Shown here: piece after piece, positions 1-12,124 of the stretch
How the letters are laid out: every line of letters starts with the position of its first letter
How positions within the stretch are numbered: the first letter of the stretch is position 1
Virus genome (UHGV): UHGV-0069955
Length of the DNA: 12,124 nucleotides
Strand: one strand, 5' to 3'
DNA from: a virus
The notes under the pieces: model-generated
The model's input: the letters and a program-made list of their open reading frames with translations, nothing else
Databases searched by the model: none
Told to the model about the DNA's origin: nothing
Made by a program: the position numbers and the translations under genes

Positions 1-1
1 T

Positions 2-268
2 TTAATCAGCGAGTCAGCTTGGGAAGAAATGACCTGCTTATTCGCACCTTCCCTAGGTTACTGGCGAACACACGATTTCAGAAGAACGCTTGTTACACGT
101 CTGTCCGAGATGAATGTCGAGCCTCATGTTACTGAGCGAATGCTCGGTCATGAACTTGGCGGGATAATGTCCGTATACAATAAACACGACTGGATAGAGG
201 CTCAGCGCAAAGCGTATGAGCTTCACGCTGATAAATTGTTCTGGCACATCAGGAGCATTTCTGATTAA
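2..268 (+). CDS. Tyrosine recombinase (phage integrase), C-terminal fragment; 5' end lies outside the window
   Basis: Frame is open from base 2 to the stop at 266-268. Translation ...WRTHDFRRTLVTRLSEMNVEPHVTERMLGHELGGIMSVYNKHDW... resembles the C-terminal catalytic region of P4/CP4-57-type integrases (R..H box followed by a Tyr-containing segment). Cannot tell from the window whether the gene is intact. Confidence 0.6.
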   Translation, partial: LISESAWEEMTCLFAPSLGYWRTHDFRRTLVTRLSEMNVEPHVTERMLGHELGGIMSVYNKHDWIEAQRKAYELHADKLFWHIRSISD

Positions 269-440
269 CGCCACCGTTAAGAATCCACCCTTCAACAGCC
301 TCACGAAGGTATGATTTGGGGTGGGTTCTGACTGGCTTCGGAAATCCGTGCCGTTTGGTATAGTTCCAGATTGTCTGACGTGATGAAACACCGAGCTTGT
401 TCATCACTTCTTTCTCAGGAATCAGGCTGGTATCGGTCAT
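249..440 (-). CDS. AlpA-family excisionase / DNA-binding regulator (Xis-like), 63 aa
   Basis: MTDTSLIPEKEVMNKLGVSSRQTIWNYTKRHGFPKPV...W...EGWI matches the AlpA/Xis winged-helix pattern (L..KEV....G.S..TIW......FPKP......W). Its 3' end overlaps the integrase 3' end by 20 nt on the opposite strand. Confidence 0.65.
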   Translation of the reverse strand: MTDTSLIPEKEVMNKLGVSSRQTIWNYTKRHGFPKPVRTHPKSYLREAVEGWILNGGVNQKCS

Positions 441-497
441 CTTAATTCTCCAGGCAAGAAAAAACCGCCATATAGCGGATCTATCAGATATGTACAG

Positions 498-527
498 GCC
501 TCATCGAGTGTGAGGCGGTGTTATTTC
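498..527 (+). terminator. Weak candidate intrinsic terminator downstream of the integrase
   Basis: Inverted repeat gcctca (498-503) / tgaggc (511-516) with a 7-nt loop, followed by a T-rich but interrupted tract ggtgttatttc. Weak. Confidence 0.25.
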
Positions 528-613
528 ATGGTTAGTCCTTGCGTAGCTCGCTGATTCTTCTGTAAGTCTCTGGTGCTTTGCTATCTCACGCAGTGCCTGA
601 TAGTCAATCTTGC

Positions 614-1204
614 TCACTGGTCGCCTCCTTTGCGAAGCTGGTCGGCGAACAAACGTACACTAGACGCTTCACTGCGTAGAAACTTAACGGCATAATCAAA
701 ACCACCTCGTTCTGCGTCGTCTGCTCCGTTGTCGAGGTTATCTGCGTACATCTCTACCCCCTGCGCCCGCACTTCAGCCAGGAAAGCATCGGTGGTTGGG
801 GTTTCTGGAATGGCGTCTGGAATAACCTCTGAGTAGACGCGTTCCATTGCCGACTCCCATCCGTAGTAACAAGCCGAATAGCCGTCGCGCTGGTAGCCGT
901 GGTCTTCAACTCCACATCCCATGCCCTGGTCATGGTATTCAGGCTGATTGTCGGGATTAATGCAGTATTCAATGACCGACTTCATCCCCGCATTCTCCGC
1001 TGCCAGCGCAGTGCACTTGGCCTCAAGGTTATCAATCGTGATTCCAGCAGAAAGACACTCCCGCAACGCCGTTTCCAGTTTTGATTCAAGTTCACCGAAC
1101 TTACGGACAAGATATTCAGCGTTTGTTTCGTTAACATTTAAATCTCGGGGGATGCATTTACCTTTCAGAAAACCATTCATCTCAATTAGTGACATTTGTT
1201 TCAT
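614..1204 (-). CDS. Hypothetical early accessory protein (196 aa from ATG at 1204; ORF track extends to a GTG at 1222)
   Basis: Long ORF. The ATG at 1204 forms an ATGA overlap with the stop of the upstream small ORF (1201-1203). No motif I recognise; acidic C-terminal half. Confidence 0.5.
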
Positions 1205-1365
1205 TTCTTCCCACTCCGCCACATAGCATTCAGATATTTGTTGTCATTAACAGAGCCGAAACTATTTCTCTTAAGCAATTCCTCTCTCGATGGCATTGGC
1301 TTTACGCGTTGGCGAATAATCATTTCTGCCGGAAGAATGCCGGGATTGTATGCAAGTCCTCTCAT
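1201..1365 (-). CDS. Small hypothetical protein (54 aa from ATG at 1365; in-frame alternative ATG at 1383)
   Basis: GAGGAA Shine-Dalgarno 8 nt upstream of the ATG at 1365. The frame is open back to 1518 but that stretch overlaps the 98-aa gene. Stop overlaps the start of the downstream gene (ATGA). Confidence 0.3.
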
Positions 1366-1375
1366 GGTAAATTCC

Positions 1376-1672
1376 TCAGTCATTACTGATAGCGCCATAG
1401 CGTGAGCGGTAATTACGCAGGCGCGGGTCGATATATTCAGGGAAGTGGGTATATGTTGCTTTGCGGAATGGTCGGATTGATGTCTGGTAAATTCGCTCGC
1501 GTTCTTCTTTCTCTGCAAGCCATATACAGTGGCGAAATTCCTTTTCCTCTTTCGTTTCCTGCGGTAGCGACATTATCCGATCGTAGTTTTTTCTGAATTT
1601 ATCCAGCACCTCCGATACGGAATTGCCGGAACAGCGGCGCGCGTCATCCGCACCATACAAAGGCGCTGGCAT
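1376..1672 (-). CDS. Hypothetical protein, 98 aa
   Basis: ATG at 1672 preceded by an AGGAG Shine-Dalgarno; begins 14 nt after the stop of the upstream HNH gene. Charged/basic protein with no recognisable catalytic motif. Confidence 0.5.
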
Positions 1673-1685
1673 GATTTTCTCCTGA

Positions 1686-2165
1686 TTAAATTGCGTGAAT
1701 AGCGTGACGAGGGAAGGGGAGAGTTACTGGTTCCTCGTCTGGGTAGATAGGTTTGTTATGTTTGTGCCACTCGACATGGCATGACTTGCAGAGCCACATC
1801 ACATCGGTTGGTTTGCTGTAGTCGCAGTGGTGCGCCTGTGGTTTACATTCTGATCCGCAGCACTCACATTGTGGTGGTCGGATTAGCTTACCGTCGCGCA
1901 AAAAATTACCCACGATGATGTGGGCTTTTCTTTTCCATGGGTTGCTCTGAATGAACCGCTTTTTGGCTGCGTTACACCGTCCTCTGCCGCGTTCCGATGA
2001 TTGATATTCTCTCCTTGCTGATACTCGATGTGGCAATCCCGCGCGCTCTTTGTCGTATTCAGCCAGGCAAGCCCGGCAAGCGGCAGTTAATCCATCTCTG
2101 GATGCTCTTCTGATTTGAAAGTCCCTTTCTTCCTTCTGTTGATGGCATCTTGAGCAGATTTTCAT
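1686..2165 (-). CDS. HNH-family endonuclease with N-terminal Cys-rich (zinc-ribbon-like) region, 159 aa
   Basis: C-terminal ...AHHCDYSKPTDVMWLCKSCHVEWHKH fits the HNH motif (HH...D...LC..CH..H). N-terminal CSRCH...CRAC Cys pairs. AGGAG Shine-Dalgarno overlaps the SSB stop codon. Confidence 0.6.
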   Translation of the reverse strand: MKICSRCHQQKEERDFQIRRASRDGLTAACRACLAEYDKERAGLPHRVSARREYQSSERGRGRCNAAKKRFIQSNPWKRKAHIIVGNFLRDGKLIRPPQCECCGSECKPQAHHCDYSKPTDVMWLCKSCHVEWHKHNKPIYPDEEPVTLPFPRHAIHAI

Positions 2166-2174
2166 ATTCAGCTC

Positions 2175-2648
2175 CTAGAACGGAATATCCGAATCGTCGA
2201 AGTTCATAGGTGGTTCGCTGTGATTTCCATGCTGCTGAGGTTGCTGTCTTTGTTGCTGACCGTTATTTCGCTGAGGTGAAGACTGTTCATTGCCTCCTTG
2301 CTTGCCACCAAGCATTTGCATGGTTCCACCAACGCCCACGATGACTTCGGTAGTGAACCTATCCTGTCCGCTTTGATCCTGCCATTTTCTTGTCCGTAAT
2401 TTGCCTTCAAGATAAACCTCAGAGCCTTTTCGCAGATATTCGCTGGCAATTTCTGCCAGTTTCCCGCTCATTACCACACGGTGCCACTCCGTCTGCTCCT
2501 TTTGCTCTCCAGTTTGCTTATCACGCCATTGTTCTGACGTAGCAACTGTAAGGTTTGCAAATGCCGTTCCTGATGGTGAGTATCGAACTTCCGGGTCTTG
2601 TCCTACCCGACCAAGGATAATCACCTTATTTATCCCGCGAGAACTCAT
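2175..2648 (-). CDS. ssb: Single-stranded DNA-binding protein (SSB), 157 aa from ATG at 2648
   Basis: [27 protein letters not shown]...TEWHRVV...Gly/Gln-rich linker...C-terminal acidic tail DDSDIPF is the classic bacterial/phage SSB OB-fold and tail. The ATG overlaps the upstream HNH stop (ATGA). ORF track's 2657 start is an upstream GTG. Confidence 0.9.
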
Positions 2649-3112
2649 TTGCTCCACCTCTTGCCAGTTTTTATGTTGCTTATAATTGATTGAGATACAC
2701 CCATGTCTTTTGCTATCTTGTACTGACTCTCTTTTTCAGAGAGTCTTTTCCTAATTTCTATAACCTGCCACTCTGTTAATTTTGCACCATGATGAGCATG
2801 ACCTTTCTTGGCTCCACGATGCCTTCCTTTTGCTATCTTGTCGTCCATGTTTTCTTGCGCGCTACCTAAAAAGAGATGTTCAGGATTAACGCAGCATGGG
2901 TTATCGCATTTGTGGCAAACCATCTTCCCAGATGGAATGGGGGAGTGATAAAGCTCAAAAGCAACACGATGAGAAAGCATTGTTACGCCAAAGGCTACAA
3001 ATTTTGTGTATCCTCCTTTGTTTTTTGAATAGGTAGACTCCCAGCAACCTGTTGTTTCATTAACTTTGTAGCTGGACTCGAATCTTTTAATAATTCCGTC
3101 CAAGTGAGACAT
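2645..3112 (-). CDS. HNH endonuclease (HNH_3-type) with C-terminal helix-turn-helix, homing-endonuclease-like, 155 aa
   Basis: [17 protein letters not shown]...[12 protein letters not shown]...[26 protein letters not shown] is the HNH_3 signature. C-terminal [42 protein letters not shown] looks like an HTH. ATG directly follows the SSAP stop (TAAATG). Confidence 0.75.
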
Positions 3113-3820
3113 TTATGCCGCCTGTTTTAGTTCGTTAACTCTGATGTTCATTACCTGAACGCATTTAGCCTGCGCCTCCTCGTTGCCAGCCATTAATTGC
3201 CAGTCACGCTGATAACGCTCGATGAGTTTTTTCTTGTCAGTTTCTGTTGACGCATAATCGCTGAAGTCTTTCAGGATTTGTTCGCAGTCAACCGATGGAG
3301 ATTTCTGGTTGGTATTTTCTGGTGATGGTTTGTTATCTGATGCTGGGATTGCCCATCCAGGCAGCGATGGAGGGAGCCAGTAAAATCCTGTTCCATCCTT
3401 CAGTTTTGCCCTGTGCCACCCCTGCTTTTTATCGAGAGATGTTTGTGCAAAACCTTCCTCAAGGTTATACAGATACCGACCGATTCCCCACTGAACGGCA
3501 GCACGCTTCATTGCACCTGAACGACCACCTTTGACGGCTTCTACCTGCGTGTTTTCAGCAGCATCCCATTTGGTTACCCATTCGGAATCAATCTTGATTG
3601 ATATGCCGCATTCAACTCCGCCGTTGTTGGGAATATCGCGGTATTCATTGCGCCATCCTGCTTTGCCGCAAACATCGTCCAGGCGTTTCATGATTGCCCG
3701 GTTCGTGACATAAGCCAGCACCATAGCCCACACCTTGCCATCGCGTGTTTTACCGCTTTGCTGTATTCGCCATTCGATATCTTCAGGGCTGAATGGCTCA
3801 TCGAATTTGTTCAAATCCAT
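3113..3820 (-). CDS. Rad52-like single-strand annealing protein (phage recombinase, Sak-like), 235 aa
   Basis: ...GISIKIDSEWVTKWDAAENTQVEAVKGGRSGAMKRAAVQWGIGRYLYNLEEGF carries the KRAAV.(F/W)GIGRYLY hallmark I associate with phage Rad52/22-family SSAPs. Sits where lambda has bet. GAGGTG Shine-Dalgarno. Confidence 0.7.
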   Translation of the reverse strand: MDLNKFDEPFSPEDIEWRIQQSGKTRDGKVWAMVLAYVTNRAIMKRLDDVCGKAGWRNEYRDIPNNGGVECGISIKIDSEWVTKWDAAENTQVEAVKGGRSGAMKRAAVQWGIGRYLYNLEEGFAQTSLDKKQGWHRAKLKDGTGFYWLPPSLPGWAIPASDNKPSPENTNQKSPSVDCEQILKDFSDYASTETDKKKLIERYQRDWQLMAGNEEAQAKCVQVMNIRVNELKQAA

Positions 3821-3828
3821 AATTCACC

Positions 3829-3999
3829 TCAGAATGGACACGGCCCAAGAAAATAACGCTGATTTAATACTTCGACTCGGGACAAATTAAGGCATACCCG
3901 CATTCCTTCGCGGTCGCCATTATGGCGATACCAGAGAGCTTTCTGCGTGTACATGCGTCTCTGTAACTTGCTCTCCTTCACTGTGGTTGCAAGTGACAT
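3829..3999 (-). CDS. Small hypothetical protein, 56 aa (MSLATTVKESKLQRRMYTQKALWYRHNGDREGMRVCLNLSRVEVLNQRYFLGPCPF)
   Basis: Not in the ORF track (<60 aa). ATG at 3999 with an AGGAG Shine-Dalgarno 7 nt upstream. Overlaps the next small ORF by 80 nt in another frame, so only one of the two may be real. Confidence 0.35.
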   Translation of the reverse strand: MSLATTVKESKLQRRMYTQKALWYRHNGDREGMRVCLNLSRVEVLNQRYFLGPCPF

Positions 4000-4078
4000 G
4001 AATATCTCCTTCGTTACCGATTAATTCTTTCATCTGACGAATGAATTCTTCGTCTGACCAGTTATCTGTAAAACTCAT
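3920..4078 (-). CDS. Small hypothetical protein, 52 aa (MSFTDNWSDEEFIRQMKELIGNEGDIHVTCNHSEGEQVTETHVHAESSLVSP)
   Basis: Not in the ORF track. ATG at 4078 overlaps the stop of the Kil-like ORF (ATGA). Weak AGGAA Shine-Dalgarno. Acidic. Confidence 0.3.
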   Translation of the reverse strand: MSFTDNWSDEEFIRQMKELIGNEGDIHVTCNHSEGEQVTETHVHAESSLVSP

Positions 4079-4227
4079 TTCCTGCGATACCACGGAAGGT
4101 TGATAGCTGATTTCATCGCTTTATTTGCTTCAAGCCACATTTTGGAATCACCAATAAATCTGGCTATTACTGCTTTGTTTTGTGCTGCACGAAGCATCTG
4201 GTGATTGATGGCTATTTCATTGCGCAT
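4075..4227 (-). CDS. Kil-like small protein (candidate host cell-division inhibitor), 50 aa
   Basis: MRNEIAINHQMLRAAQNKAVIARFIGDSKMWLEANKAMKSAINLPWYRRK. The ...ARFIGDSKMW... core resembles lambda Kil (...ATFIGDEKMF...) as I recall it. GGAGG Shine-Dalgarno 5 nt upstream. Position (between CIII-like and the recombinase) matches lambda kil. Confidence 0.45.
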   Translation of the reverse strand: MRNEIAINHQMLRAAQNKAVIARFIGDSKMWLEANKAMKSAINLPWYRRK

Positions 4228-4346
4228 AACGCCTCCAGTTGTTTCTTTGCTGCTCTGATTAATTGTTTAACTCGGCGTGATAATTCAGATTCGTGCGGGT
4301 AGAAAGCGGACATGACGCCGCTACCCGCGAGCTGAAAGTGCATCAT
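4212..4346 (-). CDS. CIII-like small protein (candidate FtsH-inhibitor family), 44 aa
   Basis: MMHFQLAGSGVMSAFYPHESELSRRVKQLIRAAKKQLEALCAMK. Resembles lambda CIII (..AIAG.PV.....SESLLERITRKLRDGWKRL) in the AG...ESxL...R..K.L region. AAGGAG Shine-Dalgarno 6 nt upstream. The upstream part of the 79-aa track ORF is rejected because it spans the terminator at 4412-4436. Confidence 0.45.
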   Translation of the reverse strand: MMHFQLAGSGVMSAFYPHESELSRRVKQLIRAAKKQLEALCAMK

Positions 4347-4411
4347 GGGTAACTCCTTATATTTGATTGCATAACGAAAACGCCTCGAGTGAAGCGTTAT
4401 TGGTATGCATA

Positions 4412-4436
4412 TAAAAAAGCCCTCACACTGGAGGGC
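4412..4436 (-). terminator. Rho-independent terminator on the leftward transcript (tL-like), upstream of the cIII/kil genes
   Basis: Minus strand reads GCCCTC-cagtgt-GAGGGC followed by TTTTTTAT (plus strand gccctc 4419-4424, gagggc 4431-4436, A-tract 4412-4418). An N-antiterminated pL transcript would read through it. Confidence 0.6.
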
Positions 4437-4498
4437 AAAGAAGATTTCCAATAATCAGAACAAGTCGGCTCCTGTTTAGTTACGAGCGACATTGCTCC

Positions 4499-4526
4499 GT
4501 GTATTCACTCGTTGGAATGAATACAC
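4499..4526. other. Perfect 9-bp inverted repeat (stem-loop/possible protein binding site) in the intergenic region
   Basis: gtgtattca (4499-4507), 10-nt loop, tgaatacac (4518-4526). No clean U-tract on either strand. Confidence 0.4.
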
Positions 4527-4570
4527 AGTGCAGTGTTTATTCTGTTGTTAGTGCCAAAAATAAAGGCCGA

Positions 4571-5194
4571 CTATGCGGACTCGGAAGGAAGTCCAATCAT
4601 CTTATTCAAATCTTCTACCCGTAAAGCAGGAAGTGCTGTACTTGCTTTGTCTGCTTCTTTTGGTAGCAATTCTTTGCTTTCAGGCCAAACTTCAATAAGT
4701 CGCTTAACTGTTGTGACTGAGTTCAAAGCAGCCCATACATTTGATTCGATATCCTTTTTCTTGGCTTCAAGTTTTTGTTGCAATGCGCAGATTTCATCAA
4801 ACCTTTTTGTTATTTCGTGTTCTGCATCAAACATGCATTTATCTTTGGTTGGAGTAGGGAGCAATATATCTTCGCCGTTGCCGTCTTTCCCATATGAATG
4901 CCATCCAACCCTTCTGCCAGATACAGTCAGATAAATTGAAGTAGAACGAACATCGTATGAGTAAAATGAACATCCCATCTTTTCAAGTTCTTCACTTATA
5001 GCTACTAACCTGGATGATAACTGATCCACTTCCTCAGTTTTCTTTTTACCGCCAAACGCAATAACTCTGGCGTCAAGTGCAAGCTGGTTCTTTAACTTTG
5101 TTACTTCTTCAAGTTCAGTGAAAACCCCAGACTTAATTAAAGCGTTACGAGCGATTTTCTCTTTCATTCTCGTAGTTAAGCGGATTGATGACAT
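4571..5194 (-). CDS. Hypothetical low-GC accessory (moron) protein, 207 aa from ATG at 5194
   Basis: Strong GAGAGGAA Shine-Dalgarno 5 nt upstream of the ATG at 5194 (track's 5209 start is TTG). Visibly AT-rich relative to the lambda-like flanks. Translation MSSIRLTTRMKEKIARNALIKSG... is Lys/Glu-rich with no motif I recognise. Confidence 0.6.
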   Translation of the reverse strand: MSSIRLTTRMKEKIARNALIKSGVFTELEEVTKLKNQLALDARVIAFGGKKKTEEVDQLSSRLVAISEELEKMGCSFYSYDVRSTSIYLTVSGRRVGWHSYGKDGNGEDILLPTPTKDKCMFDAEHEITKRFDEICALQQKLEAKKKDIESNVWAALNSVTTVKRLIEVWPESKELLPKEADKASTALPALRVEDLNKMIGLPSESA

Positions 5195-5251
5195 ATTAAT
5201 TCCTCTCAAATAAGTGGTTTGCTGCGAAAGTAAATACGCTTAAGTTACCTG

Positions 5252-5389
5252 TTATTTATCCCACCAAGTTCCGTATCTATCTATCCAGTTACACCAATCA
5301 TCGACACTCCATTTTGTTGTGTCGCATTTTGGCAACTGGCATGAATATCTACCTTCTTTGTAAAGTCGGCGTTTGACTTTCTTGAGCAT
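5252..5389 (-). CDS. Small Cys/Trp-rich hypothetical protein, 45 aa (MLKKVKRRLYKEGRYSCQLPKCDTTKWSVDDWCNWIDRYGTWWDK)
   Basis: Not in the ORF track. ATG at 5389 with a GAGGTG Shine-Dalgarno that overlaps the N stop codon. Cys residues spaced in a zinc-ribbon-like pattern. Confidence 0.35.
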   Translation of the reverse strand: MLKKVKRRLYKEGRYSCQLPKCDTTKWSVDDWCNWIDRYGTWWDK

Positions 5390-5397
5390 GGCTCACC

Positions 5398-5730
5398 TCA
5401 ATCGTAATAAGCTGGAATTGATTTTCCGCGTTGCTTCTGGCGACCAACACAAGTCACACCCATTTCACTGCGTGGCTTGCTGTACCATGTGCGCTGATTC
5501 TTGCGTTCAATACGTTGCAGGTTGCTTTCAATCTGTTCGTGGTATTCAGCCAGCACCGTAAGGTCTATCGGATTCAGTGCGCTTTCTACTCGTGATTTCG
5601 GTTTGCGATTCAGCGAGAGAATAGGGCGGTTAACTGGTTTTGCGCTTACCCCAACCAACAGGGGATTTGCTGCTTTCCATTGAGCCTGTTTCTCTGCGCG
5701 ACGTTCGCGGCGGCGTGCTTGTGCATCCAT
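5398..5730 (-). CDS. N: Antitermination protein N (lambda-type), 110 aa from ATG at 5730
   Basis: MDAQARRRERRAEKQAQWKAANPLLVGVSAKPVNRPILSLNRKPKSRVESALNPIDLTVLAEYHEQIESNLQRIERKNQRTWYSKP... is near-identical to lambda N as I recall it, including the Arg-rich boxB-binding motif. AGGAG Shine-Dalgarno upstream. Track's 5820 start is an upstream extension. Confidence 0.92.
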   Translation of the reverse strand: MDAQARRRERRAEKQAQWKAANPLLVGVSAKPVNRPILSLNRKPKSRVESALNPIDLTVLAEYHEQIESNLQRIERKNQRTWYSKPRSEMGVTCVGRQKQRGKSIPAYYD

Positions 5731-5840
5731 CTGGATTCTCCTGTCAGTTAGCTTTGAGTAACGCGCCGTGATGCTTATCTCCACGGTTGCTGTCTTGCAG
5801 CTGCATTTCGCGCTACTCAAAGCTTTCTGCTTTGAATGCC

Positions 5841-5871
5841 GCCCTTCTTCAGGGCTAAATTTTTAAGAGCC
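5841..5871 (-). promoter_or_regulatory. nutL: nutL (boxB 5841-5855, boxA 5863-5871)
   Basis: Minus strand reads GCTCTTAAAAATTTAGCCCTGAAGAAGGGC: boxA-like GCTCTTA plus the boxB hairpin GCCCTGAAGAAGGGC, matching lambda nutL as recalled. Confidence 0.8.
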
Positions 5872-5904
5872 TCACCTTCAATGGTGGTTAGTGCGTCCTG
5901 CTGA

Positions 5905-5974
5905 TGTGCTTAGTATCACCGCCAGTGGTATTTATGTCAACACCGCCAGAGATAATTTATCACCGCAGATGGTT
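5905..5974 (-). promoter_or_regulatory. pL promoter with operators OL1 (5914-5930), OL2 (5938-5954), OL3 (5958-5974)
   Basis: Three 17-bp operator half-site pairs: tatcaccgccagtggta, caacaccgccagagata, tatcaccgcagatggtt. On the minus strand, -35 TTGACA (complement of 5935-5940) and -10 GATACT (complement of 5912-5917) are 17 bp apart. Confidence 0.8.
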
Positions 5975-6126
5975 ATCTGTATGTTTTTTATATAGATTTA
6001 TTTTTTTGCAGGGTTGTGTGGATTGGGAAGGTGATCGAGAGATCTGAATTGCGATGTTTAGTGAGTTGTATCTATTAATTTTGAAATAAATACAATTGGT
6101 TATGCGTTTTTTGGGGGATCGTGAGG

Positions 6127-6155
6127 CAAAGAAAACCCGGCGCTGAGGCCGGGTT
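6127..6155 (-). terminator. Rho-independent terminator of the cI-linked leftward transcript (timm-like)
   Basis: aacccggc (6134-6141) / gccgggtt (6148-6155) GC-rich stem, followed on the minus strand by TTTTCTTTG. Lies 11 nt downstream of the stop of the 118-aa gene. Confidence 0.6.
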
Positions 6156-6165
6156 GTGTAGATTC

Positions 6166-6522
6166 TTAGTGAGGTAGTGATGGCATCATTTTTATTATTA
6201 ACCCAACACCAGTTCCAACGGCTGCAAGAACTGAACCAATAATAGCCATGGCTTGGAGTCTCATTGCGCTGTGAAGTTCTGCTTTTGCATTAGCTATGTC
6301 TGTTTTAACAGATTCTACATTGGCAGATGTTGCATAGTTAGACTTAATTACAGCGATGTCGGTCGCCATGGTTGCGACTTTATCTTCAAGAATTTTTATG
6401 CGCTGTAACATGTCACCACCTCCACCGTTACCACCACCATATGTCTCATCATTATGGTGGTTATGTGGAAAATTATCAACTTTACTCCTGTCAAGAGGCA
6501 CAGCGTACAGATGTCGTTTCAT
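6166..6522 (-). CDS. Hypothetical tail-anchored membrane protein, 118 aa (gene B of the cI-linked cassette)
   Basis: N-terminal His/Gly-rich low-complexity stretch (NFPHNHHNDETYGGGNGGGGD), central amphipathic/coiled-coil-like segment (MLQRIKILEDKVATMATDIAVIKSNYATSANVESVKTDIANAKAELHSAMRLQ), and one C-terminal hydrophobic helix (AMAIIGSVLAAVGTGVGLIIKMM). ATG at 6522 overlaps the gene A stop (ATGA). Confidence 0.55.
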   Translation of the reverse strand: MKRHLYAVPLDRSKVDNFPHNHHNDETYGGGNGGGGDMLQRIKILEDKVATMATDIAVIKSNYATSANVESVKTDIANAKAELHSAMRLQAMAIIGSVLAAVGTGVGLIIKMMPSLPH

Positions 6523-6959
6523 TCCTTATCTCTGTTCGGGGTGGTTGAAATAAGAGCGCATTTTTTTTCATCAATAACTTCGCTAAGATTACCATCAATG
6601 TCTTCAAAGATGCGATAAATTATGTCATATGTTCCTGTTTCTATAAGTTTGATGTTTTTAACGAAAAGATATGTGCCAACCACAACATATTTTTCATTGA
6701 CAGGAGAAAACATAAATGTTTGCAGTTGCTCTTGATTGCTAGAGATATCAGGTAAAACCGATTCTCCATTGAATACGACATCAAGTTCGGTAGTGTATTT
6801 TTTTTCGTGCTCGAAGTACATTATTGCAGTTAGGTAAAATGAGCCGGAACAAGGGTATTCTTCCGACACTATTATAGGATCTGGTGTCATAAAAGGAGTG
6901 ATTGCCAGCCCGGGTTTTACCGCCGTTGTGTAGATTGTTATTATTTTTTCTTCTCTCAT
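6519..6959 (-). CDS. Hypothetical soluble protein, 146 aa (gene A of the cI-linked cassette)
   Basis: ATG at 6959 with an AAGGA Shine-Dalgarno; starts 18 nt after the cI stop codon, so probably co-transcribed with cI. Very AT-rich coding sequence. No hydrophobic helix; beta-rich-looking composition. Confidence 0.6.
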   Translation of the reverse strand: MREEKIITIYTTAVKPGLAITPFMTPDPIIVSEEYPCSGSFYLTAIMYFEHEKKYTTELDVVFNGESVLPDISSNQEQLQTFMFSPVNEKYVVVGTYLFVKNIKLIETGTYDIIYRIFEDIDGNLSEVIDEKKCALISTTPNRDKE

Positions 6960-6977
6960 GAAGATATTTCCTTAAAA

Positions 6978-7694
<717 letters not shown>

Positions 7695-7701
7695 TTAAAT
7701 C

Positions 7702-7767
7702 TATCACCGCGAGGGATAAATATCTAACACCGTGCGTGTTGACTATTTTACCTCTAGCGGTGATAAT
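7702..7767. promoter_or_regulatory. Right operator/promoter region: OR3 (7702-7718), OR2 (7725-7741), OR1 (7749-7765), with pR (+) and pRM (-)
   Basis: tatcaccgcgagggata, taacaccgtgcgtgttg, tacctctagcggtgata. pR -35 ttgact (7739-7744) and -10 gataat (7762-7767) are 17 bp apart. cro Shine-Dalgarno aaggagg lies at 7780-7786. Confidence 0.85.
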
Positions 7768-7782
7768 GGTTGCATGTACTAA

Positions 7783-7992
<210 letters not shown>

Positions 7993-7999
7993 ATAACCC

Positions 8000-8031
8000 C
8001 GCTCTTACACATCCCAGCCCTGAAAAAGGGC
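8000..8031 (+). promoter_or_regulatory. nutR: nutR (boxA 8000-8009, boxB 8017-8031)
   Basis: cgctcttaca (boxA) then gccctgaaaaagggc (boxB hairpin), immediately downstream of cro. Confidence 0.8.
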
Positions 8032-8094
8032 ATCAAATTAAACCACACCTATGGTGTATGCATTTATTTGCATACATTCAATCAATTGTTATCT

Positions 8095-8140
8095 AAGGAA
8101 ATACTTACATATGGTTCGTGCAAACAAACGCAACGAGGCT
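8095..8140 (-). promoter_or_regulatory. pRE-like CII-dependent promoter (leftward) spanning the cII start
   Basis: Minus strand carries TTGCGTTTGTTTGC (complement of 8120-8133), the TTGC-N6-TTGC CII-binding direct repeat at -35, as in lambda pRE. Confidence 0.55.
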
Positions 8141-8404
8141 CTACGAATCGAGAGTGCGTTGCTTAACAAAATCGCAATGCTTGGAACTGAGAAGACAGCG
8201 GAAGCTGTGGGAGTTGATAAGTCGCAGATCAGCAGGTGGAAGAGGGATTGGATTCCAAAGTTCTCAATGCTGCTTGCTGTTCTTGAATGGGGTGTCGTTG
8301 ACGACGACATGGCTCGATTGGCACGACAAGTTGCTTCGATTCTCACCAATAAAAAACGCCCGGCGGCAACCGAGCGTTCTGAACAAATCCAGATGGAATT
8401 CTGA
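8111..8404 (+). CDS. cII: CII transcriptional activator (lambda-type), 97 aa from ATG at 8111
   Basis: MVRANKRNEALRIESALLNKIAMLGTEKTAEAVGVDKSQISRWKRDWIPKFSMLLAVLEWGVVDDDMARLARQVASILTNKKRPAATERSEQIQMEF matches lambda CII. Track's 8051 start is an upstream extension. Confidence 0.92.
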   Translation: MVRANKRNEALRIESALLNKIAMLGTEKTAEAVGVDKSQISRWKRDWIPKFSMLLAVLEWGVVDDDMARLARQVASILTNKKRPAATERSEQIQMEF

Positions 8405-8426
8405 GGTCATTACTGGATCAATCCAC
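8350..8426 (-). ncRNA. oop: oop-like antisense RNA overlapping the cII 3' end
   Basis: Region 8350-8426 closely matches the complement of lambda oop RNA as recalled; its 3' end is a GC-rich hairpin (8357-8376) followed on the minus strand by TTTTTTAT. Exact ends inferred by analogy with lambda. Confidence 0.5.
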
Positions 8427-8436
8427 AGGAGTAATT

Positions 8437-8598
8437 ATGACAAAACGTCGTAAGAAATACCAGGAAAAAGAAGAGATTCGACACCCTGATTCACCTGAGG
8501 GATTAGTGGTAGCCGCAGCAAATAACAGGGCGTTCGCAGAGCGCCTTGTTGGTGTTTACAGACTAGCCAAAGCAGGAGTGAAACATGGGCGTCGTTAA
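8437..8598 (+). CDS. Small basic hypothetical protein, 53 aa ([53 protein letters not shown])
   Basis: Not in the ORF track. ATG at 8437 with an AGGAG Shine-Dalgarno, in the position where lambda O starts. Its 3' end overlaps the O start by 14 nt in another frame. Confidence 0.35.
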   Translation: MTKRRKKYQEKEEIRHPDSPEGLVVAAANNRAFAERLVGVYRLAKAGVKHGRR

Positions 8599-9406
8599 GT
8601 TAGCTGATTACAGGCCTCAACTGGAGGTCGTGGAGCATCGCGTGGCAGATACCGAAGATGGTTTCATGCGCGTTGCTAACGAGATTACCGACAGTCTGCT
8701 GATGGCTGATTTAACCGTCCGGCAGTTGAAGGTGATGCTCGCTATCATGCGCAAGACATACGGATTCAATAAGCCGATGGATCGACTCACAAACACGCAG
8801 ATAGCAGCCATGACAGGTATTCATCACACTCATGTTTGCGCTGCCAAGCGCCAGCTTATTGAGCGTAAATTCCTCATTGCTGATGGCGTGAAAATCGGAG
8901 TGAACAAGGTGGTTTCTCAGTGGATTAGCCAGGACAGCTTAACATTAGCTAAAACAGCTAATAAAACATTAGCCAAGTCGGCTAATGGGTATAAGCCAAG
9001 TCAGCTAAACACAAAAGACAATATACAAAAGACAATAAATACAAATACCCCCTTACCCCCTAACGGGGGCGGCGATGGGCAGGTTAAACCTGAACGTCGC
9101 AAGGCAGAACGAATCGACTACGAATCCTTCCTGAACGCTTACAACACCGAAGTCGGTGACAGACTGCCACACGCTGTTGCGGTCAACGAGAAACGCAAAC
9201 GCCGCCTGAAGAAAATCATCCCGCAACTGAAAACGCCAAACGTGGACGGTTTCAGAGCGTATGTCAGGGCGTTTGTGCATCAGGCCAAGCCGTTTTACTT
9301 CGGAGACAACGACACGGGCTGGACGGCTGATTTTGATTACCTGCTGAGAGAAGACTCGTTAACGGGAGTTCGGGAAGGGAAGTTTGCAGACAGGGGGATT
9401 GCATGA
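8585..9406 (+). CDS. O: Replication initiator protein, O-like (273 aa)
   Basis: N-terminal ...[54 protein letters not shown] aligns with the lambda O iteron-binding domain (DDGYARLSNMLLEA...DLTKRQFKVLLAILRKTYGWNKPMDRITDSQLSEIT). C-terminal half differs from lambda O. AGGAG Shine-Dalgarno; stop overlaps the helicase start (ATGA). Confidence 0.85.
8924..9050. repeat. Candidate replication origin inside the O gene: four ~18-bp iterons (8924-9009) plus an A/T-rich stretch (9010-9050)
   Basis: attagccaggacagcttaa (8924-8942), cattagctaaaacagctaat (8943-8962), cattagccaagtcggctaat (8967-8986), tataagccaagtcagctaaa (8990-9009). Each has internal dyad symmetry TTAGCC...GGCTAA. Followed by acacaaaagacaatatacaaaagacaataaatacaaatacc. 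Same layout as ori-lambda but different iteron sequence. Confidence 0.7.
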
Positions 9407-10779
9407 GACAGGATATCGAAGCGAGCGTTATCGGTGGCCTGCTGATTGGTGGATTAACACCAACCGCCAGTGACGTTCTGGCAACGCTGGAGCCGGAAGC
9501 GTTTTCAATTCCGCTCTACCGGAAAGCCTTCGAGGTTATCCGCAAGCAGGCGCGAAACAGAAACCTAATCGACGCACTGATGGTTGCCGAGGCGTGCGGA
9601 GAGGAGCATTTCACGTCAATCCTGATGACCAGCAAAAACTGCCCGAGTGCCGCAAACCTGAAGGGATATGCCGGAATGGTCGCGGATAACTATCACCGCC
9701 GACTGGTGCTGGAAATCATGGATGAAATGCGTGAACCAATTCAGAGCGGAACCATCGACGCATCGAGTCAGGCGATGGATGAACTTGTAAAGCGTCTTTC
9801 AGCCATCAGAAAGCCCCGTGACGAGGTAAAACCTGTACGGTTAGGGGAAATCATTACTGACTACACTGACACGCTTGACAGGCGTCTGAGGAACGGAGAA
9901 GAGTCCGATACCCTGAAGACCGGAATCGAAGAACTTGATGCCATCACCGGAGGGATGAACGCGGAAGACCTGGTGATAATCGCTGCTCGTCCTGGTATGG
10001 GGAAAACCGAACTGGCGCTGAAGATTGCCGAAGGCGTTGCAAGCCGCGTTATTCCTGGTTCTGACGTCCGGCGCGGGGTATTGATTTTCTCAATGGAAAT
10101 GAGCGCATTGCAGATTGCAGAGCGAAGCATTGCCAACGCCGGGAGGATGTCGGTTAGTGTGCTGCGAAATCCTGCAGCGATGGATGACGAAGGCTGGGCG
10201 CGCGTTGCTAACGGCATGAGTCAGCTTGCAGATTTGGATGTATGGGTAGTCGATGCCTCGCGGTTATCGGTCGAAGAAATACGCTCAATCGCAGAACGGC
10301 ACAAACAGGAAAATCCAAACCTCTCACTCATCATGGTGGATTATCTTGGCCTGATTGAGAAGCCGAAAGCAGATCGCAACGACCTCGCAATTGCTCACAT
10401 CTCCGGAAGCCTTAAGGCGATGGCGAAAGACCTGAAAACGCCTGTGATCTCCCTAAGTCAGCTTTCGCGCGATGTTGAGAAGCGACCAAACAAACGCCCG
10501 ACAAACGCAGATTTGCGTGATTCAGGAAGCATTGAGCAGGACGCAGACTCAATCATCATGCTCTATCGGGAAGCGGTATATGACGAGAACAGTAGCGCCG
10601 CGCCATTTGCTGAAATCATCGTGACGAAAAACCGTTTTGGCTCGCTTGGTACGGTTTACCAGCGGTTCTGTAACGGACACTTTGTTGCATGTGACCAGGA
10701 TGAAGCCAGACAGATTTGCACAGCATCAAATGCACCTGCTGCGCGTGGCAGACGATATGCACAAGGGGCTGACGTATGA
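9403..10779 (+). CDS. DnaB-family replicative DNA helicase (458 aa)
   Basis: Walker [13 protein letters not shown], Walker B-like [11 protein letters not shown], and DnaB C-terminal motifs [42 protein letters not shown]-terminal domain resembles the DnaB N-terminus. Not a lambda P-type helicase loader. Confidence 0.9.
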
Positions 10780-10805
10780 CCATCTACATCACTGAGCTAA
10801 TAACA

Positions 10806-10836
10806 GGCCTGCTGGTAATCGCAGGCCTTTTTATTT
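10806..10836 (+). terminator. tR2-like rho-independent terminator
   Basis: ggcctgc (10806-10812), 8-nt loop, gcaggcc (10821-10827), followed by tttttattt. Matches the lambda tR2 region as recalled. Confidence 0.75.
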
Positions 10837-10852
10837 GGGGGAGAGGGAAGTC

Positions 10853-11293
10853 ATGAAAAAACTAACCTTTGAAATTCGATCTCCAGCACATCAGCAAAAC
10901 GCTATTCACGCGGTACAGCAAATTCTTCCAGACCCAACCAAACCAATCGTAGTAACCATTCAGGAACGCAACCGCAGCTTAGACCAGAATCGAAAGCTTT
11001 GGGCTTGCCTTGGTGACGTCTCTCGTCAGGTTGAATGGCATGGTCGCTGGCTGGATGCAGAAAGCTGGAAGTGCGTTTTTACAGCTGCATTAAAGCAGCA
11101 GGACGTTGTTCCTAACCTTGCCGGGAATGGCTTTGTGGTAATAGGCCAGTCAACCAGCAGGATGCGTGTAAGCGAATTTGCGGAGTTATTAGAGCTTATA
11201 CAGGCATTCGGTACAGAGCGTGGCGTTAAGTGGTCAGACGAAGCGCGACTGGCTCTCGAATGGAAAGCGCGATGGGGAGACCGGGCAGCATGA
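10853..11293 (+). CDS. ninB: NinB (Orf-family recombination mediator), 146 aa from ATG at 10853
   Basis: [68 protein letters not shown]... matches lambda NinB. Track's 10835 start is an upstream extension across the terminator. Confidence 0.9.
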
Positions 11294-11463
11294 TGCGATG
11301 TGATCGGTGCGGTGAATGCAAAGAAGATAACCGCTTCAGACCAAATCAACCTTACTGGAATCGATGGTGTCTCCGGTGTGAAAGAACACCAACAGGAGTT
11401 TTACCACTACCGCAGGAAAAGGAGGACGTATGGCGAGACAGCGACGAAGTATCACCGACATAA
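11290..11463 (+). CDS. ninD: NinD-like small Cys-rich protein, 57 aa
   Basis: [57 protein letters not shown]. The ATG overlaps the ninB stop (ATGA). Matches the lambda ninD region as recalled; lambda ninC is absent between ninB and ninD. Confidence 0.7.
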
Positions 11464-11612
11464 TCTGTGAAAACTGCAAATACCTTCCAACGAAACGCTC
11501 CAGAAATAAACGCAAGCCAATCCCAAAAGAATCTGACGTAAAAACCTTCAATTACACGGCTCACCTGTGGGATATCCGGTGGCTTAGAGAACGTGCGAGG
11601 AAAACAAGGTGA
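11430..11612 (+). CDS. ninE: NinE-like protein, 60 aa
   Basis: [66 protein letters not shown] Shine-Dalgarno upstream. Overlaps the ninD 3' end. Confidence 0.75.
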
Positions 11613-11779
11613 TTGACCAAAATCGAAGTTACGAACAAGGAAGTGTCGAGCGGGCTTTAACGTGCGCTAACTGCGGTAAGAAGCTGCATGTGCTGGAAGT
11701 TCACGTGTGTGAGCACTGCTGCGCAGAACTGATGAGCGATCCGAATAGCTCAATGTACGAGGAAGAAGACGATGAGTGA
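11609..11779 (+). CDS. ninF: NinF-like small Cys-rich protein, 56 aa (GTG start)
   Basis: (M)[55 protein letters not shown]. The GTG start overlaps the ninE stop (GTGA). Matches the lambda ninF region as recalled. Confidence 0.6.
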
Positions 11780-12124
11780 GTTAATGAATGGCAATGCCAT
11801 CAAAATGACAAGCATTGAAATCGCTGAGTTGGTGGGTAAGCGTCATGACAATGTGAAACGTACCATCGAAACGCTGGCTAAAAATGGTGTTATCCGGCTT
11901 CCTCAAATTGAGGTTTCCGAAAGAATCAATAACTTAGGGTTCAATGTTCAGTACGAGCATTACGTCTTCGAGGGCGAACAAGGTAAGCGAGACAGTATTG
12001 TCGTTGTTGCCCAGTTGTCGCCAGAGTTCACCGCTCGCCTTGTTGACCGCTGGCGAGAGCTTGAAGAAGCTGCGGTTAATATCCCCAAAACGCTACCAGA
12101 AGCGTTGCGCCTTGCTGCTGATCT
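11772..12124 (+). CDS. Rha-family phage regulatory protein (antirepressor-like), N-terminal part; continues past the window end
   Basis: [43 protein letters not shown]...SIVVVAQLSPEFTARLVDRWRELEEA resembles the Rha domain (MTSLEIAE..GKRHDNV...AQLSP.FTAR.VDRWRELE). ATG at 11772 overlaps the ninF stop; an in-frame ATG at 11784 is an alternative start. No stop within the window. Confidence 0.6.
   Translation, partial: MSELMNGNAIKMTSIEIAELVGKRHDNVKRTIETLAKNGVIRLPQIEVSERINNLGFNVQYEHYVFEGEQGKRDSIVVVAQLSPEFTARLVDRWRELEEAAVNIPKTLPEALRLAAD

Follow-up and report, generated by a model that had tools for sequence, protein, structure and literature searches.

The early-left operon in the window (the whole stretch of 12,124 nt of the viral genome UHGV-0069955 analyzed here) carries two genes with HNH-type signatures, one of which lies directly behind ssb. 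This arrangement raises the question of why a putative HNH endonuclease gene should be lodged between ssb and abc2. An earlier note on this DNA considered two distinct HNH nucleases in one early operon unusual and suggested either selfish homing elements or dedicated roles in recombination or in attack on host DNA.

Organization of the early region

The DNA of the window comes from a P22/Sf6-like lambdoid phage, or prophage, of Enterobacteria and covers its early region. Its closest cultured relatives are Sf6, N7, IME10 and several coliphages, which share 95-98% identity with it in patches. To the right of the early-left operon, cI is accompanied by cro, cII, an O-like gene, a gene for a DnaB-type helicase and ninB. 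Within the operon, the recombination module is contiguous and has the order erf, HNH_3 gene, ssb, endonuclease gene, abc2. Features of the distinguished genes and segments are summarized in Table 1.

Table 1. Features of the early-left operon and of the ssb/abc2 junction in the window
Feature	Position	Strand	Basis or remarks
N	5398-5820	-	early-left operon
Nmad5-domain gene	4571-5209	-	early-left operon
Small cIII/kil-type ORFs	between the Nmad5-domain gene and Erf in the operon listing	-	
Rad52-type Erf	3113-3820	-	early-left operon
HNH_3 + HTH gene, optional	2645-3112	-	Pfam HNH_3 1e-13
ssb, 157 aa from ATG 2648, ending with the canonical tip DSDIPF-stop	2175-2648	-	Pfam SSB 3e-38; translation
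Last 27 nt of ssb, cassette-linked variant tract	2178-2204	-	23 carrier vs 42 non-carrier ssb genes
ssb stop TAG overlapping the endonuclease Shine-Dalgarno AGGAG	2172-2177	-	sequence
Optional 447-bp cassette: ssb stop TAG + RBS + endonuclease codons 1-145	1731-2177	-	carrier/non-carrier alignment
Endonuclease ORF, Sf6 gp26 type, PHROG 2340, 159 aa; ATG at 2165-2163, TAA at 1688-1686	1686-2165	-	ORF; phrog_2340 E=8.6e-47; dN/dS 0.08
N-terminal zinc ribbon, aa 1-42 (C4, C7, C30, C33)	2040-2165	-	AF2; cysteine conservation; weak PacI profile match
Three-helix linker, aa 45-91	1893-2033	-	AF2 helices 45-56, 58-74, 76-91
Predicted HNH (beta-beta-alpha-metal) nuclease domain, aa 96-136	1758-1880	-	
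Borrowed tail: codons 146-159 (PVTLPFPRHAIHAI) + TAA	1686-1730	-	junctions of ECP1, mEp235, Sf6, Bas106
abc2 (anti-RecBCD)	1376-1672	-	Pfam Anti-RecBCD_p2 4e-61; RBS behind the shared tail
cI	6978-7691		right of the early-left operon

The HNH_3 gene fits exactly between the erf stop codon and the ssb ATG. It is missing from Sf6, where erf and ssb abut, and it is found without the endonuclease cassette in L100 and L101. No similarity between the proteins encoded at 1686-2165 and 2645-3112 was detectable by BLASTP (E=1.8), in agreement with the earlier note, which had described the two as unrelated in appearance.

The endonuclease gene and its expression signals

The endonuclease ORF lies on the minus strand at exactly the coordinates given in Table 1. 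Its product is 99.4% identical to the gene 26 protein of Shigella phage Sf6 (NP_958202), which occupies the same position between ssb and abc2 and shows no difference of substance; E62G is the single private substitution of the window copy. At the start of the gene the sense strand reads ...GATATTCCGTTC TAG GAG CTGAAT ATG. The AGGAG sequence (2176-2172) overlaps the ssb stop codon (2177-2175), as the earlier note had observed, and is separated from the endonuclease ATG by 6 nt. This overlap points to translational coupling with ssb of a gene that appears to have no promoter of its own, and a promoter/terminator scan of positions 1200-3300 revealed no signal exceeding chance.

Comparison of the endonuclease gene with an 82%-identical homologue of a Cronobacter prophage yielded 47 synonymous and 27 non-synonymous differences (dN/dS = 0.08). 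Close copies gave dN/dS values of 0.05-0.13, with differences mainly at synonymous sites. Disruption of the ORF in close relatives without consequence had been named in the earlier note as evidence that would count against it; every close full-length copy examined is intact. On the basis of this intactness and of the dN/dS of 0.08, the ORF is a real gene under strong purifying selection and not a chance reading frame. Its GC content (~50%) equals that of the flanks, so the composition shows no sign of recent import; that of the HNH_3 gene is lower (40-42%).

Domain structure of the predicted protein

The residues listed in the earlier note, i.e. N-terminal CxxC pairs and an HH...D...LCKSCH..WH motif, are all present in the protein: C4/C7, C30/C33, C100/C103, H112-H113, D115, C126/C129-H130 and W133-H134. 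In two alignments (44 and 56 homologues), the N-terminal Cys pairs and the motif residues are nearly all invariant or at least 90% conserved. No variation occurs at C100, C103, H112, H113, Y116, C126 and H130, and at least 90% of the homologues share H134. The motif is bracketed by a [CxxC]2 zinc site (C100-x2-C103 and C126-x2-C129; some members have His at the position of C129), and these four cysteines form the putative Zn site of the HNH domain. H112-H113, D115, H130 and H134 are candidate active-site residues, whose individual roles may be proposed by analogy. The Asn of the classic HNH motif is represented in this family by Asp or Glu (…PxDVxWLC).

The full-length AF2 model (pLDDT 93) contains a beta-beta-alpha element at residues 110-136, and the predicted HNH domain superposes on Gme HNH (4h9d), GVE2 HNH (5h0o), T5 SciA (9qgx) and PacI (3m7k). 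The N-terminal ribbon was modelled with a pLDDT of 98 as two beta hairpins and a helix. In profile comparison it weakly matches the corresponding N-terminal Zn ribbon of PacI, an HNH restriction enzyme, and it is presumed to be a DNA-binding module.

At the level of sequence profiles, the protein matches the PHROG 2340 family, annotated as 'endonuclease' (E=8.6e-47; residues 1-143 on profile positions 8-169 of 171). Pfam and NCBIfam scans gave no match for it. When ~100 family members were scanned with the same collections, no significant match to a curated HNH profile was obtained (best values: HNH 0.68, HNH_2 0.028), and the scans gave weak zinc-ribbon or DUF6510 noise. Searches of PDB sequences with phmmer and profiles found nothing significant (PacI 0.45, T5 SciA 0.5-0.9), and Foldseek returned no match under E=0.5 from the PDB. 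The HNH assignment made in the earlier note is thus not reproduced by curated Pfam and NCBIfam profiles, but it is backed by PHROG 2340, by the conserved motif and by the AF2 model, according to which the protein has an HNH-like fold with conserved active-site residues.

An optional cassette at the 3′ terminus of ssb

Alignment of carriers with non-carriers showed that the gene belongs to an optional cassette, which begins at the stop codon behind ssb …DIPF and substitutes for a single Ala codon (GCG/GCA) of cassette-free phages. In the latter, ssb reads past the canonical tip and ends …DDDIPF-A-PVTLPFPRHAIHAI-stop. In carriers, ssb ends …DSDIPF-stop, and the endonuclease ORF ends …YPDEE-PVTLPFPRHAIHAI-stop, encoded by the same tail DNA. 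The DNA of the last 14 endonuclease codons and of the stop codon thus forms, in phages that lack the cassette, the 3′ tail of ssb. This shared tail explains the remark '14 contiguous amino acids identical to SSB' in the Sf6 record. The borrowed-tail region is the low-confidence part of the AF2 model (pLDDT 50-70), and homologues with 82-85% identity at other loci carry different tails.

Four arrangements of the junction could be distinguished: ssb/abc2 (ECP1, HK75), ssb/exo/abc2 (mEp235), ssb/endo/abc2 (Sf6, IME10 and the window) and ssb/endo/exo/abc2 (Bas106). The gene for the DnaQ-like exonuclease is an indel as well and lies directly after the stop codon of the tail. Decay products of the cassette were also identified, i.e. 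ssb::endonuclease fusions (P0011, P0014), an endonuclease::exonuclease fusion (P0053) and a frameshifted endonuclease copy (P0023). A further protein, P0058, has the same N-terminal ribbon and a different C-terminal region.

The empty lambdoid site may be either ancestral, with the cassette inserted into an ssb gene that already had a 15-codon extension, or the result of a deletion that left a 14-codon scar. The junction codon GCG/GCA does not match the cassette on either side. That the extension occurs in diverged versions (SPVTLPFPRHTIHVI, APIGLQHPAHFIYSI) shows that it is old, and no more.

The same junction has other occupants. An allele with 47% identity (P0022; phage Huey) is found there behind a different type of ssb. 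Its DNA is identical to that of allele 1 from CCAGACGAGGAA/CCAGTAAC onwards, and this second allele therefore has the same borrowed tail. In ES18 the ssb junction is occupied by an unrelated gene of the HNH_3 type. The product of this gene, gp47, and T7 gp2.8 share the niche of the window endonuclease, directly behind the stop codon of the SSB gene, but they belong to an unrelated nuclease family (phrog_59/1872, Pfam HNH_3) and have no borrowed tail. Unlike the window cassette, the ES18 gp47 gene has its own AT-rich flanks.

Distribution in E. coli and linkage to ssb alleles

The presence/absence polymorphism that the earlier note had proposed to look for is pronounced. Among 5,426 complete E. 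coli genomes, the cassette (allele 1) was found in 98-99, always with at least 95% identity, whereas the direct ssb/abc2 junction, i.e. the empty site, was found in 275. The second allele was present in 10 of these genomes. The cassette is absent from most otherwise near-identical modules. The HNH_3 gene occurs in 40-41 genomes of the same set, and the two genes occur together in only two.

In 80 ssb loci from IMG/VR, the type of ssb tail and the cassette are perfectly associated. All 24 loci in which ssb ends …DDSDIPF-stop have the endonuclease gene 9-10 nt downstream, and all of the ~45 loci in which ssb has the 15-codon extension APVTLPFPRHAIHAI before its stop codon are devoid of it. Three loci ending …DDEIPF-stop hold an ES18-type HNH_3 gene instead.

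To what distance from the junction this association extends was seen in an alignment of 23 carrier and 42 non-carrier ssb genes. Near-fixed differences between the two groups are present only in columns 466-486 of 492. Six near-fixed columns fall within the last 27 nt and comprise a D/E-to-N codon change, an extra TCG codon and a synonymous Ile change. Over the first 390 columns, differences in allele frequency are low (0.05-0.16). With near-fixed differences limited to these 27 nt, linkage to the cassette decays within a few dozen bases. Such short-range linkage is as expected of short co-conversion tracts or of changes conferring target-site immunity, and the last 27 nt of ssb are a candidate region for the homing target and immunity changes.

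Position of the family behind SSB tips

The endonuclease family comprises 532 phage records and more than 587 viral contigs. Its genomic surroundings were analyzed in a viral sample consisting of the best 80 of the more than 587 matches, a choice that biases the sample towards relatives of the query. In this sample, 73 of the 78 IMG/VR loci have a same-strand upstream ORF with an SSB tip motif. In 63 of these the ORF ends [ILVM][PG][FW]-stop near the endonuclease start, and in 10 more it ends with the tip plus 1-16 residues; the background of the tip motif is 1 in 1,696 other frames. An HMM built from five SSBs recognized a same-strand SSB gene immediately upstream in 34/72 viral loci. Upstream ORFs beyond these hits almost all end in a tip as well (e.g. 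…DEEIPF-stop, …FDDQIPF-stop, …GEDIPF-stop), and several of the upstream genes were assigned to other SSB families by PHROG (743, 7364 and 9002 (DUF669)).

Bacterial genomes gave a similar picture. Of the full-length copies in species-representative genomes (HMM score of at least 125), 27/29 sit after an SSB tip, in hosts as diverse as Enterobacteria, Psychrobacter, cyanobacteria, Campylobacterota, Planctomycetota, Bacteroidota and Saccharibacteria. No such placement was seen for bacterial matches that were weaker or domain-only. Cultured phages agree with this pattern, i.e. Vibrio phages D60, K66 and K121, Klebsiella phages IME279 and K54_rec2, Pseudomonas phage KIL3b and coliphage mEp021.

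Two loci carry insertion footprints. In L180 tip codons are present on both sides of the gene (…GACATCCCGTTTTAG … AACATCCCATTTTAA), as a result of which the endonuclease ORF itself ends …NIPF-stop, and in L156 the ssb stop is followed by a second, imperfect version of the DIPF codons. Phage SSB genes that are otherwise unrelated have their most conserved feature in the C-terminal tip. SSB genes of different families and phyla share this tip at the protein level only, and one conserved DNA target therefore cannot explain the whole association.

Exceptions to this placement are homologues located between the pieces of split DNA polymerase I (polA) genes in Staphylococcus (I-KsaII), Enterococcus and Bacillus myoviruses; these polymerase-borne relatives belong to Herelleviridae. 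The polA intervening sequences have been described as group I introns (PMC5618024). When the window and the phage K-like polA region were scanned with Rfam, there were no hits, and no intron model reached the gathering score. In Cronobacter phage GAP31 a homologue lies between helicase and polymerase genes.

Comparison with known endonucleases

The Sf6 gp26 gene and free-standing HNH endonucleases as a kind were already known. A literature search found no description of how the gene is embedded in ssb and borrows its tail, or of the near-universal placement of the family behind SSB tips.

A close parallel comes from phage T4, whose free-standing endonucleases (seg/mob) are promoter-less cassettes riding host transcripts; one of them, SegG, targets the T4 SSB gene 32, and its activity and homing have been proven (PMC2988022). 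Like seg/mob genes, the window gene is a promoter-less cassette that has the orientation of its neighbors and would use the host transcript. Like SegG, it is optional among relatives, lies beside an SSB gene and is co-inherited with short flanking tracts. Unlike the GIY-YIG enzyme SegG, however, the product of the window gene is a putative enzyme of the zinc-ribbon HNH kind. Moreover, its cassette is located at the 3′ end of the SSB gene, whereas SegG lies upstream, and its ORF, unlike that of SegG, is fused to old 3′ codons of the target gene.

Among homologues, I-KsaII of a Staphylococcus phage K-like virus, a putative endonuclease, is similar over its full length (34% identity, E=2e-28) and has the same layout of zinc ribbon, helices and HNH domain. 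PHROG 2340 is common to the window protein, to allele 2 and to I-KsaII, but the latter resides inside a split DNA polymerase gene and not behind ssb. Zinc-ribbon HNH nicking endonucleases from phages and prophages (Xu and Gupta 2013, PMC3592412) also have an HNH core with [CxxC]2 and an extra zinc ribbon, and those characterized biochemically are short-site nickases (PMC3592412). Unlike the window gene, these relatives adjoin cos/terminase genes or act as restriction or nicking enzymes, and the sequence similarity of the window protein to those with solved structures is below significance. Kinship to HK97 gp74 and to T7 gp2.8 was rejected, as hhalign found no relation to either; gp2.8 falls into HNH_3-type PHROGs.

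Nuclease genes have been found to sit at exchange boundaries between phages (PMC10448857), and the cassette pattern fits this general placement. A 2025 survey of lambdoid Rec modules counted contiguous HNH genes such as that of ES18 as likely module nucleases and warned of their mobility (PMC12315714). The present data bear on how HNH genes in such modules are to be read (PMC12315714).

Interpretation of the ssb-embedded gene

Taken together, the ORF is probably a free-standing, promoter-less, homing-type zinc-ribbon HNH endonuclease gene within a 447-bp cassette at the end of ssb. A free-standing homing-type endonuclease with its niche at the ssb 3′ end is the most economical reading of the data. 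The cassette would supply the ssb stop codon right after the …DIPF tip, together with an RBS overlapping this stop, and the endonuclease ORF would continue in frame into the former 3′ tail of ssb. Given the stop/RBS overlap and the in-frame tail, the endonuclease would be made from the early-left (pL) transcript through coupling to ssb translation, and the abc2 RBS downstream would stay intact after insertion. We infer nuclease activity, a cut site and biased inheritance as follows: in a cell that also harbors a cassette-free relative, as a phage or a prophage, the enzyme would nick or cut near the end of the cassette-free ssb, in the region …ATGGAkTTTGACGACGATATACCyTTT/GCr CCAGTAAC…. Repair from the carrier genome would then transfer the cassette and ~27 nt of variant ssb sequence that would protect the carrier. 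The neighboring Erf, SSB and Abc2 functions may plausibly assist this repair.

A broader proposal concerns the family as a whole. An ancient zinc-ribbon HNH lineage may land on SSB tip codons (…D-D-[IL]-P-F-stop), bringing a replacement tip and stop and retaining the old 3′ codons as a tail or footprint; it would thereby have spread through phages of many bacterial phyla and reshaped SSB C-termini. We hold this possibility at somewhat less than an even chance. Should it be correct, one side effect would be the 15-residue extension of cassette-free lambdoid SSBs (275/5,426 E. coli genomes), in which the tip is buried. The data also raise the question whether such extended SSBs can still use the tip to recruit host proteins.

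Many boundaries of phage mosaicism are marked by optional nuclease genes, few of which have a defined target. The widespread and largely unannotated HNH family described here shows one sharply defined niche, the ssb end, which is a concrete and testable target region, and Sf6 and coliphages with or without the cassette offer a simple means to measure how homing proceeds in temperate phages.

Alternative explanations

The earlier note left open a choice between selfish homing and dedicated roles in recombination or host attack, and the polymorphism, the 27-nt linkage and the footprints favor the former; its interpretation is thus supported in part. Strong selection and tight packing would nonetheless also be expected of a useful phage gene, which speaks against the homing reading. 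It is conceivable, although unlikely, that the protein is a working endonuclease of the lambdoid recombination module, which would make or process ends for Erf annealing on SSB-coated DNA, would complement Abc2-modified RecBCD and would be kept by ssb as the proteins cooperate. The gene is tightly packed and apparently translationally coupled within erf-ssb-abc2, it is under strong purifying selection, the 2025 survey counts contiguous HNH genes like that of ES18 as likely module members (PMC12315714), and adjacency to SSB throughout the family could reflect function. Against such a role, near-identical modules exist with and without the gene (275 empty junctions vs 98-99 carriers), its place at the junction can be taken by unrelated nuclease genes, and carrier-linked differences are limited to 27 nt at the junction. 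The gene is, furthermore, always immediately 3′ of tip codons, with duplication footprints, and relatives occur in polymerase intervening sequences with no SSB nearby.

The association with a protein-level tip motif across non-homologous SSB families, together with early expression from pL, would also suit a weapon or accessory nuclease recruited by the SSB tip, which would damage host DNA or competing phages and prophages (exclusion), the spread of the gene being a by-product. Relatives that act as short-site nickases (PMC3592412) fit such broad rather than single-site activity. We nevertheless regard this explanation as improbable, more so than a module function: no sign of an SSB-binding surface has come to light, the nuclease would have no need to lie beside a phage ssb since the host SSB carries this tip too, and the exact placement after the stop with borrowed or duplicated tip codons is a signature of insertion, not of interaction. 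Very improbable, finally, is an inactive relic of a once-mobile endonuclease gene that is carried passively. The chimeric and truncated derivatives (P0011, P0014, P0053 and P0023) are in line with decay, and RefSeq does not annotate the gene. The full-length copies examined, however, are all intact, catalytic and zinc residues are invariant, and dN/dS is 0.05-0.13 among close copies and 0.08 at 82% identity.

Optional nuclease genes in the erf-ssb-abc2 block

Besides the zinc-ribbon HNH endonuclease cassette located downstream of ssb, a DnaQ-like 3′-5′ exonuclease gene was distinguished in mEp235, Bas106 and epsilon34-type phages. It represents a further optional insert that starts 9 nt past the stop codon of the shared tail (the last codons of the endonuclease ORF in cassette carriers and of ssb in cassette-free phages), so three different optional nuclease genes are grouped in the erf-ssb-abc2 block. 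The remaining one, encoding an HNH_3 protein with a C-terminal HTH domain, is an exact insert between erf and ssb: its ATG directly follows the erf stop codon and its TGA overlaps the ssb start codon (ATGA). In Sf6 and most relatives this gene is absent and erf and ssb abut. It was found in 40-41 of 5,426 E. coli genomes (identity of at least 99%), has a lower GC content (40-42%), and is independent of the endonuclease cassette, as revealed by the viral ssb loci L100 and L101. Coordinates of the distinguished features are summarized in the table.

Features of the window and of the compared phage loci
Feature	Locus	Position	Strand	Remarks
HNH_3 gene with C-terminal HTH (first HNH gene)	window	2645-3112	-	exact optional insert
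Nmad5 gene, 212 aa	window	4571-5209	-	full-length match to Nmad5 (nucleotide modification associated domain 5), E=4e-72
DnaQ-like 3′-5′ exonuclease gene (PF16473)	L005 (mEp235); L004	690-1238; 690-1238		further optional insert
Extended ssb	L003 (ECP1); L005 (mEp235)	687-1202; 1247-1753		15-residue extension
SSB tip codons as direct-repeat footprint	L180	2930-3510		tip codons flank the endonuclease gene on both sides
SSB tip-codon footprint	L156	around ssb stop		out-of-frame second copy (GATATTCCTTTC) immediately 3′ of the ssb stop
T7 gene 2.8	L182	858-1277		HNH_3-type endonuclease gene, abuts the stop of SSB gene 2.5
ES18 gene 47	L020	676-1197		HNH_3-type endonuclease gene, abuts the ES18 ssb stop

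The end of the SSB gene

In cassette-free lambdoid phages the SSB protein carries a 15-residue extension (APVTLPFPRHAIHAI) past the canonical DDDIPF tip, which should bury the terminal Phe, the normal binding point of host partners. Extended ssb genes are present in about 45 of the 80 viral ssb loci, and the corresponding junction was identified in 275 E. coli genomes; more distant phages contain diverged versions of the extension. Repeated tip codons mark two further viral loci, and in one of them (L156) the second copy is followed by a hairpin and a T-run and then by the endonuclease ATG.

The genes T7 2.8 and ES18 47 resemble the window endonuclease gene in abutting an SSB gene stop, but are unrelated to it in family. 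The same layout has been reported for an N4-like Achromobacter phage (PMC3915230). Nuclease genes may have a general hot spot at the ends of SSB genes.

Alignment indicated that the window ssb is mosaic, with the first about 80 nt (window 2570-2648) matching the allele type of L009 and mEp235, and the remainder that of Sf6 and ECP1.

Chimeric ORFs and sequence variation

Several ORFs of other genomes look like products of deletion and domain swapping. In P0011 and P0014 the endonuclease HNH domain is fused behind the SSB N-terminus (in P0014 the join falls at the shared IVG), P0053 has the exonuclease C-terminus behind the endonuclease N-terminus, and the Citrobacter protein P0058 combines the N-terminal zinc ribbon with a different C-terminal region containing an HTH_psq domain. 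P0023 is a frameshifted copy of the endonuclease. Residue 62 of the endonuclease, within the helical linker (codon at window 1980-1982), is Gly in the window copy and Glu in all the copies compared, i.e. those of Sf6, Bas106, IME10 and two E. coli prophages.

Annotation of the endonuclease ORF

No RefSeq/PGAP feature covers the endonuclease ORF (window 1686-2165) in any of the 40 listed E. coli matches, and it is uncalled in the GenBank records of phages IME10 and mEp021 (L185, 1483-1950). Its 47%-identical version, allele 2, is mostly annotated as a “hypothetical protein”. The homologue P0071 has a precomputed match to PF27269.1, a family not returned by any scan with the Pfam copy used here; the endonuclease group may already be covered by a recent Pfam family.

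The Nmad5 gene

The Nmad5 gene belongs to the early-left operon, where it has N on one side and the kil/cIII region on the other; in Sf6 its place is taken by another gene (gp33).

Follow-up and report, generated by a model that had tools for sequence, protein, structure and literature searches.

The window that we analyzed is a stretch of 12,124 nucleotides of the virus genome UHGV-0069955. A preliminary description of this DNA had reported three adjoining genes, which we find on its minus strand in this order: a gene for a Rad52_Rad22 annealase, a gene for an HNH_3 endonuclease, and ssb, which encodes the single-strand-binding protein SSB (Table 1). All three ORFs and their two junctions can be read in the sequence, with the HNH_3 gene lying exactly between the other two. 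At the TAAATG junction, the stop codon of the annealase gene (TAA, 3115-3113) is directly followed by the ATG of the HNH_3 gene (3112-3110). At the ATGA junction, the stop codon of the HNH_3 gene (TGA, 2647-2645) overlaps the ATG of ssb (2648-2646). The ATG at 2648, and not the GTG at 2657 that opens the longest ORF, is the true start of ssb. The HNH_3 gene belongs to the early-left operon of pL, where N, cIII and kil precede it and abc2 follows it.

Table 1. Features of the annealase-ssb region, with positions in the window
Position	Strand	Feature	Evidence
1376..1672	-	Abc2 anti-RecBCD protein, P22 type	PF11043, E 4.1e-61, full length; phrog_656
1686..2165	-	Zinc-ribbon HNH-like nuclease, 159 aa, Sf6 gp26 homologue	phrog_2340 'endonuclease'
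2175..2648	-	Phage SSB, 157 aa, OB fold, acidic C-terminal tail ..FDDSDIPF	Pfam SSB
2632..3109	-	Inserted cassette, 478 nt replacing 14 nt (GCAAGCAGAGGCGT) of the empty site of HNH-less alleles	Alignments with Sf6, IME10 and HNH-less E. coli prophages
2633..2645	-	Recoded ssb codons 2-6, AGT TCT CGC GGG ATA (SSRGI)	Compared with GCA AGC AGA GGC GTA (ASRGV) in HNH-less alleles
2645..3112	-	HNH_3 (His-Me finger) endonuclease with C-terminal HTH, 155 aa, putative free-standing homing endonuclease	Pfam HNH_3
2652..2660	-	Shine-Dalgarno-like GAGGTGGAG for ssb, within the 3' end of the HNH ORF	Read from sequence
3113..3133	-	Last 21 nt of the annealase gene (GAACTAAAACAGGCGGCATAA, ..ELKQAA*)	Conserved in HNH-plus and HNH-minus alleles, one position differing in some HNH-minus alleles
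3113..3820	-	Rad52/Rad22-family single-strand annealing protein, 235 aa, Sf6 gp28 type	PF04098, phrog_1097, DNA identity
3829..3999	-	56-aa ORF in the P22 arf position, HK97 gp42-like	phrog_1723, E 9.4e-36

Domain searches, which the preliminary description had proposed, supported its three gene assignments. Residues 4-136 of the annealase align with positions 7-153 of the 153-position Pfam profile Rad52_Rad22 (PF04098, E 5e-26), and the protein matches phrog_1097 (E 3.5e-130). The gene shares 97-98% DNA identity with those of Sf6, IME10 and N7. By its Rad52_Rad22 N-terminal annealing domain, the protein is of the Rad52/Sak type and is predicted to have annealing activity. SSB matches PF00436 (E 2.9e-38) and TIGR00621 (E 3e-53, above its cut-off), and has both the OB-fold SSB domain and the acidic C-terminal tip of bacterial-type SSBs; its name was the only one added by a scan of NCBIfam. 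The protein in the middle contains an HNH_3 domain (E 1.1e-13, above the cut-off) and a zf-His_Me_endon match below threshold. The 56-aa ORF in the arf position has no Pfam match, including to Phage_Arf, which the small ORFs in the arf-like position of loci L003-L007 do match.

Sequence searches against the PDB returned nothing significant for the annealase, the HNH_3 protein or the 159-aa nuclease, and we therefore used structure prediction and fold search. The C-terminal HTH of the preliminary description scores below the Pfam cut-off as HTH_38 (E 1.6e-3, 18.5 bits against a cut-off of 27), but residues 114-149 form a three-helix bundle in the AF2 model of the HNH_3 protein (pLDDT 88), and a Foldseek search with this model matched HTH domains and I-HmuI. 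The model thus predicts a separate DNA-binding HTH module. Its best PDB folds are I-PpoI and I-HmuI. In I-HmuI of the Bacillus phage SPO1 (PDB 1U3E), as in the HNH_3 protein, a C-terminal helix-turn-helix comes after the His-Me finger nuclease domain, and the two proteins align over 152 columns with 15% identity; the TM score is approximately 0.38 because the orientation of the domains differs. I-HmuI is a nickase encoded by an intron in a DNA polymerase gene, whereas the HNH_3 protein is free-standing and has a zinc-binding Cys cluster (zf-His_Me_endon). The free-standing HNH endonucleases mobA-E of T4 belong to another HNH subfamily and have other targets, for example nrdB for mobE.

The catalytic motif of the His-Me finger is intact: H67, N76, H79, N88 and D91 are invariant in 41 homologues down to 37% identity, and so are the zinc-binding residues. 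The GC content of the gene is 40.6%, compared to 48-49% in its flanks. PADLOC assigned the protein to its 'homing endonuclease' model (E 1.9e-7). We rejected a defence-system identity, since only this generic model was matched. Terminase-associated packaging HNH genes are found beside terminase and portal in the late operon, at its cos end; we rejected such a role on position, the HNH_3 gene being an early-left (pL) gene flanked by annealase and ssb.

Directly downstream of ssb, the same operon contains two genes that are absent from the preliminary description, which code for the 159-aa nuclease and Abc2. The nuclease belongs to a different family from the HNH_3 gene and fills a variable slot between ssb and abc2. 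No homologue of lambda-Exo/YqaJ or RecE was found by Pfam and PHROG in ten scanned ORFs of the early-left operon (614-5820), and none in eight further scanned ORFs, in line with what had been claimed for the window. Hence the annealase gene is not accompanied by an exonuclease gene, as it would be in the two-component lambda Red and RecET systems. Abc2 instead co-occurs with the annealase and without a phage exonuclease, as in P22-type Abc2-dependent systems, although the annealase is of the Rad52 type rather than Erf; Abc1 was not detected. In the P22 model, host RecBCD modified by Abc2 is thought to supply end resection (PMC9836394), and the absence of a phage exonuclease may be explained by the same redirection of RecBCD.

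The types of lambdoid Rec modules have already been catalogued and include the Sf6 type, composed of annealase, SSB, nuclease and Abc2 (PMC12315714). Owing to the presence of Abc2 and of a second HNH-type nuclease in the operon, the module of the window is of this type. Sf6 genes 28, 27, 26 and 25 share 97-98% identity, and their order, with the annealase gene, the 3' part of ssb, the 159-aa nuclease gene and abc2 of the window; the difference is that Sf6 has no HNH_3 cassette and that its ssb start is not recoded. The domain calls agree with the claim that a Rad52-type annealase and SSB replace lambda Red, and the framing as annealase, SSB and HNH was incomplete. The working recombination system would be formed by annealase, SSB and Abc2-redirected host RecBCD, possibly together with the separate 159-aa nuclease.

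The comparison of related prophages suggested in the preliminary description revealed the HNH insert in some and an empty junction in others. In Sf6, IME10 and N7, which are 97-98% identical to the window over the module, the TAA of the annealase is joined directly to the ATG of ssb. Compared to these alleles, the cassette adds a net 464 nt, and the region is 1646 rather than 1182 nt long. None of 50,697 phage records matched the HNH DNA by megablast. Of 5,426 complete E. coli genomes, 41 bear the HNH_3 gene with at least 99.1% identity (40 full-length copies and one truncated), approximately 408 contain the annealase-ssb module, and at least 310 have the exact empty junction. Overall, the gene is missing from approximately 88% of otherwise near-identical modules. 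As in a free-standing element, it has its own ORF between host genes rather than within an intron or intein, it occupies a precise site, and its presence varies among close relatives.

HNH-plus and HNH-minus alleles are interleaved on annealase and ssb backgrounds. The annealase allele of the window is closest to an HNH-less one (2 of 708 nt) and differs by 6-8 nt from those of other HNH-plus alleles. The gene occurs on two ssb backbones that differ by approximately 25%, each with near-identical HNH-less counterparts. The neighbouring genes and the immunity regions also vary among HNH-plus prophages, and presence of the gene is independent of the other nuclease slot, which can be empty or contain the gp26 type or a DnaQ-like exonuclease.

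When HNH-plus and HNH-less alleles were compared in matched pairs, the only difference in the flanks was at nt 4-16 of ssb, where 10 of 14 positions are changed as compared to 2-3 of 490 elsewhere (Fisher P-value approximately 1e-15). The changes are mostly synonymous and include the Ser TCT/AGC and Arg CGC/AGA switches. Given the ATGA overlap, codon 2 of ssb must begin with A, and one of the five codon changes is thus not free. In the complete E. coli genomes, both the recoded stretch and the HNH gene are found in 41 genomes and 45 places, and a search for recoded ssb starts joined directly to the annealase stop returned none. Such perfect linkage between recoding and gene would also follow if the cassette had moved only by ordinary homologous recombination of its flanks. 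The recoding of codons 2-6 may render the HNH-plus allele immune to its own enzyme.

We had also considered as target-site signature the divergence of approximately 70 nt between window and Sf6 at the 5' end of ssb, and rejected it: the HNH-less 0H18 and SY3626 share nt 18-83 with the window, so that only nt 4-16 are specific to HNH-plus alleles. The ssb of the window is chimeric. Its nt 1-83 (2566-2648) are identical to the common HNH-plus allele of 507 bp and the remainder is of the Sf6 type, with the positions of the differences placing the crossover between nt 70 and 83. This gene looks like the product of co-conversion, and its donor-type start is an indirect footprint of the kind that biased inheritance would leave in the sequence. 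Strain 0H18 has an HNH-less chimeric ssb with the crossover at nt 109-125, which indicates that such junctions also arise without the HNH gene.

The sequence of the last 21 nt of the annealase gene is also kept in the ERF-type and Rad52-type annealases upstream of HNH homologues. It may represent the upstream half of the homing site together with the original translation-initiation region of ssb, which would now be used by the HNH gene. At the other end of the cassette, GAGGTGGAG probably serves as Shine-Dalgarno for ssb, and an equivalent AAAGGTGG is found in all HNH homologues upstream of ssb.

To extend the analysis to more distant relatives, we looked at the genomic context of the homologues. 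All twelve relatives with at least 51% identity lie directly upstream of ssb, whatever their own upstream neighbour. The homologues examined at 51-74% identity (from Cronobacter/Enterobacteriaceae, Citrobacter, a Vibrio phage, Shewanella and metagenomic contigs) all abut ssb with overlapping stop and start codons, and their upstream neighbours comprise a Rad52-type protein, ERF, an RdgC/FtsK_gamma protein, Sipho_Gp157 and an unknown protein. The constant neighbour of the HNH_3 gene is therefore ssb and not the annealase. An exclusive association with ssb that persists to 51% identity, together with the tight coupling, also fits a conserved SSB-related function. Vibrio phage 1.079.O has an orphan ssb start (ATGGCATCACGCGGA, MASRG) that precedes the HNH ATG by approximately 60 nt, and its functional ssb again begins with a differently coded MSSRG. 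The orphan start reads as a relic of the ssb start upstream of the HNH copy.

Relatives at approximately 40% identity occur in scattered and unrelated contexts. SSB is present within the flanks of 5 of 160 such loci, and since two of these five are 100%-identical copies of the HNH_3 gene, true relatives account for 3 of 158. T7-like phages contain 2-3 relatives per genome. Scans of IMG/VR and of the GTDB species representatives returned only relatives with at most 54% identity and the two identical copies, none of which extended the ssb-linked clade. In search of HNH-less counterparts of the 74% lineage, we compared the ERF-HNH-ssb locus L003 with the phage collection by megablast; this returned no close relative, so that the recoding result is not replicated in this lineage.

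Of the two explanations offered in the preliminary description, a homing endonuclease that invaded the operon and a nuclease partner of the annealase, we favour the first because the gene is absent from most modules, because its constant neighbour is ssb, and because its presence is tied to the recoded 14-nt start of ssb. The HNH_3 gene is thus likely to be a selfish, free-standing homing endonuclease that resides at the 5' end of phage ssb genes. It would share the pL transcript of the early-left operon and be translated from the former initiation region of ssb, directly past the annealase stop. When a co-infecting phage or a resident prophage provides an HNH-less relative in the same cell, the enzyme would nick or cut the HNH-less DNA near the junction between annealase stop and ssb start, where AAACAGGCGGCATAA meets ATGGCAAGCAGAGGCGTAAAT. 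The predicted site spans approximately 35 bp around the join of TAA and ATGGCAAGCAGAGGCGTAAAT, and we place it from sequence polymorphism, namely the recoded nt 4-16 confined to HNH-plus alleles and the relic start of the Vibrio phage. Repair off the HNH-plus genome would then copy the cassette and a short flanking stretch of ssb into the HNH-less genome. The HNH-plus allele would be protected, as the insert splits the site and codons 2-6 of ssb are recoded, and the cassette may be cheap for its carrier, since its 3' end brings a new Shine-Dalgarno and the ATGA-overlap start for ssb.

Elements of this kind are known, and the HNH_3 element is a clean but fairly ordinary case; in the literature that we searched, no HNH element targeting ssb has been described for lambdoid phages. 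The closest parallel is SegG of T4, a free-standing homing endonuclease beside gene 32, the SSB gene of T4, which it cleaves and whose essential promoters are embedded in segG (PMC2988022). Both are promoter-less, free-standing cassettes directly beside a phage single-strand-binding-protein gene, and for both the target is the SSB gene of endonuclease-less relatives, as predicted here for HNH_3. Each endonuclease ORF also contains expression signals of the neighbouring SSB gene, namely promoters in the case of segG and a putative Shine-Dalgarno with the start overlap in the case of HNH_3. Flanking SSB sequence undergoes co-conversion in T4 (PMC2988022) and bears what looks like the corresponding footprint in the window. 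The two differ in fold (GIY-YIG versus HNH/His-Me), in the SSB (gp32 and the bacterial-type OB-fold SSB are unrelated families), and in host phage (a virulent T-even phage versus a temperate lambdoid prophage), and activity has been demonstrated for SegG and is a prediction for HNH_3. As a homing endonuclease, HNH_3 would be a testable temperate-phage example of a lineage dedicated to the ssb start, which replaces the ribosome-binding site of ssb with one of its own, brings recoded first codons, and marks where modules recombine within the Rec region.

T4 SegG also excludes gene-32 markers of T2 (PMC2988022), and a homing-type endonuclease could likewise be retained for its use as a weapon, cutting competing lambdoid phages and prophages, and possibly the host, at the start of ssb. 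The recoded ssb of the carrier would be immune, resulting in marker exclusion or host takeover. The chromosomal ssb starts with ATGGCCAGCAGAGGCGTAAAC in 5,425 of 5,426 E. coli genomes, which is one of 14 positions off the phage empty-site stretch, and the recoding in HNH-plus ssb falls exactly where the host gene resembles those of rivals. However, the host gene has no upstream half-junction (the 3' end of the annealase gene) and its site may go unrecognised, while any benefit of a gene found in only approximately 10-12% of the modules is too weak to fix it. We give this explanation a slim chance; it overlaps largely with homing and differs only in who benefits. It is unlikely, too, that the ssb-linked HNH clade as a whole acts as weapon and exchange driver against the most conserved stretch of ssb, cutting the ssb starts of rival lambdoid phages and host while the carrier ssb is immune. 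If true, the clade would exclude competitors and set the boundary for swaps of annealase/SSB modules among phages.

A working role of the HNH_3 protein in the module, in which its nicks, breaks or end processing would feed single-stranded DNA to annealase and SSB in place of lambda Exo or RecE, is improbable. The tight packing and translational coupling of the gene within the Rec module would fit such a role, as would the lack of Exo and RecE in the window and the constant position of the clade beside ssb in recombination or replication clusters. Nevertheless, the modules without the gene include those of the viable phages Sf6, IME10, N7 and HK75, and resection is already explained by Abc2 acting through RecBCD (PMC9836394). 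The HNH_3 gene pairs with two unrelated annealase families and with neighbours that are not annealases. It does not complement other nucleases: the window combines it with the gp26 type, L003-L011 combine it with DnaQ-like exonucleases, and it is also missing from modules without any nuclease. Moreover, the recoded ssb start has no role in such a partnership.

According to a published survey, HNH genes that are tightly packed, ES18 gp47 for example, probably do belong to the Rec module, and ES18 gp47 is regarded as a likely genuine Rec-module nuclease, with gp33 of Salmonella phage 103203_sal5 also treated as a probable functional one (PMC12315714). ES18 gp47 and gp33 of Salmonella phage 103203_sal5 belong to the same HNH_3-HTH family (35-36% identity, E 1e-24) and also lie in an annealase-SSB-Abc2 module. 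They are, however, downstream of ssb, between ssb and abc2, whereas the HNH_3 gene is upstream with a start overlap. The survey's view of ES18 gp47, which is 35% identical and yet located after ssb, runs counter to homing (PMC12315714). If HNH_3 is a homing endonuclease, it does not qualify as the exonuclease that this Rad52-type system lacks, and the annealase/SSB pair can be mined for recombineering without it; tight packing alone is then no good reason to take HNH genes for members of lambdoid Rec modules.

Finally, an inactive relic or mosaic 'moron', passively shuffled by homologous recombination and with no nuclease-driven mobility today, is very improbable: flank recombination alone could yield the same presence/absence and linkage pattern, one E. 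coli copy is truncated, a 119-aa fragment exists (P0007) and HNH-less chimeric ssb alleles occur, but catalytic and zinc-binding residues are invariant among the 41 homologues, nearly all E. coli copies are full length and almost identical, and it is difficult to account for synonymous recoding packed into 14 nt unless cleavage is selected against.

The window covers the immunity and early region of a lambdoid prophage. In its early-left (pL) operon, on the minus strand, the gene order is N, DUF5484, Nmad5, cIII, kil, small ORFs, annealase, HNH_3 gene, ssb, 159-aa protein and Abc2 (see table). Domain searches supported the three central assignments of the preliminary description, and the junctions read as it had claimed: the HNH ATG (3112-3110) directly adjoins the annealase stop TAA (3115-3113), and the HNH stop TGA and the ssb ATG overlap within ATGA (2648-2645). 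Profile scans of ten early-left-operon ORFs and eight further ORFs likewise bore out the absence of Exo and RecE. What had been missed is that this operon, although without Exo or RecE, has other nuclease functions, namely Abc2 and the 159-aa protein.

Features of the prophage immunity and early region
Feature	Coordinates	Strand	Remark
Abc2	1376-1672	-	Pfam E 4e-61
159-aa protein	1686-2165	-	phrog_2340 'endonuclease'
ssb	2175-2648	-	Pfam E 2.9e-38
HNH_3 gene	2645-3112	-	Pfam E 1.1e-13
Rad52_Rad22 annealase	3113-3820	-	Pfam E 5e-26
Two small overlapping ORFs, P22 arf position	3829-3999 and 3920-4093	-	3829-3999 matches phrog_1723
kil	4075-4227	-	pL operon
cIII	within 4212-4451	-	pL operon
Nmad5 protein	4571-5209	-	Pfam E 4e-72
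DUF5484	5252-5389	-	pL operon
N	5398-5820	-	pL operon
Lambda-type cI	6978-7691	-	right-hand part
cro and cII-like gene			right-hand part
Phage_rep_O replication protein	8585-9406		right-hand part
DnaB-type helicase	9403-10779		right-hand part
NinB			right-hand part

Apart from the HNH_3 gene, the module is an Sf6-type annealase-SSB-nuclease-Abc2 block with 97-98% identity to Sf6, IME10 and N7. The matches to Sf6 and IME10 are split and leave out the HNH gene, and in both phages the annealase TAA runs straight into the ssb ATG. A megablast search of 50,697 phage records with the HNH DNA returned no match. A search of 5,426 complete E. coli genomes found the annealase-ssb module in approximately 408 and the exact empty junction in at least 310; the HNH gene occurs in 41 (45 places, 99.1-100% identity), annotated beside ssb every time. 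Compared with the empty alleles, the element puts 478 nt (2632-3109) in place of 14 nt, and its GC content is 40.6%, as opposed to 48-49% for the flanking genes. E. coli E2348/69 carries two copies of the gene at different chromosomal places (database hits H63, H64, H71, H72), presumably in two prophages.

We compared four HNH-plus alleles (the window, ECONIH4, 98195 and NCTC8623) with six HNH-less ones (Sf6, IME10, 0H18, W, SY3626 and 19451123). The annealase allele of the window differs at 2 of 708 nt from that of HNH-less SY3626 and at 6-8 nt from other HNH-plus alleles, and the nearest allele to the annealase of HNH-plus 98195 is that of HNH-less 19451123. The ssb backbone of the window is approximately 70 of 283 nt away from other HNH-plus ssb genes and 11-17 nt away from HNH-less 0H18, Sf6 and IME10. 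The prophage surroundings also differ, with Nmad5 in the window, a TolA-like gene in ECONIH4 and 98195, and Ral in NCTC8623, as do the repressors. Judging from these alleles, the element sits on several backgrounds.

HNH-plus 98195 and NCTC8623 carry a 507-bp ssb allele that, apart from 2-3 of 490 nt, is also that of HNH-less SY3626 and 19451123. At nt 4-17 of ssb, 10 of the 14 positions differ between these matched alleles (Fisher p ~1e-15). The gene begins ATG AGT TCT CGC GGG ATA (MSSRGI) in HNH-plus alleles and ATG GCA AGC AGA GGC GTA (MASRGV) in HNH-less ones; most of the changes are synonymous, because Ser and Arg move between their two codon families, and the ATGA overlap forces only the A of codon 2. 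The recoded start is found in 41 genomes and 45 places, counts equal to those of the HNH gene, and is annotated as ssb with HNH endonuclease every time. A constructed junction of annealase stop and recoded ssb occurs in none of the 5,426 genomes. This signature in the ssb flank resembles a target site. A signature spanning all of the first 70 nt was rejected, since the wider difference is ordinary allelic mosaicism that HNH-less alleles share. The ssb of the window is itself chimeric, being identical to the common HNH-plus allele over nt 1-83 and of Sf6 type from nt 70 on. This would be the footprint expected if the cassette and a tract of ~70-83 nt had been copied into an Sf6-like module. Ordinary recombination could leave the same pattern, and HNH-less 0H18 also has a chimeric ssb, with the crossover at nt 109-125.

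In the HNH_3 protein, H67, N76, H79, N88 and D91 and the zinc-cluster residues C69 and C74 are invariant across 41 homologues down to 37% identity, and C66 is nearly so. The C-terminal HTH of the preliminary description stayed below threshold in Pfam, but helices 114-125, 130-137 and 141-149 of the AlphaFold model (pLDDT 88) and the fold matches agree with it. Among PDB folds, I-PpoI and I-HmuI, both homing endonucleases, match best (Foldseek probability 1.0, E ~2e-3); the I-HmuI alignment spans 152 columns, with a low TM score that stems from a different orientation of the two domains. The sole PADLOC match is a generic 'homing endonuclease' model. The HNH gene starts where ssb starts in empty alleles and has therefore taken over the original initiation region. 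The end of its ORF, AAG AGG TGG AGC AAA TGA, holds a strong Shine-Dalgarno-like GAGGTGGAG (2660-2652) for ssb, equivalents of which are kept in all HNH homologues that lie upstream of ssb.

Homologues were located in Cronobacter/Enterobacteriaceae and Citrobacter (74% identity), Vibrio phage 1.079.O (62%), Shewanella (60%) and metagenomic contigs (59-51%). All of them lie immediately upstream of ssb with overlapping stop and start, while their upstream neighbours vary between Rad52-type and ERF annealases, RdgC/FtsK_gamma, Sipho_Gp157 and proteins of unknown function, one of which adjoins a YqaJ exonuclease. On this gene order, the constant partner of the HNH gene is ssb and not the annealase. 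The ERF- and Rad52-family annealases upstream of HNH/ssb (window 3113-3165; fetched loci L003 and L008, ~3950-4000) have the same last ~17 residues, ..IR[IV][KN]ELKQAA*, and their genes also have the last 21 nt in common, which may represent a partner-interaction tail that has been shuffled or else a common flank for recombination and homing.

For the wider family, we fetched 160 loci from IMG/VR and GTDB representatives, 158 of which were true relatives (37-54% identity). SSB was found within the flanks of 5 of the 160: two are copies of the HNH gene at 100% identity, and two others are alphaproteobacterial and directly upstream of ssb. The latter (L139, Albimonas pacifica, ~2501-3338; L173, Brevundimonas MAG, ~2501-3359) have 43-45% identity to the HNH protein, and residence at the ssb start may predate the clade with at least 51% identity or reach beyond it. 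Relatives at ~40-46% occur in many other phage contexts, often with two to three copies per genome in T7-like phages, a scattered, multi-copy distribution that is typical of homing endonuclease genes.

In Vibrio phage 1.079.O, an orphan ssb start, ATG GCA TCA CGC GGA (MASRG), lies ~60 nt upstream of the HNH start, and the functional ssb downstream starts ATG AGT AGT AGA GGG (MSSRG). The cassette thus entered at about codon 5-6 of ssb, bringing replacement first codons. The codon-family switches of Ser and Arg are opposite in the two cases (AGC to TCT and AGA to CGC in E. coli, TCA to AGT and CGC to AGA in the Vibrio phage). These two cases suggest that what counts is a difference from the local target rather than any particular sequence. 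The HNH ORF of contig L102 begins MASKG, which might hint at a captured ssb start.

Of the two alternatives in the preliminary description, the data are most simply explained by a free-standing homing endonuclease gene that resides at the start of ssb; cleavage, its site and biased inheritance are predicted from sequence comparisons. T4 SegG offers the nearest parallel: the gene of this free-standing endonuclease is an insertion that separates genes 32 and 59 and has essential gene-32 promoters embedded in it, and its product cuts gene 32, which encodes the T4 SSB, in T2 with co-conversion of flanking markers (PMC2988022). The other alternative, a nuclease partner of the annealase, is weakened. 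Most modules lack the HNH gene, those of well-studied viable phages among them, and its presence depends neither on the family of the annealase nor on whether the other nuclease slot is empty, of gp26 type or occupied by a DnaQ-like exonuclease. The operon also has Abc2, a P22 protein that binds RecC and, in the structurally supported model of Murphy and co-workers, hijacks RecBCD to provide ssDNA for the phage annealase (PMC9836394). The long, exclusive tie of the clade to ssb would nevertheless also fit an SSB-linked function. Moreover, a 2025 survey of 325 lambdoid phages, which catalogued Rec modules built from genes for SAP, SSB, anti-RecBCD and a nuclease (Exo, RecE, DnaQ-like or HNH), regarded ES18 gp47 as a probable genuine Rec-module nuclease (PMC12315714). 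This protein has 35% identity to the HNH_3 protein and the same architecture, but its gene lies downstream of ssb. Genes of this HNH_3 plus HTH family follow ssb in both ES18 (L109, 1376-1897) and 103203_sal5 (L108, 1867-2259), with 35-36% identity to that of the window. Our results suggest caution about gp47 as a Rec-module member, as the ES18-type 'HNH nuclease' may likewise be a mobile endonuclease.

The 159-aa protein, a homologue of Sf6 gp26, is a second HNH-type nuclease unrelated to the HNH_3 gene. A Pfam search gave no family match. Across 38 homologues, C100, C103, H112, H113, D115, H130 and H134 are invariant and C4, C7, C30, C33, C126 and C129 nearly so (at least 90%), forming two CxxC pairs and an HH..D..CxxCH..H motif, and the structure model is confident (pLDDT 93). 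Its gene fills a variable position between ssb and abc2, which other modules leave vacant or use for either a DnaQ/Rv2179c-like 3'-5' exonuclease or an HNH_3 gene of ES18 gp47 type. Four proteins (P0131, P0134, P0143, P0173) are hybrids in which parts of the 159-aa protein are fused to SSB or exonuclease fragments.

The chromosomal ssb starts ATGGCCAGCAGAGGCGTAAAC in 5,425 of the 5,426 E. coli genomes (H201-H203). This start has one mismatch to the 14 nt at which HNH-plus phages are recoded and is unlike the recoded start (window 2632-2648), and the host ssb may carry half of the putative homing site. If recognition were mainly on the ssb side, the enzyme might, speculatively, also cut the ssb of the host or of rival phages. 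The searchable literature yielded no account of a homing lineage specific to the ssb start in temperate phages, lambdoid or other. Both the module type and free-standing HNH homing endonucleases are already known, and the finding is unlikely to surprise a specialist; it offers a neat, testable case, of practical use in annotating Rec modules and mining recombineering pairs.

Elsewhere in the prophage, the Nmad5 ('nucleotide modification associated domain 5') gene has a low GC content (39%) and no PADLOC match. Directly after cI, in the position of rexA and rexB in lambda, come two overlapping minus-strand ORFs (6166-6522 and 6519-6959; 118 and 146 aa). Neither had a match in Pfam and PADLOC searches, and they may form an uncharacterised, prophage-expressed exclusion or defence cassette. 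Within the annealase gene, 33 nt (3641-3673) are 100% identical to a 'CRISPR'-annotated sequence of E. coli JNE151685 (H140), apparently a spacer against this gene, and in several O111:H8 E. coli genomes (H115-H118, H138) an IS1203 (IS3-family) insertion interrupts or adjoins the same gene.

Follow-up and report, generated by a model that had tools for sequence, protein, structure and literature searches.

Small genes between kil and the recombinase gene of an HK97/HK022-type prophage: ORF3 and ORF4 as candidate accessory genes of the recombination module

Four tiny open reading frames (ORFs) lie partly on top of each other at positions 3829-4346 on the minus strand of the viral genome UHGV-0069955, whose whole analysed stretch of 12,124 nt is referred to here as the window. 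Which of these ORFs are genes, and what might their products do? An initial inspection of the DNA without database searches (the sequence-only reading) had likened two of them to the CIII and Kil proteins of lambdoid phages and had left the remaining two (ORF3 and ORF4) as possible small toxins, as replacements for the lambda gam gene, or as artefacts.

The cIII and kil genes of the leftward early operon

Reading of the sequence confirmed the four ORFs, together with the ribosome-binding sites and overlaps that had been assigned to them, and each of the four has a match to a protein-family model of either Pfam or PHROG. Proceeding from the upstream side of cIII toward the distal end of the recombination module, the following features are present:

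4419..4436, minus strand: terminator-like hairpin upstream of cIII (GCCCTC..GAGGGC, then T6; consensus scan)
4379-4398: second terminator-like hairpin upstream of cIII (consensus scan)
4353..4358, minus strand: Shine-Dalgarno sequence AAGGAG of cIII, 6 nt before its ATG (sequence reading)
4212..4346, minus strand: cIII of the HK022 class, 44 aa (Pfam PF08134; identity to HK022/HK97 CIII)
4232..4236, minus strand: Shine-Dalgarno sequence GGAGG of kil, 4 nt before its ATG (sequence reading)
4075..4227, minus strand: kil, 50 aa, overlapping cIII by 16 nt (Pfam PF06301; phrog_2055; identity)
3920..4078, minus strand: ORF3, 52 aa, acidic (phrog_2123, E = 6.6e-42; substitution pattern)
4006..4011, minus strand: Shine-Dalgarno sequence AAGGAG of ORF4, 6 nt before its ATG and within ORF3 codons 23-25 (N-E-G)
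3829..3999, minus strand: ORF4, 56 aa, basic, assigned to the HkaM family by profile comparison (phrog_1723, E = 9.4e-36; hhalign)
3825..3831, minus strand: ORF4 stop codon TGA (3831..3829) overlapping the Shine-Dalgarno sequence GAGGTG of the recombinase gene (sequence reading)
3113..3820, minus strand: gene for a Rad52/22-family single-strand annealing protein (Pfam PF04098, E = 5e-26)
1376-1672: abc2, a P22-type anti-RecBCD gene

The 518-nt block that carries the four ORFs lies in the leftward early (pL) operon of a lambdoid E. coli prophage of the HK97/HK022 type; it is 94-99% identical to the corresponding DNA of HK106, HK97, ECP1, mEp235 and HK022. Of 5426 complete E. coli genomes, 2274 matched at least part of an 801-nt query spanning the block, and 243 of these 2274 contained at least 80% of this query. 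The HK97 record carries an annotated putative terminator at the place that matches the 4419..4436 hairpin, and the hairpins upstream of cIII are presumably read through under N antitermination. A scan of the whole window against Rfam revealed no RNA family. Judged from its junctions, the block would represent four translationally linked small genes within the pL operon.

The product of the first gene covers the whole 37-position profile of Pfam family PF08134 (E = 2e-30; 104.7 bits at a cut-off of 25) and is 100% identical to the CIII proteins of HK022 and HK97. Members of this HK022 class, which has been described along with the conserved helix region of CIII (PMC1838920), include the proteins of HK022, HK97 and H-19B; the position in the pL operon with an overlap into kil is alike as well, and no difference to the window gene was detectable. 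Identity drops to 36% for P22 C3 and to 27% for lambda CIII, whose C-terminal extension is missing from the window protein. When the proteins of the window, lambda, P22, HK022 and HK97 were aligned, seven residues (E19, S20, L22, R24, L29, K34, and L40) proved invariant, and the conserved central amphipathic helix region, the equivalent of residues 14-37 of lambda CIII, was found to be present. Given the inhibition of the FtsH protease described for lambda CIII (PMC1838920) and its membership in the HK022 class, the window protein is likely to be an FtsH inhibitor that stabilises CII; an amphipathic helical peptide of this kind would inhibit FtsH competitively and would thereby protect CII in the lysis-lysogeny decision.

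The second gene encodes a protein that matches the full profile (positions 1-31) of Pfam family PF06301 (Lambda_Kil; E = 1.7e-20; 72.6 bits at a cut-off of 27.6) and phrog_2055 (E = 1.2e-35); it is labeled 'host cell division inhibitory peptide Kil' in RefSeq. It is 100% identical to the Kil proteins of HK022 and HK97 and 47% identical to that of lambda. The window and lambda proteins have a helix-turn-helix core with a conserved FIGD turn in common (IARFIGDSKMW in the window protein aligns with IATFIGDEKMF in lambda Kil), whereas the N-terminus of the lambda protein is shorter. Nearly all lambda Kil homologues possess a C-terminal RSK/RSSK motif (PMC11762379), but the window protein ends with ...LPWYRRK and lacks it; this is a difference of the HK022/HK97-type subgroup that does not disqualify the protein from membership in the Pfam family. 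Lambda Kil inhibits the assembly of FtsZ in a ZipA-dependent manner (PMC3961180), and by analogy the helix-turn-helix peptide encoded in the window would block FtsZ ring assembly and cause induced cells to filament.

The likeness of these two ORFs to CIII and Kil, as proposed from the sequence alone, has therefore been substantiated: both proteins score far above the Pfam gathering thresholds, and alignment revealed similarity to the CIII proteins of lambda, P22 and HK022 and to the Kil proteins of lambda and HK022. The cIII–kil block is ordinary and already catalogued. Since the functions of both genes are textbook knowledge and their alleles are identical to characterised ones, nothing new can be learned from either of them.

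Coding status of ORF3 and ORF4

The modest value of this locus resides in the two minigenes ORF3 and ORF4, which are dropped by automated annotation although the 801-nt region is matched, in part or in full, in about 40% of the complete E. coli genomes. Both are annotated as separate genes in HK022 (HK022_42.1 and HK022_42, respectively) and in mEp235 (mEp235_034 and mEp235_033), and they are also annotated in Sf6, where gene 29 is the equivalent of ORF4. In HK97, the N-terminal part of gp42.1 corresponds to ORF3, and gp42 corresponds to ORF4. The ATG of ORF3 overlaps the kil stop codon (ATGA), and initiation of ORF3 translation would be coupled to this stop codon. Relative to ORF3, with which it overlaps by 80 nt, ORF4 is shifted to the +1 frame; its translation would start from a separate, strong ribosome-binding site located within ORF3. 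The stop codon of ORF4 overlaps the site at which ribosomes would bind for the recombinase gene, whose ATG is positioned 8 nt past this stop.

ORFs of this size might have arisen by chance, and what looks like their conservation might then be that of a mosaic junction, or of the translation signals for the recombinase gene, at the level of the DNA. It is indeed the case that the NCBI pipeline annotates neither of them in RefSeq E. coli genomes, and that the near-invariant 3' end of ORF4 holds the ribosome-binding site of the recombinase gene. Furthermore, the length of the ORF3 tail fits chance once the ORF4 protein is given (synonymous resampling of ORF4; P = 0.18-0.40 per lineage), and we consequently dismissed selection for an open ORF3 tail, for which these values are not significant. 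However, the substitutions in a set of 72 unique DNA variants concentrate at the third codon positions of the proposed reading frames and not at those of control frames. In codons 2-26 of ORF3, 8, 10 and 28 changes fall on codon positions 1, 2 and 3, respectively, and the pN/pS ratio is 0.42, as compared with 1.3-1.4 in the control frames; for ORF4, this ratio is 0.14 in the non-overlapping part and 0.30 in the overlap. The 35 unique ORF4 protein variants are almost all exactly 56 aa long down to an identity of 46%, a range over which many synonymous changes have accumulated, and the N-terminus of ORF3 is kept as a protein sequence in the homologues of divergent phages.

The matches to family models and the coding-type substitution patterns thus set ORF3 and ORF4 apart from chance ORFs, an explanation that is largely refuted by the substitution data and that we consider extremely improbable. 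Judged by these comparisons, ORF3 and ORF4 are real, separately initiated genes under purifying selection, and the suspicion that they might be artefacts can be dropped for both. In ORF3, the conserved part is formed by the first ~26 residues (MSFTDNWSDEEFIRQMKELIGNEGD), while the tail exhibits a pN/pS ratio of 1.74 and hence no constraint; within the 80 nt that both ORFs share, constraint is confined to the ORF4 frame. The acidic N-terminal segment of ~26 residues would accordingly constitute the functional part of ORF3, with the tail as an unconstrained read-through into ORF4. Early stop codons in the frame of the ORF3 tail are often present in loci that lack ORF3 and never in loci that possess it, an observation that is suggestive only, as the loci are related to each other.

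Could the two ORFs be a single gene of 82-83 aa that is either broken by a frameshift in the window or expressed through programmed +1 frameshifting? The HK97 record, whose DNA is ~98.7% identical to the window block, might be taken to say so: two extra single bases, near record positions ~24,880-24,900, fuse the frames of ORF3 and ORF4 into the 83-aa gp42.1, inside which gp42 starts in the same frame, and rare 82-aa fusion proteins are found in public data. However, these extra bases are unique to HK97, as the other records that fully cover the 401-nt query span 399 nt, and the window and all other relatives that we examined contain two overlapping genes in different frames. Both genes are intact, and the split arrangement is kept, in 72 out of 72 unique DNA variants. 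Moreover, ORF4 possesses its own start (AAGGAG-N6-ATG), its N-terminus is conserved, phages without any ORF3 carry it as a 56-aa gene, and the tail of ORF3 is unconstrained. Neither a slippery nor a stop-stimulated shift site was visible when the sequence of the overlap was read. The fusions occur at differing positions in one to four sequences each, as would be expected from mutations or assembly errors, and we regard a single gene as very improbable.

The HkaM family and its association with recombinase genes

By profile comparison, ORF4 is a member of the family of the HK620 protein HkaM (NP_112046; phrog_1723). The ORF4 profile aligns with HkaM at an hhalign probability of 96.8% (E = 3e-10), with ~33% identity over the aligned columns, and HkaM is 50% identical to a further protein (P0127) that matches the ORF4 profile at E = 1.9e-7. 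The size of HkaM, its C-terminal Pro-Phe and the position of its gene directly 5' of a recombinase gene are as in ORF4; in contrast to ORF4, hkaM directly follows kil, with no ORF3 in between, and precedes the gene for a Sak4 ATPase instead of that for a Rad52-like protein. The family is small, with only ~16 clusters at 50% identity (56-60 aa) and an overall length range of 56-62 aa. ORF4 terminates with ...YFLGPCPF, and the C-terminal sequence NQRYFLGxxPF is invariant in the set of closer variants, whereas distant members and HkaM have kept only the terminal PF. This Pro-Phe terminus is found in all 35 unique variants, in all 10 distant representatives of 56-60 aa, and in HkaM.

An AlphaFold2 model of ORF4 (pLDDT 91) predicts a helical hairpin (helices 7-27 and 30-49) followed by a C-terminal tail of lower confidence; the gene product would thus be a basic hairpin of two helices whose flexible tail ends in the invariant ...PF. 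Searches with this model in the PDB and BFVD retrieved generic helical hairpins only, none of them at E<=0.001, and a profile search of the sequences in the PDB had no hit under E = 0.25. Neither ORF3 nor ORF4 matched any Pfam family, that of Gam among them, at E<=1, and a search of the literature for HK97 gp42, Sf6 gp29, and HkaM yielded no function beyond 'unknown'.

In the window, ORF3 and ORF4 precede the Rad52/22 gene, the first large gene of a recombination module with the order ORF3, ORF4, Rad52-like annealing protein, HNH insert, SSB, a further insert and Abc2. ORF4 is positioned directly upstream of a recombinase gene in 140 out of 140 loci; in each of these, the recombinase start falls no more than 16 nt before or 17 nt after the final base of the ORF4 stop codon. 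The recombinases encoded at these loci are of five types: ERF type A (59 loci), Rad52/22 (51), ERF type B (16), AAA_24 Sak4-like (11), and HK620-type Sak4 (3). Loci devoid of kil still have ORF4 beside the recombinase gene, while on the upstream side kil and cIII differ between loci or are missing. In Erf, Rad52-like and Sak4-like modules alike, no gene accompanies the recombinase gene as constantly as ORF4 does. Part of this linkage could be due to a mosaic boundary common to both genes or to coupled translation rather than to a common function, which would speak against an accessory role. A C-terminal domain of ~55 aa is common to the Erf, Rad52-like and AAA_24 proteins; its candidacy as the common partner of ORF4 is weakened by the HK620-type Sak4 protein, which is devoid of this domain and yet follows an ORF4 homologue.

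Possible roles of ORF3 and ORF4

We favor, with a probability of roughly 60%, a four-gene account of the locus in which cIII and kil are followed by ORF3 and ORF4 as upstream edge or accessory genes of the recombination module. In analogy to P22 Arf, which is encoded in the same slot, their products may assist phage recombination or replication as accessory factors, and they would probably act by binding to partner proteins rather than through catalysis. It is the membership of ORF4 in the HkaM family, together with its adjacency to a recombinase gene in all 140 loci, that points to the recombination module and not to host killing. If an accessory function of ORF4 in recombination is borne out, this gene could aid the understanding of how such modules operate in vivo and the development of better recombineering systems based on them.

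In HK620, sak4 and ssb alone sufficed for oligonucleotide recombineering at the full level of the complete module (PMC5928155), and HkaM is therefore dispensable in this assay. This finding weighs against an accessory role, and it would suit ORF3 and ORF4 as Kil-like, early-expressed small toxins or modulators directed at the host, their place next to the recombination genes then being an accident of operon order. Both genes indeed come directly after kil in one coupled translation chain, and the two-helix hairpin of ORF4 is a general architecture that has also been predicted for Kil (PMC11762379). However, the profiles of ORF4 and Kil bear no similarity (hhalign probability 0.6%), a value on which we also rejected ORF4 as a Kil paralogue, and ORF4 keeps to the recombinase gene without kil and across five recombinase types. 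The toxin function that the sequence-only reading had entertained for these two ORFs consequently appears unlikely to us.

Nor did its second suggestion, a replacement of lambda gam, hold up, because Abc2 is present in the module. ORF3 and ORF4 share with lambda Gam only the map position after kil; there is no sequence similarity and no Pfam Gam match, and the anti-RecBCD role is filled here by the P22-type Abc2.

The C-terminal tips of bacterial and phage SSB proteins (...DDIPF, ...DYPPF) dock SSB onto recombination and repair enzymes; in HK620, the SSB tip is reportedly needed for stimulation of Sak4. The Pro-Phe tail of ORF4 is similar to these tips. As an accessory factor, ORF4/HkaM might conceivably act via its invariant free C-terminal Pro-Phe as a phage mimic of the SSB tip or as an adaptor for the tip-binding pocket, a speculative mechanism to which we attach a low likelihood. 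The ORF4 tail would then compete with, or redirect, host partners of SSB (e.g., ExoI, RecQ, RecO, PriA) or the phage annealing protein, and both ORF3 and the Arf protein of P22 would act as an acidic partner or alternative in the same slot. Such mimicry would explain why ORF4 accompanies recombinases of five families that are unrelated or only distantly related. The ORF4 tail and the SSB tip showed no visible covariation. An AlphaFold2 model of a natural fusion of the ORF3 N-terminus to ORF4 (P0001), used as a proxy for the complex, had a pTM that dropped to 0.60 and a pLDDT of only ~62 for the ORF3 helix 9-21; this uninformative model gave no support for packing of ORF3 against ORF4.

The role of Arf, the accessory recombination function of P22, has been summarised (PMC12315714). 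In P22, whose gene order is c3-kil-arf-erf, arf (PF17585) has the position between kil and the recombinase gene that ORF3 takes in the window, and Arf is, like ORF3, a small, acidic protein with an N-terminal [W/F]SDEEFI motif that is weakly shared by ORF3; the stop codon of arf overlaps the erf start, whereas ORF3 instead runs into ORF4. With respect to a kinship of the two proteins, neither the window ORF3 nor four divergent homologues matched the Pfam Arf model PF17585 at E<=10, a model against which P22 Arf itself scores 121 bits, and the hhalign probability for ORF3 and Arf is only 21% (E = 1e-3), over 19 columns that cover the [W/F]SDEEFI motif; the missing Pfam match and the low probability speak against it, the E-value over these columns in its favor. 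We also considered P22 Arf as a composite protein, ORF3-like at its N-terminus and ORF4-like at its C-terminus, and discarded this idea at an hhalign probability of 0.1% for ORF4 and Arf. Also in favor of a kinship of ORF3 with Arf, ORF3 shows a weak match to the 'Arf' family phrog_2445 (E = 0.037), and one homologue of ORF3 is named 'accessory recombination function protein' in one public record.

Four adjoining small genes in the early-left transcript

Four small genes in this window, in a region where the minus strand carries the genes, are joined by overlapping or adjacent translation signals in an N-antiterminated early-left transcript. The sequence-only reading had placed four tiny ORFs in the kil/cIII position, and the coordinates, start signals and overlaps that it had read from the sequence were all correct.

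Features of the block and its flanks
4436..4419 and 4398..4379: two terminator-like hairpins, upstream of the four ORFs
4346..4212, minus strand: cIII ORF, 44 aa; AAGGAG and a 6-nt spacer before the start
4227..4075, minus strand: kil ORF, 50 aa; GGAGG and a 4-nt spacer; 16-nt overlap with the cIII ORF
4078..3920, minus strand: ORF3, 52 aa; ATG overlapping the kil stop codon as ATGA
3999..3829, minus strand: ORF4, 56 aa; AAGGAG and a 6-nt spacer; 80-nt overlap with ORF3, +1 frame relative to ORF3
3820..3113: Rad52/22-family annealing protein, 235 aa; start 8 nt past the ORF4 stop codon, a TGA that overlaps this gene's GAGGTG ribosome-binding site

The first two are known genes, whose sequences predict an FtsH inhibitor (CIII) and an inhibitor of cell division (Kil), as had been proposed from the resemblance of two of the ORFs to these proteins. 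Against the Pfam models PF08134 (cut-off 25) and PF06301 (Lambda_Kil; cut-off 27.6), the 44-aa and 50-aa proteins reach 104.7 and 72.6 bits, respectively, and alignment shows 100% identity of each to its HK022 and HK97 counterparts. CIII shares 27% of its residues with lambda CIII and 36% with P22 C3, and the residues conserved in the helix line up; the corresponding values for Kil are 47% (lambda Kil) and 32% (P22 Kil). Kobiler et al. (PMC1838920) defined the "HK022 class" of CIII, a protein that HK022, HK97 and H-19B share unchanged, and showed that lambda CIII both competitively inhibits FtsH and serves as its substrate. Lambda Kil blocks assembly of the FtsZ ring in a ZipA-dependent manner (PMC3961180), acting via a helix-turn-helix core (PMC11762379). 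Kil of the HK022 type ends in YRRK and does not possess the C-terminal RSK/RSSK motif of the lambda-type homologues.

The prophage is a common lambdoid one, and the block is its pL early-left operon. Over the 801 bases around the block, identity reaches 98-99% in phages ECP1, HK106 and HK97 and is 94-95% in mEp235, mEpX2 and HK022. Of 5426 complete E. coli genomes, 2274 match at least part of this query, and 243 match 80% of it or more. Everything in the block is already known from well-known phages, where it is mostly annotated: the HK97 record lists cIII, kil, gp42 and gp42.1, the mEp235 record CIII, Kil and two overlapping hypothetical proteins, and the updated HK022 record the same four genes, with the small pair named HK022_42 and HK022_42.1. 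The automatic NCBI annotation of E. coli chromosomes includes only kil and the cIII ORF (as "hypothetical protein") and omits ORF3 and ORF4.

ORF3 and ORF4 as coding genes

Relatives were gathered by protein searches and locus scans. ORF4 occurs in 35 distinct protein variants with identities down to 46%, nearly all exactly 56 aa long, and the C-terminal motif NQRYFLGxxPF is invariant among them; in more distant relatives only the terminal PF remains. When 1.8 billion representative proteins were searched exhaustively with a profile, only about 16 clusters were returned, all of 56-60 aa. The family is hence a narrow one, found in enterobacterial lambdoid phages.

Among 72 unique 250-nt segments carrying both ORFs, both reading frames were intact in every one. 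Changes were counted by codon position, and pN/pS was calculated by the Nei-Gojobori method.

Substitutions in the 72 segments (changes at codon positions 1/2/3; pN/pS)
ORF3-only region (codons 2-26), ORF3 frame: 8/10/28; 0.42
ORF3-only region, other two frames: pN/pS 1.29-1.38
ORF4-only region, ORF4 frame: 18/8/40; 0.14
80-nt overlap, ORF4 frame: 22/10/37; 0.30
80-nt overlap, ORF3 frame: pN/pS 1.74

These counts and ratios demonstrate that ORF3 and ORF4 are both protein-coding, and the suggestion that the two might be artefacts can be set aside. Only the first ~26 residues of ORF3 are under constraint, the tail being carried along by ORF4. For the openness of this tail, synonymous resampling of ORF4 gave P=0.18-0.40, which is not significant; the frame of the tail often shows early stops in loci without ORF3 and never in those that carry it, a contrast that is at most suggestive because the loci are related. 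Divergent phages keep the ORF3 N-terminus as protein (e.g., MSIADTWSEDAFVRLMKDLIGSEGG, MSIRDMSDEQFYHLMKDLIGSEGG, MSIADTWTDDAFIRLMKDLISEDKE). In phages devoid of kil, the ORF3 start still overlaps the preceding gene as ATGA, whichever gene this is, which supports 4078 as the true start.

HK97 gp42.1, an 83-aa protein in which the ORF3 N-terminus is joined to the ORF4 C-terminus, raises the question of whether the pair is a single gene, and a few 82-aa fusion proteins also exist in public data. However, the gp42.1 fusion results from two additional bases, a single C and a single G spaced 6 nt from each other, in the HK97 record (AF069529, ~24,880-24,900, corresponding to window ~3945-3955). These bases are private to that record: every other record with full coverage of the 401-nt query has 399 nt there. 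The fusion stems either from a mutation confined to HK97 or, possibly, from an error in old sequencing. The 82-aa fusions have different junction positions and are represented by one to four sequences each. Moreover, ORF4 possesses a strong start of its own and occurs alone in phages without ORF3, and no shift-prone site was seen in the ORF3/ORF4 overlap. Two genes are much the better reading.

ORF4 and the downstream recombinase gene

ORF4 in particular is tied to a recombinase gene. All 140 loci that continue past ORF4 have a recombinase gene next, with a start anywhere from 16 nt ahead of the final base of the ORF4 stop codon to 17 nt past it; the recombinase is P22/HK97-type Erf (59 loci), the Rad52/22 family (51), a second ERF type (16), an AAA_24 Sak4-like ATPase (11) or HK620-type Sak4 (3). 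Upstream, kil, the type of cIII and ORF3 come and go. Because a recombinase gene always follows and the upstream genes vary, ORF4 belongs to the recombination module and not to kil/cIII.

In HK620, hkaM occupies the same position, and its 62-aa product is a clear member of the ORF4 family (hhalign probability 96.8%, E=3e-10), being 50% identical to a distant member from the profile search. This gene was at first named arf, by position, although it has no homology to P22 Arf (Hutinet et al., PMC5928155). HK620 sak4 and ssb together match the oligonucleotide-recombineering level of the whole module (Hutinet et al., PMC5928155), so that HkaM is not needed for this activity.

The ORF4 protein is basic, and AlphaFold2 models it with confidence (pLDDT 91) as a hairpin of two helices, residues 7-27 and 30-49, with a tail, FLGPCPF, of lower confidence. 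Fold and PDB sequence searches with ORF4 returned nothing informative. A relationship to Kil or Arf was considered and rejected, as ORF4 has no profile similarity to either.

Two further features were observed at these loci. The Rad52-like, both ERF-type and the AAA_24 Sak4-like recombinases have a C-terminal domain of ~55 aa in common (…ILxDFxxYA…W…L.G…Q.K…R..ELKQAA; window 3113-3290, locus L004 27254-27420, and loci L094, L095 and L098); the window copy closely resembles the P22 Erf C-terminus, and HK620-type Sak4 does not carry the domain. In Yersinia-type loci (L133, L135, L140, L142), a conserved 35-aa ORF (MDIVKALQLLAVD…LFYRG.K) lies in the kil position directly upstream of the ORF4 homologue and overlaps it as ATGA.

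Possible roles and other genes of the window

ORF3, which encodes an acidic protein, sits in the slot of arf in P22 (order c3-kil-arf-erf) and shares the N-terminal motif [W/F]SDEEFI with P22 Arf, a non-essential helper of recombination (PMC12315714). In its position and motif ORF3 is Arf-like, and profile comparisons with Arf lend weak statistical support (E=0.037 against the phrog "Arf"; hhalign probability 21%); five ORF3 variants did not match the Pfam Phage_Arf model, and we do not count ORF3 as a demonstrated member. Parts of ORF3 are fused to unrelated sequence in five database relatives (P0052, P0062, P0041, P0042, P0068), for example with the first 34 residues of a lambda-type N protein joined to ORF3 at NWSDEE. 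Such fusions probably mark deletions in decaying prophages.

ORF3 and ORF4 probably assist phage recombination or replication as accessory proteins, by binding partners; in ORF4, the hairpin and the free C-terminal Pro-Phe, which is strictly conserved, would mediate this binding. The tails of the ORF4 family (GPCPF, GECPF, GEQPF, GEPPF, NDLPF, SELPF) recall the SSB tips DDIPF or, in HK620, DYPPF, and most of these recombination modules encode an SSB ending in IPF. Through its tip SSB docks to its partners, and stimulation of Sak4 requires the tip (PMC5928155). That the ORF4 tail imitates this tip is a speculative and rather improbable idea. Two roles entertained in the sequence-only reading found no support: ORF3 and ORF4 are not similar to lambda Gam, which they were thought perhaps to replace, and a P22-type protein directed against RecBCD, Abc2 (PF11043, E=4e-61), is encoded at 1376-1672; a toxin function is at odds with the linkage of ORF4 to the recombinase and with its lack of similarity to the Kil profile.

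Other genes of the window deserve mention. A gene for a 212-aa protein (4571-5209, minus strand) that matches Pfam Nmad5 (E=4e-72; "nucleotide modification associated domain 5") lies where other phages have ral, gp17 or gp45, between N and the terminators that precede cIII. The Rad52-like gene is separated from ssb by a gene for a 155-aa HNH_3 endonuclease (2645-3112, minus strand; Pfam E=1.1e-13); in mEp235 and E. coli ET245 ssb adjoins the Rad52-like gene, so that the HNH_3 gene looks like a homing-endonuclease insertion in the recombination module. A 159-aa Cys/His-rich ORF (…CKSCHVEWHKHN…; 1686-2165, minus strand), for which no Pfam match was found, takes the place of the mEp235 DnaQ-like exonuclease. 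Its C-terminus, PVTLPFPRHAIHAI, recurs at the end of the mEp235 SSB ORF, after the IPF tip, which suggests an insertion that re-used the old gene end.

Follow-up and report, generated by a model that had tools for sequence, protein, structure and literature searches.

The 207-aa gene at positions 4571..5194 on the minus strand (ATG at 5194, stop at 4571) of the 12,124-nt stretch of viral DNA analysed here, hereafter the window, is, as judged from its sequence, a typical, stand-alone representative of Nmad5, a family that is catalogued but has no characterised function. The protein matches the Pfam profile Nmad5 (PF18757) with an E-value of 3.7e-72 and 243.2 bits, against a cut-off of 27, and the match is full-length, with residues 4-203 aligned on profile positions 1-206 of 206. 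It also matches phrog_1965 (E 1e-83). The 45-aa ORF located just upstream (orf45; 5252..5389, minus strand) encodes a small Trp-rich protein of the DUF5484 family (PF17583; 46.7 bits, cut-off 27) and of phrog_1871 (E 1.4e-22). Since both proteins score well above the curated Pfam cut-offs, the statement in the initial annotation that no motif could be recognised does not hold, and the 207-aa protein is not an orphan. Both ORFs do lie where that annotation placed them (5194-4571 and 5389-5252, minus strand), and on sequence evidence both are real genes; pN/pS is ~0.3 across 54 distinct near-identical copies of the 207-aa gene. The Nmad5 family comprises 2272 clusters at 50% identity and is found in temperate as well as virulent phages of Proteobacteria. 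The Nmad domains were reportedly defined by Iyer et al. in 2013. The product name "Nmad5 family putative nucleotide modification protein" is already in use in RefSeq, and public phage genomes and RefSeq annotation already contain the gene, along with its family and position, so that nothing is new here as a sequence feature. A literature search returned nothing on PF18757, phrog_1965 or DUF5484, nothing functional on phages mEp235, HK542 or HK244, and no report of a biochemical activity for any Nmad5 member. Neither protein matches any PADLOC family at E ≤ 1, there are no NCBIfam matches, and no similarity to Ral/Lar was found for either protein in Pfam or PHROGs.

The gene belongs to the leftward-transcribed early operon of a phage with lambda immunity, in which pL is followed by nutL, N, orf45, the 207-aa gene, terminators and cIII; its assignment to the N-proximal early-left slot of lambda ral, sieB and ea10 is thus confirmed. 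The pL promoter (5912..5940, minus strand), recognised in a promoter scan and in the sequence, has exactly the lambda pL hexamer pair (TTGACA-17-GATACT). It is the sole promoter-like site between cIII and the rex slot (4150-6100) in a simple consensus scan, which weak or non-sigma-70 promoters could escape. The nutL boxB hairpin GCCCTGAAGAAGGGC (5841..5855, minus strand), which we take to be that of lambda, is apparent in the sequence and was flagged by the terminator scan as a plus-strand terminator-like site. N itself is a lambda-type antiterminator of 110 aa (5398..5730, minus strand). orf45 starts 8 nt after the N stop, and its Shine-Dalgarno sequence, GAGGTGA, overlaps this stop codon, as described initially. 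The Shine-Dalgarno sequence of the Nmad5 gene lies in a linker conserved in alignments, GCAGCAAACCACTTATTTGAGAGGAATTAAT (5195..5225, minus strand). This ribosome-binding site had been counted among the strongest in the window but is ordinary, its anti-Shine-Dalgarno duplex of -6.0 kcal/mol ranking 18th of 23 genes. Downstream of the gene, a first intrinsic-terminator-like hairpin (4419..4436, minus strand) consists of GCCCTC...GAGGGC followed by T6, and a second (4379..4398, minus strand) lies just upstream of the next pL-operon gene, cIII, which is of the HK97/HK022 type and encodes 44 aa (4212..4346, minus strand). No intrinsic terminator-like site was found from N to the 207-aa gene in a scan that is blind to Rho-dependent terminators, and the first such hairpins are 135-190 nt downstream of the Nmad5 gene, where they may equally be tL-type terminators of the operon. 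Because no terminator-like site precedes the gene and the first hairpins follow shortly after it, the gene probably shares the immediate-early pL transcript with N and is probably not expressed in the lysogen. The Rfam search returned no RNA family in the window. A 133-aa ORF on the plus strand (4533-4934) was considered as a conserved gene antisense to Nmad5 and rejected, as the homologues in Providencia and Serratia do not retain it. The AT-richness ascribed to the 207-aa gene is borne out, with a GC content of 0.397 (GC3 0.33) compared to 0.505 in N and 0.466 in the window; the GC content of orf45 is 0.399.

As to function, we tentatively prefer a reading that falls a little short of probable, namely, that Nmad5 lacks enzymatic activity and assists phage DNA replication or recombination as an early accessory, acting as a helical binding or adaptor protein. 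We infer this from genomic context and conservation. The protein is rich in Lys and Glu (22 K, 21 E), and its structure model is confident (pLDDT 86) and corresponds to a soluble, helical protein, with predicted helices at residues 8-22, 24-47 and 50-72 in agreement with the helical N-terminus anticipated earlier. The homology and structure checks that had been proposed recovered the Nmad5 and DUF5484 profiles, but no significant relative of the model among solved structures. The most obvious conserved region is a C-terminal core, T-x-K-[KR]-L-x3-W-P-E ... L-P ... D-L-N-x2-I-G-L-P, which is invariant or nearly so in two family alignments and is common to YuA gp15 and SM_A8 Nmad5. In the window protein it corresponds to T162-x-K164-R165-L166 ... 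W170-P171-E172 ... L188-P189 ... D195-L196-N197 ... G201-L202-P203, and this C-terminal segment is conserved and partly disordered. Over 62 diverse Nmad5 members, only G48, E172, P178 and N197 are invariant, and no set of His, Asp or Cys residues or catalytic signature is conserved among them, which suggests a non-enzymatic role. Nmad5 would bind DNA or a replication or recombination protein, with a candidate contact surface formed by the conserved basic residues R5, K21, R43, K52, R95, K164 and R165 and by the C-terminal segment WPE...LP...DLN..IGLP. An excisionase-like or winged-helix-like DNA-binding domain at the C-terminus, considered on account of the stretch TVKRLIEVWPE, found no support, since isolated C-terminal fragments match no HTH family even at E ≤ 10.

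Genomic contexts of the more distant homologues point in the same direction. In the N4-like phage FSL SP-058 the gene order is ThyX, Nmad5, exonuclease, primase, Sak4 and SSB; in Pseudomonas phage Amjad_SA Nmad5 is located between a PDDEXK nuclease and AAA_24; in eiAU and Jersey-like phages it adjoins helicase-primase or Pol I; and in YuA it is flanked by the genes for 5-hmdU DNA kinase and hydroxymethylase, upstream of PolA. Distant loci from IMG/VR (32 lineages) have a conserved order of DUF2800 nuclease, Enc34-type SSB, Nmad5, PolA and VRR-NUC. A replication-type neighbour is present in 17 of these 32 lineages, nuclease plus SSB in 12 and PolA in nine, these being raw counts with no background control, and replication genes abound in phage early operons in any case. 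Nmad5 is the first or nearly the first gene leftward of a CI-like repressor in prophages of Serratia, Providencia and Pantoea (43-52% identity). The initial annotation had named homology to a housekeeping phage function as grounds for refuting its reading, and this applies by half: homologues do recur inside replication modules, but none has a known function. Since lambdoid phages encode no DNA polymerase, a polymerase-linked role cannot apply here. Further observations run against the replication or recombination reading: the predicted pI of the 207-aa protein, 7.65, is atypical of a DNA binder; in Dhillonvirus and Vibrio phages Nmad5 is an islet in head or tail modules, resembling a free-standing accessory or counter-defence gene; and the sole experimental result on the family concerns defence, namely, Tmn (PMC11846954).

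The main rival, which we consider rather unlikely, is that Nmad5 acts at the interface with host defence, as an immediate-early accessory that binds and neutralises a host immune system, for instance the KAP-type NTPase Tmn, or is sensed by it. Dhillonvirus mutants that escape Tmn have the substitution K216E or K296E in Nmad5; reversion restored Tmn sensitivity, deletion of nmad5 gave no escape, and the gene could not be cloned, apparently owing to toxicity (PMC11846954). These escape mutations are the only published experiments that the literature search found on the family. K216 of the Dhillonvirus protein aligns with R165 of the window protein, inside the most conserved motif of the family. 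The gene is also stand-alone and dispensable, occupies the first position of the early-left operon in the same slot as lambda ral, recurs as the head or tail islets of unrelated phages mentioned above, and is patchily distributed. In Stx2a phages an IS3-family element interrupts the gene. Of 5426 complete E. coli genomes, 345 (6%) match the 841-bp region that spans Nmad5 and orf45 and consists mostly of Nmad5. By analogy, Nmad5 could act like Ral, Gam and Abc2 from the same operon. However, there is no PADLOC match and no homology to Ral, Ocr/Ard, Gam or Abc2, and the Tmn result concerns a gain-of-function allele in a distant homologue, not inhibition by wild-type Nmad5. Moreover, the position of anti-defence genes is as a rule hypervariable, and conserved synteny within replication modules is atypical of them. 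A broader proposal, which we regard as unlikely, brings the two readings together: Nmad5 proteins may be widespread, structurally new immediate-early factors that couple the phage replication and recombination machinery to host immunity, for instance by protecting replication intermediates or through direct contact with sensors such as the Tmn NTPase. If so, the label 'nucleotide modification' would be a misnomer for most members of the family.

A literal reading of that label, with Nmad5 helping the phage to introduce a modified base into its DNA or to tolerate it there, is in our view very unlikely. It would account for the YuA/M6-like proteins, encoded inside a thymidine hypermodification cassette (PMC9476957), for ThyX adjoining Nmad5 in FSL SP-058, and for the DUF4406 and C5-methylase genes found near some homologues. 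By contrast, the window has no gene for any of the enzymes concerned (hydroxymethylase, kinase, aGPT-Pplase, transferase), no modification enzymes are present in the early-left regions of HK542 and mEp235 that were shown, conserved catalytic residues are absent, and most of the contexts examined contain no modification genes. The modification-enzyme neighbourhood can be ascribed to some Nmad5 members and not to the profile, and on the preferred reading Nmad5 would not modify nucleotides in lambdoid phages, where the partner enzymes are absent.

More doubtful still is a moron expressed from the prophage for superinfection exclusion or lysogenic conversion. A GC content below that of the neighbours and a terminator-like hairpin downstream are consistent with such a gene, and in lambda the N-to-cIII slot also houses sieB. 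However, the only upstream promoter-like site is pL, which is repressed by cI, the product is a soluble helical protein with no predicted membrane segment and no PADLOC match, and strictly virulent phages, among them N4-like phages, Dhillonvirus and YuA, commonly encode a homologue. Exclusion is therefore unlikely given the cI-repressed operon, the lack of a membrane segment and the lack of a PADLOC match; an anti-restriction or host-takeover function may apply. The term moron, used in the initial annotation, fits insofar as we are dealing with an accessory cassette that is dispensable, mosaic and distinct in composition; in the strict sense of Hendrix/Juhala it fails with respect to a promoter of its own, pL standing alone in the simple scan of 4150-6100.

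The 207-aa gene and orf45 are inherited independently, and orf45 is thus not the partner it had been described as. Near-identical Nmad5 loci include orf45 in only ~5 of 80 cases, and the two genes are contiguous in only 10 of the 345 matching E. coli genomes. HK542 has N followed directly by Nmad5, mEp235 has N, Nun and Nmad5, and SfI has N, orf45 and ral with no Nmad5. The linker GCAGCAAACCACTTATTTGAGAGGAATTAAT is common to HK542 and mEp235, and its first ~22 nt (GCAGCAAACAACTTATTTGAG, one mismatch) precede a different gene in SfI, which identifies positions 5195..5225 as the cassette junction between orf45 and Nmad5. On the other side, the last ~12 codons of N are part of the SfI/Sf6-type cassette that also bears orf45, and orf45 is a separate gp55.4-like cassette that came from an SfI/Sf6-type phage along with the C-terminal end of N. 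Nmad5 in turn occurs with N of several types and with several kinds of recombination module, and is an independent mosaic cassette found directly behind N, Nun or orf45 in the pL operon. A tie to one particular recombination module was rejected, as the gene is seen with Abc2/Erf, Abc2/Rad52 and Bet/Exo/Gam. With Nmad5 and orf45 forming two independent cassettes, the region is an ordinary mosaic accessory region. A functional two-gene unit, suggested by the adjacency, common strand and similar GC content of the two genes in the window, is almost certainly to be dismissed, given their rare co-occurrence, the recombination junction between them, the presence of orf45 without Nmad5 in SfI and phi458 and of Nmad5 without orf45 in HK542 and mEp235, and the location of the T-even orf45 homologues in the gene 55/nrd region, where the neighbours shown do not include Nmad5.

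A protein search with orf45 recovered near-identical copies only, whereas homologues in T-even phages (gp55.4) are conserved at ~50% identity. SfI gp44 is 98% identical to orf45, and Sf6 gp36 is also a homologue. T2 and the T4-like phages of Klebsiella, Pectobacterium and Enterobacter encode proteins with 41-52% identity, in which the Lys and Trp positions are kept. Across six sequences of the family, K6, R7, L9, K11, G13, P20, K21, T24, W27, W32, I36, D37, G40 and W42 are invariant. The zinc-ribbon-like Cys spacing suggested for orf45 is not substantiated: the lambdoid copies have just three Cys (C17, C22 and C33), compared to the four Cys/His ligands, arranged in two knuckles and conserved among homologues, that a zinc ribbon needs, and none is conserved, C17 being variable in the T-even proteins (Leu, Ile, Asp or Ser), C22 replaced by Gly and C33 by Ile.

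The residual value of the 207-aa gene is as a tractable model of a large uncharacterised phage family in the genetically easy lambdoid phages mEp235 and HK542: it is dispensable, probably expressed with N, and has a motif residue equivalent to a Tmn-escape site. A function established in a lambdoid phage would explain a gene of the N4-like, YuA-like, Jersey-like and Enc34-type replication modules, and such work would test whether the name Nmad5 misleads. Compared with known systems, lambda Ral, SieB and Ea10 are encoded in the same N-to-cIII slot and the same pL-driven early unit, but have no sequence or profile similarity to Nmad5; some loci contain Nmad5 together with Ral and Ea10-like genes, and these are not mutually exclusive with it. 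YuA gp15 and the M6-like Nmad5 proteins match the full profile, with 45% identity over residues 121-207, but gp15 is encoded between a 5-hmdU DNA kinase and a dUMP hydroxymethylase, neither of which is found in the window. The Dhillonvirus proteins of PhiSMS22 and SM_A8 are likewise full-length Pfam matches encoded by stand-alone accessory genes and have the T-x-K-[KR]-L...WPE...DLN..G.P core in common with the 207-aa protein. They differ in being longer (254-334 aa), in having 33% identity over the C-terminal 101 residues only, and in being encoded in a virulent siphovirus, as an islet that lies on the opposite strand within the head module. The closest counterparts are mEp235 gp37, with 99.5% aa identity, and HK542 gp33 (F864_gp33), with 97%. 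Together with HK244 orf01 and E. coli prophage copies, they occupy the same slot between N or Nun and cIII. The genes of mEp235, HK542 and HK244 have the same upstream linker and downstream terminator region as in the window, from which they differ in no respect other than the absence of orf45 between N and Nmad5.

The 207-aa protein encoded at 5194–4571 on the minus strand spans the entire Pfam PF18757 profile, 'nucleotide modification associated domain 5' or Nmad5 (E = 3.7e-72; 243 bits, cut-off 27), and also matches PHROG 1965, of unknown function, with no match in PADLOC or NCBIfam. Its closest relatives, gp37 of mEp235 (99.5% identity) and gp33 of HK542 (97%), are both annotated as hypothetical. 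Of 5426 complete E. coli genomes, 345 contain a match to the 841-bp region from Nmad5 to the 45-aa ORF (orf45); the PGAP name of the gene there is 'Nmad5 family putative nucleotide modification protein'. When 1.84 billion representatives were searched with the profile, 2272 Nmad5 clusters came up at E ≤ 1e-3; nearly all of the best 150 are ~190–230 aa long and match the full profile, the few shorter ones being probably partial. Among 54 distinct near-identical copies, pN/pS is 0.29–0.31, indicating purifying selection. Given the family matches, wide occurrence and purifying selection, the gene is real and, as both gene and family, already catalogued in databases, though functionally uncharacterised. 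The initial annotation had correctly described two real accessory ORFs, with the right coordinates and reading frames, the low GC content of the 207-aa gene (0.397, GC3 0.33; window 0.466, N 0.505), the Lys/Glu richness of its product (22 K, 21 E) and the overlap of the orf45 Shine-Dalgarno sequence with the N stop. However, both families were already catalogued, and the pairing of the ORFs, the zinc ribbon and the exceptional ribosome-binding site did not hold: for the Shine-Dalgarno sequence of the 207-aa gene (GAGAGGAA), pairing with the anti-Shine-Dalgarno sequence yields −6.0 kcal/mol, rank 18 of 23 genes.

The window covers the early region of a lambdoid phage or prophage with lambda immunity. 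Read along the minus strand, pL (TTGACA-17-GATACT, 5940–5912), the sole site resembling a promoter that a consensus scan detected from cIII to the rex slot, is followed by a hairpin at 5855–5841, which we take to be lambda nutL boxB, N (5730–5398), orf45 (5389–5252), the Nmad5 gene, two terminator-like hairpins (4436–4419 and 4398–4379) and cIII (4346–4212); beyond cIII lie Kil, a Rad52-type annealase, an HNH endonuclease, SSB and Abc2. The plus-strand terminator-like site that the scan reported at 5841–5855 is an artefact caused by that boxB hairpin, which belongs to the pL transcript of the minus strand. The Nmad5 gene, earlier designated a moron, has deviant composition and a terminator-like hairpin downstream, which may equally serve the whole operon, but the scan found no promoter for it apart from pL. 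Since, in addition, Nmad5 follows N after a mere 11 nt in HK542-type arrangements, we infer that it is part of the pL operon. It is probably co-transcribed with N ahead of antitermination, because the first terminator-like sites lie beyond it in a scan covering intrinsic rather than rho-dependent sites. Genomic position supports an early role: prophages of Serratia, Providencia and Pantoea, whose homologues are 43–52% identical, have Nmad5 first or almost first among the genes to the left of a CI-like repressor.

The neighbouring orf45 matches Pfam PF17583 (DUF5484, E = 2.6e-12) and PHROG 1871. It is 98% identical to SfI gp44, annotated 'similar to Sf6 gene 36', and 41–52% identical to a small T-even-type phage ORF annotated gp55.4 in T2, RB14 and PP01. 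Conserved positions comprise Lys, Arg, Gly, Pro, Thr, Asp, Ile and three Trp residues. The spacing previously read as zinc-ribbon-like involves just three cysteines, none retained in the T-even proteins (Gly stands in for C22, Ile for C33 and a variable residue for C17), which rules out a zinc ribbon.

Nor is orf45 a partner of Nmad5. Of 80 IMG/VR loci whose Nmad5 is ≥95% identical, about 5 contain orf45, and the two are contiguous in only 10 of the 345 matching E. coli genomes. SfI and phi458 lack Nmad5 and have other genes behind N and orf45; in HK542, Nmad5 comes 11 nt after N with no orf45 between them, and the order in mEp235 is N, Nun, Nmad5. Together with the junction alignment, this shows that orf45 and Nmad5 are inherited independently. 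A 31-nt linker, GCAGCAAACCACTTATTTGAGAGGAATTAAT (5195–5225), lies ahead of Nmad5 in the window, as it does in HK542 and mEp235. In SfI, the initial ~22 nt of the linker recur, with one mismatch, before a different gene; the stretch from the last ~12 codons of N to the end of orf45 is SfI-type. The window is thus a recombinant of two cassettes meeting at the conserved linker, which marks the exchange point between early-left cassettes and resembles a boundary sequence for mosaic recombination. The linker core, GCAGCAAAC[CA]ACTTATTTGAG (~22 nt inside 5195–5225), precedes differing genes across lambdoid phages. Nmad5 itself is freely combined, both with varied N types and with a recombination module of the Abc2/Erf, Abc2/Rad52 or Bet/Exo/Gam kind.

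In 48 records of Stx2a-converting phages, the Nmad5 match starts only at residue 34. In Stx2_EH1965 (locus L008, 2589–4522), the one record inspected, a ~1.3-kb IS3-family insertion splits the gene after codon 37; it contains two IS3-family transposase ORFs, and codons 34–37 are duplicated. Nmad5 is therefore inactivated in these Shiga-toxin phages, which shows that the gene is dispensable.

The rexA/rexB slot between N/pL and cI (6166–6959, minus strand) holds two leftward ORFs, encoding proteins of 146 aa (6519–6959, GC 0.36) and 118 aa (6166–6522; the helix at its C-terminus is hydrophobic). Searches of Pfam, PHROG and PADLOC with the 146-aa protein gave no match, nor did tblastn against 50,697 phage records. 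Only 4 of 5426 complete genomes of E. coli contain the cassette, with its genes labelled hypothetical. The two form a rare candidate pair for exclusion or defence expressed from the prophage, and one of greater novelty than Nmad5/orf45. An HNH_3 endonuclease gene with an HTH tail (2645–3112, minus strand, GC 0.41) lies between SSB and the Rad52-type annealase, where it overlaps the start of the SSB ORF, and probably represents an insertion of the homing type; in other prophages, HNH_3/AP2 genes recur close to Nmad5. A Cys-rich 159-aa ORF (1686–2165, minus strand) matches phrog_2340 (endonuclease) but no Pfam family, and its N-terminus weakly matches a Lar-like restriction-alleviation PHROG.

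The AlphaFold2 model of Nmad5, built with 23 homologues, is confident (mean pLDDT 86, pTM 0.70) except at residues 184–191 and 205–207. It predicts a short N-terminal strand, three helices (8–72), a small beta region (86–125), a long helix (127–158) and short C-terminal helices. Foldseek against the PDB returned nothing under E = 0.24, a BFVD search only other Nmad5 proteins, and a profile search of PDB sequences no match, so that no solved structure is significantly related to Nmad5. In an alignment of 62 diverse members, G48, E172, P178 and N197 alone are invariant; R5, I14, A18, R43, G49, G93, T162, L166, W170, P171, L176, L188, L196 and G201 are nearly so. The pattern resembles turns, core residues and a binding surface rather than a catalytic centre, suggesting that the protein is non-enzymatic.

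The sole experimental information on Nmad5 comes from Dhillonvirus mutants escaping the Tmn defence system, which carry K216E (SM_A8) or K296E (SMS22); reversion restores sensitivity, gene deletion does not allow escape, and cloning of the gene proved impossible, apparently owing to toxicity (PMC11846954). K216 aligns without gaps with R165 of the window protein, four residues ahead of WPE; the most conserved segment of the family is therefore functionally sensitive. We tentatively favour, at somewhat under even odds, an early, non-enzymatic helical protein whose basic residues and conserved C-terminal segment would let it work with DNA replication or recombination of the phage. The main rival, a counter-defence or defence-sensed protein, is possible with lower probability; it accords with the Tmn results, with the patchy distribution and with the islets, Nmad5 being an opposite-strand islet within the head module in Dhillonvirus and an islet in tail modules or amid small early genes in Vibrio phages. 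Both readings are compatible if Nmad5 protects or marks replication intermediates. True modification is improbable in this lambdoid setting: in the YuA/M6-like phages, source of the family name, Nmad5 lies between a 5-hmdU DNA kinase and a hydroxymethylase (PMC9476957), upstream of PolA and with PF18748 and PF18723 neighbours, while the window encodes no modification enzymes. A prophage-expressed exclusion moron is likewise improbable for a gene to which the scan assigned no promoter besides pL. The gene is of modest interest, chiefly as a convenient model, in a lambdoid phage, of a large family that is uncharacterised.

Among 80 further, more distant IMG/VR loci, representing 32 lineages at 80% identity, the commonest order on a single strand is a 300-aa unknown, a DUF2800 PD-(D/E)XK nuclease, an Enc34-type SSB, Nmad5, a family-A DNA polymerase and VRR-NUC. 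As raw counts without background control, a replication-type neighbour lies within five genes of Nmad5 in 17/32 lineages, nuclease plus SSB in 12/32, PolA in 9/32 and a repressor in 6/32; the same order recurs among lineages with Nmad5 proteins less than 80% identical. The ~300-aa protein, without Pfam match (e.g., L133, 2164–3066), always precedes the nuclease/SSB/Nmad5/PolA module and is another uncharacterised component of it. A Providencia prophage encodes a 259-aa protein (L102, 7794–8573) at the equivalent position that appears homologous by eye, LILQLAKGGYR...EG being common at the C-terminus. In named phages, Nmad5 adjoins the helicase-primase or Pol I in eiAU and Jersey-like phages, lies between a PDDEXK nuclease and an AAA_24 ATPase in Pseudomonas phage Amjad_SA, and in the N4-like FSL SP-058 belongs to the series DNA polymerase, ThyX, Nmad5, exonuclease, primase, Sak4 and SSB.

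Follow-up and report, generated by a model that had tools for sequence, protein, structure and literature searches.

A candidate anti-phage gene pair in the rexAB slot of a lambda-immunity phage

RexAB was found about 70 years ago downstream of cI in lambda and its mechanism is still unsettled. In lambda, the promoter pLIT drives rexB. The same repressor-proximal slot in 933W holds another defence gene, the Ser/Thr kinase gene stk. Five Rex-type pairs made of a cytosolic and a membrane protein have been described, namely lambda RexA-RexB, Sbash gp30/31, CarolAnn gp43/44, Butters gp30/31, and P. putida RexABpp (PMC12894663). The interval between cI and N is a mosaic hotspot that contains rexAB in lambda and bstA in BTP1, and excess RexB silences Rex (PMC8585504).

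Here, we analysed a cassette of two genes, called A and B, in a stretch of 12,124 nt from the virus genome UHGV-0069955. We refer to this whole stretch as the window and all coordinates are positions in it. A and B form a second pair of a predicted soluble and a predicted membrane protein that sits in exactly the RexAB slot but is unrelated to RexAB and much smaller. We consider A-B to be a good candidate for a new anti-phage system.

Position of the cassette in the immunity operon

The features of the operon that are needed for this comparison are as follows.

6978..7691, minus strand: cI repressor of lambda immunity, a 237-aa open reading frame with matches to Peptidase_S24 (1e-28) and HTH_3
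6960..6977, minus strand: 18-nt spacer between cI and A, carrying the Shine-Dalgarno sequence AAGGA of gene A (direct reading)
6519..6959, minus strand: gene A, a 146-aa open reading frame for a predicted cytoplasmic Ig-like beta-sandwich protein
6166..6522, minus strand: gene B, long form of 118 aa, an open reading frame for a predicted tail-anchored coiled-coil membrane protein (AF2 model)
6124..6155, minus strand: intrinsic terminator, the retained lambda timm, with an 8-pair stem and a T tract, homologous to lambda 35771-35826
5912..5940, minus strand: pL promoter (TTGACA-17-GATACT) inside a block homologous to lambda OL/pL, marking the end of the immunity-operon slot

Comparison of the window with lambda by blastn showed that 6156-6976 is an exact substitute for rexB-rexA. 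Positions 5818-6155 correspond to lambda 35496-35826, and 6977-8444 correspond to lambda 37226-38693, with 98% identity to lambda in this right-hand flank. Because these flanking blocks end at 35826 and 37226, lambda 35827-37225, which contains rexB, rexA, and a spacer, has been replaced exactly. The left junction is at 6155/6156, at the retained timm, and the right junction is at 6976/6977, at the cI stop codon. A first-pass annotation of this DNA had placed the cassette in the rexAB slot and these junctions bear this out. The cassette has the same orientation as cI and lies between cI and timm. Its neighbours in the window are cI, OL/pL, and N, and the related loci likewise have no holin or endolysin gene nearby.

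The first-pass annotation had also described an operon in which A starts 18 nt after cI with its own Shine-Dalgarno sequence, overlaps B by ATGA, and is closed with B by a GC hairpin and T tract ahead of OL/pL. Each of these elements was seen again. The cI stop codon is TGA at 6980-6978 and the start codon of A is ATG at 6959-6957, leaving 18 nt between them, and AAGGA is found at 6973-6969, 9 nt before this ATG. The stop codon of A and the start codon of B share ATGA at 6522-6519. The terminator stem is at 6155-6134, followed by TTCTTTG, ahead of pL at 5940-5912, and folding of the terminator gave dG -15.2 kcal/mol and z -2.86. No minus-strand terminator was predicted in the spacer between cI and A, and a single one was predicted after B. 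The cassette has no promoter or terminator of its own and borrows pRM and timm. In this layout cI would come first on a predicted pRM/pRE transcript, ahead of A and B. Transcripts from pRM (and pRE) would pass through cI, A, and B to timm, and both proteins would therefore be present in lysogens. A promoter-like site inside B at 6479-6451 was considered as an analogue of pLIT and set aside, since the region contains four such sites where 4.9 are expected by chance. An Rfam scan of the window gave no match.

Horizontal acquisition had been proposed from the AT-rich coding DNA, and the results agree with this. The GC content of the cassette is 0.384 (0.363 for A and 0.415 for B) compared to 0.466 for the window, and is the third lowest among 1131 intervals of 821 bp. 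GC at third codon positions is 0.33 in A and 0.30 in B compared to 0.445 in cI. Two different repressors are found beside cassette copies of 99.9-100% identity, and in ECONIH5 a 30-nt stub of lambda cI has been carried along with the cassette. Of 5426 complete E. coli genomes, just four have it, and it is dispensable because IS2 has cut gene A in one of these four carriers. Thus, the traits of a moron were found, with deviant GC, an identical cassette beside different repressors, and at least 10 repressor types among the related loci (clusters at under 50% identity).

Predicted architecture of A and B

The model of A is all-beta with a pLDDT of 84, consistent with the earlier description of a soluble, beta-rich protein. 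It fits the definition of an Ig-like fold, a sandwich of two sheets with 7-9 strands that matches Ig-like domains in structure comparison. These fold matches are generic. Neither a nucleic-acid-binding signature, nor an enzymatic signature, nor a catalytic motif was found in A. We predict from the model that A is a soluble cytoplasmic Ig-like protein, and both A and B are predicted to face the cytoplasm.

Gene B can be divided into the following parts.

6439..6522, minus strand: residues 1-28, an N-terminal segment that is variable, changes together with the type of A, and is the proposed docking peptide
6412..6438, minus strand: residues 29-37, the Gly run GGGNGGGGD, conserved in the alignment and holding an internal Shine-Dalgarno sequence (GGAGGT at 6423-6418)
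6166..6411, minus strand: predicted short B, 81 aa from Met38 (ATG at 6411-6409), with the coiled coil and transmembrane helix and without the N-terminal segment
6319..6336, minus strand: residues 63-68, YATSAN, a beta-layer-type motif within the coiled coil (family consensus YATKxD)
6187..6249, minus strand: residues 92-112, the only transmembrane helix, at the C-terminus and with many small residues (GSVLAAVGTGVG), within model helix 66-112

The AF2 model of B is disordered at residues 1-35 and has helices at 36-63 and 66-112. The only hydrophobic segment is at residues 92-110, where the 19-residue Kyte-Doolittle score reaches its maximum of 2.23. The coiled-coil-like core and single C-terminal transmembrane helix that had been read from the sequence are thus recovered in the model. 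The His/Gly-rich N-terminus described at the same time stands in part. HNHHNDETYGGGNGGGGD is present in the N-terminal part of B, but the His-rich portion belongs to the variable segment that tracks the partner and is not conserved. The Gly run is likely to be both a flexible linker and a recombination joint. A motif of the form [aliphatic]-A-T-K-[polar]-[DE] interrupts the heptad repeat of trimeric coiled coils to form an alpha/beta coiled coil (Hartmann et al., 2016; PMC4786415). A profile of B matched PDB 5apz (GCN4-Tcar0761) with an E value of 5e-6, aligning 'snyatkedv' with 'NMATKDDL', which contains the MATKDD beta-layer of Tcar0761. The family consensus, YATK(E/S/T)D, has Tyr rather than an aliphatic residue at its first position and the copy in the window is YATSAN. 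The helix break in the model of B is at residues 64-65.

The alignment of B genes also contains a putative second start. Of 71 genes, 67 have ATG at the Met38 position and the other 4 have GTG, and a Shine-Dalgarno-like sequence lies 6-8 nt before this codon in 57 of the 71. Codon -4 is GGA in 58/65 genes and codon -3 is GGT in 42/61, whereas GGA is used in only 6-10% of cases at codons -8 and -5. Variation within the conserved Gly run falls at third codon positions, and the frame upstream of Met38 is open in all 38 distinct A-B pairs. In addition, there are 78-aa genes for the B core that begin exactly at the Met38 position. These are chromosomal orphans outside prophages that have no partner gene and sit between DUF903 and TerC/mutH genes, and they hint that the core domain may serve in housekeeping. 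The conserved internal Shine-Dalgarno sequence and Met38 predict a second, shorter isoform of B from which the N-terminal peptide is missing. Translation of the long form is probably coupled to that of A.

Homologues and exchange of modules

Both proteins had been described as unrecognised and this was confirmed by profile searches. Scans of A and B against Pfam, NCBIfam, PHROGs, and PADLOC gave no named family (PADLOC-DB 2.0.0 / 2023, none at E<=1), and a tblastn search of 50,697 GenBank phage records with A and B was empty at E<=1e-3. B matches phrog_6324 at 1e-11, a family of unknown function, as are all of its PHROGs matches. No similarity to RexA or RexB was found for either protein, in accord with the first-pass annotation, and BLASTP of B against RexB was empty. 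The two genes are annotated at best as 'hypothetical protein'. No literature was found under the RefSeq accessions WP_001549084 and WP_001549085; the wild lambda-immunity phages of Degnan et al. (2007) may hold the same replacement.

Homologues of A numbered 27 in a word-indexed search and 59 in an exhaustive profile search, and 67 homologues of B were found in a word-indexed search. The family occurs in Escherichia, Salmonella, Enterobacter, Serratia, Pantoea, and Pectobacterium, and Pfam-annotated prophage examples cover all six genera, E. coli with Rac-like ones. At the related loci, B follows A for all 38 distinct A genes, which makes the pair obligate, and a repressor gene on the same strand directly precedes A at 32 of these 38. 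It is these repressors that make up the 10 or more clusters. One B relative adjoins HigB/HigA-like toxin-antitoxin genes.

The N-terminus of B co-varies with A, and the core and transmembrane helix of B are shuffled independently. Loci where A is 43-79% identical retain a B N-terminus of the type MKRHLY.VPLD..VEQ..PHN whatever the C-terminus of B. In the pair of loci L028 and L029 the B core is 97% identical, but A is only 23% identical and the N-terminus of B only 21%. Since A and this segment of B are neighbours in the DNA, physical linkage by itself could account for the co-variation. B also pairs with an unrelated zinc-ribbon protein, and some of these pairs form a moron island just upstream of the tape-measure gene, beside lipoprotein genes. 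We considered whether the lipoprotein is an obligatory third component and rejected this, since it is present at only 5 of 20 loci of the zinc-ribbon type. Judged from these sequences, the shuffling of A and B resembles the pattern of a sensor/effector system.

Proposed function and comparison with known systems

Our proposal is that A-B is an accessory (moron) module, made with the repressor in the lysogen, that excludes superinfecting phages by a Rex-like logic. This reading comes from position and architecture and, in our judgement, has an even chance of being right. B would be inserted as a trimer, anchored by its tail and lying mostly in the cytoplasm, and A, the proposed specificity or sensor subunit, would dock onto the N-terminal peptide of long B. 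A would recognise a component of the infecting phage through protein-protein contact. This recognition would alter the assembly state of B such that the inner membrane is damaged or depolarised and the infection is aborted. Short B may co-assemble with long B and set the threshold for this, analogous to excess RexB or an antiholin. B could instead be a mere anchor because the three transmembrane helices supplied by a trimer are few for a pore. A broader idea, which we hold tentatively, is that A-B may be the founding example of a widespread and modular prophage-defence family. In such a family, a trimeric, tail-anchored B with two isoforms from a conserved internal start would be combined with swappable sensors, either Ig-like A or the zinc-ribbon protein, through a short docking peptide at the N-terminus that is exchanged with the sensor.

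If B is only a trimeric anchor that holds A at the inner membrane, on its cytoplasmic side, A might block genome delivery and leave the cell unharmed by binding a host entry factor or else an ejection or tape-measure protein. This would be superinfection exclusion at the entry step, like that of P22 SieA, T4 Imm, and HK97 gp15. The slot and the logic of lysogenic expression are the same as in our proposal, the Ig-like domain of A is of a binding type and has no catalytic motif, a trimeric anchor or stalk describes B better than a channel does, and the site of the zinc-ribbon pairs by lipoprotein genes upstream of the tape-measure gene is typical of exclusion morons. However, the usual entry blockers are single polytopic or periplasm-exposed proteins, whereas A and B are both predicted to face the cytoplasm. 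The conserved, predicted second isoform of B and its weak XhlA-like signal would also be less expected of a passive anchor than of a membrane effector under regulation. We consider a block at entry unlikely. Many morons are not defence genes, and A-B could serve lysogenic conversion or prophage physiology, for instance by modulating host membrane or stress physiology or by tuning when the prophage itself is induced or lyses the cell. The chromosomal, non-prophage context of the B-core orphans, the lack of a match to catalogued defence proteins, and the rarity and dispensability of the cassette all favour such a role. By contrast, the named and characterised occupants of this slot (rexAB, bstA, and stk of 933W) are defence genes, and the swapping of sensors is a mark of arms-race systems rather than of housekeeping. 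A role outside defence is, in our view, a minor but real possibility.

As a third alternative, B could be an accessory protein of lysis like XhlA and be regulated by A, with the phage using the pair to lyse its own host. Some B relatives carry the NCBI name 'hemolysin XhlA', and seven of the 47 B relatives match PF10779 (XhlA) weakly, at best with an E value of 2.3e-4. XhlA is a membrane protein needed for PBSX lysis (PMC6834076; PMC5589764), and in PBSX the gene for a beta-sandwich protein, xepA, is in the direct vicinity of xhlA (PMC6834076). XhlA and B are both small and combine a coiled coil in the N-terminal part with one transmembrane helix at the C-terminus, and the predicted dual start of B recalls holin/antiholin pairs. 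However, B of the window had no match to PF10779 at E<=1, and even the best relative is far under the gathering cut-off of 34.7 bits; the relative P0092 scored 15.8 bits. A and B also lie in the immunity operon, where they would be read from pRM/pRE rather than a late promoter and have no holin or endolysin gene nearby, and what they displace is rexAB and not a lysis gene. XhlA comes from the lysis cassette of Bacillus PBSX, whereas B is found outside lysis cassettes in Gram-negative lambdoid prophages and carries, in addition, an N-terminal peptide and the Gly run. The first-pass annotation had named clear homology to a lysis protein as a finding that would count against exclusion; the similarity between B and XhlA touches on this but is weak and sub-threshold and falls short of clear homology. 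A lysis role seems very improbable to us. Our literature search found nothing linking XhlA with abortive infection. It might also be argued that A and B are chance open frames in AT-rich filler DNA, as their annotation does not go beyond 'hypothetical protein'. This is already refuted by the conservation data, and we give it almost no weight. Homologues extend down to 15-40% identity with length and order conserved, A has a confident fold, variation in the Gly run is at third codon positions, and synteny holds across six genera.

If A-B is a defence system, then A, B, and the zinc-ribbon partner are new families that current defence catalogues have missed, and this would suggest that the many uncharacterised B-type genes in Enterobacterales prophages are immune genes. 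A-B offers a system in which to study the activation of a minimal membrane effector by a sensor in the cytoplasm. It is tractable in that it has a delimited, partner-specific peptide, a membrane module shared across the family, naturally swapped sensors, and a predicted second isoform.

The Rex pairs are among the known systems closest to A-B. Like them, A-B is a two-gene operon in which the gene for a cytosolic protein comes before that for a membrane protein, and pRM presumably drives it in lysogens. However, A, an Ig-like sandwich of 146 aa, has no sequence or fold relation to RexA, a DNA-binding dimer of 279 aa, and B, with one C-terminal transmembrane helix on a coiled coil, is unrelated to RexB with its four transmembrane helices. 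The A-B cassette is 0.8 kb compared to 1.4 kb for lambda rexAB. The stoichiometry of the effector is controlled in lambda by pLIT-driven rexB and, for A-B, possibly by the internal start in B. The lambda holin and antiholin, S105 and S107, also come from a dual-start gene. Like the two predicted forms of B, they are membrane proteins from two in-frame starts that differ at the N-terminus only, and in B the predicted second start has a conserved Shine-Dalgarno sequence. The forms of B would differ by 37 residues and S105/S107 differ by 2, and B has one C-terminal transmembrane helix and is not in a late operon. The tail-anchored proteins of the DUF1640 type (PMC4786415) share with B a head segment, a coiled-coil stalk, and a C-terminal transmembrane anchor, but B is much shorter and has no significant match to PF07798, which reached E 0.15 in 2 of 47 members. 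BstA of Salmonella BTP1, like A-B, lies directly downstream of the prophage repressor, presumably sharing its promoter, and this position is conserved across genera (PMC8585504). By contrast with A-B, the BTP1 system has just one protein, BstA, which is large, cytoplasmic, and DNA-associated, has an aba DNA element for self-immunity, and is unrelated in sequence to A or B.

An 821-bp cassette in the rexAB position

The window comes from a lambdoid prophage that has the immunity of lambda, and it spans the early region. On alignment with lambda, the cI-cro-cII stretch is 98% identical, and rightward of the immunity region lie genes for an O-type replication protein and a helicase of DnaB type. 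Leftward, the recombination genes are P22-like (Rad52-type, SSB and Abc2).

Features of the window, with coordinates, strand and identity
1376-1672: anti-RecBCD gene Abc2
1686-2165, minus: cysteine-rich 159-aa ORF, no Pfam family found
2175-2657: SSB gene
2645-3112, minus: HNH_3 endonuclease gene, among the recombination genes
3113-3820: Rad52-type gene
about 5398-5718, minus: N
5940-5912: pL
6155-6134 (stem), minus: terminator hairpin with T tract, dG -15.2 kcal/mol, z -2.86
6166-6522, minus: gene B, 118 aa
6519-6959, minus: gene A, 146 aa
6978-7691, minus: cI, S24 and HTH domains
7792-7992: cro

The recombination genes are interleaved with two others (1686-3112, minus strand), the HNH_3 endonuclease gene and the cysteine-rich ORF. 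Homology to lambda N ends at 5474 and the C-terminal ~25 residues (5398-5474, minus strand) are unlike lambda's; as judged from sequence, N carries a mosaic junction within the gene at this point. Two low-GC genes of the pL operon (4571-5389, minus strand) lie in the region that ral and sieB occupy in lambda. One encodes a 212-aa "nucleotide modification associated domain 5" (Nmad5) protein (E 4e-72) and the other a 45-aa DUF5484 protein; neither had a match in PADLOC.

The first-pass annotation had described a low-GC gene pair behind cI, arranged like cI-rex-timm of lambda, and this description held. Gene A starts 18 nt past the cI stop with its own Shine-Dalgarno sequence (AAGGA, 9 nt upstream of the start), the start of B overlaps the stop of A in ATGA, and the predicted hairpin and T tract close the pair. 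The cassette is AT-rich relative to its flanks, with a GC content of 0.384 compared with 0.466 for the window, the third lowest among 1131 equal-sized segments. Alignment with lambda sharpened the arrangement to an exact slot. Lambda homology reaches 6155 (lambda 35826, in the region of the rexB stop codon) and restarts at 6977 (lambda 37226, a single base ahead of the cI stop), so the 1.4-kb rexB-rexA segment has been exactly exchanged for the 821-bp cassette, and the terminator after B is lambda's own timm. With both pRM and pRE intact (98% identity) and transcription predicted to meet no terminator ahead of timm, lysogens should produce A and B. A promoter-like TTGATA-17-CATAAT lies at 6451-6479 (minus strand), in the 5' part of B and upstream of an internal start codon; four promoter-like matches were found in this region where 4.9 are expected, which is not above chance.

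Distribution and mobility of the pair

A and B are real genes. A word-indexed search found 27 homologues of A and 67 of B, and an exhaustive profile search of 1.84 billion representatives found 59 A-family proteins, nearly all of 143-153 aa and stand-alone. Neither protein had been recognised at first, nor seen to resemble RexA or RexB, and database work led to the same result: scans with Pfam, NCBIfam and PADLOC (version of 2023) gave no family for either, direct comparison showed no similarity to RexA or RexB, and B matched only PHROGs of unknown function. There was no tblastn match to either among 50,697 GenBank phage records, and no mention of their RefSeq accessions (WP_001549084 and WP_001549085) was found in the literature. 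A DNA-level match to the cassette is present in just 4 of the 5426 complete E. coli genomes. Degnan and colleagues are said to have sequenced wild phages with lambda immunity in 2007.

All annotated contexts of the homologues, which come from Salmonella, Enterobacter, a Rac-like E. coli prophage, Serratia, Pantoea and Pectobacterium, have the order repressor-A-B on one strand. We also fetched IMG/VR loci, 80 using only B for the search and 5 using only A, and scored all ORFs with purpose-built HMMs. Each of the 38 distinct A genes is followed by an overlapping or abutting B gene, and in 32 a repressor-like gene on the same strand lies directly upstream of A. These repressors form at least 10 clusters at <50% identity. 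Among the six A genes lacking such a neighbour is that of E. coli C 236-04A (L003, 6776-8250), where IS2 is inserted in the 5' end of gene A and cuts the pair off from the repressor gene with its promoter. Within E. coli, an identical cassette lies behind two different repressors. In strain ECONIH5 (L002, about 6867-6896), a 30-nt relic running to the stop, identical to the lambda cI 3' end save one substitution, sits between the stop of a different, resident repressor and the spacer preceding A, so the cassette moved as a unit along with a cI stub.

Predicted architecture and exchange of partners

The AlphaFold model of A is confident (pLDDT 84, pTM 0.78) and shows an all-beta fold of eight strands, in line with the initial view of a soluble, beta-rich protein; neither a signal peptide nor a hydrophobic segment was detected. 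The A-family profile weakly matches titin Ig domains (E 0.0025), among viral proteins the best matches are phage proteins of comparable size, all uncharacterised, and the wide family has just three invariant or near-invariant columns (Tyr10, Pro26 and Gly109). From this fold, the weak Ig match, the lack of a signal or hydrophobic segment and the few invariant columns, A looks like a cytoplasmic binding module and not an enzyme.

In the model of B, residues 1-35 are disordered and helices span 36-63 and 66-112. The single C-terminal transmembrane helix noted earlier is the only hydrophobic segment (92-110), within the second helix.

Segments of B in the family alignment
Residues 1-28: N-terminal segment, poorly conserved
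Gly run: GGGNGGGGD(D), almost invariant
Conserved core: M-L-x-R-V-K-x-L-E ... D-I-A-V-I-K-S-N-Y-A-T-K-x-D
C-terminus: transmembrane helix, several different types

The B-family profile matches a GCN4-Tcar0761 crystal construct (5apz, E 5e-6), with "snyatkedv" of the family over "NMATKDDL" of Tcar0761, which carries the beta-layer motif [aliphatic]-A-T-K-[polar]-[DE]. In trimeric coiled coils this motif makes a short beta element, and it is present too in DUF1640 integral membrane proteins (Hartmann et al., PMC4786415). The predicted helix break at residues 64-65 is the A-T of the putative beta-layer-type motif of B; the family has Tyr at position 1 and the window copy is the variant YATSAN, so B is a candidate member of this group. 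Since B has no signal peptide, a cytoplasmic partner and a sole transmembrane helix at its C-terminus, we infer that it is tail-anchored with its bulk in the cytoplasm, and probably trimeric.

When each pair was compared with that of the window, the first 28 residues of B tracked the type of A. Where A is 43-79% identical, the loci retain the B segment MKRHLY.VPLD..VEQ..PHN, and their B C-termini are of at least five unrelated types. At two loci (L028 and L029), the B core is 97% and the B C-terminus 94% identical to those of the window, whereas A is only 23% and the B N-terminus only 21% identical. No A was detectable for 28 of the 56 distinct B genes found in IMG/VR. About 20 such genes are preceded instead by a small, uncharacterised zinc-ribbon-like protein (87-131 aa, two CxxC pairs), unrelated to A and with no Pfam family (L061:3561-4216, L095:3514-4213 and about 18 further IMG/VR loci). 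Some of these pairs lie behind repressors and others in a moron island right upstream of the tape-measure gene, sometimes beside lipoprotein genes. Orphans of 78 aa (L014-L016, 5001-5237) consist of the B core only, the coiled coil and transmembrane helix, with neither N-terminal segment nor partner gene; they are chromosomal, between a DUF903 gene and TerC/mutH, outside any prophage. On the simplest reading, the partner and the B N-terminal peptide would be a specificity unit, the Gly run a linker and recombination joint, and the coiled coil with its transmembrane helix a common membrane unit. Because physical linkage alone could yield the co-variation, docking of A on the B peptide stays something we infer.

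B-like sequences also occur in other company. A 298-aa protein with a B-like domain (phrog_3556 type; L055, 3087-4354) adjoins a gene for a Rap1a-family immunity protein (E 6e-17). On two metagenome contigs (L109, 2686-4288; L110, 1428-3046), a B-like gene of 120 aa has as neighbours a gene for a YecR lipoprotein and two gene pairs of toxin-antitoxin type (Gp49/HigB with HTH_37, and UPF0175-like), a setting that resembles a defence island.

Gene B very probably gives two products, of 118 and 81 aa. The Gly codons GGA GGT form a GGAGGT (6423-6418, minus strand) 6 nt upstream of the conserved Met38 (ATG, 6411-6409). Among 71 distinct B genes, codon -4 before Met38 is GGA in 58/65 and codon -3 is GGT in 42/61, the GGA share at Gly codons -8 and -5 is only 6-10%, and the rest of the run varies at third codon positions. 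The internal start is ATG in 67 and GTG in 4, with an SD-like sequence in 57/71. The frame upstream of Met38 is open in 38/38 pairs, so the long form would also be translated. This predicted 118-aa form is very probably coupled to A by way of the ATGA overlap, and the predicted 81-aa form, without the partner-specific peptide, very probably equals the free-standing orphans.

Proposed function and relation to known systems

The direct observations are the position, operon layout, obligate pairing, predicted folds and architecture, modular exchange and conserved internal start. We rate at about an even chance that the cassette serves phage exclusion with A as sensor and B as membrane partner, a proposal drawn from the architecture and the known occupants of the slot. 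One occupant downstream of the repressor is the stk kinase of 933W. Others are rexAB and bstA (PMC8585504), and Rex-type pairs have been described (PMC12894663). Under this proposal, A would recognise a phage component while tethered to a trimeric membrane protein B, which once triggered would perturb the inner membrane; the short B isoform may act as a buffer, much like excess RexB in lambda. We are less sure of the membrane-damage step than of a role in defence.

A role in conversion or prophage physiology, outside defence, seems unlikely, and slightly more so does an exclusion complex that blocks entry with B merely as its anchor. Much less probable is a part in the phage's own lysis like that of XhlA, a membrane protein required for PBSX lysis (PMC6834076, PMC5589764): 7 of 47 B relatives match XhlA (PF10779) weakly (best E 2.3e-4), all below threshold, and the window's B has no match to it. 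Set beside the homologues found for both, the idea that the ORFs are spurious has next to no probability.

A prophage-encoded pair of a cytosolic and a membrane protein beside the repressor is an already-known kind of system and the slot is a recognised hotspot, so new genes there would not astonish a specialist. What is new are the protein families of A, B and the zinc-ribbon partner, the predicted minimal tail-anchored coiled-coil design of B, the exchange of the partner along with its B peptide, and the predicted conserved dual start in B.

Follow-up and report, generated by a model that had tools for sequence, protein, structure and literature searches.

Replication modules of the HK97/P22 type, in which an initiator is paired with a phage-encoded helicase, belong to textbook lambdoid mosaicism and are common in prophages of E. 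coli and Salmonella, Stx phages included. Their presumed independence from host DnaB/DnaC goes back to the biochemistry of P22 gene 12. The closest described relative of the locus reported here is the gp53-gp54-gp55 segment of phage HK97 (GenBank AF069529), and lambdoid phages have been described with a small orf that separates oop from the O-like gene (Hayes et al. 2012; PMC3349717).

We analysed positions 8437–10779 of UHGV virus genome UHGV-0069955, a 12,124-nt stretch of DNA referred to below as the window. With a probability of about 0.9, this region is an HK97/P22-type "initiator plus own helicase" replication module, carried by a lambdoid prophage with lambda-type cI, cro and cII. Its three proteins are 100, 99 and 99% identical to the products of HK97 genes 53, O (gp54) and P (gp55), and its DNA is ~97% identical to that of HK97. 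At least 80% of the module was found in 423 of 5,426 complete E. coli genomes, and many phages carry annotated copies. Because the arrangement is already annotated in AF069529, and the small orf also appears in PMC3349717, these are long-annotated HK97/P22-like lambdoid replication genes; the initial annotation of the window had read them correctly, and the reading is not new. Lambdoid mosaicism being already known, the arrangement carries little weight as a discovery.

Gene content and boundaries of the module

All three open reading frames lie on the forward strand with the extents originally proposed: 8437–8598 (53 aa), 8585–9406 (273 aa) and 9403–10779 (458 aa). Aligned with lambda, the window shows near-identity across the 3' end of cII, the oop terminator, the Shine–Dalgarno (SD) sequence and ATGACAAA, and diverges after that point. 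The 53-aa ORF therefore begins at the exact position of the lambda O start, where lambda homology stops, and it overlaps the start of the actual O gene by 14 nt (8585–8598; stop/start overlap ATGGGCGTCGTTAA); the initial annotation had noted both the position and an overlap. The good SD claimed for this ORF was also found: AGGAG at 8427–8431, followed by a 5-nt spacer before the ATG (8427–8436, forward strand), and alignment with lambda, P22 and ES18 identifies it as the lambda O ribosome site.

On the opposite strand, an oop-like antisense RNA (8347–8427) was placed from near-identity to lambda and from the published span of OOP, −90 to −10 counted from the O/orf ATG (PMC3349717). It reaches into the 3' end of cII, and the block homologous to lambda ends with it. 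The terminator scan found an intrinsic terminator in it (stem 8380→8353 plus a T-run), and the oop region folds into two hairpins (z = −3.4); an Rfam scan of 7600–11000 at E ≤ 1 gave no match, the oop region included. The putative −10 element of the oop promoter pO is the complement of 8434–8439 (CATAAT). It was placed by lambda homology alone (PMC3349717), since a sigma-70 consensus scan of 8000–11000 called no promoter, pO included.

The initiator O (8585–9406, forward strand; 99% identical to HK97 gp54) has its own SD, AGGAG at 8574–8578, separate from that of the 53-aa ORF. Its N-terminal domain matches Phage_rep_O (PF04492; aa 19–113, E = 6e−33, 113.7 bits against a cut-off of 28.7) and TIGR01610 (97.4 bits against a cut-off of 45.5). 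Identity to lambda O is 42% over aa 17–149, and a tblastn search of the lambda locus with the C-terminal half returned no match, so that the description of O as lambda-like in its N-domain and different in its C-half is borne out. Against P22 gp18, the N-half is 42% and the C-half 62% identical. O is laid out as a Phage_rep_O N-domain, a linker encoded by the putative origin and a P22 gp18-like C-domain; a PDB sequence search with O returned no solved relative.

The next gene (9403–10779, forward strand), which shares its first 4 nt with the end of O, encodes a 458-aa phage DnaB-family replicative helicase that is 99% identical to HK97 gp55 and 90% identical to P22 gp12 over 458 aa. Both DnaB domains are present (PF00772, DnaB_N, 49.6 bits; PF03796, DnaB_C, 264.8 bits), the Walker A motif GMGKT is encoded at 9994–10008, and residues 5–428 align end to end with residues 33–458 of E. 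coli DnaB (DnaB structures). Because its scores fall under the curated NCBIfam cut-offs (339 vs 385 bits for the DnaB equivalog TIGR00665; 316 vs 499 for phage_DnaB, TIGR03600), the protein is, judged by its domains, a diverged member of the DnaB family rather than a cellular DnaB equivalog. The module holds no lambda P homologue, and the gene after O is this helicase, just as had been proposed. With neither a lambda-type O C-domain nor a P homologue, the locus falls outside the loader-dependent lambda O-P type. The suggested likeness to P22 genes 18 and 12 was upheld by alignment, a gp18-like C-domain (62%) being followed by a gp12-like helicase (90%).

Between the helicase gene and ninB (10853–11293), the terminator scan found an intrinsic terminator-like hairpin with a T-run (10805–10835, forward strand) in the position of tR2; a lambda-like terminator is annotated at the corresponding place in P22.

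Iterons and the A/T-rich stretch within the initiator gene

Four 18-bp iterons with dyad symmetry lie inside O at 8924–8941, 8944–8961, 8968–8985 and 8991–9008, with start-to-start spacings of 20, 24 and 23 bp; they are candidate binding sites of the O N-domain. The number and location of the iterons and the A/T-rich stretch that follows them agree with the initial annotation. The TTAGCC...GGCTAA symmetry given there for the repeats is perfect in copy 3 only, the other three being imperfect. A degenerate consensus, ATWAGCYARNNCRGCTWA, has four matches in the window, all of them iterons, against 0.01 expected from shuffles, a count that is partly circular because the consensus was derived from the iteron copies themselves. 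The clustering of the repeats and a spacing common to other phages are independent of this: the 20/24/23 pattern recurs in lambda (annotated ori iterons), P22, ES18 and two further loci (L011 and L012).

Across loci, iteron sequences and O N-domains vary together. In ES18, lambda iterons accompany a lambda-like N-domain; ATTAGCCAA-type iterons are found in relatives of the window (N-domain 63–78% identical), and those of P22 are of an ATTTACC type. Because the window has iterons unlike those of either lambda or P22, and iterons change together with the N-domain, the comparison supports an origin specificity probably different from both, in keeping with the difference from lambda that had been proposed.

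The iterons are followed by an A/T-rich, A-skewed stretch (~9009–9048) with tandem ACAAAAGACAATAT / ACAAAAGACAATAA repeats. The 14-bp repeat unit and the repeat pair are shared with P22, where the region carries a rep_origin annotation; GC content in 9000–9039 is 27.5%. By analogy, 9009–9048 is a putative DNA-unwinding element of the origin. A putative origin of this architecture, four dyad iterons and then an A/T-rich region, lies inside the initiator gene as in Phage_rep_O initiators. The comparative data provide clean support for a modular view of O-type initiators in which N-domain and iterons change together, while iteron spacing, the A/T-rich element and the pairing of C-domain with helicase behave as separate exchangeable units.

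Conservation and possible role of gp53

The 53-aa ORF (8437–8598, forward strand) encodes a basic protein that is 100% identical to HK97 gp53 and matches PHROG 1331 over its full length (E = 1.4e−37; residues 1–53 against profile positions 1–53 of 53). An intact ORF of 52–55 aa with an SD-like purine-rich motif 5' of it was present in all 17 further divergent loci analysed, and the 14-nt overlap with the initiator start was kept in these loci, being 17 nt in the Rahnella loci. Among the divergent loci, the median dN/dS was 0.15 and the mean pairwise change at codon positions 1, 2 and 3 was 0.24, 0.16 and 0.51, with 0.10 at position 2 against 0.53 at position 3 in the helical part; synonymous sites were saturated and indels were whole codons. 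On these substitution patterns, gp53 is a genuine, conserved gene under purifying selection, which settles the doubt left initially as to whether the ORF is conserved at all.

An AlphaFold2 (AF2) model of gp53 (mean pLDDT 70) has a basic, low-confidence, unstructured N-terminal tail (residues 1–20) and, in its C-terminal part, helices at 21–29 and 31–49. Searches of gp53 against Pfam, NCBIfam and PADLOC gave no match, and a profile search of 1.84 billion proteins returned 24, all of 29–84 aa, with no remote family among them and no larger protein in which gp53 is embedded. A literature search on "HK97 gp53" found unrelated gp53 proteins only. We dropped the idea that gp53 is a distant homologue of P22 orf48, given that BLASTP produced no alignment; orf48 matches Pfam DUF2740, gp53 has no Pfam match, and the two have position alone in common. 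The "orf48" of PMC12373910 is a library number and not the P22 gene. Some records list O alone under the gp53 match, an observation that prompted the idea of a gp53-O fusion or frameshift. This was rejected: in the window, the O frame contains no earlier start, and no slippery sequence was seen at the overlap. In phage 2851, the small ORF is merely unannotated, and the O start is the same ATG.

In the loci examined, gp53 lies 5' of initiators with a phage-encoded helicase, and lambda P occurs in none of them. In the 17 GTDB loci, ES18 and ENT47670, gp53 is directly 5' of the initiator, and a DnaB-type helicase (29–100% identical) follows in all except ES18, whose partner is a T7 gp4-like primase-helicase. 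The 80 IMG/VR loci, 5 of which were too short or had no helicase match, are likewise without lambda P and hold two unrelated initiator/helicase pairs; as that scan returned 100%-identical gp53 only, it speaks to partner diversity and not to dN/dS.

Our best guess, which is a conjecture, gives gp53 an accessory or host-directed role in replication modules with their own helicase. Taken broadly, as a factor peculiar to such modules that aids replication or host takeover (acting, for example, in helicase loading or in a block of host DnaB/DnaC), this is a tentative reading with the odds against it. It draws on the constant company of a phage helicase or primase-helicase, and never of lambda P, throughout the GTDB, ES18, ENT47670 and IMG/VR loci, and on ES18 in particular, where gp53 is joined to a lambda-type O N-domain and lambda iterons and yet the partner is not P. 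The same association may, however, reflect plain linkage or shared ancestry of a module boundary, the counts being phylogenetically uncorrected; P22 has a 90%-identical helicase and no gp53, and neither homology nor the structure model hints at a partner. The more specific version, in which gp53 is a dedicated accessory of own-helicase modules (a mini-loader or chaperone of the phage DnaB-type helicase, or an inhibitor of a host DnaB/DnaC pathway that these phages would have ceased to require) and moves as an independent mosaic unit together with the first ~10 codons of the initiator next to it, appears rather unlikely.

A different explanation is that the ORF serves as a leader only, ribosome transit providing coupling or regulation of O with the peptide itself irrelevant. 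The ATGGGCGTCGTTAA overlap of 14 nt, kept in nearly all loci, would fit this, as would the strong lambda O ribosome site that the ORF inherits and the unrelated P22 orf48 (DUF2740) in the same place, as though any small ORF would serve. Yet strong amino-acid conservation goes together with saturation at synonymous sites (median dN/dS 0.15; 0.10 at position 2 vs 0.53 at position 3 of the helical part; whole-codon indels), and O has an SD of its own, which makes a leader role improbable. Conservation could also stem from cis-acting DNA or RNA, such as the oop promoter or an RNA structure, with the ORF incidental: the putative pO −10 overlaps the ATG, and a −35 would sit in codons 7–9 (PMC3349717). 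The promoter could explain only about the first 30 nt, though, whereas three-base periodicity and saturated synonymous sites extend across the whole ORF, and no Rfam family matches; we consider this explanation very improbable. gp53 is thus a widespread, strongly constrained protein in a well-studied region, and should the accessory reading hold, with gp53 turning out to assist the helicase or to inhibit host replication, a classic replication system would gain an extra component.

Proposed mechanism and comparison with HK97, P22, lambda and ES18

Homology to lambda O and to P22 gp18 and gp12 suggests how the initiator may bind and unwind the origin, how the helicase may be recruited and how the phage may do without host DnaB/DnaC. 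Transcription from pR would continue past cII, cover gp53, O and the helicase gene and stop at the tR2-like terminator. gp53 would be translated from the lambda-O ribosome site, and O from its own SD, starting 14 nt before the gp53 stop, an overlap that makes translational coupling possible. The winged-helix N-terminal domain of O would then bind the four dyad iterons inside its own coding sequence and distort the adjacent A/T-rich stretch, and the gp18-like C-domain would recruit the phage's own DnaB-type hexameric helicase. Since the phage supplies this helicase, the lambda P/host DnaB route would not be needed, and host primase and polymerase would presumably take over after the helicase step.

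The gp53-gp54-gp55 segment of HK97 (AF069529) has the same gene order and the same 14-nt and 4-nt overlaps as the window, and differs in its neighbours. The HK97 cII is 35% identical to that of the window, which is lambda-type (99% to lambda); downstream, HK97 has gp56/gp60 before ninB, whereas the window has the terminator and then ninB.

P22 orf48-gene 18-gene 12 is built in the same way: a small ORF runs into the initiator start, the O-like initiator has four iterons at 20/24/23 and a tandem A/T-rich repeat pair, and a DnaB-type helicase completes the set. In contrast, the O N-domain is 42% identical, the iterons are ATTTACCAGATCGGTAAA-type against ATTAGCCAAGTCGGCTAA in the window, and orf48 is unrelated to gp53.

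The lambda O-P-ori region resembles the window in its Phage_rep_O N-domain (42%), in-gene origin, four dyad iterons at equal spacing and A/T-rich region, and has the cII-oop-SD-ATG block upstream in common with it. It differs in the C-half of O, in its iterons (ATCCCTCAAAACGAGGGA) and in having the P loader where the window has a DnaB-type helicase; in the window, an extra 148 nt with gp53 separate the lambda-type ATG from the O start.

In ES18 (gp58-gp59-gp61), gp58 is a gp53 homologue (94%) in the same position and with the same 14-nt overlap, and the initiator opens with the same 11-residue peptide as O of the window. Unlike in the window, the initiator N-domain and iterons are lambda-type, the initiator C-half matches neither that of the window O nor that of lambda O, and the partner is a T7 gp4-like primase-helicase.

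Layout of the replication module

The window corresponds to a lambdoid prophage early region. Its minus strand encodes an Erf-like annealing protein, an SSB, an HNH endonuclease and an N-like antiterminator, and it also carries a cI-type repressor ORF of 237 aa (6978–7691) and a cro-type ORF of 66 aa (7792–7992), both of which we take to be near-identical to those of lambda, as well as a cII gene with 99% identity to lambda cII. Three mutually overlapping plus-strand ORFs make up the replication module: a 53-aa ORF (8437–8598; product termed gp53), an O-like initiator of 273 aa (8585–9406), and a DnaB-family helicase of 458 aa (9403–10779). Between the helicase gene and ninB, the next gene, lies a plus-strand terminator-like hairpin with a T-run (10805–10835), in the same position as lambda tR2 and the lambda-like terminator annotated in P22; the hairpin itself (10805–10828) is strong, with six G-C pairs out of eight.

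Two further regions of the window stood out. Adjoining the 3' side of cI, in the position of lambda rexA/rexB, are two minus-strand ORFs of 146 aa (6519–6959) and 118 aa (6166–6522) with no Pfam or PADLOC match; the former had no PHROG, and the latter matched only weakly to PHROGs of unknown function. In a megablast of 6166–6959 against 50,697 phage records, the flanks alone matched (coverage ≤6%), and the pair is a possible moron or defence cassette expressed from the prophage. In the early-left region, a 212-aa protein (4571–5209, minus strand; PHROG 1965, unknown function) contains a full-length nucleotide-modification-associated Nmad5 domain (PF18757, 243 bits).

As the initial annotation had proposed, the initiator joins a lambda O-type N-terminal domain to a different C-terminal half. 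Residues 19–113 score 113.7 bits with Pfam Phage_rep_O and 97.4 bits with TIGR01610, and residues 17–149 alone align with lambda O (42% identity), whose sequence gave no match to the C-terminal half. The proposed likeness to P22 genes 18 and 12 was borne out by alignment, with 42% (N-half) and 62% (C-half) identity between O and gp18, and 90% between the helicase and gp12. A sequence search of the PDB found no solved relative of O. The gene after O is not a lambda P homologue; in its place, again as proposed, is a helicase with both DnaB domains (PF00772, PF03796), aligning over residues 5–428 with E. coli DnaB structures and with its Walker A motif GMGKT encoded at 9994–10008. It scores below the NCBIfam cut-offs (equivalog, 339 vs 385 bits; phage_DnaB, 316 vs 499 bits), and is therefore a divergent phage representative of that family.

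A putative origin inside the initiator gene

Four 18-nt repeats are located within the O gene (8924–8941, 8944–8961, 8968–8985 and 8991–9008), with start-to-start spacings of 20, 24 and 23 nt. Their degenerate consensus occurs at these four sites alone in the window (0.01 expected), a count that is partly circular because the pattern was derived from the copies themselves. Independent comparative evidence comes from the spacing, which recurs in the annotated ori iterons of lambda and in P22, ES18 and two other compared loci (L011 and L012), and from the co-variation of repeat sequence with the initiator N-domain across the loci compared. Lambda and ES18, both with a lambda-type N-domain, have ATCCCTCAAAA(C/T)GAGGGA; P22 has ATTTACCAGATCGGTAAA; the window and its closer relatives (N-domains 63–78% identical) have ATTAGCCAA...GCTAA, which agrees with the departure from lambda first read from the sequence. 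Directly after the repeats comes the anticipated A/T-rich stretch (27.5% GC), A-rich and carrying the same tandem pair as P22, ACAAAAGACAATAT / ACAAAAGACAATAA. The iterons encode O residues 114–142 and the A/T-rich part a 13-residue peptide, which together form the inter-domain linker, as in lambda.

By analogy with lambda O and P22 gp18/gp12, O would bind the iterons, the DNA would unwind at the A/T-rich stretch, and the gp18-like C-domain would recruit the phage helicase. From work on P22 gene 12, such a module would be independent of host DnaB/DnaC.

Two other loci show altered origins. In Trabulsiella guamensis (L009, 995–1182) the origin has grown to about seven P22-type iterons (TTTACCGAATCGGTAAAAC), spaced regularly at 24 bp, as against four at 20/24/23; the expansion extends the linker of the initiator by TFTESVKQ repeats. 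The Stx2a-converting phage Stx2_EH0505 (LC616031, 1043–3587) has a chimeric initiator, 95% identical to that of the window in the C-domain from residue 144, with an unrelated N-domain accompanied by different 12-bp repeats (CCGCACATGA-type). The fusion point falls exactly at the origin linker, an illustration of the origin as a recombination joint. No gp53 homologue was found upstream of this initiator. The helicase reading frame of this phage is uninterrupted across a long insertion directly after GMGK of Walker A; an LLGDGS motif in the insertion suggests an intein carrying a homing endonuclease.

A conserved small gene at the lambda O start

The window is near-identical to lambda across the cII 3' end, the oop terminator, the Shine–Dalgarno sequence (AGGAG, 8427–8431) and ATGACAAA, right after which the homology ends. 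The gp53 ORF therefore uses the translation start of lambda O, where the initial annotation had placed it, with the start of the O-like gene 148 nt beyond. This position is already published: in Hayes et al. (PMC3349717), alignment position 1 is the ATG of lambda O, P22 orf48 homologues or HK97 gp53 homologues, with no function given for the small ORF. The oop antisense RNA and terminator are also kept (8347–8463, minus strand), overlapping the cII 3' end. We infer that its promoter pO overlaps the gp53 start, with the complement of ATTATG (8434–8439) as −10; the −35 would fall within gp53 codons 7–9, where ACCAGG is kept in P22, ES18 and ENT47670. A consensus promoter scan did not call pO.

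Over its full length the ORF matches PHROG 1331 (unknown function), and it is annotated as HK97 gp53, ES18 gp58, epsilon34 gp49 and g341c gp44, while being left unannotated in some records, such as phage 2851. A protein search returned 68 relatives, the most distant at about 62% identity, from Escherichia, Salmonella, Cronobacter, Enterobacter, Citrobacter and Lelliottia; a GTDB scan with one genome per species gave 17 loci, adding Serratia, Rahnella, Brenneria, Yokenella, Edwardsiella and others. GTDB records labelled 'Bacillota bacterium MAG' (L007, 100% identical to the window across gp53, O and helicase) and 'Chryseobacterium sp.' (L010) bear such lambdoid modules, probably because enterobacterial prophage DNA contaminated the assemblies or was mis-binned.

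The small ORF could be a mere leader, or the stretch could act purely in cis. Both readings are countered by its pattern of conservation, which is a protein-coding signature. The ORF is intact in 17/17 further divergent loci (52–55 aa, ATG start, SD-like purine-rich motif upstream), its 3' end overlapping the initiator start by 14 nt (17 nt in the Rahnella loci). Nei–Gojobori dN/dS against divergent members is 0.08–0.25 (median 0.15, 122 pairs, synonymous sites being saturated in several), and codon positions 1/2/3 differ between pairs by 0.24/0.16/0.51 on average, or by 0.22/0.10/0.53 in the helical part. The AlphaFold2 model (mean pLDDT 70) has an unstructured, low-confidence N-terminal part and helices at 21–29 and 31–49. 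No family match was found in Pfam, NCBIfam or PADLOC, and a profile search of 1.84 billion representatives yielded 24 proteins only, all of 29–84 aa. P22 orf48, in the same position, belongs to Pfam DUF2740 and has no similarity to gp53.

Partners of gp53 and comparison with known phages

In all GTDB loci, ES18 and ENT47670, gp53 directly precedes an initiator, which is an HK97-type O, an O-type N-domain with another C-domain, or an unrelated protein of ~296 aa. The gene after it encodes a DnaB-type helicase 29–100% identical to that of the window in the GTDB loci and ENT47670, whereas ES18 has a T7 gp4-like primase-helicase; lambda P was never found in these loci. Of 80 IMG/VR loci whose gp53 is 100% identical, 41 had the unrelated initiator and the other 39 one of O type. 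Detected helicases were all DnaB-type (about 30% identity in the former group, ≥90% in the latter; 5/80 loci were too short or lacked a helicase match), and lambda P was present in 0/80. Even where the remainder of the initiator is unrelated (e.g. L008, L010, L013, L015), its first ~10 codons (window 8585–8615) and the 14-nt overlap are kept with gp53, which places the mosaic joint within the initiator gene rather than at the gene boundary. A functional link between gp53 and modules encoding their own helicase is compatible with these partners, but plain linkage could equally produce them, and gp53 is absent from P22, whose helicase is 90% identical; we regard such a link as rather unlikely.

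The features named in the initial annotation are confirmed, and its interpretation is supported. At least 80% of 8437–10779 was found in 423/5,426 complete E. coli genomes, in which PGAP names the three genes 'hypothetical protein', 'replication protein' and 'replicative DNA helicase'. By megablast, the stretch matched 439 of 50,697 phage records, the best being mEp213, HK544, HK446 and HK97 (96.7–98.1% identity). HK97 (AF069529) annotates the same three ORFs as gene 53, O (Gp54, 'similar to P22 Gp18') and P (Gp55, 'similar to DnaB'), with protein identities to the window of 100%, 99% and 99%. Given this identity and its frequency in phages and E. coli, the arrangement is a known and common one, that of HK97.
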